Shown: piece by piece, positions 1 through 64,000 of the stretch
Layout: each line of letters opens with the position of its first letter
How positions within the stretch are numbered: the stretch's first letter is position 1
Assembly (NCBI GenBank): GCA_965287045.1
Contig: OZ336890.1
Location: forward strand, 17,980,001 to 18,044,000
DNA from: Carcharhinus amblyrhynchos
Lineage: Eukaryota
DNA length: 64,000 bases
Reading direction: 5' to 3'
Translations under genes and position numbers: made by a program
Notes under the pieces: model-generated
What the model was told of the DNA's origin: nothing
Databases searched by the model: none
The model's input: the letters and a program-made list of their open reading frames with translations, nothing else

Positions 1-599
1 GATTATTCCATGTATCTATGACCAATTTTAACCTCTCTAACCTGAGCCCACACAAATCTCAATGCTAGATCCTAATTCACACAAAATCCTACTAATCCAT
101 CGTCACTATAACCTGTTGTCCTACATAATGTCCCAATCAATCAACACCTCAAATGTAAAATTTCCAGTCCATGTTCAAATCCCTCAAGGCCTCACCCCTC
201 CCTTTCTTAACTACTGGCTCTTAAACGGTTGAAAAATCTGTATTCGTGCCTCTTACGGATCCCCCAGTCCCTTCTATCTTCAGCCATCTGCACTAAAGAG
301 AGAAACATTTTATCAATTTGCTCACTGGATATCAACATCATTGGCAAAGCCTATTGCTTAGCCACTGACTGGTTTGTACAGTCATTTCAGAAAAGATAAC
401 AGTCACCAACATTGCTGTGGGCCTGGAGTCACGTGGAACAGATCAGGTCAGAGAAACAAATGCTTGCATTTGTGTAGCACCTTTTGCCTGGTCTCAAAGA
501 CCATAACAGCAAATGAAGTACTTTTGAAATGCATTGTGGAGAGGGGGCAGCCAATTTGAATACATCAGACCCTTCACCAACAGCACTGTGATAATGACT

Positions 600-855
600 A
601 TAACCTTTTTTCCCTGATGTTGACTGAGGAGTCAAGGCACTGAGGATTATTCCTCTGCTCTTCAGTGAAATAGAGGGATCATTTATATCCAGCTGAGGGG
701 GCAGGCTTGTCTCAGCTGAAAGGTAGCACCTACAACATCGCAGCACTCCACTGGTACTGCACTGAAGCCTCATCATCCATTTTTGTGCTCAATTTCTCGA
801 ATAGAGCTTGAGCCTCACAACATTCTGACTTAAAAGCCAGAGGGCCATAGCTAAT
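600..855 (-). mobile_element. Degraded Deu-domain tRNA-SINE (SacSINE1/AmnSINE-like)
   Basis: CAGCACTCCACTGGTACTGCACTGAAG...TTGTGCTCAA...CTTGAGCCTCACAACATTCTGACT is the reverse complement of a tRNA head plus Deu core; similar copies at ~32100-32345 and ~59270-59665. Confidence 0.55.
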
Positions 856-864
856 GCATTGGTA

Positions 865-1090
865 CAGACAGTGCACTTCCTTCCCTGAAAGGACATTAAT
901 GAACCAGATAAATCTTAATTACAATCTGATTGTTTCATGGCCTCTATCACTGAAGCTAGCTTTTTTATTTCAGACTGAATTAACTAAACTTCAATTTCCC
1001 AGTTGCCACAATAGAATTTGAACACAGTTCCCAAGCATTCATCAAGCCTTTGGAACAACTGACCCAGTAACACGGCCACTACACAACAGC
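865..1090 (-). mobile_element. Degraded tRNA-derived SINE (second family)
   Basis: TTCCTTCCCTGAAAGGACATTAATGAACCAGA...TTTGAACAC; a related copy is at 10790-11035. Confidence 0.5.
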
Positions 1091-1199
1091 TCCACTTGCA
1101 CTTATGTTTTCATGGCACTGGGACATCCCAAAGCATTTCAGAGCCAATGAAAGACTTTGGAAAGGTGGTTAGTGTTGTATAGTCAGAAAACGTAGCCAA

Positions 1200-1365
1200 C
1201 ATGGTGGCACAGTGGTTGGCACTGGTGCCTCACAACACCAGGGAACCAATTTCAATTTCTAGCTTAGGTCACTGCCTGCGTGGCAATTAGGGGATTTTCA
1301 TATCATAGCAGCTGCATTGCAGTATTAATACAAGTCTACTTGTGACACTAATAAATAAACTTAAA
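1200..1365 (+). mobile_element. HE1/V-SINE-like element, internally deleted, type-B tail
   Basis: TGGTGGCACAGTGGTTGGCACTG tRNA head joined almost directly to ...TACTTGTGACACTAATAAATAAAC tail. Confidence 0.65.
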
Positions 1366-2390
1366 CAACACTTTGTCTAAAAGGTGGCAGAAGCAAGAAT
1401 ACAAGAAATACTAAATTAAGAATTCTAATAGCTCTAAGCTCTAGAATCCAATCTTTAAAGCTTTTACTTTTTCCATGGTGTCAATATTTGTCTGATTTCA
1501 CTTCAGTTAAACACCTCTGGAGGCTTTCTACATTAAAAAAATTACACAGATGCAAAATGGTGTTGGTGTGAATATCTCTGACACATCCTACATCAAGTAG
1601 TGGGGGACATTTGCATTACTCTGACTGTGGCCTGTCAGTCATCAATACCATTATTGATGTCTCAGCCATCAGTCACAGAATCATTACTGCAGAGAAGGAG
1701 GCAATTCAGCCTATTGAATCCAAGCTGGCTCTCTATAGAGCAATCCAGTCAGCCCCACTCCATTGTCATAGCCCTGTAAATTTAAGTCCCTCAAGTGCAC
1801 ATCCAATTTTCTTTTGAAATTGATCATTTCAACTTGCACCCCCACCTCTTGACAATAAATTGCAAATTATCAACTTATAATTAGCAAACTGTCTAAAAGG
1901 AAATTGAATGGAAATCTACAAAAGGTAAATTAATCAGAATAAACAAGGATAGGAAAGTGACAGGCCGGAAGATTAACACATGCAGGAATGATTAGGGTGT
2001 TGGTTTGCAGGAAGGGTTGGGCAGTCAATGTGGCATCGCAAAATATTCCCAATACACCATGACACAACACAAAAGTCATCAGGAGAGATAAGGGTGAAAG
2101 TCATTTTAAGGTACCAGAAATGCTACATAGTACAAGGGAGAGAAACACTAAATCTGACATTGCTCCTTCATCAACATTTCATTGGGAAAGTTTTTTTTAT
2201 TGATTTGTAAAGTCCAACAGTTATCTTGTTGACCGTCCTTGCAATGCAACCCTGAAGTGAATGTTCCACGTCATTGTCATACAGGCTCCATAAAAGACAG
2301 ATTTGTCCATACCTTTGATTTAAGATTTTGCTTTTCGAAATCAATTGAAATTAGCCTGTCCTGAGACAGCCTTGTAGGACTGGTCTCACT

Positions 2391-2443
2391 GCAATACAAT
2401 ACAATGCGATGCAATGCAATACAATACAATGCAATGCAATGCA
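2391..2443. repeat. (CAATA/CAATG)n pentanucleotide microsatellite in the SLC39A11 intron
   Basis: GCAATACAATACAATGCGATGCAATGCAATACAATACAATGCAATGCAATGCA. Confidence 0.9.
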
Positions 2444-2470
2444 TTCAAAATCTGGTCCACAAATACTGAC

Positions 2471-2578
2471 CTGGCCTTGAGAGAAGATGAAAACCAGAGC
2501 AGCCCCGGCGGCGGTGAGCCCCCAGGTGAAGAAGGTGCCCAGGAGGCTCTGAAGGACGGGGCTCCAGCCCTGGATCAT
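2471..2578 (-). CDS. SLC39A11: Zinc transporter ZIP11, first coding exon (36 aa); the gene continues beyond the left edge of the window
   Basis: MIQGWSPVLQSLLGTFFTWGLTAAGAALVFIFSQGQ matches the ZIP11 N-terminus/TM1 (LLGTFFTWGxTAAGAALVF); ATG at 2578-2576; phase-0 donor CAG|GTCAGT at 2470; neighbours SSTR2 as in mammals. Confidence 0.93.
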
Positions 2579-2579
2579 T

Positions 2580-2860
2580 CTGTCTCTCACACAGCGCAGC
2601 CACTGCACTCATTCACTTCCTCATCCTCTGCCCACGTGTCTCTCCGGCAACATTCCAGGCGCCGCCCCCGCCGCGCTGGTTGGCTGGACCACCTGCACTC
2701 TGGCCCAATGGGAAGGCGGAAAGGGGAAACCCCAAGTCTGATTGGCTGTGCCGCCTGTCAATCAGAGCGCTGGCTGTCCTCTCGCGCGTCCTGTTGCATT
2801 TTGCAGCCCAGTGGAGGTCTGCAAGTAGCCACCTTAGTTCCGGGTTGGTGAACGCAGCCT
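2580..2860 (-). promoter_or_regulatory. SLC39A11: CpG-rich SLC39A11 promoter/5'UTR
   Basis: Local CpG enrichment; GC box CCGCCCCCGCC ~2662-2672; CCAAT 2705-2709 and ATTGG 2741-2745; E-box CACGTG 2633-2638; MRE cores TGCACTC 2604-2610 and 2694-2700; GGGGAAACCCC 2723-2733. Confidence 0.7.
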
Positions 2861-3789
2861 GAAAACAGAAAGGAAAGCATTATTTTTATTTTTTTTAAGA
2901 AATGAAACCAACTCATTATTACCACCAGACAGGCTGCATTCATTTTGCAGATGAAAAAATACGTTATTCAGGAATCTGCGAGAACAACCTCTCGTTTCTT
3001 TTCCACTTTCTCTCCATGCCCTCACTCAGCAGCTCACTTTCTTCACTTCCCTCGTTGTTGTTATTACCAATTTCCCAAGTTCTATGATTCTGACGTGAGA
3101 AACATTCCAAAATGACCATCGTACATAAAAAAAGAATATTCAGGTTCTTTACATACACCCAGTAACACTCTGAGATGCCTCAATGCAGTAAAGGAAAAGT
3201 TTCACTCATTTTACAATGGTCCTTACGAATGCTGCAGTTACTTTATAAGGCGTCTGCATAGAAAAAGTTGCACTCTGAGGTGCTTCGGTATAACTGAGTT
3301 CCGTGTAATATTCACTGGATTCGTTTTGCTGATTAACTCTGCACTGTAAATGTTGCTACTGTATTAATATTAAATTGATCCAAAGCTTTCTGCTTGTGTT
3401 GTCGCTGGTATCATCTTACAGTGCGACATATTAGTCTCATCATGCATTTTGGAAATCAGCAATAAGCATTAGGATGACTGAAATAAAATGCAGCAATTTT
3501 TTTTAAAATACCACAGCCTATTGGAATATAATCCAACATTAATTGAATCACAGGGAATTTGCATCACAAAGCACGAGGTAAATTATTCTGCTGCTGTTTG
3601 CATAGTTTATTAAATTACAGGCTTGGGTACTCTGAGTGCCCTCAGCTGGATTAAGTTCTAAGTATGATTTAATAAATGGTTGACTCGTTTTGCATCTAGC
3701 TCCTTGACATTTTTCCCCAACTATCAACCAGAAATCTGTGAATGCATATGTGCTCCGCAGCTGGATTTGCTCCAACGTTGTGGCTAAGT

Positions 3790-4095
3790 TCATAGAATCC
3801 CTACAGTGCAGAAGGAAGCCATTTGGCCCATTGAGCCTGCGCTGACAACAATCCTGCCCAGGCCCAATCCCCACAACTCCACATATGCAACCCACTAATC
3901 CCACTGACAGTAATGGGCAATTTAGCACGTCCAATCAACCTAACCATAATATCTTTGAACTGTGGGAGGGAACTGGAGCACCCGGAGGAAACCCATGCAG
4001 ACATGGGGAGAACATGCAAACTCCATACAGTCACCCAAGCTTGGAATTGAATTCAAGTCCTGGCGTTGTGAGGCAGCAGTGTTAACCTTCTGCCA
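3790..4095 (-). mobile_element. HE1/V-SINE-like element with CR1-type tail (type A)
   Basis: CATAGAATCCCTACAGTGCAGAAGG tail; GGAGCACCCGGAGGAAACCCA V-domain; TGTGAGGCAGCAGTG head. Confidence 0.8.
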
Positions 4096-4099
4096 CTCA

Positions 4100-4770
4100 T
4101 GTCACCCTCTCTTTCCTCCATTAAGATGCTGTTTAAAAATCAATCTGGTCAAACATTTGGTGATACATCCCAATGTCATTTTTTTTGGTTTGTTACTAGT
4201 TTTTTTGTTGGGGAACGCTCCCATGAAATGCCTCAGGACATTTGACAATGATAAACGCACTTTACAAATACAGGTTCTTGCTTTTGGATAACACTAATTT
4301 ATAAGCACCAGCAGTACTGTGCATTTATGTAGTGCTTTCAGAGGAAGACCCAACACAAGATGATTCACAGAAGTGTAATCACCACCAGGCAAAAAAAAGA
4401 TGGCGGTGAGGGTTAGGAAAGGAATTTTCGAGCTTAGGGTCGAACTAGCTTGAAAGAGTGAACTGAAAGGAGAGTGGGGGGTGTCATAAAATGCCAGAAT
4501 TGGGAGAAGGAAGAGATCGCAGAGGGTTTGAAAAGTAGAGAACTGTGAATGTTGTAGTGTTGGAGTCATTTACAGAGCTAGGGAGGAACTAGCAGAGAAT
4601 AGGTTAAAGGCTGCCGAGTTTCAGGTCAGCTGAAGTTTGCAAAGGACGAGAATTGAAGGTTTACTGAGAGAGATTTAGAATGGATAATATTTCAGCAACA
4701 AATGGATTGAAGTAGGGTCAGAAGAGGGCATTGTTACTGAGGTGGAAGTAGGCAGTGTCTCTGATGGATG
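4100..4770. mobile_element. Degraded L2-like LINE fragments
   Basis: L2-like 3' end (ATGAAATGCCTCAGGACATT...GCACTTTACAAATACAGGTT) followed by a purine-rich antisense fragment. Confidence 0.4.
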
Positions 4771-5642
4771 TTAGCTTGTGGAGTGGGGGCAGGGCTAGAT
4801 TGCTGGTGAGCGCATAGCAAAAATATAAACTATTCTGTTCTGTTTATTGATGCCTTCTCATTATTTCATTTTAAATTTTGGTGCACAGTGGACTAAGCTT
4901 CCATCTCTAGCATTAGGCTGGAACAGAGGGAGTGCTACAGAGTTGCATTTCTCTCTGCCAAAGCTGCCTGCTACTCAAGAAGGCTATTGTACATCAGAGC
5001 TGTCCTGAAGCTTATCTTCTCCGCCACAAACTGTCTTGTTATTTCCCTCTATCTTGGCCCCTGCTGCCTCACGTCCTATAATAGGGTTGAGTGCTTCGTA
5101 AAGTTCAGCATCATGATGACTGTGACCATCTGCTCAGTTTCCTCTCATGATTCCATCTTTCCTCAAAATAAGCCACCCTGCCCCCACTCTGGCTCCCCTG
5201 CCTGACCTCAAGCTGACCTCTCTTGTTTCTTTTCCACTTTCTTCCCATGCCCTCTCTCAGCTCACTTTCGTCACCACCACCTCGTTACTGTTATTACCAA
5301 TTTCCCACTAAACTGATGACAACTTAACAACTTCCCTTTCTGACCACCCTGGTGATTTCCATTGTAAGTATTCCCTTTTTCTCAGCTCCCGTTCCCCACC
5401 TTTCTTCACCTTTCCCTCAAAAACTACCCTCAGCCCATCTGTCCTTGTAAACTGCCAACTCATCTCCAAGTCCCTTTTCTTCCCCTCCAGGGCCTTTGTT
5501 GGATTGCTGCCTCCAATATCTGTGCACAGCTTTACTGGTAGCTCCATGTTTAAATTGCTGCAGCCAGGTTTGTGGGTTTGCCACAGGATTGAAATAACCC
5601 TGATCAGATTCACAAATGAGATTCTGTGTGATTATGGCCACG

Positions 5643-5985
5643 ATGATTGAATCCCTTCAGTGCAGAAGGAGGCCATTCGGCCCATTGAGCCTTCACTGGA
5701 TCTCTGACAGAGCATTCCACCCAGGCCCTTCCCCATAACCCTACATATTTACCCCACCATTCACCCGAACATACAAATCTGGGACACCAAGGGGCAATTT
5801 AGCATGGCAAATCAACCTAACCTGCACATCTTTAGAGGGGAAGAAACCGGATCACCCAAAGGAAACCCACGCAGACACAGGGAGAACGTGCAAACCCCAC
5901 GCAGACAGTGACCCAAGATTGGAATTAAATTTAAATACCTGGCACTGTGAGGTAGCAGTGCTAACCACTGTGCCACCATGTCACC
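5643..5985 (-). mobile_element. HE1/V-SINE-like element, type A
   Basis: Same tail, V-domain and head as 3790-4095. Confidence 0.8.
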
Positions 5986-6214
5986 CTGATGTACAATTGC
6001 TCCTTGTCCTCTTCAACATCTCTGCAGATCCTCCTCCTCTGATGGCTCTTCACCATTTCCCCCCTCAGTGGACTTTCTCTCACTTGCTTTTATATTTTCC
6101 CAGCTAATAATAGGCAGACCCTGTCCACAAATGCCATCTCCTTCCATTGCCACACTATTGTCTGCAGAACCCTCCATGGATTGAGCCTTGGCCCTGTCCA
6201 CTTCCTCATATAAT

Positions 6215-6530
6215 CATTGAATCATAGAATCCCAACAGAGCAGAAGGAGGCCATTTGGCCCATTGAGTCTGCAGCAACAACAATCCCACCTAGGCCTTAC
6301 CCCAGTAACTTGGCAACTAATCCCTCTAACCTATGCATCCCAGGACAATAACAGGCAATTTAGCATGGCCAATGGACCTAAACTGTGCACCTTTGGACTA
6401 TGGGAGGAAACCCAGGCAGACTTGGGGAGAATGTGCAAACTCCATGCAGACAGTGACCCAAGTCAGGAATCGATCCCTGGTCCCTGGAACTGTGAGGCAG
6501 CAGTGCTAACTACTGTGCTGTCGTGCCACC
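6215..6530 (-). mobile_element. HE1/V-SINE-like element, type A
   Basis: ATCATAGAATCCC...GTGAGGCAGCAGTGCTAACTACTGTGC. Confidence 0.8.
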
Positions 6531-8384
6531 ATAAATGTTGTCCTTTGGTGAAATCTGCAGTTATGGGGTCAGTTTCTACAGGAACATTGACAACATGCAC
6601 TCCCGTGGCCCTCTTAACTCCTCCATTGCTTCTACATTGTCAGATTTTTTTGCCTGATATATCAGGCTTGGCAAGTTATAATTTCCTCTGCCCTCTTGCC
6701 TAGCCATTGCCTTTAGCTGAAAAAGTCTGTCCAAATCTTTGCCATCCTATTCCACCCAAGCAGAGCTTCTGCACTCATTATGCTCTCCAGTCCAAAAAGC
6801 ACCGACTTCCATCTCCACAACATCATCTGCCAATGCTTCCCATCCATCTGTTGCTTTTCCTCCTGCAATTTAAGCAGCACCCCACATTCCTTTGCCCATG
6901 ATTGATAGTGTTACCATCCCAGCTGATGTCACTACTGGACAGTCAGATCCCAGGGTGGAATCCTGGCTCAGTAGACCGTAACACTTACTTTTTGTTGAGA
7001 GACTTGGTGGACAGAGTCACAGGACTACACTAATGTTAACAAAAGAATAAAACATTTATTAAACATGAAAAGGTTAACTATAATAACATATTCCTTCACC
7101 CACCGATGTCTACCAAATGTACGTAGAAAACACTAATTACACAATATATCTTATACCACAATGCTCTCAGGAAGCATGTAGTCCATGTAAAACAATAGGC
7201 CAACTGTGGCCAGACACATCACTCTCTGAAACCAATTGGTAAATGCCACCCCATACAACTTCTGTGGATTTCTCATCAAATCCCCCCAGATGCTTGGTCC
7301 TTACTCCATTGTCCTGCCTGTCTGATAGCAGTTTCTATGAGAACTGCTGTCTTCTCAGATGCCTAGTTCCAAATGAACCACAAGTGGTTATGCTTTTCAC
7401 TGTGAGCCTCTAGTTGCTTAGCGACAGTGTAGTTTTTCCTTTAACCTTGTTTGTTTGCCTACCTTGTTTGCCTACAATGAAGGCATAATTCAAAATGAAA
7501 CCAAAACCCACAGACGTGCAGGCACCTTTGTTTAACATGAAGCTAAGTAAAGTTTTAACCCTATTTTACACACACAAAATAAAACTCACTTAAAGCATTG
7601 TTCGAATACACACAAATATAAAAATAGATTATTTAAAATCATCTCTGTTTCCTGACAACAGCCATGCCTTAAGCTAACCAGGCCCCATGATCCAGAATCC
7701 CTTGCCTTGGTCTGTAAATCTCCTCCTTTAAGATCACGCTTAAGAAATACATTATGACCAAGTTTCCTGCCATTCCCATTCAAAGCTCTTTGTTTGGCTC
7801 AATGCCATTTGCTTCTGATTATACCTCTAAAGCACTTTGGTGCATTTTCCTACTTTAAAGGCTTTGAAGAAATGCAGGTTATTGTTGTTGTAGCAGGAGA
7901 CATTTTTCCTTGACCTGTTTCTCCCCAGCCCCTTCAGATCACATAGATGGGATCATGAACTAACTGTACACGGAATCAAAGATTTAGTGTGATATAAAGC
8001 AGAAAAACTGCAGCTGCTGGAAATCTGAAATATAAGCAGAATGTCCTGGAAGTACTCACCAATGTCAGTCAAAATCCATTCAGGGGATGCAGACATCAAT
8101 AGCACTCAAGCGTTTATTGTCCATGCCCATTTACCCTTAAGAAGGAACAGATAAGTTACAGTGTCAGGGTCTGTTTCATAATCCCTCCTTCATTTTGTGC
8201 CTTTTCATTAACTCAAGTGTTATTACTGCAAGGCAAAATTACTGCAACTGGTTAAAACCATGCTGTGGATTATGTTAGTTGCTGTGCAAAGCGCACAGAT
8301 GATGCATCATGATATATATTGGACAGAGTTAATACAGACACAACAGTAACTCATGTCTTTAGCCAATATTGGAAAATAATAATC

Positions 8385-8700
8385 ATAGAATAATAGAATC
8401 ATAGAATTCCTACAGTGTGAAAAGAAGCCATTTGGCCCATCAAGCCTGCACCAACAAAAATCCTATCCAAGCCCTGTACCTATAACAACTTGTATTTGCC
8501 CTGTTAATCCTCCAACACTGAAGGTCAATTTAACGTGGCTAATCAACCTAACCCGTACATCTTTGCAGTATGGGAAGAAACTGGAGCACCCAGAGGAAAC
8601 CCATGCAGACACGGGGAGAATGCATGCAAACCTTATACAGAGAATTGCCTGAGGCAGAATTGAATCTGGGTCCCTGGTGCTGTTAGGCAAAAGTGCTAAC
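8385..8700 (-). mobile_element. HE1/V-SINE-like element, type A
   Basis: (ATCATAGA)n tail; CTGGAGCACCCAGAGGAAACCCA. Confidence 0.8.
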
Positions 8701-9469
8701 CAGGAATAATTGGGAATATTGGTGCCTCTGAAGGATATTGAGGGTTTTTTCCCCTACATTAAAGGTGTTAAATAAATGTAAGTTTATGTGGTAGAAACAC
8801 CTCTGTTTGGCATCCATCACTCCAGCTCCTTTGGATCACTCACATGCAATCATTAACTAATCATAAAATATCAAAGACTTGGTCTGATATCAGTGTAAAA
8901 CAGAAAATCTGCAGCTGCAGAATAATTCAAATGTGAAGATAAAATGTGGATGATGTGAAGTGGAAGAGAGAGGCTGCTCACAAAACGTTTTCATCAGAAT
9001 GTACATTTATGGACATACACACAGCTACAGTTCACTGCTGCTTCTCTTCCAGGAATACCTACCCTGAATGAGTACTTTTCTTCTCACCAACAGGATTTCC
9101 GTTTGTCTCTTTCGCCCTGTCCACCTTCATTGTTTTCCATTTCCTTCCCAGTGTTTGACAAGGTGTTAAACAAGCTCACTTCCAAAGCCATATTTCCTGC
9201 CTCAGCAATTGTGTCCATCTCCAATATTCTCCACATGGATTCCAATTCAGGTTCCACTCCTGATGTTTCAAATCCACCTACGATTATTCATTTTTCCGTC
9301 CCCTTATTTTATCCCGCCTCCCATCATTTTTTCCCTTATCAATGCGTTCCCTCCTCACACTACATGAGGGTCTCAGGTTGTCTTTTGACACACTGCTTAC
9401 CTTTGTTCTTCCATTAACACATTCTGATCTCTTTATCAGCAGCTATCAGCGCCCTTCTAAGCCATGATT

Positions 9470-10580
9470 ACAAAGAATAAAGAACAAAGAAAATTACACC
9501 TCAGGAACCGGCCCTTCAGCCCTCCAGGCCTGCATTAATCATGCTGCCTGGCTGAACTAAAACCCTCTATCCTTTTGGGGACCATATCCCTCTATTCCCA
9601 TCCTATTCATGTATTTGTCAAGGCGCCGCTTAAAACTCACTATTGTATCTGCTTCCACGACCTCCCGCAGCAGTGAGTTCCAGGCACCCACCACTCTGTG
9701 TAAAAAATCTGCCTCGTACATCTCCTTTAAACCTTGCCCCTCGCACCTTAAACCTGTGCCCCTGAGTAATTGACTCTTTCACCCTAGGAAAAAGCTTTTG
9801 ACTATCCACTCCGTCCATGCCTGTCATAATCTTGTAGACTTCTATCAGGTCACCCCTCAACCTCTGTCATTCCAGAGAGAAAAAAAGAAGTTTCTCCAAC
9901 CTCTCCTCATAACTAACGCCCTCTGTACCAGGCAATATCTTGATAAATCTTTTCTGCACCCTCTCCAAAGCCTCCACATCCTTCTGGTAGTGTGGCGACC
10001 AGAACTGAACACTATATTCCAAGTGCAGCCTAACTAAGGTGCAACATGATTTGCCAATTTTTAAACTCAGTGCCCTGGCTGATGGAGGCAAGCATGCCGT
10101 ATGCCTTCTTGATGACCTTCTCCACCTGTGTTGCAACTTTCAGTGATCTGTGTACCTGTACACCCAGATCCCTCTACCTATCGATACTACAAAGGGCTCT
10201 GTCATTCATTGTATATTTCCTATCAGTATTAGGCCTTGCAAAATACATCACCTTACATTTATCTGGATTAAATTCCATCCACCATCTCTCTGCCCAAGTT
10301 TCCAACTGTTCTATATCCTGCTGTATCCTCTGATGGTCCTCAAATCCACCAACCTTTGTGTCGTCTGCAAACTTACTAATCAAACCAATTACACTTTCCT
10401 CCAGATCATGTATATATATTACAAACAGCAAAGGCCCCAGCACTGATTCCTGAGGAACGCCACTAGTCACAGCCCTCCATGTAGAAACGCATCCTTCCAC
10501 TGCTACCCTCTGTCACCTATGACCAAGCTACTTCTGTAGCATCTTGCCAGCTCCTCTCTGATCCCACATGATTTCACCTG
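9470..10580 (-). mobile_element. CR1 LINE, 5'-truncated, frameshifted ORF2 (RT and C-terminus)
   Basis: ORF pieces [43 protein letters not shown] and RGDLIEVYKIM; (TTCTTTG)n-type tail at ~9472-9490. Confidence 0.92.
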
Positions 10581-10789
10581 TTTGATTTGACTTATTATCG
10601 TCACATATGTTAACAATACTAAATCAAATCAAATCAAATCATTGCTGCAAAATCTAAATTCTCCCTCAGTGTACCTGAACAGGCACTGGAGTGTGATGAC
10701 TAGGGGATTCTCACAGTAACTTAATTGCTGTGTTAACATAAGCCTACTTGAGACTAATAAATAAACTTGTAAAATATGCAGGCCAGGCC

Positions 10790-11035
10790 AGGCCAGGAGG
10801 ACAGATTTCCTTCACTGAAGTACAGTATTAAGCCAGATGAGTTTTTACAATAACCGCTGACAGCTGTCATGGCCACCATTACTGAAACCAACTTTATACT
10901 CCAGATTTATTCCTTTGAATGACTAACTGAATTAAAATTCCACTAGCCATCCCAGTGGGATTGGAATCCATGTCCCCAGAGCATTAGTCTGGGGTATCTG
11001 GATTATTAGCCCAGTGATAGCTCCAGCACTTCCAC
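10790..11035 (-). mobile_element. Degraded tRNA-derived SINE (same family as 865-1090)
   Basis: ACAGATTTCCTTC...GGGATTGGAATCCATGTCCCCAGAGCATTAG...GGATTATTAGCCCAGTGA. Confidence 0.55.
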
Positions 11036-11235
11036 AAACCAATTCCCCCAGTCTGCCCATTATGGTGACCAAAATAACTCTTCTTAACTAGAAGATCATC
11101 AGAGCGGGAAATGCTCTGGTCAGCAATGGGAATGGAAGCAGAAACCATTGGGGTGTTTAAAAAGGAATGGAAGTGGATACTAAAAAGGGAAAATATCTCG
11201 GAAGGGAGGATAGGTATGAATGGAAAATTATTTTA

Positions 11236-11372
11236 AAAGTTTATTTATTAGTTACAAATAAGCTTGCATTAACACTGCAATGAAATTACTGTGACAGCCC
11301 CCGAGTCGCCACACTCGGGCTCCTGCTCAGGTACACTGAGGGAAAATTTAGCACGGCCAATCCACCTAACTT
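11236..11372 (-). mobile_element. V-SINE type-B 3' fragment
   Basis: AAAGTTTATTTATTAG...AACACTGCAATGAAATTACTGTG...GGTACACTGAGGG. Confidence 0.7.
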
Positions 11373-12700
11373 TGAATCTTGGAGAATCTGCAGATGAAAA
11401 CAATATATGGTCTATAATATGGAGGAAGGTATGTGGATCACCATTGGGTTCTTGCGCGAAATGCAATGAAGTGATGATATAACGTGGCCTGCTTTGAATT
11501 GTTTAATTCTGTTGAGGAATTTAAAAAACTTAAAAGGATGATCAGTGGGGGAAGGGTAGGGGAGTAATGAGAGTTGGGCGTTAATAAAATCGCTGATATT
11601 GCTGGAATAGTGTTTAGAAGGGAATGAGAAATCTGCTGCAGGAAAACACGGAAGATCGAAAGGAGATCTGGATCAGATCGCAAATTGCAATCATTATTGG
11701 GAGTGTAGAGAAATTAAAACGGTGCTTAAAAACATTATTTAAATCTCAGATTCGACAATGGTTATTTGCAGCCTCTAAGATTTATTAAGGTCCTTGTGTG
11801 TGCCCGGACCAAATTCACTGCTAATGCGATTTCTGAGTTTATTATTGAATGACACTGGGGAAACGTGAGGTTTTTTTAAAAAGACAAATTCCAGTCTAAA
11901 TCCAATCACCATTAAAGACAGAGAGAGATGCAAGGACTTTGGTTCGTGGCGATTACAATTGGGAATGCTGCCTTTCTGGTGGAGCCGAGGCGATCCCGTC
12001 TTGTCTAGAAATGTAACACGGAAAGCGGAGTGGACTGTCGCTGTTTTTAATCTCTCTCCTGCTATTCTTGCTGCTGTCAATGAGAATCTAAAGACTGAAC
12101 ATTGTAATGAGTATCCGTTAGCCGGTTTGGGAATAACCATAATTCGTAATCAACCCCTCTCTGGGGGACTGCAAGTTATGCTTTCAAAAAATATAAAGTG
12201 GACATTACCTTTGTTTAGGTTTAGGCTCCTGAGGATCTGTCAAGTCCATGGATATAACATATGCAATCCGAAAAAGGCTGTGGATGAAACCTATTGTTTT
12301 TCTTAAAAATCCCATTGCGACCCTTCTCCAGAACATGGTTTAAAAAAAAAGACTAATCTTTTCCAGCCTGGAAGTCAACCCGCCACCTTTTGAAAGGGTA
12401 GTTCCTTTAACAAGAAAGTGAATCGAGATGGAAAACGGTTTTAAGAGTGAGAGCGTTTCACTTTGTGTGTCCCACATGTGGGCCAGTGGTTCTCTGCACA
12501 AGAGTGTTTTACAGCGGAAAGTGCAACATGAGGGAACCAGATCCGCAAACAAGTTCAAACTCAAGCCGGCAAGAAGGTGAGGAGAGAGGATAGCTTGACC
12601 TGAGGCAGGTTGTGTATTTAATATATTGACTGTTGTTGCTGGGGGAAGGGGGTGGTGGTCAAAACTTTCAACAGAGGAGCCTCTGACAGCAGAAGTAACA

Positions 12701-13581
12701 GTGAGTAATTTTCTAATGACCACTTCTGACAGTAACTACATTGAATTCCTTACTCTTAACTCTCTATCCTCGATGTAATCGAACTTCAAGAACGAGGCCC
12801 TAAAACTGTTGCAAAACTTGATTCAAATATACTCCCCTCCGCAAAGAAAGGCGGAAGGGAGTGTGTTTGAACCTTTGTTAAGATTTGGGATCCAGTGACA
12901 GTCTAATGTGATTTATACAAAAAAGAATTTTGTGGCCTAGGGAAAAAAAAGCAGGCCCAATTTCAGACTGTGACCCCAGTTAGTGGGAGCCTCGAAGGGA
13001 TTTGCAAAGCAGATTAGACCCAGGTTGAATGACAGTGCTTCATATAACTTTCTGAGAATTCACCCGGGGGGCTGCAGGGAGCGTGGGGAGGGGTGGGGGG
13101 GGCACTCACCCCCATCCATCTACAGATGTCATATTTATTTTCAAATGATGAACTTTTGCCAAAGGGTAAAGTGTTAAATTAGGCGTGAAGTGTGATTGAT
13201 GAGGGAAGGCGAACACTTTCACAAATTCCAGGGATATCTTTTGACAGAATCACCAGCGAAAAAGCAGTCAGGGGGCTGGGGGTAGAGAGTGGAGGTGGGG
13301 GGTTAGGCAGCCGGAGTTGTCTGTTTAAGGACATAGCTGGAATAGCTTCAATCAGGCTGTGTTCTTGCTTGCGAATTTTATTTGAAAGCTGTTTTTTTAA
13401 TAAAAACGTTTACTAAAAATCGGGGAGGAAATCGTCCCCCTTTTTTTATCTAATTCAAATTCGAGAAGAAATGGCAAGATGTTTTCCAATGCTTATTGGA
13501 AATCGCCTGTATCAGTCTCAGGGCAAATGCTGTCTTCTCCGCCAAGCTAACATCATTCTTATCCCTGCAACCTTCCCCCAG
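12701..13581 (+). other. Predicted 5'UTR intron of the divergent SSTR gene
   Basis: Donor ACA|GTGAGT at 12701; branch-like GCTAAC ~13546-13551; pyrimidine tract and CCCCAG acceptor ending at 13581; lies in a repeat-free stretch upstream of the CDS. Confidence 0.4.
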
Positions 13582-14162
13582 ATCCGCACTTCAGCCCAAC
13601 TTTTTTTTATTTGACTGATATTAGATAATAAATAGCCCAGTGATCTGGATATTTGAAAAGGTTGGGATTTACTGAGCAAGCTGAAGGGTTGACAGCTAAA
13701 TCTGCAGTGTTCAAACACAGGCTGGAAGTTTATGGCAAACAAGTTGTTCTGTAACACTAGCAAGAAGGGATTCAGTGAAACAAGCCGTGGCGAATGCTCC
13801 AAAAAGTTCTCTGGAGATTGAGTGATGGAATTTGTAATTAGCTGCTGTAGTGGGCGCTGTGCTTTTTTTTATGATGGCCACTGACATAGTAATTTAATAC
13901 CAGGAAAGTTGGAAAGTGTTTTGAAGGGAGAGAGTGATTATGGAAAGCAGAGTTCACCGATCTGGGGCACTGAGCAGATGGGGATGTGGAAGCGGCTGGA
14001 AGTGACTTACAGAAACGGCCCAGCGAGCAGCAGCTGATAAGGATGGCGAGGAGTGCGAGTGGCCCATTCAGCTGCTGAAAGCTCCAGCTTTCGGGGTCGG
14101 GTGGGAGAACACCTCCAGAGGGCTCGGATGCCTTAAATCCCCGCCTGGGAATTTAACCCCCG

Positions 14163-14180
14163 GCAGCAGCAGCAGCAGCA
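14163..14180 (+). repeat. (GCA)6 microsatellite 6 nt upstream of the start codon
   Basis: GCAGCAGCAGCAGCAGCA-ATAAGG-ATG. Confidence 0.85.
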
Positions 14181-14186
14181 ATAAGG

Positions 14187-15305
14187 ATGAGCCACCTTCC
14201 AGCTGAAGGGAACGTGTCTGCCTCCCCAGTGGATGCTGGGTTTAATTTGGGGGCTGCAGCCAACAGATCCGGGGGGCTGTGGGCGACCAACGACACCCAG
14301 GACTTTGAGGATGGGGCGGCCTCCAGTATATACGACGTCCTGATCCCCAGCCTGTACTGCCTGGTGTGTGTGCTGGGGCTGGGCGGCAATTCCTTGGTCA
14401 TCTTCAGCATCGTGCACCAGGCCAGGGCCAGGAGCGTGGCCAACATTTACATCCTCAACCTGGCCCTGGCGGATGGCCTCTTCATGCTGGGACTTCCTTT
14501 CCTCGCCATGCAGATCGCCCTCCGCCGCTGGCCCTTTGGAGGATTCATGTGCAGGTTGGTTATGATCTTGGATGGCATCAACCAGTTCACCAGTGTCTTC
14601 TGTATCACCGTGATGAGCATCGACAGGTACCTGGCTGTGGTGCACCCAGTCAGATCTTCCAGGTGGCGCAGCCCCAGGCTGGCAAAGAGAGTGAGTGCCA
14701 TCCTCTGGGTGATCTCCTTCATCCCTGTCATCCCCATGGCCATTTACTCAGGCGTGGATGGTGCTTCAGATGTCTGTACTTTAATCTGGCCAGAGCCTGT
14801 CTTTCTCTGGTCCACCGCCTTCATCATCTACACTTTTGTGCTGGGCTTCGCCCTGCCTTTTGCCATCATCTCCCTGTGCCACATTGTGCTGCTGCTGAGG
14901 ATAAAGAGTGCCCTCCTCTCCCCCCACAGCAGCCAGTCCCACAGCTCCGAGAGGAAAGTCACCACCATGGTGGTGGCCATCGTGCTGGCTTTCGCTACCT
15001 GCTGGCTGCCTTTCTACACCATCAACATCTGTGCCCTCTTCCAACCCATTCCAGAGAGCTTCACTGTCAGGAGATTCTTCGAGTTCATGGTGGTCCTCTC
15101 CTACTTCAACAGCTGCGCCAACCCCATTCTCTACATCTGCCTGTCAGACACTTGCTGGAGAAGCTGCCAGATGTTGCTGTGCCCCAGGTCGGTGCTGAGG
15201 AAGAAGGCCCTGGGGGAGAGGAGGCTGGAGGAGCATCAGATGCAAGGTCTGACCGAGTCCCAGCTCACTGCCTCTGCTGCGGAGCTAGAGAGTGTGTTCA
15301 GATAA
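14187..15305 (+). CDS. Divergent somatostatin receptor (SSTR2/3/5 clade), intronless CDS, 372 aa
   Basis: Seven TM segments; GN(1.50), [36 protein letters not shown] and NSCANPILY motifs; N-glycosylation sequons NVS, NRS, NDT; ORF intact with TAA at 15303-15305; subtype cannot be assigned by eye. Confidence 0.93.
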   Translation: MSHLPAEGNVSASPVDAGFNLGAAANRSGGLWATNDTQDFEDGAASSIYDVLIPSLYCLVCVLGLGGNSLVIFSIVHQARARSVANIYILNLALADGLFMLGLPFLAMQIALRRWPFGGFMCRLVMILDGINQFTSVFCITVMSIDRYLAVVHPVRSSRWRSPRLAKRVSAILWVISFIPVIPMAIYSGVDGASDVCTLIWPEPVFLWSTAFIIYTFVLGFALPFAIISLCHIVLLLRIKSALLSPHSSQSHSSERKVTTMVVAIVLAFATCWLPFYTINICALFQPIPESFTVRRFFEFMVVLSYFNSCANPILYICLSDTCWRSCQMLLCPRSVLRKKALGERRLEEHQMQGLTESQLTASAAELESVFR

Positions 15306-15309
15306 TGCC

Positions 15310-15650
15310 ACCTTCTCCTGGAGGCAACCTATCCTCTCCTGCAGGAAGCCCAACCACTCCTGCCCACACATTCCTGCCCACCCTCTCTGGAATGAAGCCC
15401 ACCCCCTCCTACAGGAAGCCCACCCTCCCCAAGCCCACCTTCTCCGGAATGAAGCCCACCCTCTCCTGCCCACTCTTTCCCGTAGGGAGCCCACCCTCTC
15501 ATGCCTACCCTCTCCTGTAAGGAGCCCACTCCTGTCTACCCTCTCATGCCCACCCTCTTTAGAAGGAAGCCCACCCTCCCCAGCCCACCCCCTCCTGCCT
15601 ATCCTTTCCAGCCCATCCTCTTTTGAAGGAAGCCCACCCTCTCCAGGAGG
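15310..15650. repeat. Imperfect C-rich minisatellite (GAAGCCCACCCTCTCCTGCCCAC-like) just after the stop codon
   Basis: Repeated AGCCCACCCTC units in variable-length periods. Confidence 0.85.
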
Positions 15651-16519
15651 CAGTTGCTCCAGACCGATGGATGTTCGAGAAATGGATTTTCAGTCTCTGG
15701 GACCTTTCAGTGATTTTATGCCATGAGCTGCGGAGCCATCGCCTGTCTAATACAAACTTTGGGTCGAATTGGTTCGACAACAACATTCACTGGGCATTCT
15801 CTCTATAAACTGTTGTTTCCCCCCCCCCAACCCCGCAGTAGAAAGGTGTTAAATGTTAAACGAATCGAAACAGTTTATATTCTTGAGCTAATCTGGGGCA
15901 AGATTCAAGCAGCGACTGAACAACTTGGTGCATCAACAATCGGTTGATGTTGGAGCTAGTCACAGTGTGTGTCTGTAATAATACCACAGGATGTAGGTTA
16001 CAGCAATTGAAAGATTGCAGGTGACGAGGGGAGAGTTGGTTATATCGCGCCTTGTTAATCTCGCTCACAAGACTGCAATGTGATTCAGGTACAGTGAATT
16101 GTTTTGTTCGGTGTCGGTTGAAGTGTTTTAAAACCATTATTTGCAGGGTAAAGTTCGGCGCAGTGAAAATACAGATTCACAACAGTCCGAATGAGGGAAG
16201 TGGCGGATTCTGGACAACTCTTCACTGGAGTCATGATCTGTGAAAGGGTTAAATCTTGAACTTGTATCAGTCCAAGCTATTTACTGGCGCGGTGCATGCG
16301 GGTTGGGGGGGGGGGGGGGAGTGTGGATTTATAAGTATTCGTGGCTTTTTCTCCACTCTGTGCGTTGACTCACAGTTGAGCCGGTGGCAATGTAACGCTG
16401 CAGCTATTCCATCTCCCCCCTGTCTGTCCCTGGTCAGGTGAATTCCTGTTGGAAATTTACTATAAAGCTCGAATTCTGTGAATATACATTAAGCAAGCCT
16501 TGTAAACTTCTCTATAAAC

Positions 16520-16525
16520 ATTAAA
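16520..16525 (+). terminator. Candidate polyadenylation signal of the divergent SSTR gene
   Basis: ATTAAA with TGTA upstream and T/G-rich sequence downstream, near the end of the unique region before the next SINE. Confidence 0.35.
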
Positions 16526-16774
16526 CAACGTTCATTGTATAAAGCTGCACTTTGTTCCCGCATTTTCATTCTCCAATTTTAACAATTATCACATCTTTTG
16601 CAAACACACTCTCTGCCCATTCATTGTACCAGCCAAACTTTGCTCTGTCTCTCTCTCTCCAACTAGGGAAAGCACGAATCCATTTCGAAATACGGAGTTG
16701 GTTCATGCTGCCACAGTGCAGGAGCGAAGCTTTGGGCGAAATTTCTTATCCTGCCCGTATCATTAATAATGATA

Positions 16775-17063
16775 GGATCATAGAAATTTTACAGTACAGA
16801 AAGAGGCCATTCGGCCCATCGAATCTGCACCGACTACAATCCCACCCAAGCCCTACCCCTAAATATTTACCCACTAATCCACACATCAGGACAATTTTAG
16901 CTTAGCCAATCAACCTAACCCACATCATTGAACTGTGGAAGGAAACCCACGCAGACACGAGGAGAATGTACAAACTCCACTCAGACAGTGACCCAAGCCA
17001 GGAAGCGAACCCAGGTCCCTGGAACCGTGAAGCAGCAGTGCTAACCACTGTGCTACCGTGCCC
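16775..17063 (-). mobile_element. HE1/V-SINE-like element, type A
   Basis: ATCATAGAAA...GGCCATTCGGCCC...GCAGCAGTGCTAACCACTGTGCTACCGTGCCC. Confidence 0.8.
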
Positions 17064-19794
17064 GCCTGTAACAACGCTCCTCCAAAACCTCACACACTTC
17101 CAACAACCATTTTCCAAAAGCTCACACACTTTCCCTGCCGCGCCAGTTGAGAAATCTGCTCCATGAACGACTTTTGTTTGACATCGCACTATTTTTAGAA
17201 AATCCTAGATCATCTCCCCGGACAGACAGAACCCACCCAGAGAGGGAATTCTGTGCTCCGACGAGCGTGACACTCCTTTATTCACGACAAGGTTATTCGC
17301 ACAAGTAGATGTAACCGTCCCCATGAGTAAATTGCATCCCATTGTCGCCTGCTTTTCAGTGCTGTGAATGTTATCCGAGTGAACAGGGAGTGGAGGCCCT
17401 GGAGGATCAGCACCCAAGCTGCTAAACTACATTTCACCCGTCCCCTGCACCTCATCGATATCATAACAGCGGTGTAAGGTTGTGTAAAAACATTCTGTTG
17501 AAACATAGTTCCTGCCAATGGACAGTCAGAACTCAAAAGTGGAATAAATATTGGGCTTTGGGCCTGTTTTGAAGGATCTGAGTTTGGGCTCATCAGATTA
17601 ATTCAGAAAATTAAAACAATTTGAACTTGTTTAAATTATCGATTCCTTAAGTAAAATGGTAGTGCACATTCATAAAGAAGAAGTAAGTCTACTGGTGTAA
17701 TCTCATTTCATCTGTAGGTTGATATATTATGTTCCACTTGCTTAGACAATGATTAGTTTTCTTATCCCTAGCTCTTCCATCAACCTCCTAATGTCAAACT
17801 CAGGACAATAATCAGCCTGATCTGTGTAATTGTCTCTGATTGACTGGCTATATTGTCTTCAACGTTGTCCCAAAATATTCCGAGTAGGTGATGATTGGCT
17901 TTTCTATTAGATTGAATTCATGATCTAACGACAAGAGAACACACAGCAGGCATCTAATCAAGTTCAATCTGAAATACGGGAAGGGTGTGGAGCCGGATTC
18001 CATGGGAATTTGATTCAACAGTGCATATATTCATTTCAAAATGTGAGAATTTAGAGCCTTTACCTTTCCAGATTTGGACCAATTTGACCATTCTGTTGGC
18101 CATAAATCTCTGTCAAAAGTCTACCCAGACAGAGAAGTCATTATGTATGTACATTGGTCAAATAAGAAAGAGACCTCAATACAATAGTTAACATTCAGAT
18201 TTCAAATGTGAATATTACGAAGGAACACTGCTTAAAAAATAGGGAACTCTTTACACAGGAATAGAAACAGAATTGGGCCTGATAAACCCACATAAACGTT
18301 GTGTGTTTTGTGGTCTGAACTATAACAGTCAGAGATGAAGGAACAATATTGGTAAAGCCCAACATGAAGCGAGACCTGGAGCTGAGTTCATGGCTTGAGA
18401 TACTATCCAGGCAGATGATACAACCCTTCTGATCTAGGTCTATTACAATGCAATGGAAGGTTAGACGGGATGAGTTGATGCAATATGTTTTTGAGCCATT
18501 GTAAAATGACCTGGCTGTGTAATTTAAAACAGCAAGTGGTTTGGAATCTGCTGCACACTGTGTTTGCAGGGTGCACTTTGATGGGATTTCCAGAAAAGGA
18601 CATCCACTTCATACACCAAATTCCTTTAAATTTAGTTTAATTAAAAGAATGTTACCACCTCACCCACCCCAATTCCAGCTCGCAGAACAGAAATCTCCAT
18701 TGACCTTGGATGAGATTTTACGATCTTTCCCGAGTGAGGTTGAAAAACCCTGTCTGTCAAACTAAAGCCTTTAATTGGAACAGATTTTACCATGAAGTTT
18801 AAGGATTCAATAGCAGATGACGTACAGAATGCTGACTTGTTATCAGTCATGCTGGTGCTGGAAGTTGCCTGGAGGCCCTTAAAGCTGGAAAGCCCCTCAC
18901 AGTTGAGATTAATGAGAAGTTAATGGTCAATCACCATTTGGAATTGGTCAAACAGCTGTACCAAGATGGTATTGCACTTGCAGCACACTTCCTGAAACAT
19001 TACAAAAATTGGACTTCTCATCTTTGATTCCCTCCAGGGCATCCAGAAAAATTTTCAGCATTTTTGGATAAAGTCCTTTGGACTCCAATGGCCTTGATAG
19101 TAGTTTAACAGAAAGATGGCCTTTTTCTTTCAATCGCTTTGGAATACCAACCTTCAAGCAGTAACAAACTGAAAACTGAAACCTGTACTTTGAATAAAAA
19201 TTTAATATAATTTCTACCCTAATTTTCATAATGCAATTGTGAATGGAACCAGGAAAAGGATAATTGTCCAACAGAAATGAGAATATTGTTTTGAGGTTCA
19301 TATGTGAATAAATTTTTTTTTAGTTTAAAAAGAAATAAGGTTTACATTGATAATGGAGAGTTCAGTTACCCAAATACTGACTTGAGTAACAGCAGCTAAA
19401 TGATTAAGAAAGACTTCATGTCCCTGGAGGCAGTGGAAGGTTGTTGTTGGAGAACAAATCAAGTCAGAATTTATTTTAGATTTAATGGTGGGGATTCAAG
19501 CTGAAACCTGAGGAACATCTAATGTCCGTTGATCTGTTAAATGTGAAATGTGCATTAGGCTGGATGGAAAGGCCAATGGCACAACACTGACGTTTAGAAA
19601 GAACAAACTTTTGAAGAGATGTTTAAAAAAAAGTTTTTACAATGTTTACATGGGGTCAAAAATATACGGAGAATCCATAGTGGTGAGGGGGGCTGTAGTC
19701 TAAAAGTCAATTTTGTAAAATACAATGAAGAGGGGACATAACTAAGCAGCGATATAAATGTGGGACTAACAGAACCCATCTGAAATAGAGTAAT

Positions 19795-20272
19795 CCATAG
19801 AATAGAATCCCTACAGTGCAGAAAGAGGCTATTCAGACCATTGAGCCTGCGCTGACTCTCTGACGGTGCATAAGATAAAAGCAAAATACTGTGGATGCTA
19901 GAATCTGAAATGAAAACAGAAAATTCTGGAAAATCTTAGCAGGTCTGACAGCATCTGTAGGGAGAGGATAGAACCAATGTTTCAAGTCTAGATGACCCTC
20001 TGACGAAGAGAATGAAGCCAATATTTTGATTCCAGGTGACCTTCTGACGAAGGGTCATTAAGACTCAAAACATTGGCTCTATTCTTTCCCCACAGATGCT
20101 ATCAGACCTGCTGAAATTTCCAGCATTTTCTGTCTCTGACAATGCATCTTACGCAGACCCACCCCCTCCGCCCTATCCCCATAACCCCTACTAATCCTCC
20201 TAACCTAAACATCTTGGAACACAAAGAAGCAATTTTTAGCATGGCCAATCCACCTAACCTGCACATCTTCGG
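19795..20272 (-). mobile_element. Type-A V-SINE 3' half interrupted by a palindromic Penelope-type element (~19873-20132)
   Basis: SINE tail at 19795-19872 resumes at ~20133; the insert has inverted arms and a CTGACGA hammerhead core at 20044-20050. Confidence 0.7.
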
Positions 20273-20549
20273 GCTTTTGAATTTAGAAAGATTTAGAGAA
20301 TTTGAAAGAAAAACAAATAAAACTATGTTAAAAATAAAGAACACCTTTCAGATGGTTGTTTATATAGCAGGCAAAGTGTTACAAAGGTATTAGGCCATTT
20401 AAACGATAAATTTCTGAACCTGAGAACAAGGGGTAAAAAAACCTAAAATAGTTTATTTCCACTTGTGTTGGGGAGGAATAGAGAGGAGAATTGCCTATTC
20501 AAGGATTAGGTTTTCAATGAAGATCAAGAAAGAGCTTGGTAGTATATCA

Positions 20550-20710
20550 AGATGTGCAGGTTAGGTAGATTGACCATGCTAAATTGCCCCTTAGTGTCAG
20601 GGGGAACTAGCTTGGATAAATGCATGGACTTATGGGGATAGGTGGGATTGTGGTTGGTGCAGACCCAATGGGCCAAAAGGCCTCCTTCTGAAATGTAGGA
20701 CTCTATGAAT
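20550..20710 (+). mobile_element. Type-A V-SINE 3' half
   Basis: AGATGTGCAGGTTAGG...GCTAAATTGCCCCTTAGTGTC...GGACTCTATGA. Confidence 0.75.
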
Positions 20711-21377
20711 TTATACCGTAAATGGCAGTTGTTTATTACAAAAGTTATATATTTCTGAAGCAAATAATGAGGCACAGTAAACATCCTTACAGTGGAAGTG
20801 GGCTAAATATTGTCAAATCTTTAAGCAATAATTGAAAAGTGGTCCCAAAGTATTGCAAAGTCACAAATCTAATTCCATTGTCTCATTGCCAAACAGCATC
20901 CTCTGTGAATTATAGAAAAAAAAATTACAGATGGGATTGTAAATAAAAGAAGAATCTGAAAAGAGCAGCTTGAGAACAGACTGCATGCATGGGCGCGTGA
21001 TGAGGAAACTGTGCTGAATTAAAATGTTGCATTGTTATACAGATATTACTTCATGTTGTAGATATCCTTGCCGTGTTGTCAGTGCATAAAATGATATCAA
21101 GTTAAAAATGACCAAACATACAAAAACATTGGGTGGGAAATTGAAATAATTGGATTATTGCCAAGAAAGAGAACTTTCCAGTAGGAATGGGGTTATAGGA
21201 ATGATACCTCAGACCTCTGATATTAATATGTATGGCATGAAGTATAATAATTCAAGGGTTGCAAAATATACTAAATTTAGAACAATGGCAAAGATTGAGA
21301 AATAATGTAAGCAAGCTCAATGGAAGTTACAACCTTGGTGGAAAATGAGCCACTTGATAAAAAATGCAGATTAAAGT

Positions 21378-21962
21378 TAAATTATTTATTAACATCACAA
21401 GTAGGCTTACATTAACACTGCAATGAAATTACTGTGAAAATCCCATAGTTGCCATACTCTGGCACCTGTTTGGGTACACTGAGATGGAATTTAGGATGGC
21501 CAGTGCATTTAACTAGCCCGTCTTTCAGACCATGGGGTGGCACAGTGGTTTGCACTGCTGCCTTACAGCGCCAAGGACCCAGATTCAATTCCCGGCTTGA
21601 GTTACTGTCTGTGCAGAGTCTGTACATTGTCCCTGTGTCTGTGTGGGTTTCCTCCGGGTACTCCAATTTCCTCCTACTGTCCAAAGATGTACAGGTTATG
21701 TGGATTGGCCATGCTAAATTGCCCCTTAGTGTCAGGAGGACTAGCTAGGATAAGTACATGGGTTATGGGAATAGGGCCTGGGTGGGATTGTAATCGGTGC
21801 AGATGGCCTCCTTCTGCACTGTAAGATTCTATGATTCTGGAGCACTTGCAGGAAATGGGTGAACGTGCAGACTGTGTGCAGACAGTGACCCAAGCTGGGA
21901 ATCTATCCAGGTCCCTGGCACTGTGAGACAGCAGTGCTAACCATTGTGCCAACATGCTGCCC
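21378..21962. mobile_element. Nested SINEs: minus-strand type-B V-SINE split by a plus-strand type-A copy (~21535-21838)
   Basis: Type-B tail at 21378-21530; head of the same element at 21838-21962; complete opposite-strand copy between them. Confidence 0.75.
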
Positions 21963-22424
21963 CCCAATGTAAGAATAATTAGTGTGAGACCAGAATAGGA
22001 AGTTTGTGTTAGATACAAAAGTCAGGCTGCATTAATCAGGAAAGGAATGTCATGGTTATTTAAGAAACACCTTTGGAACAATCAAACTGTAATAGCAGTC
22101 ATGATTGATACAAATCAAATTTGCAAGCCAGTAACAAGTATTGATTAGACCTTCTCTGGAGTAGTGTTTGTTGCTCTGGTATTTAGACTATCAAAAGGAT
22201 ACTTTGGTCTTTGTGATAAAATGGCAAAGGCCAATTTGTATAATATTCAAGCTCAGAAATGTTATTCATTAGGAAAGATGAATAGGACTTTGTTCTCATT
22301 TGGAGTAGAAACAATTTGAGTTGATCTTTAGAAGTTTCCAAAATATGAAAGGAAACAGTTGAACACAAAAAATAAAAACAAGAAACAAATTTTAAAAATT
22401 AGGGAACTAAATCAAGAAGTTATA

Positions 22425-23115
22425 GGTAAAAGCAAATTAGTGCAGATGCTGGAATTGGGAACAAAATCCAAAAATGCTGGAAAATCTCAGTAGGTCTGAT
22501 AGCATCTGTGGAGCGAAAACAGAGCTGACCTTTCAAGTCTGGATGTCTTAAGAGATTTTCAATTTTTGGCATTTTTGGTTTTGGTGAAGAAACTATAGAG
22601 TTGATTTTCCAAACATGTTCTGGGAAGCCTTGCCTATCATGTCTAGAAATCACTTACCTGTTCCACAGATTTTTTTCAACCATCACGCTGACATCTCTAC
22701 CTTTAGTCTGCTGCACTGCACCAATGAAGCTCAACGTATGTTTGAGAAACAGCACCTCATCTTTTGACTATAACCTTTCAATCTCGACATTGAGTTTGAC
22801 AATTTCAGACTCTAAACTCTGTCTCCATATTTTGTTTCCCTGACTTTGTATATTTTAATTATCTTATCGTCACTTTCAGACAATAGAACACCTGCTCCAG
22901 GCACATCTTTTGTTTGTTTCTCCCCATCACCATTCTTTTTGCCTTGTAAGAGTAACCATTCTGCCATGTAATCTCTTCTGTCTTTCCCCCTGTCACAGAT
23001 CTTCCTTTGTCCTTCTCTCACCCACCCCTTGTTGAAAAACCAATACATCTCTCACTTTTCCCAGTTCTAATGAAAAGTCACCCCCCTGAAACATTAACAC
23101 TGTTTCTATCTCCTG
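22425..23115. mobile_element. Penelope-like element remnant (inverted terminal arm plus degraded 3' region)
   Basis: Arm AAAATGCTGGAAAATCTCAGTAGGTCTGATAGCATCTGTGGAG; decayed C-terminal coding stretch GAAGCTCAACG...GAAACAGCACCTCATC; decayed hammerhead CTAATGA...GAAAC at ~23067-23091; remainder resumes at ~24118-24175. Confidence 0.5.
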
Positions 23116-23121
23116 TCATCA

Positions 23122-24117
23122 ATGACTGTTGGCCAAATTCTCCTCCAACTTGATTTTCAAGTTTGTTGATGACACCACAGTAGTGGGTCAGATCTCAAAC
23201 AATGACAAGATGGAGAACAGAAAAGAGATAGAGAATCTGGTAAACTGATGCGATGACAATAATCTGTCCCTCAATGTCACCAGAACAAAGGAGGTAGTCA
23301 TTGGCTTCAGGAAGTGTAGTGCAGGACACGACAGGAATTAAGTGGAAATGGTTGAGAGTTTTAAGTGTCTAAGCATCCAGATCACCAACAACCTCAGCTG
23401 GTCCCTCCACATTGACATCATAGTTAAGAAATCCACTAATGCCTTTATTTTCTCAGGAGGTTAAGGAAATTTGGTATTTCCGCTACAACTTTACCAATGT
23501 CTACAGATGCACCATAGAAAGCATCCTTTTTGGTTGTATCAAAGTTTGGTATAGCTCCTGCTGTGTCCAAGACTGTAAAAAACACTACAAAGGGTCATGA
23601 AGAAAGCCCAGTCCATCACGCAAACTAGCCTCCCATCCATTGACTCTGTCTATACTTCGTGCAGCCTCACATCAGCAGCCAGCATAATCAAAGGCCCCAC
23701 GCACCACAGCCATACTGGGCAGGATTTTATGGCTTCTCTTGTTCCGAAACCATAAAAATCCTGCCTGAGGTCAATGGACCTTCCCATTGTCTGCCTGTCG
23801 CCCACTCCGATTCCCATGGCAGAAAAGGTGGTAAAATTCCCACTCTTTTCCACCTTCTCCCATCGGGAAAAAGATACCAAAGTCTGAGGTCACTTACCAA
23901 CCGACTCAAGAACAGTTCCCTGCTGCCATCAGACTTTTGAATGGACCTACCTCATATTAAGTTGATCTTTCTCTACCTCTCGCTATGACTGTAACACAAT
24001 GTTCTGCACCCATTACTTTCCTTCTCTATGAACGGTGTGCTTTGTCTGTATAGTGCACAAGAAACAACACTTCTCACTGTACACTAATCCATATGACAAT
24101 AATAAATCAAATCAAAT
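23122..24117 (+). mobile_element. Rex1/Babar-type LINE 3' part, degraded
   Basis: AAGTTTGTTGATGACACCACAGTAGTGGG (KFxDDTTVVG); ACCATAGAAAGCATCC (TIESIL); AATAAATCAAATCAAA tail. Confidence 0.8.
23717..23842. mobile_element. MITE inserted in the Rex1 LINE
   Basis: GGGCAGGATTTTA...TAAAATTCCC termini; internal hairpin GGCAGGATTTTATGG/CCATAAAAATCCTGCC; LINE sequence is collinear on both sides. Confidence 0.65.
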
Positions 24118-24190
24118 GAAAACCATAGATGCTGACTGATTTGCTGTGTATTTCCAGTATGGTTATCAGATTTCTCTTATGAATCACCTA

Positions 24191-24312
24191 GGTCCTGATC
24201 TTATCAGTATGCCCAAGGCTCACAAGATCATGTCTAAGACCAACAGAGAATGCCATTCTGCGAGCCTCATCCACCCCGATTTCAGGGCAGCCGTACCAAT
24301 AAAATCAGGGCC
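24191..24312. mobile_element. MITE with 14-bp terminal inverted repeats flanked by TA
   Basis: TA-GGTCCTGATCTTAT ... ATAAAATCAGGGCC-TA (12/14 match). Confidence 0.6.
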
Positions 24313-25129
24313 TATGACTGGTGATGTGTTAAATTTTCTGAATGACTAAAATGGACATTGGCTTAGATTAGTATGTTCCCCCCACACTCACTCCCTCTAC
24401 TTTTTTTGAGGTGAGGGTTGAATGATTATTAAGTCCACCATCTACAGATGCTGTCAAAGGAGGAGCTGTCACATTCCCAAGCTGATTTGAATATCTTTTA
24501 CAACAGCCAGAATGTACAGTTGACATAAAGGCATCCAGTGTTGGGTGGGTGGTGAACAGGGCAGGGATTGAACATGTGGAGGCTGAATGAGAGTAAAACA
24601 ATTTGAAAACAGAATGGTGTTGCTGCAGCGGGCAAAGGAGATCCACATGCAACTGACCCAAGCTTTACTACTCAACCTCACCTTAACAATGTGACTGTTC
24701 ATTGTTCCATATTAATGCTGATCCGCCATTGCAAAGTTTCTGACATAACAAACAGTTATTAATGAGACCGCATGGTTCATGCCTGCAAACAATAGGACTC
24801 CATGCATTTGATATATCTTCTGTAATGTGGGGAAGTCTAACAAAATACATATGAATGCAAGAACAGGAGCAGGCCATTCAGCCCCTCCAGCTTGTCCCAT
24901 GTTCACTTAGATCATGGGTGAACTGTAACTCAACTCTTGCTGCCTACCCTGATCATGTGACCTTTAATACTCGTGCCCCCCCCCCCCACCCCGGCTTACA
25001 AAAATAATATTGTAAATCAGAATATTTGAATTGCAGTTTGTCCTCTTCAATAATTGCAATGAGAAAGTGGGTCAGCCTAAAGGGTGCCACATTATCATTA
25101 AAAAATGTTAACAGATTATTTATTCATGT

Positions 25130-25605
25130 TAGAGATCTTGGGGTTCAGATCCACAGATGTCTGAAGGTTGCCATTCAAGTGGATAGAACCGTGAAGAAGA
25201 CTTATAGTACGTTAGTGTTTATTAACAGGGGGTTTGAGTTTAAGAGCTGTGGGGTTATGCTGCAACTATACCAGATGTTAGTGAGACCACATTTGGAATA
25301 TTGTGTTCAGTTCTGGTCACCTCACTATAAGAAGGATGTGGAAGCATTGGAGAGAGTGCAAAGGAGATTTACCAGGATGCTGCCTGGTTTGGAGGCTAAG
25401 TCTTATGAGGAAAGGTTGAGGGAGCTGGGGCTTTTCTCTTTGGAGCAGAGAAAGATGAGAGGCGACTTAATAGAGGTTTATAAGATGTTGAGAGGGATTG
25501 ACAGAGTGAATGTGCAGAGACTATTTCCTCGGGTGGATGTAACTGTTACAAGGGGGCATAACTATAAGGTTCATGGTGGGAGATACAGGAGGGATGTCCA
25601 AGGCC
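25130..25605 (+). mobile_element. CR1 LINE ORF2 C-terminal fragment, followed by an inverted SINE head (25605-25665)
   Basis: RDLGVQI...LVRPHLEYCVQFWSP...LERVQRRFTRM...RGDLIEVYK. Confidence 0.9.
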
Positions 25606-27504
25606 GGAATCAAACCTGGGTCTGTGGGTGCTGTGAGGCAGCAGCGCTAACCACTGTGCCACCATAGCAAAAAAGAAACTCAAAAGAAGTCTATTTGAGT
25701 AGGTCACAATTTAATTTAATTGTACTTAATTTGTTCAATGTACACCTGCAAAAACATTCTAAAATTGTAATTTATCATTTTTTTAAAAAAAAAGCTAATA
25801 GCCAGTTCAAATCAACCCATTTTTTGGATCTGTATGAATAACTGGTGTTGCACAGCTCAGATAGGGCACACAATTCCTGCACTGTAAATGAATATCTATT
25901 TTTTTCTTCCCTTGTTCCACAAATTTACTTTGTTCCCCAAATTACATTAGTAACAGATTTAATTTAATTCTCAAGACTGTAGGGATAATGGGACTGTTTG
26001 TGTTAGATCCAATAGTTATTACAATATTAATGGTTAACATATGCTAGGAGTACATGAGTGCATTTATTACTGAGGCAGTGGAATTAAAGCCACAAATAAA
26101 TTTTGCACATGTAATTGAAGTTGAAATTATTTTAAATGTGATTTATGCAAAAGTTTAAAAATGAAACGCCAAAGGCATTCTCTACTAATAAGGTGATCAG
26201 TCAGTGGGACTAACAAGATTCATACATATTTTATTGAGTATTTTTTCACTGTTAACAAAAATAATTTACTTGGAGTTGTTTTTGAAATTCAGACACATGC
26301 TGAGAGTCTGATTGGGAACTGCTCCTGGTTGCTGTCTGGTGATTCCTGTTGAAAGTGCACGTGGGCAGGGTCACTGGGCTGTGACAGAAATTGGGTGCAG
26401 CTGCAAAATGGCCAGGTGACTCTCGCTTGTCCTGTCTGGCAGATGCGCAAGTGCCCCCACCCCACGGGTGAGACCGAAAGGGCACCCGTCATCCATGAAA
26501 CTGCACCCCCCCCACCCCACCCCCAGTTATGGAGAAGGTAAGTGGGTGCAGAAATGGATAAAGGCAGAAAAAGAATTGAAAAGATTTAAAAAATCTCAAT
26601 TAAAAAGATCTGCCTGGACCATGAACTGATAGCGAGAGTCATGCGATTTTTGTCATTCAACAAAACTGTTCAATTCAAAAGTATTTTTAACAACACTTTC
26701 TATTGTGCACATATGCTGGTGACAGTAGTGATGTATTGCCAGTAGTTCCTGTTGGAACTGCATACCAATCCCATTAAAAATATGATACAAATGGAATAAA
26801 ATGACTTACTAAGAATAACCTGCTTCAGTCCATGATTTTTACGATTGTTCTTGATGTGGTTCATCTGCTTTTTTGTTCATAAATTAACAGTGGCCCAAGA
26901 AGACTAACAGATTGCATACTGACAGCAATGTTCATGTTATGATTCCCATATAGACCAATAACTCTTAAAGTGATATCATTTTCCCAGTGACTCACTCAAA
27001 GGACCACACTGTAAGATTCCACATTTTAAGAATTTTACTGTAACAAACATACACTACGATTGAAATAGACATTACTTTGTAGCAACTAACTCACTACAGA
27101 GAAAGTAGTCCCTTGTACCTTCTTAATGCAAATGAACACCCTTCGCCGCACTTATACATTGCATCAATTCAAATTGTGGTCTTGTGATTAAAGTCCAAAG
27201 CTCCTGTTCGCTCTAACATGACATCTTCCTGTTGATTCATGAGAGTGAAACTTCTAGTTCTCTTTATTCAACCTTTGAGCATGATTGAATGGGCATCCCA
27301 TTACAAGGTACCCTCTGGTGATTCCATGGTCTTTAGCTCTTCACAATCCTTGTTTCTCTGAACTTGGCTTCTATCCTTACCAGTCCCCTACTTGGTGATT
27401 TGCCCCAGAAGCAGTTACTTTCTTCAGCCCAGCTTAGCAGCAGTTACTGTGTGTCTTCTCCAGATCTCTCCCTGGCTGACTACTGAGAGCAAGCAGCAAG
27501 TTAC

Positions 27505-28845
27505 GACTTACACCAATTTTTACAAGCGCACCATAGAAAGCATCCTTTCCAGAATGTATCACAGCTTGGTATGTCTCCTGCTCTGAGCAACACCGCAAAA
27601 AAACTACAGAATTGTGAACGTAGCCCAGTCCATAACGCAAACCAACTGCCCATCCATTGTCTCTGTCTACATTTCCAGCTGACTCGGAAAAGCAGATAGA
27701 ACAATCAAGGACCCCACACACCCCAGACATATTCTCTTCTACCTTCTTCTGTTGGAAAAAACTCTGAGGACATATACAACTATGACTGTGTGGCCAAATT
27801 CCTCTCCAATTCGATCTTCAAGTCTGCGGACGACACCACCGTAGTGAGTCGGATCTCAAACAATGGCAAGACAGAGTACATGAATGAGATAAAGAATCTG
27901 GGGAACTGGTGTGACAACAATAATCTCTTCCTCAATGTCAATAAAATGAAGGAGATTGTCATCGACTTCAGGAATTATAGAGGAGAACATTCCCCTGTCT
28001 ACGTCAACAGGGATGAAGTAGAAAGGGTTGAGAGCTTCATGCTTTTAGGTGTGCAGATCATCAACAACCTGCCCTGGTCCCTCCCATGCTGACACTATAG
28101 TTAAGAAAGCCACCAAAATCTCAACTTTCTCAAAAGACTAAGGAAATTTTGCATGTCAGCTACAACTCTCACCTGCTTTTACAGATGCATCGCAGCTTGG
28201 TATGGCTCCTGTTCTGCCAACGACCCAAGAAACTACAAAGCCTAATCCATCACGCAAACCAGCCTCCCATGCATTGACTCTAACTACACTTTCTGCTGCC
28301 TCAGCAAAGCAGCCAGCATAATTAAGGACCCCACACACTCTGTCTTCCACCTTCTGTCAGGAAAAGGAAACAAATGTCTGAAGTCACATACCAACTGACT
28401 CAAGATCAGCTTCTTCCCTGCTGCCATCAGACTTTTGAATGAACAACCTTGCATTAAGTTGATCTTTCTCTACACCCTAGCTATGACCGTAACATTACAT
28501 TCTGCACTTTCTCCTTTCCTTCTCTATGAACAGTATACTTTGTCTGTAAAGTACGCAAGGAACAATAATTTTCATTGTATGCTAATATGTGTGACAAAAA
28601 TAAATCAAATCAAACCAGCCGACTAAAGGACAGTTTCTTCCTTGTTGCCAACAGACTTTTGAATAGACCTCCCTTATATTAAATTGTTATTTTTCTCACA
28701 CACTAGCTATGATTGTAACACTACATTCTCTTCTTTTCTTCTCCTCTATGTACTCTATGAATAGTATATTTTGTCTGTATAGTGCGCAAAAAGCAGTACT
28801 TTTCACTGTATCCCAATACATGTGACAATAATAAATCAAATCAAA
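27505..28845 (+). mobile_element. Tandem cluster of three Rex1/Babar-type LINE pieces (~27505-27775, 27783-28613, 28614-28845)
   Basis: YKRTIESIL; SNSIFKSADDTTVVSRISNN...LNVNKMKEIVIDFR; two ATAAATCAAATCAAA tails. Confidence 0.8.
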
Positions 28846-28974
28846 AACAGATTCCTTATCCTTTGTGTTCAGGTGTTAAAACTCCACACCTTACTTTCAG
28901 TAAGTTTCAACCTGGGCGCCTCTCTCCATAGCAACCAAGGTTTGCCTGCAGGTAGACTTTATTTGATTTCACAT

Positions 28975-30257
28975 GCGTTAAGGGGAAGTCGTGTCTGACA
29001 AATTTATTGGAGTTCTATGAGGATGTGTCTAGGGCGGTGGATAGAGAGCCGGTGGATGTGGTCTTTCTTGATTTTCAGAAGGCGTTTGACAAGGTACCTC
29101 ACAAGAGGTTATTGCAGAAGGTAAGGGGGCATGGAGCTGGGGGTAGGGTGTTAGTGTGGATAGGGGATTGGTTGTCAGATAGGAGGCAGAGAGTGGGGGT
29201 TAATGGATGCTATTCGGATTGGCGGTTGGTGACTAGTGGAGTGCCCCAGGGGTCGGTGCTGGGGCCTCAGCTATTTACCATTTATATAGATGATCTGGAG
29301 GAGGGAACCGAGTGTATGGTGTCGAAATTTGACCAAGATTGGTGGAACGGCAAATTGCGCGGAGGGGGTGGAGAGTCTGCAGAAGGATCTAGATAGGCTG
29401 GGTGAATGGGCCAGGAACTGGCAAATGGAATTTAATGTTGGCAAGTGTGAGGTGGTCCACTTTGGTAGGAATAATGGTAGGAAGGGCTATTACTTACGTG
29501 GCGAAAAACTGCAGCAGGCGAAGGTGCAGAGGGACCTCGGGGTCCTTGTGTATGAGTCGCAAAAACCCAACCTGCAGGTGCAGCAGGTGGTCAGGAAGGC
29601 TAATGGGATGCTGGCCTTCATAGCGAGGGGGATTGAATATAAAAGTAGGGAGGTCTTGCTGCAGCTGTATAGGGCATTGGTGAGGCCGCAGCTGGAGTAC
29701 TGTGTGCAGTTTTGGTCGCCGCACTTACGCAAGGATATTTTGGCCTTGGAGGGAGTGCAGAGGAGGTTTACTAGGCTGATACCGGAGTTGAGGGGGGTGA
29801 GCTACGAGGAGAGGCTGAATAAACTAGGCTTGTACTCGTTAGAGTTTAGAAGAATGAGGGGAGATTTCATTGAGACATATAAGATGATGAATGGGATGGA
29901 TAGGATAGAGGTGGAGAGACTCTTCCCGCTCAGAAAGGACAGTAGGACTAGGGGGCACAGCCTCAAGATAAAGGGGGGGGGGCGGTTTAGAACGGAGTTG
30001 AGGAGGAACTTCTTCACTCAAAGGGTGGTGAATCTCTGGAATTCTCTGCCCGTTGAAGTGGTGGAGGCTGCCTCGCTAAATATTTTTAAGACGCAGGTTG
30101 ATGGGTTTTTGATAAGCGAGGGGATTAAGGGTTATGGGGAGAGGGCGGGAATGTGGAACTGAGCCACAACAGATCAGCCATGATCTTATTGAATGGCAGG
30201 GCAGGCTCAAAGGGCTAGATGGCCTACTCCTGCTCCTATTTCTTATGTTCTTATGTT
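28975..30257 (+). mobile_element. Young 5'-truncated CR1 LINE; ORF2 broken by one frameshift
   Basis: [12 protein letters not shown]...[14 protein letters not shown], then a 290-aa C-terminal ORF to the natural stop at 30162; CR1 3'UTR and (TTCTTATG)n tail. Confidence 0.95.
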
Positions 30258-30664
30258 CCATTTTACTGTGAATTAAAGGAGGCAGTTTAAAACACGACTA
30301 TCTTTTAAAGTGTCACATTTGTAACAATCCACTGGCTTGTTCATTACTGTGTACGTGTTTATGTTAGAAGAGGAACTTTTTTTTTACTTTGATGATTTTC
30401 TATCTTGTTTTTCAGAGAGTAGTCCACATTGTACCGGGCAAGCATCTCTACCTGGCTGTCACCTTCCTCTCTTCCTGTATTTCTCACGATTTTCTCACTG
30501 CGGTGCAGATTCTTTCAGGCAGCAAAGCCTAAAGGTGTAGGTTCTTTGATCACCCCAGCTCTTGTTAGCCCATCGTGGAAGGGTTGCTTGCAACAGATGT
30601 AAGAAATTTAGCAGTTCTTGCTTCCCAACCAGCTCTGAAATGGGAACAGCCCAAGACAGCAAAG

Positions 30665-30682
30665 CTCGCCATCTAGTGGCCC
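30665..30682 (-). promoter_or_regulatory. Candidate CTCF site
   Basis: Minus strand reads GGGCCACTAGATGGCGAG, matching the core CCACYAGRKGGC at 30668-30679. Confidence 0.55.
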
Positions 30683-30904
30683 ATTTGAGTAGTATTGAAG
30701 CTCAGTCCAAGAGAAAGCTGAAGCCAAGTGATCAGCAATCTGCTTTTCACACAAAACTGGAACTTTTTTTTAGGATGAATATTAATTTATGTAATGAAGA
30801 GGAGCATACTCTTTAATTCTTTTGTTTACTCTCATTCTATGTTGTTTAAACTCTATTCTAACTCTTTTTAAAATCTCTAACACTGCTCTAATTCAATCTC
30901 TTAA

Positions 30905-31148
30905 TAAAAGTCTGAGGTCACATACAAACTGACTGAAGAATAACCTCTTCCCTGCTGCCATCAGACTTTTAAATGGACCTACCTTATATTCAGTTGATCT
31001 TTCCCTATACCTTAGCTCTGACTGTACCACTACATTCTGCATTCTCTCCTTTCCTTCTCGATGAATGGTATGCTTTGCTGTACAGCACGCAAGAAACAAT
31101 ACTTTTCACTGTATACTAATACATGTGACAATAATAAATCAAATCAAA
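30905..31148 (+). mobile_element. Rex1-type LINE 3' tail
   Basis: AGTCTGAGGTCAC...CCCTGCTGCCATCAGACTTTT...AATAAATCAAATCAAA. Confidence 0.75.
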
Positions 31149-31799
31149 AGTTTCTGTTCATGAAAATAGAACCAGGCACAGGTATACATGTCCGGTAGCA
31201 GTAATTACATTCTCATGTCTACAAACTTGGTATATGACAATGTAACATCATCAAATCCTTATGAAGTCCCAATCTGTCTTCACTTTGAACTTTGTAACCT
31301 CAGTACTTCCAATCAATGGATCACAACCTCATTTCAGACATACAAAAAATCAAGGAAAGCTATGCCTTCACTTTAAATGTTTAAATTCCACCACTGAAGC
31401 AAGAAGACTTGTGACATGAATAATTCTGTAAATTTGTTTTTGTAGGATGAGCAAATCGAGACTGAGAGAATCAGAGCATCAATTGTTCTCATGATGGTAT
31501 TGCCAACTTAGCTTTGTAAAATTCTCATCCAGAGGACAGGGAGAAGGGGATATGACAATGTCTCCAAACTGATTGTACTTGAATGATAGGAAGGTTGAAT
31601 CAGAGGGGATGTCAGGGAGGAGAATGGGTAAGTTGCTGTTTACAAAATTCAGACTGGGGGTTAAAACTGCATTATTTTAATTTGAAGTAATGCTATTAAT
31701 ATTCATTTCCTTGATCTTCCTGCAAGCCACACGTTTATTAACCATATGTTAGTCAGTAATTCCGTTACTGCTTTCCCTCTTTGGGACATAATGATGGAG

Positions 31800-32075
31800 G
31801 CAAGAGTGGTTAGCACAGCTGCCTCACAGCGCCAGAGACCCAGGTTCAATTCCCGGTTTGGGTCACTGTCTGTGCGGAGTCTGCGTGTTCTCCCTGTGTC
31901 CGCGTGGGTTTCCTCCCACAATCCAAAAGATGCGTGGATTGGTCCATTGGCCACGCTAAATTCTGCCTCAGTGTACCCCAACATGCACCGGAGTGTGGCG
32001 ACAAGGGGATTTTCATTGTAACTTCATTGCTGTATTAATGTAAGCCTACTTGTGACACTAATTAATAAACTTTGA
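31800..32075 (+). mobile_element. V-SINE type B
   Basis: GTGGTTAGCACAGCTGCCTCACAGC head; GCCTACTTGTGACACTAATTAATAAACTTT tail. Confidence 0.8.
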
Positions 32076-32089
32076 ACTCTGTGTTCGTT

Positions 32090-32345
32090 GCTGGATAAAT
32101 GTTGGCTAGGAATCCAAGACAACTCCTTCTCTTTAGTTGAAAACTGCTTTGAGGTTCCTTTCTATCATTGGAACAGGCAGACTATGCTTCAATTCAATAT
32201 CTCATTGGAAAAAGGAACCTCTGAGAATTCAGTCCTCAGCACAGCACTGATTCATCAGGTCTGATTATTTGTTCAAGTCCAGGAATAAGGCTTGAATTCA
32301 CAACCTTCTGACTCAAAGGTGAGAGGCCTTCCACCAAGCAAGTTT
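32090..32345 (-). mobile_element. Degraded Deu-type SINE
   Basis: CCTCAGCACAGCACTG...CAAGTCCAGGAATAAGGCTTGAATTCACAACCTTCTGACTCAAAGGTGAGAG. Confidence 0.55.
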
Positions 32346-34320
32346 GACACTTATTTCATTAGTGAGCCAAAGGTAACTAACATATCCCAGTTTTTTATTG
32401 CAAAAAAGTCAATGATTAAAAAGTGTAATTTTCAGCATTATAATCGGAAATAGTTCAAGATGATGGATTTTGCTGAAAAAAAAGACATAGTCATCAGGAA
32501 TCGGCAATACTCAAGATCTGAACGAATGAGGTGACTATTAACAATGGATTTTGTTTGTGGATAACAATATGTTAACTGTTCCCCCCTTGGTGGTCATGCT
32601 TCCATGGACTTGGCCATGTCAAGAGGTTTTTTTTTGCAATATGCTAAATTTAGCAAATTTTGAATGTTTTTGATGTTGGATTTTTATTTTGCAGTCCATA
32701 GTTATATTGTACAGTTTGCATCCATGCAATACTAAGGGTCATTTAAAAAAAAACCTTATAAAATTAATGCGCAAAGTGGACAGTGCAAGCCCTTAATTCA
32801 TCTTCTGGCTTGCTCCAAAATACAATTCAAATTAAAATTGAATCCAATTCATAGTTCCCACAAAAGAGACATACAAGAACCAAGCTGACAAGACAAGACA
32901 TTTCACTTGATCTCGTGCTTGATCCTACCCTTGATCTCAGCTGAAAGCTCAAAGTGAAGTCAACCAGGTCCAGTTATGGAAGTGAAAGGATTAATAATCA
33001 CACAAGTTTAAAAATCATATAAGCTGCTATTAGAAAAGAAAAAGGTCTTTATAAAAGTCTTCACAGATAAGCAGCAAGGCCTTTACTCTGAGAGAATTCA
33101 TTAAATCAGCTGTCTGGAACTCGAAGAAGGGAGTGTTACCCACAGACACAAACTGGGACATACATGATAACTTGTAACAATGATGAATTAGGTCAGCTGG
33201 CTTGATTAAGTCTTTGTACTGATTGGATATTACAATTAAGTAAGTGTGAATTGATTGTGATTCATTTTAATATTTGTATGTTACAAATGATATAACCTGA
33301 GAGAATAATTGTACATGGATAGAATGGATAGAGTATAGACCTTAATTGGTATATGCTAATTAGCTGTAGTCAAATTTGCTTGTGCACTCCTGAATTCTGG
33401 GCTCTGGCTTTTTACTGACACTGACCAGTGAGTTTCCAGGGACCTCACCATTTAATGTGCACTAAACAGCTGTTTAAGAGAACTCCGTGACTCGGTCTGG
33501 TTACTTGAAGGGTAAAATTGTGATCAATTAAAAGGGTAACATCAAAGCCCACAACAGTAAGTTAAGTGAAACTACCTCCAGAAGATAATCACATACTACA
33601 TCAGCATCACACTAATTGCAGTACAATTGTGTGATTAGAAAAAAAACTTTTACAGTTCTCCAAGATTGGACCAATAATCTGCTTGTAAATTTTGTAAGAT
33701 TGTTTATTTTTAATGGGTCAATGTTGATTAGGAATCAACAATCCCATTGGTTCTTTAGTCACATCATCAAAAATACTACTAGGATCATCAGTATAACTTC
33801 TGGAACAAGAGGTACTGGCATGTGAAAGATACCTGTACAATGGCACCATTGATTGAAGTATGTGTAGGTAAATTCTACTTTCCACTGCATTTTTGAGGAC
33901 AGAAGTTAAGGCTTATTCCTGGAATTCCTGCTTGAATGTTGATGGGTGACTTGGTGTTAAATTCAACACCCAAACTGTGCCATTATTAAGCCCATTTTGT
34001 AATGGACACTTGCAAAAATAGTTCACTAAATTTAAAAAAAGATAACTGGAAAACTTTTCTACATTTCTCTTTTTTTGTATGCAACTTCCAACTTTTGTGT
34101 AGAAAAGGAAGAAAAATGAAATGCCCAGTTTGTGTGACTGGAGTCCTGCCCCAGTGACATTAAGAGATGTGCCTGCTTTCCAGCCAGTTAGTGACTGGGA
34201 GGTATGTGCCATAAATCTACCTAACTAGCATTAATGATTGTAATGTGTAATTTAACTGTCAACAAATGAATCAGCGCAGTCATTACACCTCGTATAACCT
34301 TCACTCTAAGAGACACATGA

Positions 34321-34722
34321 TAACCATTGTGCTACCGTACCTCCCTGCTGCCTCACAGCACCAGAGACCCAGGTTTGATTCCTGGCTTAATTTCTTCAGG
34401 AGAAATTAAATATAAATCTCCTTTCCTCGTTATATCAAAAGTGTTTTATTTTTGAGGATCAAATACTTTTGGCAACACCAAGGGTCACTGTCTATGCGGA
34501 ATCTGCACATTCTCCCCATGTCTGCCTGGGTTTCCTCTAGGTGCTCTGGTTTCCTCCCACAGTCCAAAAGATATGCTGATCAGGTGGATCAGCTATGCTA
34601 AAAAATTCTCCTTCAGTGCACCTGAACAGGTGCCTGAGCTTGGCAACTGGGGATTTTCACAGTAATTTCATTGCAGTGTTAGCGTAAGCCTATTTGTGAC
34701 ACTAATAAACTAAACTTTAAAC
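34321..34722 (+). mobile_element. Rearranged V-SINE type B with an inverted 5' tip and an internal insertion
   Basis: Head inverted at 34321-34341; body interrupted at ~34389-34481; tail ACACTAATAAACTAAACTTT. Confidence 0.8.
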
Positions 34723-34863
34723 TCAGGAATCTATTCTGAAATGTGCACATGACCATGGTTGAAAAGAGTTAAGAAAGAAGAGAAATCAAATTCAATTTTA
34801 AGATGTTTTAGATAGCTGGAGGAAGGAAAGACTGAGGTAGCCAAGGAGATTCATCTTACTAAC

Positions 34864-34949
34864 TCTTCAGGAGAAATTAAACATAAATCTCCTTTCCTCG
34901 TTATATCAAAAGTGTTTTATGTTTGAGGATCAAATACTTTTGACAACAC
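34864..34949 (+). repeat. 86-bp direct repeat of 34393-34478
   Basis: TCTTCAGGAGAAATTAAA...CAACAC, with 3 mismatches between the copies. Confidence 0.92.
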
Positions 34950-35267
34950 AGTGGGCTGAACCTCTCCTGCTTGGAGGTGGGAGGACTGCGACGATGCAGG
35001 GAAGCTCTACCATTGTCGTAAGACTGCCCCAGGAGAACACTGGGGGTCGGATTGGCTCTCCGCTCCTGCCAATTACATACATTCAGGCCTTGTGAGCTCC
35101 CCAGCATTTTACCACAAGGAGCGCAGCCACCAGCTCATTGTCACCTCCCTGCGATAGGAGACCCCAGTGATGACGCTACAAGCATTAAAAAGCCTCACTG
35201 GCAGCTGTACCCAACACATTTGGGGGTTGGGGGTTGGGGGGGGGGGTTCCCCTCAATTCCCCATTTA

Positions 35268-35502
35268 TGACAGAGATGAGGAGAAATTTCTTCTCTCAGA
35301 GAATAGTGAATCTCTCGACCTCTTCACTGATGAGGCCTGTATGTCTAAGGCTGAGATAGATTTTTAATCAGTGAGGGAATCAAGTGGGGATAAAGTGGGC
35401 AAGTAGAGTTGAGGATTATCACATCAGATCAGTCACGATATCATTGAATGGATTTGATGAGCCATATGGCCCATTTCTGTTCCTACTTCTTATGGTTTTA
35501 TG
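35268..35502 (+). mobile_element. CR1 3' end
   Basis: GACAGAGATGAGGAGAAATTTCTTCTCTCAGAG...GTTCCTACTTCTTATG. Confidence 0.7.
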
Positions 35503-36499
35503 ATTCCTAGGTATGGAGTTGCTGTTAATTCCTGAACATCTAGACAGCCCACCTAAAGGCCTATTTTTTTTCCCCAAATGACGGTGTACTTGCTGTTGTT
35601 GACCTGCTTCAGCAATGCCCACACCTCCCCCATTGGCAGTGCTGAGGGTCCAGAGATACTGACCCTCTGCTGGGACTGGGCCAGCAGCTCCGAGAGCCCA
35701 TCCTTCTTATGGGCTCCTCCTGGACGGAGGATTGGTGAACCAGTATGGGCTTTTGACCCCCCCATTCTGGGGTGGGGGGGATGGGAGGCAGAAGCCATAC
35801 CCATTGTTTGATAGGAAATTCTGATCACCATTGCTGACTATGTTATAAACACCATTGTGACCAACGCTGACATTTTCTCGATTTTTCTCAGATTTTAATT
35901 TAAAAGGAGTTTTCAACATGACAAATGTACTTAAAGTAAGCCAAAGCAGAATCTAAAAATGTACTCTCTGCTGAGAGAGCAAAGGGGTTTTCACACTGGC
36001 ATTCACTACTTTTTATCCTTTCACTTTAATGGGAAGAAAATTGCAAGGGACCCAGTGTAAAAGTGGTGACTAAATTACTACCATAGCGCATCTTTTAAGA
36101 GAACTGAGGATTATATTCTCAAACCTTAAATTTAGGCACTGCGTACAAAGGTAAAAGTCTCTTTTCACTGAGGAACAAGATTGCTTACTCCTTTCTGAGA
36201 AATTCTTCATTTCAGGTGCTCTGAGGACTGAAGGAAACTTGTTTAACTGTGTTTTTTAAAATTAAAGTGGTCTCCAAAGTTCAAGAGCTTCATTGGAAAG
36301 TTCAATCTTTCTGCTGTATTGCTTGCTTCTTTAAATAATTATGTGAATATACCCCGATAACCGTTTAGCTTCTAAAGCCTGTTGTTTCTGGTACTGTCCT
36401 TCTTGAGGTGACATGAGACACAGTGGCTACATTGCCTACAATCCAACAGCAAAGTCACAAACGGGAAAATTGTTTGTGGTATGTTACCTCCTTTATATT

Positions 36500-37010
36500 C
36501 ATAAGAACACAAGGTAGGAGAAGTAGACCATTTGGCCCCTCCAGTCTGTTCCACCATTTAATACTATCATGGTCAACTTTCCACTTCAATATCACCTTCC
36601 TGCTCCTTCCTTATATTCTATTATGCACTTAACAGTCCAAAAATCTATTTCTCTCAGAATTGAATGCACAGAACAACTGAGCATTCAAACCTCTGTGGTT
36701 GAGAATTCCAAAGATTCAAAACCCACTGTGTGAAAAAAATGTCTTCCCATCTCTGATCAAAATTGCTGCTACCCTATCCTGAGACTATGCTCCCTTTGTT
36801 GTAGAGAGACTTAAACCTCCCAGGGCAGAGTTTTACCGGCTCCTCTGCCAAGTTTCGCACGATTCCGCCCAAGGCCAGTGGAGAATTCCATTCTCCGAGC
36901 CGAGCCCGCCCCTGGAATTGGGGCTGGTATGACGGTAAAATTCCGGCCTCAGTGTGTACCCTGTCAAATCCTCTCAGAGTCTTATATAATTTAGTGAGCA
37001 TTCCATGTGA
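36500..37010 (-). mobile_element. Degraded CR1 3' end containing a MITE (36822-36948)
   Basis: CATAAGAAC...GGAGAAGTAGACCATTTGGCCCC tail; MITE termini GGGCAGAGTTTTACCG / CGGTAAAATTCCGGCC. Confidence 0.65.
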
Positions 37011-37044
37011 TATGTTTTTACCTGGTGTTGATGCTCTCTGTGCT

Positions 37045-37322
37045 GGTTGGCACGGTGGTGCAGCAGTTACACAGTGCCAAGGATCTGGGTTCAATTCCTG
37101 GCTTGTCTGTGTGGAGTCTGCATGTTCTCCGTCTTTCTGCATGGGTTTCCCCCGGGTGCTCCAGTTTCCTTCCACAGTCTGAAAGATGTGCTGGTTGAGA
37201 TTATCCACGCTAAATTCTCAGTGTACCCGAAGAGGCACCAGAGTGTGGCAACTAGGAGATTTTCACAGTAACTTCATTGCAGTATAAGCCTTCTTGTGAT
37301 ACTAACAAATAAATTTAAAACT
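37045..37322 (+). mobile_element. V-SINE type B
   Basis: GGCACGGTGGTGCAG head; GGGTTTCCCCCGGGTGCTCCAGTTTCC; type-B tail. Confidence 0.8.
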
Positions 37323-37382
37323 TAATTACCTTAAACACTCTGTCCCAAATATCTGAATCAGCAAGAGGAGGATAATAAAATC

Positions 37383-37665
37383 AGAAAGAATAGGAACAAG
37401 AGTGGGCCATTCTGAACCTGCTATGCTATTCAGTAACATCACGGCTAATCTGATTGTGACCTTAACTCCATGTATTTGCCGCCCCGCCCTCCCCCAGCCA
37501 TCACTGCCCGCCCCTTTCACCGCAGCCAGATTTTTGATTGACGAGAGAATCAAGCTCACCCTTGAACGTATTCAATATCCCAAGCTCCACTGCTCTCTGG
37601 AGAAGAGAATTCCAAAGTCGTTAGAAAGAAGAGAATTCTCCCCAACCCCATCTTAAATGGGAAAC
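37383..37665 (-). mobile_element. Degraded CR1 3' end
   Basis: ATAGGAACAAGAGTGGGCCATTC...AGAGAATTCCAAAG...CTTAAATGG. Confidence 0.6.
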
Positions 37666-39239
37666 AAATAATCTTAGTTATTTTGTGTGATGATGTTTTT
37701 CAAAAGATTCAATTTCTGATCACTGGGGGCGTTGGTCCATTTACAGATCTTTTTTCCTGAATCTTGCGACAAAGTATTGCGGACAAACCCTAATTGCTAT
37801 GACTTGCCTTCAATACAGGTTGAAGTAACAAAAAAAAATTTAGAGCAAGTCAGTTCTTGGTAGTTAAGTCTTGACCACTGCAAATACTTTCCAATGCTGA
37901 AAATTGTGAACATTTTTCCAGTGTTTGTTGTTGATGTAGTTACTTGATGTACCCAATTTGTGAGAAATTTCCAAAGGCGAATCATGAAAAGCAGATGTGT
38001 ACAATCTGGAGTCAATTGTCGAAAATTTGGAAGACAGAAACTATCAGACATCAATTAAAATATGTAAAAAAAAATGTCATTTTACTCCTCTCACTGCTTA
38101 TGTTTGGGAAGGAATGATTAGAGTTGTTACTGAGGAATAGAGCGCATCAACAGCAAGTTAAATAAAGATACACCACATTAAAGCTCCACTAAGTGGAATC
38201 CTGTGAGCCAATGAAGCCATCACCGGGTATTGAAGCTGACGTAAGGCAAAACGACCGGTGTGGCAGCCTGTGTGTTAATTGTTGATCGACAGCATGGCAC
38301 CACTTGGTGTTCTAACACAATGTGAATAATGCCATTCGTCAGAAATGCTTAATGCCATCAGTTTATCTATGTCCATGCTCTCGGCAGAAGGCGCACAACA
38401 CATCAATTAGCCTCTGTCCTCAAAGCTCTCAGCATAATTGCTCTCCTTCCCTATTAAGGATCTTAGCTACCGTAGCTAAATCTTCCTCCTACAAAGAAAT
38501 AAACTGCTTTGCCACTGGTGGTCTCTATATTTCGACAGTTTTATTCAAGCCTCTCTTAACTCCGAAGCCAGAGTAGTTGGTAACCATGGTAACCCGAGTT
38601 ACAACCTCAGTTCCTGATGTCACTTGAATGTAATTTTTAAAAAATCCTCAAACTTTCTCGAAAGAACTCAATGCAGTGGGATCTGTTAATCCCTTCTTCG
38701 CCAGCTAAAATAAAACGCACCCAAACTGTTAAGAAAAGCAAAGATGAACCAGGTTCGAACCTCTAGGTTCAAACAAATAGTAATAAAAACAGAAAATGCT
38801 GGATAAACTCAACAGATCTGGAGGGAGAAACAATCCAATATGACTACGTCAGAAATAATAGAAGGGCACAGATTCAAAGAACAAATGGTCAGGGGAGGGG
38901 GGAGAGTAGCAAGGGTAGAATTGTTTATTCTTACTAAAATACTGAACCATAGGTGACAACTGAGCTACAGAATATTATTACAAAGGGGTTGAGAAGGGAG
39001 GATGTGAATAGGCATATGAACAGAGGGATTGCAGCAAAGTTGATACACACACAGATGGAGAATTGCAAGGGCAACTGTAGCTGTGCCGGTTAAAAGGCCC
39101 TTTACTCATTATCTGTGATGCTCTCTGACTGTAAATACCTTTAGTACAGCAGAATTCCGCCTTCTCTATCACTGTGAAGCCTCCATTAAATCAAGATATT
39201 CATGGTCAAATGACAGGTGAATTGAAGTTTTCATGAAAG

Positions 39240-39900
39240 ATCCCCCTCGCTCCACTCAAACCCCCTCCCCCACTCTATCCATTCTAGTCCCCTCCCCCAC
39301 TCGATCCGTCTCCCATTCTTTACTCATCCCCCACTCTATCCAACCCCCCATTCTATCCCCCACCCCAATCTATCCCCCATTCTACCCCCTCTCCCACTCT
39401 ATTCCCTTCCCCACTGTATTACTCTATCCAGCCCCCATTCTATTCATCCCCCTCTCTATCCATCCCCCACTTTATCCCCCCCACTATCCATCCCCCCACT
39501 CTATCCCCCACTCTATCCCCCACTCTATCCCCTCCCCCACTGTATCCCCCTCCCCATTCTATCCCCTGCCCTTACTCTGTCCATCACCCCACTCCAGCAT
39601 CCTCCCCCACTCTATCCAATCTCCACTCTAGCTCCCCTCCCCCACTCTATCCATCCCCCACTCTAGCCCCCTCTCCCACACTATCCATCCCCTACTCTTA
39701 TCCAACACACCACTCTATCCCCCTTCCCTACCCTATCTCCCCACTTTAACCCCCTTCCCCATTCTCTCCATCCTCCCTCTGTAACCAACCCTCCCACTCT
39801 ATCCATCCCACTATCCATCTATTTATCCCACACTCTATCCCATCCCCACTCTATCCATCCCTCCCCCCACTCTTTCCATCTAATTCACTCTATCCCAACA
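39240..39900. repeat. (CCCCACTCTAT)n-like degenerate minisatellite, left block
   Basis: Repeated CCCCACTCTATCC; almost no G on the plus strand. Confidence 0.9.
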
Positions 39901-40825
39901 CTGTTTGTAATATATTTAAATGATTTGGAAGAAATGTAACTGGTTTGATTAGTAAGTTTGTGGACAACATAAAGGTTGGTCAAATTGCAGATAGCGATGA
40001 GGACCATCAGAAGATGCAATAGGGTATAGATTGATTGGAGGCTTGAGCAGAGAGACGGCAGATGGAGTTTAATCTGGACAAATGTGGGATATTACATTTT
40101 GGAAGGTCTGATACAGATGGGAAATATACAGTAAATGGCACAACCCTTAAAATTATTGATAGGCAGAGGGATCTGGGTGGCAACACAATTGTAGAAGGTA
40201 GTCAAGAAGGCATACGGCATGCTTGCCTTCATCGGCCAGGGCATTGAGTTTAAAAATTGGCTTTATAGAACCTTAGTTCTATAATATAGTGTCCAATTCT
40301 GGTCAGCACACTACCAGAAGGATGTGGAGGCTTTGGAGAGAGTACAGAAAAGATTTACCAGGATGTTGCCTGGTGTGGAGGGCATTAGCTATGAAGAAAG
40401 GTTGAAGAAGCTTGGTTTGTTCTCACTGGAATGACAGAGTTGAGGGTCGACTTGTTAGAAGTCTACAAGATTATGAGGGGCATGGACACAATGGATAGTC
40501 AGAAGCTTTTTCCCAGGGTGGAAGAGTTAATTACTAGAGGGCATAGGTTCAAAGTGTGAGAAGCGAAGTTTAAATGATTTGTATGAGGCGAGTTTTTTAC
40601 ACAGAGGGTGGTGGGTGCCTGGAACTTGATGCTGGGGGTGGTAGTGGAAGCAGATATGATAGTGGCTTTTAAAGGGCATCTTGACAAATACTCGAGTAGG
40701 ATGGGAATAGAAGGATATAGTCCCCAGAAGGATGTGGGGTTTTAGTTCAGACAGGCAGCATGTTTGGTGCAGCTTGGAGAGCTGAAGGGCCTGTTCCTGT
40801 ACTTTTCTTTGGTCTTTGTTCTTTC
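39901..40825 (+). mobile_element. CR1 LINE 3' part inserted into the minisatellite
   Basis: MEFNLDKC..HFGRS; TTCTGGTCAGCACACTACCAGAAGGATGTGGAGGC; GGGCCTGTTCCTGT..TTCTTTGGTCTTTGTTCTTT tail; same subfamily as 9470-10580. Confidence 0.88.
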
Positions 40826-41192
40826 TTCTATCCATCCTCCACCTTATCCCCTCCACTCTACCCAACCCCACATTATCCCCCTCTCCACTCTATCCTCACA
40901 CTTCTATCCCCTCACTCTATCCCCTCCCCATTATCTCCACAACTCTATTCCCCCGTCTACCCCCTCCCCCAATCTAACCCCATCCTCACTCTATACCTCG
41001 ACTCTACCACCCCCCACTCTATTTGCCTCCCCTCTCTATTCCCCCCACTCTATCCCGCTCCCCAACTCGATCCCTGCAGCTCCATTCCCCTCTCTATCTC
41101 CTCCCGCAATCTAAGACCCTCCCCACTCTATCCCGCTATTCTATCCCCTCCACTCAATCATCCGCCACTCCATCCACTCTCCCTCCTTCCCC
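40826..41192. repeat. (CCCCACTCTAT)n-like minisatellite, right block
   Basis: Same unit resumes after the CR1 tail. Confidence 0.88.
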
Positions 41193-41849
41193 TCGAAACA
41201 TTCGAGTGTTTTCAGATTAAAATAGTTTTAAAGATGATGAATGGTTTGAAGTGACGGATTTACTAGGAAGGTAGATCAGGAAACTGGGGCGCAATTCAGG
41301 CAACATTCACCCAAGGAAAGCCTGGCGGCTAAACCCGCTCAGTGTCACCATTGAAGAAAGTGATGTTAGTAAAGATTCTACATACATTTTCCACATTGCC
41401 CTGCCTCAGATCCCACTGCAAATGTTCTCAGCAAACTTAGAAAATTCAGGCGCAGCGGTGCATAAAAGTGACTCATTCAATACAAATTCCAACAGCATGA
41501 TTGGAGTTGAAGGAGAGACATGATTGACTCTTTCTGTCCTACCATGTTTCCAGGCGTCTACTCCACTGGGCTCTTTCTCACTGTCAGGAGTAGGGGGGAG
41601 CGGTGATTTCTCACCAGAAGAGATCGCAATTCGCGGTTGCTGTTGATTCTGTCACTCCGCCTATCCTTTTGATTTCGCCAATGCGCTCACACAGGTTGGG
41701 AGCTCCGTCCCTGCTGTCTTTCACGCCGGAAGCGGAGTTCACCCAAGCAAAAGTCAGCGCACCCACATCAGATCAGATCAGCTTCCCTGCCTCCTGCCAT
41801 CTGCAATCCAATCCCAATATCGCTCCTACCCTACTTCCCTGTGAAACAG

Positions 41850-42388
41850 CACACACACACACACACTCACACAGTCTAACATACACACACACACACACTC
41901 ACATAGCCTAACACAAACACACACACACAGTCTAACATACACACACACACACACTCACACAGCCTAACATACACACACACACACTCACATAGCCTAACAC
42001 AAACACACACACACAGTCTAACATACACACACACACACACACACAGCCGAACATACACACACACACACTCACATAGCCTAACACAAACACACACACAGAC
42101 TCACACAGCCTAACATACACACACACTCTCAAACACACTCACACAGCCTAACACACACACACACAAACTCACACTCACACATACTCATTTACACAAACTT
42201 ACACATACACTCATATACTCATACACACACACTCANNNNNNNNNNNNNNNNNNNNNNNNNNNNNNNNNNNNNNNNNNNNNNNNNNNNNNNNNNNNNNNNN
42301 NNNNNNNNNNNNNNNNNNNNNNNNNNNNNNNNNNNNNNNNNNNNNNNNNNNNNNNNNNNNNNNCTCACACATACACACTCACTCACAC
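41850..42388. repeat. CA-rich compound minisatellite (AGCCTAACAT(AC)n units)
   Basis: Repeated AGTCTAACATACACAC / AGCCTAACACAAACAC; spans an assembly gap. Confidence 0.92.
42236..42363. other. Assembly gap (128 N)
   Basis: Run of N characters. Confidence 1.
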
Positions 42389-42850
42389 CTGTCCTTCGCA
42401 CCATGCGTGTGCAGGGAGGGAGAGGGTTGCATCCACTTCAGAGAGCATGAAATGAGAATTGAGCAATGGACATCACAGAACATGTCGATAGAACCCAGCC
42501 ATATAACCCTCTGCAGCATCGAGTGCTTTCACTACTTCTGGCAAGTGCAGAGACAGAGCTAGTCCAGTCTGCACCTTCCAGATTAGTGTGGGAGTTAACA
42601 GTGACTTACTCCCCCGTTCCCCGCCTTCCCATGGTGACTTATCCCCCTCTCCACATCCACCCCAAATATGGCCAAATAAAGCCCCTCATTCGTGGGAATG
42701 AATGAAATCGCTCACCTACACTCAAGAGGATGTTCTCTAATGTGTTTTTACAGCATGAACACTTACTACAGCGCAGTCTAGGTGAAGAAGAATGCTAGCT
42801 GTGTTGGGAAGGTATAGTTCTGTTGGGGATGCTCTCGTTCCCTTAGGAGT

Positions 42851-43100
42851 GCTATAGTTTTGCTGGGAATGCTACAGTTTTGCTGGGAATGCTATAGTTT
42901 TGCTGGGAATGTTATAGTTCTGCTGGGAATGCTACAGTTTTGCTGGGAATGCTTTGGTTCTGCTGGGAATATTATAGTTCTGCTGGGAATATTATAGTTC
43001 TGCTGGGAATGCTATAGTCTGTTGGGAATGCTATAGTCTGTTGGGAACGTTATAGTCTGCTGGGAATGCTATAGTCTGCTGGGAATGCTACAGTCTGCTG
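42851..43100. repeat. Tandem repeat: 8 x 20 bp (GCTATAGTTTTGCTGGGAAT) then ~4.5 x 19 bp
   Basis: Directly visible; degenerate units also at ~42790-42835. Confidence 0.95.
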
Positions 43101-43169
43101 CTCCCTCCGCTCTGTGTTACTGCAGTCAGACATATGCAACCCCGCGGGGATCTAAGAACTCGCTATCTG

Positions 43170-43587
43170 CCTTCAGCCTGACGTAGGAAGCATACGTTGG
43201 AAACGTCGGAGATATTTAACATCAATTGCTATCAGCACTCACTGCTCTGGCTCCATCGTGTGTGCACCAGTCGAGGCTGCTGCTTCCTTCCGCAAAAGCA
43301 GCGGAGATTCCTGAGGTTGGGCTGCGTTTCTCTCTGCCTGAGACCAGGCTTGCTGGGATCTGGTCGCATCTCTCTCCCACCCCCTCGCTGGCCCTTTCCA
43401 AACACTCGGATGCCACTGGCAAAAGGAACCACAGGTGCTTTCAGCCACTTCCACAGCCCCGGAGGCTCCCACTCCTGCTTTTGGACTGGGTGTGAAATCA
43501 GACGGTATCTTGTTCCAATGTTTGTCTAAAACTCAACAGACGGACGGATTGGATTGCAGGTTTCCTGCCCCCCCCCCTCCCTGGAAG
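43170..43587 (+). promoter_or_regulatory. SSTR2: Predicted SSTR2 promoter and non-coding first exon
   Basis: CRE-like TGACGTAG 43179-43186; TATA-like TATTTAA ~43213-43219; CpG-enriched stretch ending in a perfect donor AAG|GTAAGT (exon end 43587); matching acceptor TTTTTGCGGCAG| at 44725. Confidence 0.6.
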
Positions 43588-44224
43588 GTAAGTGTCTACA
43601 GGTGTGTGTGTGTGTGTGTGTGTGTCCCCCTCCTCCTCCTCCCACCCTCCAACAAAAGGGGGCTGGACAGTTCAGAATGGAAGGAGTCTGCTGAATAGTA
43701 AAGGCGAGGGGGTGTCTGCAATAGTGAATACAGCAGTCCAGACAGTCTGCCTGCTTTCCTGAGGGTCATTTCACAGCTTCCAAGGTTCAGGGTTTACCAC
43801 CGAAATGTGACATCTCACTGAAGCGCCGGGAATACCTTTAAAATCCATCTGGGAAGAACGGTGAATTCCACAGGTGCCCAAGCTGCTCTGTGCATAGACA
43901 CTGGTGACATGAGCTAAAATGTACATTCGAAGCATTGCAAAAGGAGGACCTAGATTTCCTTCCTTCCTAGCGTTTGGAGAATCAACTTGAATATCAAAAA
44001 TAAAATTCCGACGGATTACCGAGGCTTTTTACCCTGCCTAGAATTGATAATTTTTTAAAATTCTAAGGTATTTTGCGTGGATTCTGACCCTTCCGTGAGA
44101 TCATTACATTTCCTCCCTCGTTGTGTCAGTCATTGGGAATTTTGCAGCACTTCTGCTGTCCAGGGGTTAGAGATTGTCAGGTTTGGTTTCTTTAAAGGTA
44201 ACGTGAAATGCTCTCAGCTGCCCT

Positions 44225-44298
44225 CCAAGGGGCAACCAGGGATGGGCAATAAATGTTGGCCAGCAAACGCCAGCCATGCCCCACGATTGAATAAATGA
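44225..44298 (+). mobile_element. LINE/SINE 3' tail fragment in the predicted SSTR2 intron
   Basis: GGGCAACCAGGGATGGGCAATAAATGTTGGCC...GAATAAA; reverse copy at 47462-47530. Confidence 0.6.
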
Positions 44299-44746
44299 AA
44301 CAACGCCGAGATGACCCTGAGTTTTGGTTTTGTTAACTTTGGCTCCCACATCCCACCTGTCCTGGGATCGAACCTGGCGGGGGTTTGAATGGAGAAAGGG
44401 TGCCCCAATCATTTTCTGGATGCCTCTGCCGCGAAACTGGAGCAAAAAGACTGGATGAACACAGGTCGGTGGGCTCCCGGTTTTCGGGAAGGATTTGAGA
44501 ATGAGACTCTGTGTTTAAAATGGAATAGACGTTATTGGTTAGAACCTGTTAAACTGAGTGCAGTTAGCTGCAAATTCGCCTGTTGATGTTGTTAAAAAGA
44601 GTGTATTGATTTTTACATTAGTACATTATTTTAATACAAGTATATTACTTATTGCACTGGTAAAATAAGAGTGTGTGATAGTGGGTGCTGAGTAAAGCCT
44701 TTTTTTTGGTACCTTTTTGCGGCAGGTCCTGTCTATAATGTCCAGC

Positions 44747-44786
44747 CCGTGCTACCAAATGAACCTGTTGGACTTTAACCTGGTGT
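44747..44786 (+). mobile_element. Penelope-type terminal fragment in the predicted SSTR2 5'UTR
   Basis: GTGCTACCAAATGAACCTGTTGGACTTTAACCTGGTGT is nearly the reverse complement of 47025-47063 and matches 47256-47278 directly. Confidence 0.75.
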
Positions 44787-44860
44787 AATGCCCAGGCAGG
44801 CGCCCAGGCTGGGGTGAAGGATCAGTCCAGGGTAACACAAACACACACACACACAGAAAG

Positions 44861-45988
44861 ATGGCTTTGGACCTCTCCACGCCGCTCAGCACCACGGCGG
44901 AGTGGCTCTTTGAGGAAGGGGGAAATCTCTCCAGCGGGATCTACCCCAATCTCACCCAGAACATCAGCAAGCCCACCAACCAGACTGAGCTGGACATGAG
45001 CGGCAGCGTGTTCCTGCCCTTCATCTACTTTGTGGTGTGTGTAGTGGGTCTCAGCGGCAACACGCTGGTCATCTATGTGATCTTCCGCTACGCCAAGATG
45101 AAGACGGTGACCAACATCTACATCCTGAACCTGGCCATCGCGGACGAGCTCTTTATGGTGGCGCTGCCCTTCTTTGCCACCCAGGCGGCCCTGGCCCACT
45201 GGCCCTTCGGCCAGGCTGCCTGCCGGGTGCTGATGACCCTGGACGGCATCAACCAGTTCACCAGCATCTTCTGCCTGACTGTGATGAGCATTGACCGCTA
45301 CCTGGCCGTGGTCCACCCCATCAAATCCTCCAAGTGGCGCAAGCCTCGGCTGGCCAAGCTGGTGAACGGGGCGGTGTGGTTCATCTCCCTGCTGGTTATT
45401 CTGCCCATCATGATCTACTCGGCCGTGCAGACCCGCAATGGCAGGAGCAGCTGCACCATCACCTGGCCCAGCCAGAACCCCTCCTGGTACACCGCCTTTG
45501 GCATCTACACCTTCGCCCTGGGCTTCTTCCTGCCCCTGACCATCATCTGCCTCTGCTATCTCATGATCATCATCAAGGTCAAAGCCTCGGGCATCCGCGT
45601 GGGATCCTCCAAGCGCAAGAAATCCGAGAAGAAGGTCACCAGGATGGTCTCCATTGTGGTGGCGGTCTTTGTCTTCTGCTGGCTGCCTTTCTACATCTTC
45701 AACTTCCTGCCCCTGGCTGTGGATGTCAAGCCCACCCTGGCCATGAAGGGCTTCTATGAGTTCGTGGTCATCCTCTCCTACGCCAATAGTTGCGCCAACC
45801 CCATCCTCTACGCCTTCCTGTCCGACAACTTCAAGAAGAGCTTTCAGAACGTGCTGTGCCTGAAGAAGGTGAGTGGCCTGGATGAGGCTGACCGCAGTGA
45901 CAGCCGCCAGGACAAATCCAGACTCCAGGATGTCACAGAGACTCAGAGGACCCTGCTGAATGGCGATGATCTCCAAACCAGTATTTAA
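44861..45988 (+). CDS. SSTR2: Somatostatin receptor type 2 (SSTR2a-type), intronless CDS, 375 aa
   Basis: [80 protein letters not shown] and the diagnostic tail [22 protein letters not shown]; strong Kozak AAGATGG; synteny with SLC39A11. Confidence 0.97.
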
Positions 45989-46777
45989 AATGCTCCTTCC
46001 CCCAAAAAATTACCCCCACCCCAGCAGAGAGATCACCTTGCACCGAGCTCGGCGCCCTTCCCCAGTGTAAAATTCCAGGTAAATCTTGGCTCCGTCTAAG
46101 CTGACTCGTGGGGTTTGCAATGTACTGGATTTTAATGTAAGCGGATTTTAATGTGGGCAGTACAGATAGGTCTAACCCTAGCTCCAGCAGCCGAGGCTAA
46201 TGTTCCATTGCTACGTATTCCAGTGTACTAACAAACTGCTTTCTGTGTCGCCCCAACATGGTTAAAAGCAACTGTGGTGTTAACGTGGCAAAGCTTCAGC
46301 ATAGTTCTCCCGTGCACCGGTCCAGCTTTGGCCGCTTCAGTGAATCTCGTCTTTAATGGGAAGCTGAGCTATTTCATCCCACTGTCACCCGGCTCCTCCG
46401 GCAGATTCACGAGTGAATTAGTTGGCTGATGACTGGATTGTATGGCGGGTAGTGCAGGAGCTCCGCACTGGGCAACGCACACGACCTCGGGGCTGGATAT
46501 CTAAAAGATAAGCAAGAACTACTGAGGATGCTCAGCATCAGTGGAGGGAGAGAGAGGAAAACAGCATCAAACCTGACTTTTCCTCTTATATATGTATTAT
46601 ATATATATATCATATCAGCCCAGTCTTTTTGCAGGTAATTGGAGAGTTAGCATATTAATGAGATGAGCTCCAGTACAATCCCATTCTCTGTGAGATGGCC
46701 TCTTCTTCCTCTGCATTGTATCCTTTTAGGCTTTTGCTGCTTTACCCTTGGAGTAGATTTGGATCTATTTCAGAAAT

Positions 46778-46783
46778 AATAAA
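46778..46783 (+). terminator. Candidate proximal polyadenylation signal of SSTR2
   Basis: AATAAA followed by a T-rich tract at ~46803-46809. Confidence 0.35.
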
Positions 46784-47006
46784 GCAATGACTACAGTTAA
46801 GCTTTTTTTCTGCGACCTGGCTTTGAAAAGAAAATCCTTTAATTTTCATTTCTCACACATTTTTCTCCAAGAGTGACCCAACTCCCATATTTAGACAATG
46901 ACCAAATCTTGTGTAGTGAATCATTCCAACCATTCCCAGGAACATTCTTTTCACATTCTCATTCCATGTGTTTATTCTTGGTAAATAGGAATGGGGTAAT
47001 GTTATA

Positions 47007-47332
47007 CACAGTAAGAAGTCCCACAACACCAGGTTAAAGTCCAACAGGTTTATGTGGTAGCACAAGCCAATAGCTTTCGGAGCGCTTCCCCTTCTGTTCC
47101 CCGTTTGTGAACAGAACTCCCACTTACACGGTGAAGGAGCAGCGCTCTGAAAATTAGTGGCTTGTGCTCCCAAATACCCTGTTTGTGAACAGGACTCCCA
47201 CTTGCCTGATGAAGGGGCAGGCCTCCAAATGCTAGTGGCTTGTGCAAATAAAAGTCCTGTTGGACTTTGACCTGGTGTTGTGAGACTTCTTACTGTGTTT
47301 ACCCCAGTCCAATGCCAGCATATCCACATCAT
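47007..47332. mobile_element. Palindromic Penelope-type terminal-repeat element with three decayed hammerhead motifs
   Basis: Inverted arms 47007-47048 / 47256-47297; internal direct repeat GTGAACAGRACTCCCACTT; CTGATGAAGGGGC at ~47206. Confidence 0.7.
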
Positions 47333-50300
47333 AATGTTATACCAGAGAGAGAGAGAGAGGGGGACCTAATGATGCCGAGTTATATTTGGTGTGTGAATTT
47401 TACTTGTAACCATTAAGTCATGCTGATCATTCCTGTAACGATTATTAATGACATGTCATTTTGTTTTATTCATTTGTGGAACAAGGGCATCGCTGGCTGG
47501 CCAGCGTTCATTGCCCATCCTTAGTTGCCCTTTATATATTTGTTTCTGTTGAGCTGCTCCAACATCAGGCTGTTTATTGATGAGTAAATGGTGAGGTAAG
47601 AAATAATATAATTGCAACCTGAGAGATTGGGACAAGCCCAAAGCCCTGGGATTAACTGTACCCACTGAATAATGGATTTGGTGTTAACCAGTGAATTGTT
47701 TTTTTCCTGGTTAGCTGATTTTTTTTACATCCAGGTCCTTCAACATTATACACCACAAGCACTCCAGGAATTAGTTAATTTAGAATCACACTGTATCCCA
47801 CCTTGAAAATAAGCATTTACTTGTCAACTTCTTGGCTCCTTTCTTCAAAGTCAGTTTGTGGGTGAGTTGCAGATAGGAGAAAAACCATTCTGCGGATTAA
47901 AATTGCCATAAAATAGAAGTTAGTCTCTGAAATTTCGCTAAAACACTTTCATTTAGTAATAGCTTCTGTATACGCCTGAGAATTACCCAGGAAACGTTAT
48001 CTATTCAAGTTGATATACCTCGATGTTGGAGCCCCAAGTGGCCAGTAATAGCGTGTAGGAGTTTCAAACTAGTTGATAAGATTGTCCAAATTACACGCTC
48101 ATAAAGAAACTAAAGATTTTCAAGAAATCTAATAGTCATGCTTTTATTACTAGCGATTAGATTGTATTTCAGAGCCTTTTGATTATGACATCCTTCTCCA
48201 GATCGTGTTGCAAATAGATCTTCAGTTAAGCTGACACTGTCCGATAATTAATATAAATTTCTATGACCTTTTCAAAACATGTTCTAACGGTCCACTATCC
48301 AAAAACTTGACTTTCCGTATTTATTGGCTTCTTACAAAGGTCTCAATGTTTTAAATTTTAATGATTGCGATGCTACAATCACACACAGTGAAAACAAATA
48401 CCCTTGCATATAGTACAGGAAGACAATGCATTTAGCTTTGATATAACAGAATGATGCTGGTTGAGAGAATGTGGTGGATGACAGTTTTTAAGCTTGTTTA
48501 TGTCTTCTTGCAGACAGAAATTGGATTGTAGTCCACCCTGAGGTAAAGGAGTCTCATTTCATCAATGGCTACTTATGATTACACGTGTTGTGAATTTTAC
48601 TGTACAGTGCCAAACTATTCCAACTTATGCTTTTGTTCAGTTTAATGAGAAGTTGAAAAGTGAGGACAATGATAACGCAGACAGATGTACCTCTATTCTC
48701 ATGAATTGTGCTTTTTTTGTCTTGGTGTAGACATGTGAAGTTTTTTTAAAATGATATATATTTTGAATTATATTTTTGCATGAATCTAGTCGACCTGTCG
48801 GCTAGACAAAACTTATTTGCTAACGGTTATGTTCTGATGAATGATTGTTATTTATTTATTTTTTAAAATTTCAGTTCACCCTCAGAGGTACACCTGAAGT
48901 ACAGGGATGAGGGGATGGGGACAGGGATTAGGGGAGGGGGGGTTGGTGAGGGGGGGGGGGCACCACTTACAGTAAAAATACAATCTCCTGGCAGGCAGTG
49001 GGAATCTGAATTTAGCAATTTTTTTTCACAATTCCATACATTCTTATGGGCTCATGGAAATTACAGCACAACTATGTTTGAAATATTGGTCCCGTTAACA
49101 GGGGGATAAGAATAACTTTATCAAGGGAATAGCCACCTACAACGTCAAATTCCTTGGTAAATTAAAATTATTTAGCAAGTAAGTATGATTTTTCAAATAA
49201 GTATGACTTTATCAAAGTAATAAAAGGTGTTTTAAAACGGTCTCATCTGAAGTCAAGTCAATAAGTACTGTACTTGAACTATCAATGCTGCCTATTCACT
49301 TCAACATATCCCTGTGGCAAACATGGTGGTGATCTGCACCACCCCTGTTCCCCTAGTACTTTTTGTGCAAATTTAAAATATGCAGTAGTTTGAACAATGG
49401 AAGCTAAGGATGCAGTTACAAACAAATTGATATTTCCGTATGAAAATGAATATAACTCAAGACCTCAAAGGAACAGTCCAAAATCGATTAGATTGATAAT
49501 CTTGCCCTGAATCAGATGTGCGAGGCAAGAGGTCCATAACCATTCCAATTTTCAGTTGGATTTCAACATTACAGCATTTGGTGATGAGACCATCTGAATT
49601 TTGGACCCTCCACAGTCAATTCACATTGGAGGTGTAATCCCCTGTTTTTTCATATTACCAAAGTGTCAGGCATCCTTTACTTGACTGTTTGTTGCATTGC
49701 TACCCAATTCTAAACAAACAAGTGTGTACACATCCTTTCTAAAAAAATGTCAAGCTTTGCAAACTTTGAGCAACATCTTTATCTTAGGAAATTCAATGCA
49801 TTACAAGTGAAGTCTGTGTTACTTTAAACACGTTTTCTGGCTGTTATGAGTGCCTGGAAGAATGTAAAATCATCCCAAGTGTTCAAAAGATATTTTACAG
49901 CTAGAACTGTAAGCAAAATATTTTGAAAGAGAAAATAGCGAATAAGGACAGAGGATTGAGCTAAAAATTTGCCAAAGATAAACTGAGGAGTTCCATTGAG
50001 GGAGTGACAGCTACAGTGGGATCCATTCTCCAGTTGATCAGCGGGAGAGTTTTTGGTTTTAAAATACAGTTAAAAGAAAAACATTTTTTGAATGACTATG
50101 TCCTTTCTGCACATTCATATAAGGTATAGATGTTCAGTTGGGGAAATGTACAGACTAATTGTTGTTTCATTTGTGACAATTTCAAATAAATTAAAAATCT
50201 GTAATCTTGCAATAAGAAATGTTTGGTTTTGCTAGAGGAATTATACCGAGCTTCTCAAATGCCAGATTATATAACCTCTGAAAATATATGTATTATATGT

Positions 50301-51039
50301 GCCTGAGGCAATATTTGTAGCTCTGAAGTCACATATTAAATATGCAGACACTTGTTTAATGTGGACAGGATTTCCTTACCGTGTTCCTATGCCTTATGAT
50401 TGGTTGTGGAATGTAAAGATATGTATCGTGTAGGATATTTCACTTTCTATTTCAGTACATCACTCCTTTCGTTGCTCTCAAGTTTGCTTTTAGAAAACTT
50501 CAAGTCTTGTTGTCACCTGCATATATGGCCTGGGCATAATTGTTGCCTTGTGCCAAAGTCATTGTAACACTGATACCCTAGAATATATTTCAAACTTTCA
50601 AAATTAATTGTCCAGGAAATAAATCCAATACATTGATAGACAACAGCCCTATGATGATCAACTTCAGTCTGGTCTTGAAACAGAGTGTCAAGGTTATCAC
50701 CACGTAGTTTTGCTCTACTACGCTCTGATGTCAATCATAAGCATTGCATATGAAGTTTCACATCGCCTAATCATTATATTCTCCATACATTGTGTACTTA
50801 ATTCTCCAATAATTCATAGTCATAAATATCATAGAAATAATACATATTCTAAATCATAAATGCATTATTTCTCTTGAATCATCCTTTCTCCAAAATGTAC
50901 TAACAGAGTAAGAAAGGTTTTCATCCTTGTAACAGTATTATTGATGAATTCACATACATTATTCTGAGGATTCAGATCACAGGTTTAGACTACAAAAATG
51001 TCATGGGAAGTCAGCTGACCCACTTGAAGAACATTGCAG

Positions 51040-52720
51040 CTTAGGACTTCCAGAAGGTATTCAATAAAATTTCATGAAAGCATATTGTCTAAAATTAAAG
51101 CTTGGAGAATTTAAGGCAGATTACCCGCCTGACTTGAAGATTGGTTAAGTGATAGAAACAGAGATAATGTGCGTATGCTTGAATTAGAAGGAAGTGACGA
51201 GTGGGATTAGTGGAGTTCCATGAGGATCAGTGCTAGGGCCTCAATTATTCATTATCTTTATTAATGACTTAGGTAACACTGTCGAGAGCAATGTATCCAC
51301 GTTTGTTGATAACACAAAGCTTGGTGGCATGGTAAATCATGCAGATACGAGCATAAAATACATTGAAAAGCAGAGCGTGGCAAACATTGAGGCTTGACCT
51401 TATTTATTTTGGACCAAACAGAATAGGTTTTCTGACTTTTTTAAAGGGTTAAATCTAAGAATGACACAGAACCAAATAAATTTAGGAAGCCATGTACACT
51501 GATCACTGAAGTATAGCTGTCAGGTACAAAAATAATTTTTATAAACTATTGGAATGTTAATGGAATAAGGATGTTTTATCACAGCTTCACTAAGCCCTAG
51601 TTACTGAGTACTGAATATAGTTATAGACATTGCACATTAGAATGGACAAATTGGTTTTGGAAAGGGTGTGTACTCACTAGAATGCCACCAGCCTCCAAGA
51701 AGCAAATTATCTGGGTAGATTATGTAAATTAGGCTAGGTTAGTAGTTCCAGGAATAACAAGGTTCAAGGGGTGATTTTATTAAGATATTTTAGAATGCTG
51801 CAAATAATTGATGGGGTAGCTGGAAATGTTGATGGGGGGAATCAAGGACTTAAAATCCAAACCAGCCAATTTAGGAGTAATGCTAGGAACATAGGAACAA
51901 GGGTAGGCCATTCAGCCCATCAAACCTGTTCCGCTATTTAACATGATCATGGCTAATCGGACACTTCAGTTCCTTTTGCACTCGTTATCCCCAGAACCCT
52001 TTACTTTATTGCTTATCAGGCATCCATCAATCTCTGTTTTAAACATAAATGATGATTGAGCTTCTGGCTGTTCAAGAATTACTTCTCTTCATGTAAAAGA
52101 TGGAACAATCTGCCATAGAAACGCAGCAGCTGGTAGTTTAATTAATTTAAATCTGAGATTAGATTTTGTCAGCCATGGGTAACAAGGAACTATCTCCTCC
52201 ACCTCCACTCCAGTTCCATTTATTTTATTTCAATTCTTCTTTTGATCTTATTAATCCCTTTTTATTACTTTATATTCTCATTTTTAATTTTCTACTTCTA
52301 TATCTTGCTTTCCAACTGGTTTCACGCCTCCACCCCATTTGGGCCATCAGTCTGCACCTTTTGTTATATCACTTACATATTCCAACCTCTTAATGGATGC
52401 TCTTGGCATCATTCCTAGCCTTTATCATCACTATTTACATTCCCCTTTTTGTCCATCCCCCTATCAATTACAGCCCCCTCCCCTTCGCATTATAGATCAT
52501 GTTCTATTTTCCTTGTCTTCATCTCTCTCAATGGATCATCCAGGCTCGAAATGTTGGCTCTAATCTCTCGCCACAGATGCTGTCTGACCGCTAAGACTTT
52601 CCATTTTTGCTTCTGAACCAGGGTGGGTTGATGGAATTAGGATGAAGATCATCCAGGGATTCATCGAATGGCAGGACAGGCTTGATGGGCTGAATGGCCA
52701 GCTCCTCATCCTGTGTTCCT
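51040..52720 (+). mobile_element. Old CR1 LINE with nested inverted CR1 tail (~51886-52060) and Penelope-type remnant (~52190-52610)
   Basis: GACTTCCAGAAGGTATTCAATAAA; GGATCAGTGCTAGGGCCTCAATTATTC; GGGGTGATTTTATT; GGGCTGAATGGCC tail. Confidence 0.65.
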
Positions 52721-53056
52721 GCAGCAGCTGCCTTAAGCTGCATTCGTTTCCCGGTTAAGGCAAGAACTCAGTCTATTACTTGAGATTTCTGGTCTCACAT
52801 ATTATATGTGGCTGTATATTACCTATTCACCTTTAAGTATCTTGTATTAGTGTTTGCCAGTGAATTAATGGGCAAGTGGATAATTACAGAAGTTGCTGTG
52901 ATTGGAACAGAGAGGTTTACAACTTTTAGTAACACGAGACAAATCAGTCCAACAGGTCAGCTGCAAAATAAGCTTTAAAGATGTGTTTTTGTTTGTTTAG
53001 CATCTATGTTCCTGTTTGGATAATGCACCTTCATTAAAGTGAGCTATTTTAATGAT

Positions 53057-53337
53057 AAAGTTTATTTATTAGTGTCACGAGTTAGCCTGCACTGACAATG
53101 CAATGAAGTTATTGTGAAAATCCCCTAGTCGCCACACTCCGGCACCAGGTACACTGAGGGAGAATTTAGCATAACCAGCGTCTCTTTCGGACTATGGGGG
53201 GAAACTGGAGCACCCGGAGGAAACCCATGCAGAGAATGTGCGAGCTCCATGTAGATAGTGACCCAAACTGGGAACTGAACACAGGTCCCTGGTGCTGTGA
53301 GGCAGCAGTGCTAACCACTGTGCTACCTTGCCACCCC
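53057..53337 (-). mobile_element. V-SINE type B
   Basis: AAAGTTTATTTATTAGTGTCAC tail; CTGGAGCACCCGGAGGAAACCCA; GCAGCAGTGCTAACCACTGTGC head. Confidence 0.82.
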
Positions 53338-55277
53338 ACAGATAAAGACAAGAGTTATAATCAATAGATTTGGAAACTCCCACATAGAGTTGGTCATATT
53401 GCTTTTATTTATTTTATTGATACATCACATATGTCTTTGTGAATGAGAAGTTTCCTTCTATATATTGTGTCACTTCACCCTGATGATTCTTGTGCTCTTT
53501 CAGGGCCCATTTTTCATTCACATAAACCAGATTATTACATTACTTAAAACACATTCCAAGTTGTTTACAGGATGGTGCAGTAGAGTTTTTCAGCGTATGA
53601 TTTTGATGACTTATGGCACAGGATGTCAAAAATTTTATAATTCAGATTCTTGAACCTCTTTCAGAAGTAAGGTGCTCTGTACCTTTAACATTCTGAGCCA
53701 TTTCTGAGAGATCTGATAAACTGGGTGGTGAGGTAAATAGCCATAATCCATGGTTATATATAGAGATACGATTAGGGTTTATGTAAATACAGACCTTTCT
53801 TATTACCAGTAATTGCAGCTATTTATGTTTTGAGGGAGGAGGCCTTGACCCATGAAATGTCACCTTCAGAGCACTCCGATAATACAAGCTGTGAATATCG
53901 AGTCTCAAAAACAGAATTCAAAGTCTCATTCTCAATCAAAAAGGCTTTAGGTTCGATTTTCAATAGTTTAGGAATAAATTTTAATCTGGTCACATCTCAA
54001 AACGATTTGCAACTACTGCAAGTTAAATAATGTGGAAATCAGTATGTTTGCATACACAAATATGTTTGATATATATGGATATATCATGAACTCCAATGAC
54101 GCGGGTGGCACGGAAGTGAATTCTCCAAAATTTTAATTGCTCCATTACAGACTTGAAAATACACAGGGCAGTAATATAGGAAATTATGATTTAATAATGG
54201 AGAAATGCAATATTAACATTGTAGGGGGGGCTCTCCTTCGAGGCAATGTGTCACTCTACAGAGACTACCCTCTCCCCAACACACCCATCCTCAGCACACA
54301 CACACACACGCATATACAAACACACATGCACACGTCAGCTTTTGCAATGCTTTTAGTTTAGTTGGCAAAGCTCCAAATTCAAAGCAGTATCCACGTTCTC
54401 TACAAAAGGCTGATTGTGAGGCGCTGGAGTACAAAAGCAACCCCCCGCCCCTCCCCACCAAAAACAAAGCAAAAAGAGTGCTTCAAAAATTGGTGCCATG
54501 GGCATTGTTCCAAGAACCTCTATACAATCACAATCGTCCAGTAAAGGGCTCAGAGCTTTGGACTTTTCAAGCAACTTTCGACATGAATTAATCAAGGTTC
54601 CCAGCTCCGGATTGAGTGTACACATAATTTTTTTCACCATGAAACAACTGAGGAATGTGGAGAGGAGATAAAGTGTTTGAATGGCTGTCATGATCTGAAA
54701 AAAAATGTTTGCTTAATGCCCAACAAATGTATGTAAAATTGTTTGAATGTGCAATTTTTGTCTTTTTATTAAAAGATACCACTATCTGTTTTATATTTTG
54801 TCGCCAATGACCAAGATGTGATATGTTTGCTTCTCATCTATATTTAACTCTATATTGGTGCAGTTTTGTACATTAAAAGTGCAAATGATTTTAAACTTTA
54901 GGAAGTGAATTCTTTAGCATTCTTTGCAGCAGGGAAGGCATGTTGCATCAGAATTAATTTGATCACCTACAGGTTCACCTCAAGTTGAAGTGAATGGTGA
55001 ATGCCACTTCTATTGACTTTAGACTTCATGGAAATACATTGAAATTGTAACACAGAAGCAGCTTTTTCAATCCAACCGGTCGTGCTGCCATTTATTCTTC
55101 ACATGAGCCCATAGTCCTAATCACATTTACACACCTTGTTTTCAGTGTTTCATCTGTGTCGTCTTAACGTAGATTCTACTTCATCCAATATCACTGGAAG
55201 TCAATTCCAAAGCTCCACGATACTCTGCATTTCATGCTTTCTGTTATAAGTCTATGAATATTGACTTCTCATTTTAA

Positions 55278-55585
55278 AATCATAGAAACCCTATAGTGCA
55301 GAAAGAGGCCATTCGGCCCATCAAGTCTGCACTGACCACAATCCTACCCAGGCCCCACTCCCTGATCCCTACATATTTACCCGCTAAACTATGCATCTCA
55401 GGAGACTAAGAGGCAATCTTAGCATGGCCAATCATCCTAACCCACACATCTTTGGACTGTGGGAGGAAACCCACACAGACACAAGGAGAATGTGCAAGCT
55501 CCACACAGACAGTGACCCAAGCCAGGAATCAAACCCAGGACCCTGGAGCTGTGAAGCAGCAGTGCTAACCACGGTGCTACTGTGC
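55278..55585 (-). mobile_element. HE1/V-SINE-like element, type A
   Basis: ATCATAGAAACCCTATAGTGCAG tail through GCAGCAGTGCTAACCAC head. Confidence 0.82.
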
Positions 55586-57174
55586 AATGATCATGCGGAG
55601 GGACTCGGGGGCCATCAAACCTCTGGATGGTTGGGTCATGGCCGGGCAGTGCCCATTGGGCCCAATTGAGGGCAACTAGTGCGCACTGATGCTTTGATAT
55701 AACAGGTGGCAGGCAAGGCCCACCCAATGTGTAGCTCAGCAGGTTTAACCCTGAAGGCGGTTTGTCAGTGAAGAGCGTTGCCTCCTTCCTGGACCCTCCG
55801 TGTTAATTGGAGGTCATCCTCCTGTGTTCGCCTTCCCTCCCACCCAAGCAGCCTCTCAGCTTTAGTCCCAGTGAGGTCTCAGATGTACCTGAATGTCTGT
55901 CATTGAATATTACTTCTTTGATCTACGTGCAGTGGCTGGCACTTAATGCTCGCTGCGCCCGTGTGAAGAGCTGCTGACTTCTGATGGGCCAACAGAATAA
56001 TGTCAAAAAACTAACCCAAGGTGAGCCAGCTCGTAGGAAGCAGTCTTGTCCCTATAATTTATGCTGGGATGTAGGAGCCTTCCCTCAGCATAAAAATCCA
56101 ATGTCTGAAGTTCATTCTGTTGGATTTTAGTGTTTCACCTTCCTTTAGCTGTCTTCATTTTATTTTTGTCCACCATAATGTTGCTCCCCATGCTCTCAAC
56201 CTCTGTCAGCATTGACCTCCTCTCTGATCTTCCACTCTTTAGTGAAGACCTCTGGAAAGTTGTAACTGGCATTGGTTTGATCATCATCTACAAACTGACA
56301 AGATTCTCCTCTTAGGGATTTTCACGTCAGTTTTAATGATTCTTACTGATTTACTCATAAAACATTTTCATCTTCAGAACCAGAGCTAGCAACACCTTTG
56401 TGAACAGCCTTTGTGAATTGACTAATGTATGGCTTGAGGAAGGAATTCTGCAGTTTGTAGGAATTCCGTTCTAAACCTCTGTTACCCCTCTGTTGCTCAA
56501 TCAGCAAGTAAGTACTGGAGACCTTCCTTTGCTTTTCTTAACCCCACTCTTTAATCTGATTGCAGTTCTTTGGTGTACACTAACTTTCTTCACAAAATAA
56601 ATTCCCCCTTTCATCAATATTGCCACTCTTCCTCCTTTCTTTCATTCCTCAATATGTTATATCCCAATATATTTATTTTCTATTCTCTACAGGTTTTACT
56701 CAGATTTATATTCATGCTATTGAGTCTAGATCTTATGGGTTGCCAGCGTGATCAGCTTCACTGACGGGGGATGGAGATTGGGGTGATATCCAGGGGGGAA
56801 TTGAGCTGGTATCCAGGGGGGTTTGTGGGATGATTGGCTAGGAGGTCAGTGACTGGGAGGAGTGGGGGGACAATATCTGGGCCGGGTTGGTGGGGGGGGG
56901 TGTGGTGGCAGTGAATGATCTCTCTGTTCTGTTGCACACTGAGAATCTGCGCAGGTGTGATAGCGCTCTCTAGTACGAGCAGCTGGCTTTTCAATGAGGA
57001 AAAGTCTCCATCGACTCTCATTACTGCCGTGAATCACACTTTGCCTTTTAATTTGCAAACCTCTCCCATTTTCATGCTCATTTGGCACTTAGAAATTTTT
57101 TGGTAAAATCATCCCCTATATTACTTATACTTTGAACTATAGAGATATTCTCTTGTTATTCTTCTTCAAAATTT

Positions 57175-57340
57175 AGAAGTTTATTTATTAATTTATTTAT
57201 TACTGTCACAAATAGGCTTACAATAACACTGCAATGAAGTTACTGTGAAAATCCTTTAGTTGCCACACTCTGGCACCTGTTTGGGTACAATGAGGGAGAA
57301 TTTAGCATGGTCAGTGTACCTAATCAGCATGACTTTCAGA
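57175..57340 (-). mobile_element. V-SINE type-B 3' fragment
   Basis: AGTTTATTTATTA...CACTGCAATGAAGTTACTGTGAAAATCC. Confidence 0.72.
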
Positions 57341-57789
57341 CTCATTTCCCTTATGTCCCACTGCATTCTGCACAGAATTACAATCCTGAGAGTAAGCAGT
57401 CCATAGTTACTCCAAGCTTCCAATGGATTTTGTATCCTGATTTCACCAAGTAGTAAGTTCAAGTGACCACTTGTGTGCACTTCCCTCAGTTTTCAGAGAG
57501 TCTCTTCAATTCACCACCAGCAGAAAAGCCTGTGGCAATAATTCTTCATCAGCTTGGCAAGGGTAGGAAAAATCTCAGCATCCATAGAAGGCCGCAGGAT
57601 GCATTTCCTCGACTGGAGACCAATCTCCATATTGCATCTGGTTGTGGAGCTTAGAAAGCTGAGCAACCTTTTCTCTCTGCTGCCCACACAGGACTGTTAT
57701 GTAAGATTTGTTGATTTGTAGGAAGCCTGTAGTCTGATCTCAAAAATGGTTGCCGTTGCCTTTCTCTACATGGCAGCATGAAACACATT

Positions 57790-57997
57790 GGCCAGAATTC
57801 TCCAACTGTTCACAGCAGCAGGATTCTCCAGTCCCGCCTGCAGCCCACTTCAGTTGTGGATTTTGTGGTGGCGGGGGTGACATCAGTGGGAAATCCCATT
57901 GATAGCGGTGGCACTGGAAAATCCTGCCGCTAGTGAACGGCCTGCTGCCTTCCACCACTGGAAAACATGCAGCTGGGAGTCTGGAGAATCTTGCCCA
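57790..57997. mobile_element. MITE with terminal inverted repeats
   Basis: TGGCCAGAATTCTCCA ... TGGAGAATCTTGCCCA. Confidence 0.6.
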
Positions 57998-58118
57998 TTA
58001 ACCTTGCATCTAGATAGAAATGCCATTTGGCTGTCCTTGGTCCCAACTTCTTTTCATATTAGCAGTACATGAATAGTTGACAGCACCCGATACCTACAAC
58101 ACCTCTTTGGGACTTCGT

Positions 58119-58865
58119 GGGCCCAATTTTCAGGCACAAACACTTGGTAAAATCAGGCTTGTAGCGAGTAACATGAATCGTGCCCGCCTCCATGCCGGTT
58201 CCCCTTTTACCAATGCCTGAAAATGGCTGTGATTGGGACCACATCCAAAATGGGCGCAAAGGCCATTTAAATGCATTTGCATGCATATAAATTGACTTAA
58301 TGGGCTGCACGTCCAACCTTACTGGTACTTCCCCCTTTAACCACTGCGTTCGCCCATTCGGAATCAGCACGAAACAGACATGCTCCTTAAAAGTCTGATT
58401 CAGGCGCTCCAGTTAGTGAGGAGGTAAGTGCTGAGGATCTGAGGGCTCTCTGTTTGAGATCTGTTGGGGAGGAAGGTGGGTGCACTGTCACCCTGCCTGA
58501 GATCAGCGGAGGTGAAGAAGGGATTGATCTGGTGGATGGAGTATGGGGATAAGGGTTCAGTGGTGTTGTGGGGATGGGGGAATGTCTATGGGGGACAGAG
58601 GAAGGCATTATCCAGCCCAGAAGCGATGTGGCAGGAGAGCCACATTCTATCAATTTTTTTTCTGCACATGCGCAGTTGGAGGCTCCGATTGGAGCTGCAG
58701 GATTTCAGACGTGTTAAGCACTGCCCATAGGCTTGTGATTCGGAATCACTGATATTTTTTCAGTGCATATGGGGGCGCCTGAGAACGGGTCTAAAAGTTA
58801 GATTTGAAACACTCCCAGTTTCAAGTCCGCCCAGCGCTTAGAATCTAAATGGTGAAGTAGAGCCC
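58119..58865. mobile_element. Probable non-autonomous DNA transposon (GGGC...GCCC termini)
   Basis: GGGCCCAATTTTCA start and GGTGAAGTAGAGCCC end; GC/CpG-richer than the flanks; internal CATTTAAATGCATTTGCATGCAT. Confidence 0.45.
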
Positions 58866-59269
58866 TGTGTGTCTCAGATGAGGACTCAGAGACTGCTGCC
58901 ATTGTGTCCAACAAAATATACCTTACACATTCTTCCCAGTACAACAATCCAAGCCTTGCTTTGATCCCTAATATATAAATCAGACAGGCTTACTGTCAGA
59001 AGTCTGCAGAATAGGTAACATGATCCCCTTCACTGACCCAAAATATAAAGAAGTCCCAAAACGTAATAAACTTATAAATTTTGTAATTCCAATATGCTGT
59101 TCATGAACAATCTGAATGAGCAGATCCATACATATACCCTATATCACAGTGTTTAAAGCAACATTGGGGAATAAGCACTGGAAGTTGGCAGAAACATCTA
59201 GGTTTACCTAAGATCATATTACACAGAAAAGCCTGTATTTATATAACAATTTTCATGGCTACTTAGATG

Positions 59270-59665
59270 TCTCAAAATATGCTATAACCAATGAAGTACT
59301 TTTGAAGGATAGTCACTGTTGTAATGCAACTAACATGACAGCCAAGGTGTACACAACAAGTTCCCACAAACAGTCCCGTGAGAAAGAACAGAGAATCTGG
59401 ATTTGTGATGTTAATTGAGGAATAAGTATTGGCCCAGACACTGGGAATAGTTACCCTGCCCTTCTTCAGAATAGTGCCATGGGAATCTTTCACATAATCA
59501 CAGCAAGTCGACAAGGCCTTTATTTAAATCCCATCCAATAGGCAACATCTCTAACATTGCAACTCACCCTCAGTAAAGCACTGAAGGATCAGCCTTGATA
59601 TTTGTGGTCAAGTCCTGGAGTGGGAATTGAACCTAGAATCTTGTGAAGCAGAGGCAAAGAATAAC
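59270..59665 (-). mobile_element. Deu-type SINE, near full length
   Basis: CTTCTTCAGAATAGTGCCATGGGAATCTTT Deu core; AGTCCTGGAGTGGGAATTGAACC B-box. Confidence 0.65.
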
Positions 59666-61220
59666 AAATTTGTTTGAATTTTTTAAGGAGGTGACCACGG
59701 GTGTAGATGAAGTGAAAAGTATTGTTTCTTGCAAGCTATTCAGACAAAACATGCCGTTCATAGAGAAGGAAACAAGAGAGTGCAGAATGTAGTGTTACAC
59801 TCATAGCTAGGGTGTAGAGAAAGATCAACTTAATGCAAGGTAAGTCCATTCAAAAGTCTGACAGCAGCAGGGAAGAAGCTGTTCTTGAGTTGGTTGGTAC
59901 GTGACCTCAGGCTTTGTATCTTTTTCCCAAAGGAAGAAGGTGAAAGAGAGATGGGTAGTGCAGTTGATGTAGTTTACTTGGATGTCAGCAAAGCCTTTGA
60001 TAAGGTCCCACATGGGAGACTTGTAAAGAAGGTAAATTCACCTGGGTTACAGGATAATTTGATAAAGTGGAATCAAAATTGGCTCAGTTGTAGGAGACAG
60101 AGGGTGATGACAGAAGGTTGCTTTAGTAACTGGAAGCCAGTGCCCAGTGGTATACCACAGGGATCTGTGTTGTGCCCCCCCCCATTATTTGTCATTTATA
60201 TAAATGACATTGATGTGGAGGGTAGGATTAGTAAGTTTGCAGATGACACAAAGATGGGCTGTGTGGTTAACACTGAGATGGAGTGTCTTGGGCTACGAGA
60301 AGATATAGATGGAATGGTCAAATGGGCAGATAAGTGGCAGATGGAATTTAACCCTGAAAAGTGGGAGAGTTTACATTTTGGAAGGAGTAATTTGATAAGG
60401 AAGTACTCAATGAATGATAGGACATTAGGAAGTTGGGTGAACAAAGCAACCTCTGTGTGTTTGTCCACAGATCTCTGAAGGCGGAAGGGCATGTTAGTAG
60501 GGTGGTGAAAAAGGCATATGGGAACATTTGCCTTCAATTAATCAAGACACAGATTACAAAAGCAGGGAAGTCATGTTGGAGCTGTATAGAACATTGATGA
60601 GGCCACGGCTAGTTTACTGTGTGCACTTCTGGTCACCACATTAGCAGAACAAAGAACAAAGAACAATACAGCACGGGAAACAGGCCCTTTGGCCCAATGA
60701 GCCTGCGAAGGATGTGATTGCACTGGAGGAGATGCAGAGGAAATTCATCATGATGCTCCATGGGATGGAACACTCAAGATATGAAGAAAGGTTGTGTAGA
60801 TTTGGATTCTCTTCATTGGAGCAGAGAAGACTGAGGGGTGACCTAATTGAGGTGTACAAGATTATGAGAGACATGGACAGAGAGGATAAGGAGCAGCTGT
60901 TCCATTTAGTTGAAGGTTCAATCACGAGGGGACATGGGTTTAAGGTGAGGGTCAGGAGGTTTAGGGGGGATGCGAGCAAAAGCTATTTTACCCCAAGAGT
61001 GGTGATGGTCTGGAGTGTGCTGCCTGGAAGAGTGATAGAGGCCAGTTGCCTCACATCCTTTAAAAAGTATCTGCATAAGCAGTTGGTACATCATAACGTT
61101 CAGGGCTATAGCTAAAGTGCTGGCAGGTGGGATTAGGTGGGATTTCAAGTGTTTCTAATATGTCAGTGTGGACTTGATGGGTCGAAGGGCCACTGCTGTA
61201 TGATGCTATTCTATGAATAC
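59666..61220 (+). mobile_element. CR1 LINE 3' part with nested antisense Rex1 tail (~59711-59935) and antisense CR1 tail (~60645-60706)
   Basis: [17 protein letters not shown]...SGIPQGSVL...KFADDTK...RLRGDLIEVYKIM; tail GGGTCGAAGGGCC...TTCTATGA. Confidence 0.9.
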
Positions 61221-62269
61221 AATCAGCTGAACTAAACTTCAGTAATTGCAATAGTGACATGATGTAATCAGTTAGCATTTTGTTCTGGGGACAGTAGGGG
61301 TTGAAACTCAATGGTTTTTTCTCTCTGGTATGAGTAGTGAAAGGCAAAGGAGTTGACATTAGTTCATGTTTTGTTATTTGTTATCACATCATAGATGATG
61401 TGATAACAGTGATAGTATGGGGACAGTGATAGTATGGCTCTATAACGCGACAATGTGACAGTGTAGTTATGCAAAGGACACTAAAACAGTGTGGATATGC
61501 AAAGAGACATAGTAAATGTGTAAAGGGACAGTGGCAGTGTAACTTTGTACCTTCCAACACCAAGTGCTTTAAATTGTTAATCTAGGATGGTTCCCCAAGG
61601 GTTGCGTTCATAGTTACTCAGAACAATTTAGGGGAAACCAAACAACTTCCGATTGTTGTGTGACCATTTTAAATACCCAGACTGAACCCCGCAGGCACAC
61701 CTCATGCTCTCCAAGGTGTTCCTTACCCCCAAATCTGTGTATCCTACTCTCAAACCTGACCTGACCACCTCCCCCCCCAACCCAGGGGGATAACCTCTCC
61801 CTTCACCTGGCTTGACCCAGACCAGACCACCAGACCCCTTATACGTACCCCCAATCTCTGACCCACTGCAGATCTCCAACCTGCTCCACCCCACCTCCAA
61901 ACCCACAGTTTCTGCCCCGACCCCCTACCCTCCCCCTGCCATCCATTCACCTTCTCCTAGGTCTATCACTTTCCTTTGGCCTCTTAAACTTACCTGTTTT
62001 ACAGCAGTTAGTGCAGTAAAGCGGACATGACCTTCTCGAATCAGACGATGAACTACACTGGGACCTGTGAGAACTCTTCCACTCCAAGCAGCTCCGGCCA
62101 CTGGATGTTTTAGCGCAGTTATCAAGGAAAAGGAAATGCGCATTAACATCTTGTAATTGAAGTGGGCTATTGCTTTCCAACGCCAATTGGAGGTTATGGC
62201 CCAATGACCCTGACTTAGGTGAACAGGGCATAATTCCAAAGCTCGCAGGTAACATGAAGCCTCAGAAAC

Positions 62270-63802
62270 ACAGCAAGCAGTGAGAAGGATGTGGACTTCA
62301 GAAAGACAGACAGAAAGAAGTTGCAATTTAATACTGTGAGGTGATACATTTTGGTGGGGAACAATGAAGAGTAGCAGTAAATGGAACAATCTTAAAGGGG
62401 TTATAGAAACAGAGAGACCCGAGGTGCAGAGTGAAAATCTTTGAATGCGGCAGGTTGCTTTGAGAAGGCTGTTAATAAAAGCTGATGTGCTCCTTGTTAT
62501 TTTAAACAGAGGCATAATGTACCAGAGGAGGTCTTGTGGTGCACTGGTAGCATCTCTGCCACTGGCCAAAAGCTTCGGATTCAACTGCCAGGACTTAATG
62601 GTCACATAAGGTGCGTTCATCATCACCTGGCCCAACAGATTGACTATCAGGCTGTAAAGCTTTCCAACGTGTCTGATGGCAGGTGGTAAAGAGCGGGAGA
62701 GTTTCCTGGTCCGCTGTACTGCACAAGGCAACAGCAAACCATTGTCATACCTGGCCAGACATAATCACTAACCACTTCCAATGGAAATCTTTGGTTGCCA
62801 ACACCCTCTTAGTACAGTGATATGTGTAGGAGCAGTGTACCAGAACAAGGAAGTTAGACTGACCCTTATAAAACTCTAACTGGGCCATGGCTGGAGTGCT
62901 GTGTTCCGTTCTCGGCAAAGTTCATTAAGAAGGATGTCAAGGAGTAGAGGGAGTGCAATAGAGATTTACTTAAAAGTAAAACATTAAAGTTTATTTATTA
63001 GTCACAAGTAGGCTTACATTAACACTGTAATGAATTTACTATGAAAATCCCCTGTTCGCCACACTCCAGCACCTGTTCGGGTACATTGAGAGAGAATTTC
63101 GTATGGCCATGGAATGATATACCACATTTCTGAGCTGTAATTTTCTATGGTTCTATGAGAAGGATGGCTATATGGCCCATCGTGTCTATGTTAGCTCTTT
63201 GAAGGAGCAATCCAATTAGTCCACTCCCTAGACCTAACCAGCACGTCTTTCAGACTGTGGGAGGAAACTGGAGCACCTAGAGGAAATCTATGCAGGCACA
63301 GGGAGAACATGCAGACTCTGCACAGACAGTGCGCTAGCCAGGAATCAAACCCAGGCCCCTGGCGCTGGGAGGCAGCATTGCTAACACTGTGCCACATGGA
63401 GAGATTGATGATGCTGCAGTTAGAGAGAAACAGAATTTCTAGCGGTGCTGAAAACCATGCAAGGTTTTGATAGGATAACCAAGAGTAAACTGTTTCCAGT
63501 AGGAAAAGTGTCAGCAACCTGAGAACAAGGATTTAAAGCAGCGACTGGGAAAATAACCAGACATGATGAAAACAGTTTTTGATGGAGTGATCGGGAATGC
63601 ACTGTCTGAAAGGTTAACAGAAACAGATTCAATCGTGCCATTTAACAGGAAATTGGATAATCCTTGAATTGGAAAACAAATGCAGGGCAATCTACAGAGA
63701 AAGCGCTGAGGTGTCGGACTAATTGGATAGCTCTTTCAAAGAGTTAACAGAGGCATGATGGGCCAAATGGCCATCCTTCCGTGGTGTATCATTCCATGAT
63801 TC
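62270..63802 (+). mobile_element. Old CR1 remnant carrying several nested insertions, including a split type-B V-SINE at 62985-63400
   Basis: TGTGAGGTGATACATTTTGG; CTGGAGTGCTGTGTTCCGTTCT; AAACTGTTTCCAGT; GGGCCAAATGGCC...TTCCATGATTC tail. Confidence 0.65.
62527..62835 (+). mobile_element. tRNA-headed SINE of a further family with a 9-bp target-site duplication
   Basis: GTGGTGCACTGGTAGC A-box-like head; TGTACCAGA repeated at 62518-62526 and 62836-62844. Confidence 0.65.
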
Positions 63803-64000
63803 TGCATTACATTCTGTTGGACGGTCCAGGATCTGTTAAATTCACTGACGATAACTATATTACAGGAAGAGTCAGACATGAAACTCAATCCTGCCACCTT
63901 CTGGTTGGTGGTCTCTGATTAAAAAAATTTTCTGAGTGTCGTAGCAAAAGTCAGCTTGCTAGATTGGTACTATACACAGTGATCAACATTTCCTTTCATT

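Follow-up and report, generated by a model that had tools for sequence, protein, structure and literature searches.

The standard count of ancestral somatostatin receptors is six (PMC3560075; PMC5818035, the latter a 2018 review; here and below the literature is cited from excerpts of the papers). Further divergent genes have been described under several names. SSTRX of the coelacanth (Ocampo Daza et al. 2012; PMC3560075) is a single-exon gene that shares its orientation with SSTR2, about 22 kb away; in the published tree a long branch joined it basally to the SSTR2 cluster, and it was interpreted as a coelacanth-specific duplicate. In gar and teleosts, an intronless divergent neighbour of sstr2 has been termed sstr2-like and was read as a local duplicate of ray-finned fishes with six helices, possibly undergoing pseudogenisation (PMC11224465), and SSTR2B has been reported from gar and five fishes (PMC6504862); a divergent sstr2 neighbour has also been equated with SSTR6 in this literature (PMC11224465, PMC6504862). 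The name SSTR7 denotes a seventh receptor, placed in a subgroup distinct from both SSTR1/4/6 and SSTR2/3/5 by a table in PMC5207463 that goes back to Yun et al. (2015); the name is also used for a gene of the topmouth culter (PMC9576932).

The structural reference for the present comparison is human SSTR2 (PDB: 7wic, 7xat; PMC9343605, PMC9122944), in which D3.32 and Q3.36 are the anchors of the somatostatin Trp-Lys pharmacophore (PMC9343605), and K246 and R155 are named as Gi contacts (PMC9343605, PMC9122944). In the C-terminal tail of SSTR2, T354, T356 and T359 are phosphorylated by GRK2/3, a step linked to arrestin recruitment and endocytosis, and the PDZ ligand may aid recycling and restrain breakdown in lysosomes (PMC6148080). 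A functional analogy from another receptor family is provided by ACKR3, an arrestin-biased scavenger receptor, which combines canonical microswitches with divergent intracellular loops and has its ligand in common with a signalling partner (PMC9278869).

The divergent receptor gene and its locus

The window analysed here is a stretch of 64,000 nucleotides from the shark Carcharhinus amblyrhynchos (contig OZ336890.1), referred to below as the source genome, and includes two receptor genes:

14187..15305, + strand: SSTRX/sstr2-like orthologue P0001, single-exon ORF, 372 amino acids
44861..45988, + strand: canonical SSTR2, P0002, 375 amino acids, ending QTSI, same-strand tandem partner

The P0001 gene is 29.6 kb upstream of the SSTR2 gene, the two products are 48% identical, and a third receptor copy is absent from the window. 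P0001 matches Pfam 7tm_1 (E value 2.8e-63), as expected of an intronless class A seven-transmembrane receptor, and its best PDB matches are SSTR2 and SSTR5 (1e-98), as compared with 1e-62 for opioid receptors. The TM7 signature of somatostatin receptors (PMC6148080) was found in P0001 with one change. The AlphaFold model has seven helices and helix 8, at a low confidence (pLDDT 59.6) that is too weak for the geometry of loops or of His232. Among the matches listed, the closest database protein is P0003 from Mustelus asterias, which is 98% identical to P0001, with 9 differences located outside the helices except for two Ile/Val swaps.

Contigs of the runs X1 and X3 span the whole P0001 ORF, starting at 13971 and 13901, respectively, and two larger runs extend upstream. 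Because the X1 and X3 contigs, from runs guessed to be RNA, share no common start, they give at most a weak hint of expression and are not counted as evidence here. In the X1 contig position 14880 is unchanged and a single C>T was counted, at 14753; in X3, 8 of the 12 changes beyond the N-terminus are synonymous, among the changes listed. A preliminary description of this DNA had considered that the substitutions in the receptor might be private to this assembly. They are not, as His5.58 and Cys8.50 recur in P0003 from M. asterias, and the changed residues of P0001 are beyond chance and are not assembly errors.

C-rich degenerate tandem repeats occupy 15315-15646, directly after the P0001 stop codon, and an ATTAAA is present at 16520, near the expected end of the X3 contig as estimated from its length. 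Upstream of SSTR2, low-complexity C-rich/AC arrays extend over 39279-42232 and 42805-43100, with a 20-base tandem repeat in 15 copies, and a stretch of N is located at 42236-42363. The ORFs at 25059-25667, 29290-30162 and 59951-61115 resemble what we take to be reverse-transcriptase tails of CR1-type LINE elements. The neighbouring SSTR2 (44861-45988) carries Y7.35, F2.60 and P6.58, so that at 7.35 human SSTR2 is matched more closely by P0001 than by the shark's own SSTR2.

Orthologues and phylogenetic position

A search with P0001 (7995 candidates scored) returned a tier of proteins at 58-81% identity, from sharks, rays, chimaera, coelacanth, sturgeons and paddlefish, followed by a fall to about 50% for the canonical SSTR2/3/5. 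A profile search added the bowfin, an exhaustive profile search added the teleosts Albula, Megalops, Tetraodon, Amphiprion and Larimichthys, and further species came from cluster look-ups. Tetrapod, lungfish, bichir and gar members were not found among the matches listed, which are top hits only, and loss is not thereby proven. The set of 32 orthologues used for residue counts contains one sequence per species, second sturgeon copies and certain skate sequences being omitted. Four partial teleost proteins, P0299, P0352, P0385 and P0418 (from Tetraodon, Amphiprion, Larimichthys and one unclear source), were assigned by profile score and motif and were excluded from trees and counts.

In a first tree of 63 rows, built with a quick method, an MCHR-type protein was drawn onto the long stem of the orthogroup. 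The tree was rebuilt without this protein and 16 other rows, leaving 46 rows, and a later tree had 36 rows; the root was formed by two source-genome proteins which we take to be of NPBWR type. Judging by the trees and by the PDB matches given above, P0001 groups with the somatostatin receptors and not with NPBWR-type or opioid receptors. Support for the orthogroup is 100/100 in the trees of 46 and 36 rows, with P0001 in a 100/100 clade with coelacanth and ray-finned proteins. In both trees the orthogroup divides as the species do, separating cartilaginous from bony fishes; in the 36-row tree the support is 98/99 for the cartilaginous part and 96/82 for the bony-fish part. Its stem branch is long, with 1.3-1.5 changes per column.

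P0001 was ruled out by AU tests as an SSTR2 orthologue or recent duplicate. Placing the divergent receptor and SSTR2 of the window as sisters gave p=5e-52, and a coelacanth-only duplication, in which the divergent coelacanth receptor and coelacanth SSTR2 are sisters, gave p=2e-5. Since the coelacanth-only duplication is rejected, the orthogroup predates the split between sharks and bony fishes, and its origin is no later than the last common ancestor of jawed vertebrates. The orthogroup is sister to SSTR2 at 91/84 (46 rows) and 91/88 (36 rows), which falls short of firm, and a position outside SSTR2/3/5, i.e., an origin before the SSTR2/3/5 split, was not rejected (AU p=0.12). With respect to the genome doublings, an origin either before or after may be compatible with these results.

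In 11 of the 12 species with both genes listed, the orthologue and SSTR2 share record length, although presence on the same record is not adjacency. The exception is Megalops cyprinoides, whose listed SSTR2 is on another record; beside this it should be noted that teleosts carry two SSTR2 copies. The two Albula genes bear consecutive locus tags, on a contig of 492 kb. The gene model P0249 of the paddlefish (Polyodon) wrongly fuses the orthologue and then SSTR2, which is evidence of gene order, the orthologue preceding SSTR2. Searching for SLC39A11 with the Pfam Zip profile was uninformative on synteny, the contig of the window being absent among 34 matches (98 of 2591 candidates scored).

Elsewhere, the source genome contains genes that we take to be SSTR3-type, SSTR5-type and, in two cases, SSTR1/4/6-type, and the P0001 gene is thus no substitute for a missing SSTR3 or SSTR5. 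One SSTR1/4/6-type gene, L008 (G000:C12), encodes a receptor whose residue 3.36 is Gln and whose ECL2 contains an inserted Gly/Glu-rich repeat. Another receptor, L010 (G000:C18), presumably MCHR-like, has DHY where DRY is expected. On the ligand side there are at least four somatostatin-type genes (L011, L012, L013 and L014). SS-14 is encoded by two of these; the other two specify a Pro2 variant and a divergent peptide that ends in CKLFFWKTFSHC.

Relation to previously named genes

The coelacanth protein P0015 is 63% identical to P0001, is on the same record as SSTR2 and falls inside the orthogroup. From this position we infer that P0015 is the SSTRX of PMC3560075, the interval given in that paper corresponding to 341 amino acids as compared with 363 for P0015. 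The P0001 gene resembles SSTRX in its single exon, its SSTR2 neighbour and the shared orientation. The account differs in that PMC3560075 covered no sharks and, in the text consulted, discusses no coupling motifs, and in that the coelacanth-specific origin is rejected here. Bowfin and teleost proteins of the sstr2-like/SSTR2B character also join the orthogroup and are putatively the same as the gar and tilapia genes of PMC11224465 and PMC6504862; unlike the gene described there, the orthogroup of P0001 is older and P0001 has seven predicted helices.

SSTR7, as tabulated in PMC5207463, may be the gene of the P0001 orthogroup, and the match of the topmouth culter gene to it is putative. Yun et al. 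(2015) may already treat the gene as a distinct subtype, in which case the phylogenetic part of the present work would be less new. In databases, the shark orthologues are labelled SSTR2-like or SSTR5-like. The gene has likely been noticed three or four times under separate names (SSTRX, SSTR2B, sstr2-like and perhaps SSTR7). In the open literature, subscription journals being outside this coverage, we found no paper joining the shark, coelacanth and ray-finned genes, and no description of a somatostatin scavenger receptor or of the contrast between pocket and coupling surface reported below.

Ancient and recent changes in the receptor

The sequence features of P0001 relevant to ligand binding and coupling, with their occurrence in the 32 orthologues, are as follows:

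14415..14435, + strand: ICL1 HQARARS; this form in 2/32, KM[KR] kept in 18/32
14475..14477, + strand: G97 at 2.51 (ADGLFM), orthogroup marker; G in 31/32, with E, V or gap in 236 canonical receptors
14571..14585, + strand: DGINQ, with D129 at 3.32 (codon 14571) and Q133 at 3.36 (14583); 32/32
14622..14630, + strand: DRY motif, residues 146-148; 32/32
14775..14777, + strand: ECL2 cysteine C197 (45.50); 32/32
14880..14882, + strand: H232 at 5.58, codon CAC; His in 2, Cys in 4, Tyr in 26 of 32
14892..14969, + strand: end of TM5, ICL3 and start of TM6, net charge +3; orthogroup 0 to +6, canonical +7 to +12
14928-14957, + strand: ICL3 SSQSHSSERK
15012..15104, + strand: TM6-TM7 pocket F6.51, N6.55 (N280, 15024), F7.35, V7.39, Y7.43 (Y306, 15102); each 32/32
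15120..15134, + strand: NPILY (NPxxY), residues 312-316; Y7.53 in 32/32
15144..15167, + strand: helix 8 SDTCWRSC (DTCWRSC from 15147), C323 at 8.50; Phe8.50 in 24/32
15252..15269, + strand: distal tail cluster T356-E-S358-Q-L-T361, aligned with human SSTR2 T354/T356/T359
15288..15305, + strand: C-terminus ESVFR and stop, without class I PDZ ligand

Each of the residues and motifs that the preliminary description had reported as kept (D3.32, Q3.36, N6.55, Y7.43, the ECL2 Cys, DRY and NPxxY) was located in P0001. Its replacement of Y5.58 by His was borne out by the CAC codon at 14880-14882, and the altered ICL3, helix 8 and ICL1 and the PDZ-less end ESVFR are likewise present in the sequence, ICL1 and the C-terminus being outside the interval 14571..15170 to which they had been assigned.

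Across the orthologues, nine pocket residues (D3.32, Q3.36, C45.50, F5.38, F6.51, N6.55, F7.35, V7.39 and Y7.43), DRY and Y7.53 are invariant in 32/32. The reference for intracellular changes is a set of 236 canonical SSTR2/3/5-type proteins, which were picked by profile score and are therefore somewhat circular and not independent as a comparison; Y5.58 and F8.50 are present in 236/236. The net charge of the TM5-ICL3-TM6 segment ranges from 0 to +6 in the orthogroup and from +7 to +12 in all 236 canonical receptors, with no overlap. At the two positions named as Gi contacts, K246 is Lys in 0/32 and R155 (ICL2) is Arg in 1/32, with S/T instead. F314 before helix 8 occurs in 0/32 (C/G/Y instead) as compared with 236/236, and a class I PDZ end in 2/32 as compared with 223/236. 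Because the orthogroup is mostly without a PDZ end, P0001 is not classed as a canonical SST1-6 subtype. Based on these alignments, loss of the basic ICL3, Gly2.51, the change of R155 to S/T and of F314 to C/G/Y, and loss of the PDZ ligand are traits of the whole orthogroup.

Other changes are confined to single lineages. His5.58 is found only in the window and in M. asterias, the four Cys are in carpet sharks, and Cys8.50 is present in the same two species as His5.58. With His5.58, Cys8.50 and the ICL1 ARARS in only 2/32, these changes arose recently within a lineage and do not underlie the subtype; as an orthogroup-defining feature, His5.58 was ruled out by the Tyr of 26/32. Catsharks keep Tyr5.58, and at least two separate losses of Y5.58 are therefore required. 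The claim of a kept pocket with an altered G-protein face thus extends to the whole orthogroup, except for His5.58, Cys8.50 and ICL1 ARARS, and the idea that orthologues might conserve H5.58 fails.

The carpet shark proteins P0257, P0419, P0420 and P0421 combine Cys5.58 with an intact pocket core, and helix 8 is deleted in three carpet sharks (Chiloscyllium, Hemiscyllium), the most extreme natural test case. In bowfin and teleosts (P0258, P0277, P0278 and P0284), Asn7.45 is replaced with Trp in all four (SYSWSCANP-type motif). Position 7.45, which we take to be part of the sodium pocket, is invariant across the 236 canonical receptors. The distal Ser/Thr cluster aligns in most sharks, rays and the coelacanth, partly in sturgeon, and is unrecognisable in bowfin and teleosts.

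Conservation of the pocket and of the intracellular face

The contrast was quantified in 13 species having both the orthologue and SSTR2; as sites and species are non-independent, p-values for this comparison make it look more certain than it is. Within-group identity of the pocket core (11 positions) is 95.5% in the orthogroup and 92.5% in SSTR2, whereas at 15 Gi-contact positions, taken from PMC9343605 and PMC9122944, it is 54.9% as against 97.1%. The corresponding values are 28.3% and 97.4% for ICL3 and 64.5% and 81.6% overall, and omission of the two most divergent species altered the contrast little. Among 156 sites invariant in SSTR2, those still invariant in the orthogroup are 9 of 61 intracellular sites and 50 of 95 others. 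The ratio of intracellular identity to that of the rest is 0.81 in the orthogroup, as compared with 1.22 in SSTR2, 1.16 in SSTR5 and 1.05 in SSTR3 (ten sequences each, the SSTR3 and SSTR5 sets not being species-matched). Across the jawed-fish lineages sampled, selection has therefore kept the core of the pocket, with its peptide-anchoring residues, and most activation switches, and has relaxed its hold on the intracellular surface that is nearly fixed in SSTR2/3/5. The pocket rim is variable as well (39.9% in the orthogroup vs 74.8% in SSTR2, 13 species); the signal is thus due in part to fast evolution in general, and a change of ligand may have taken place.

Compared with human SSTR2 as described in the excerpts of PMC9343605 and PMC9122944, P0001 retains the pocket core, the microswitches except for 5.58, and the distal Thr cluster. 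It differs in lacking the basic ICL3, the PDZ ligand and, in the tail alignment, any counterpart of S341/S343, and in its altered helix 8 and pocket rim.

Proposed function and alternatives

We propose, as a reading with an even chance of being correct, that P0001, an ancient tandem paralogue of SSTR2, likely still binds somatostatin-family peptides, couples weakly to Gi and acts mainly as a modulator or sink. The Trp-Lys of the peptide would dock on D3.32/Q3.36 as in SSTR2, and the ligands would be FWKT-type peptides, at least four of which are encoded in the source genome. The intact DRY, PIF, CWxP and NPxxY switches would leave the receptor able to activate, and the lost basic residues of ICL3 and ICL2 would make Gi engagement less productive. 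Phosphorylation of the kept distal Ser/Thr cluster by GRKs may lead to uptake through arrestin, and a receptor lacking the PDZ ligand would be degraded more readily than recycled; the kept T356/S358/T361 together with the absent PDZ ligand fits a modulator or sink. His5.58 and Cys8.50 would be later, further losses in the source lineage, tolerated because the intracellular face is under weak constraint. A single mechanism may fail to account for the entire clade, given that bowfin and teleosts show no recognisable tail motif and that three carpet sharks are missing helix 8. A stronger version, in which this seventh somatostatin receptor of jawed vertebrates would be a G-protein-uncoupled, ACKR3-like scavenger kept from chimaera to teleosts and lost in tetrapods, is possible but less likely, with about half the weight of the main reading. 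By analogy with ACKR3 (PMC9278869), intact microswitches would be compatible with uncoupling; however, ACKR3 belongs to another family and keeps Y5.58, and its uncoupling is ascribed to the shape of ICL2 and a compact cleft (PMC9278869).

The intact DRY, P5.50, F6.44, W6.48 and NPxxY would also suit an ordinary, fast-evolving Gi-coupled somatostatin receptor in which the loop changes slightly shift trafficking or efficacy. The core alpha5-helix contacts R3.50, V3.54, hydrophobic 34.51, R34.57, V6.37 and S8.47 are mostly kept, which leaves room for real G-protein coupling, as are largely the SE[KR][KR] at the start of TM6 and, in 26/32, Y5.58; moreover, ICL3-Gi contacts are usually unstable in class A receptors (PMC9122944). 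What makes such a receptor possible but unlikely is that the intracellular face is the least conserved part here and the most conserved in SSTR2/3/5, that the ICL3 charge ranges do not overlap, and that Y5.58 was lost twice. The long stem branch with its fixed new states (G2.51, S/T155 and C314) could instead reflect a switch to Gq/11 or G12/13, or to another ligand, e.g., a fish-specific somatostatin, and the variable pocket rim and the somatostatin-type genes of the source genome, at least four with one divergent, point the same way. Such a switch would be expected to produce a new conserved intracellular state, yet ICL3 is only 25-28% identical among the orthologues, and the pocket core matches that of SSTR2, including the SRIF1-type Q2.63/N6.55/F7.35; we consider it improbable.

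Pseudogenisation has been suggested for the fish sstr2-like gene (PMC11224465), and decay under relaxed selection, at least in the source shark lineage, would agree with the clustering of His5.58, Cys8.50 and the ICL1 changes in that lineage, with the loss of helix 8 in carpet sharks and with the absence of a tetrapod or lungfish orthologue among the matches listed. It is nevertheless quite improbable for a gene whose ORF is intact and whose nine pocket residues are held in 32/32 across the major jawed-fish lineages. Decay is also at odds with the differences from M. asterias, which avoid the helices apart from the two Ile/Val swaps, and with the mostly synonymous X3 changes among those listed beyond the N-terminus.

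Significance

Several separately named oddities are united here as one receptor subtype that is older than the split between sharks and bony fishes, which corrects the view of the gene as lineage-specific or decaying. With the same pocket, Tyr, His or Cys at 5.58 and, in some species, no helix 8, the subtype offers a natural experiment in how class A receptors couple. Should it clear somatostatin instead of signalling, the receptor would be a new control point in growth-hormone and pancreatic regulation in fishes.
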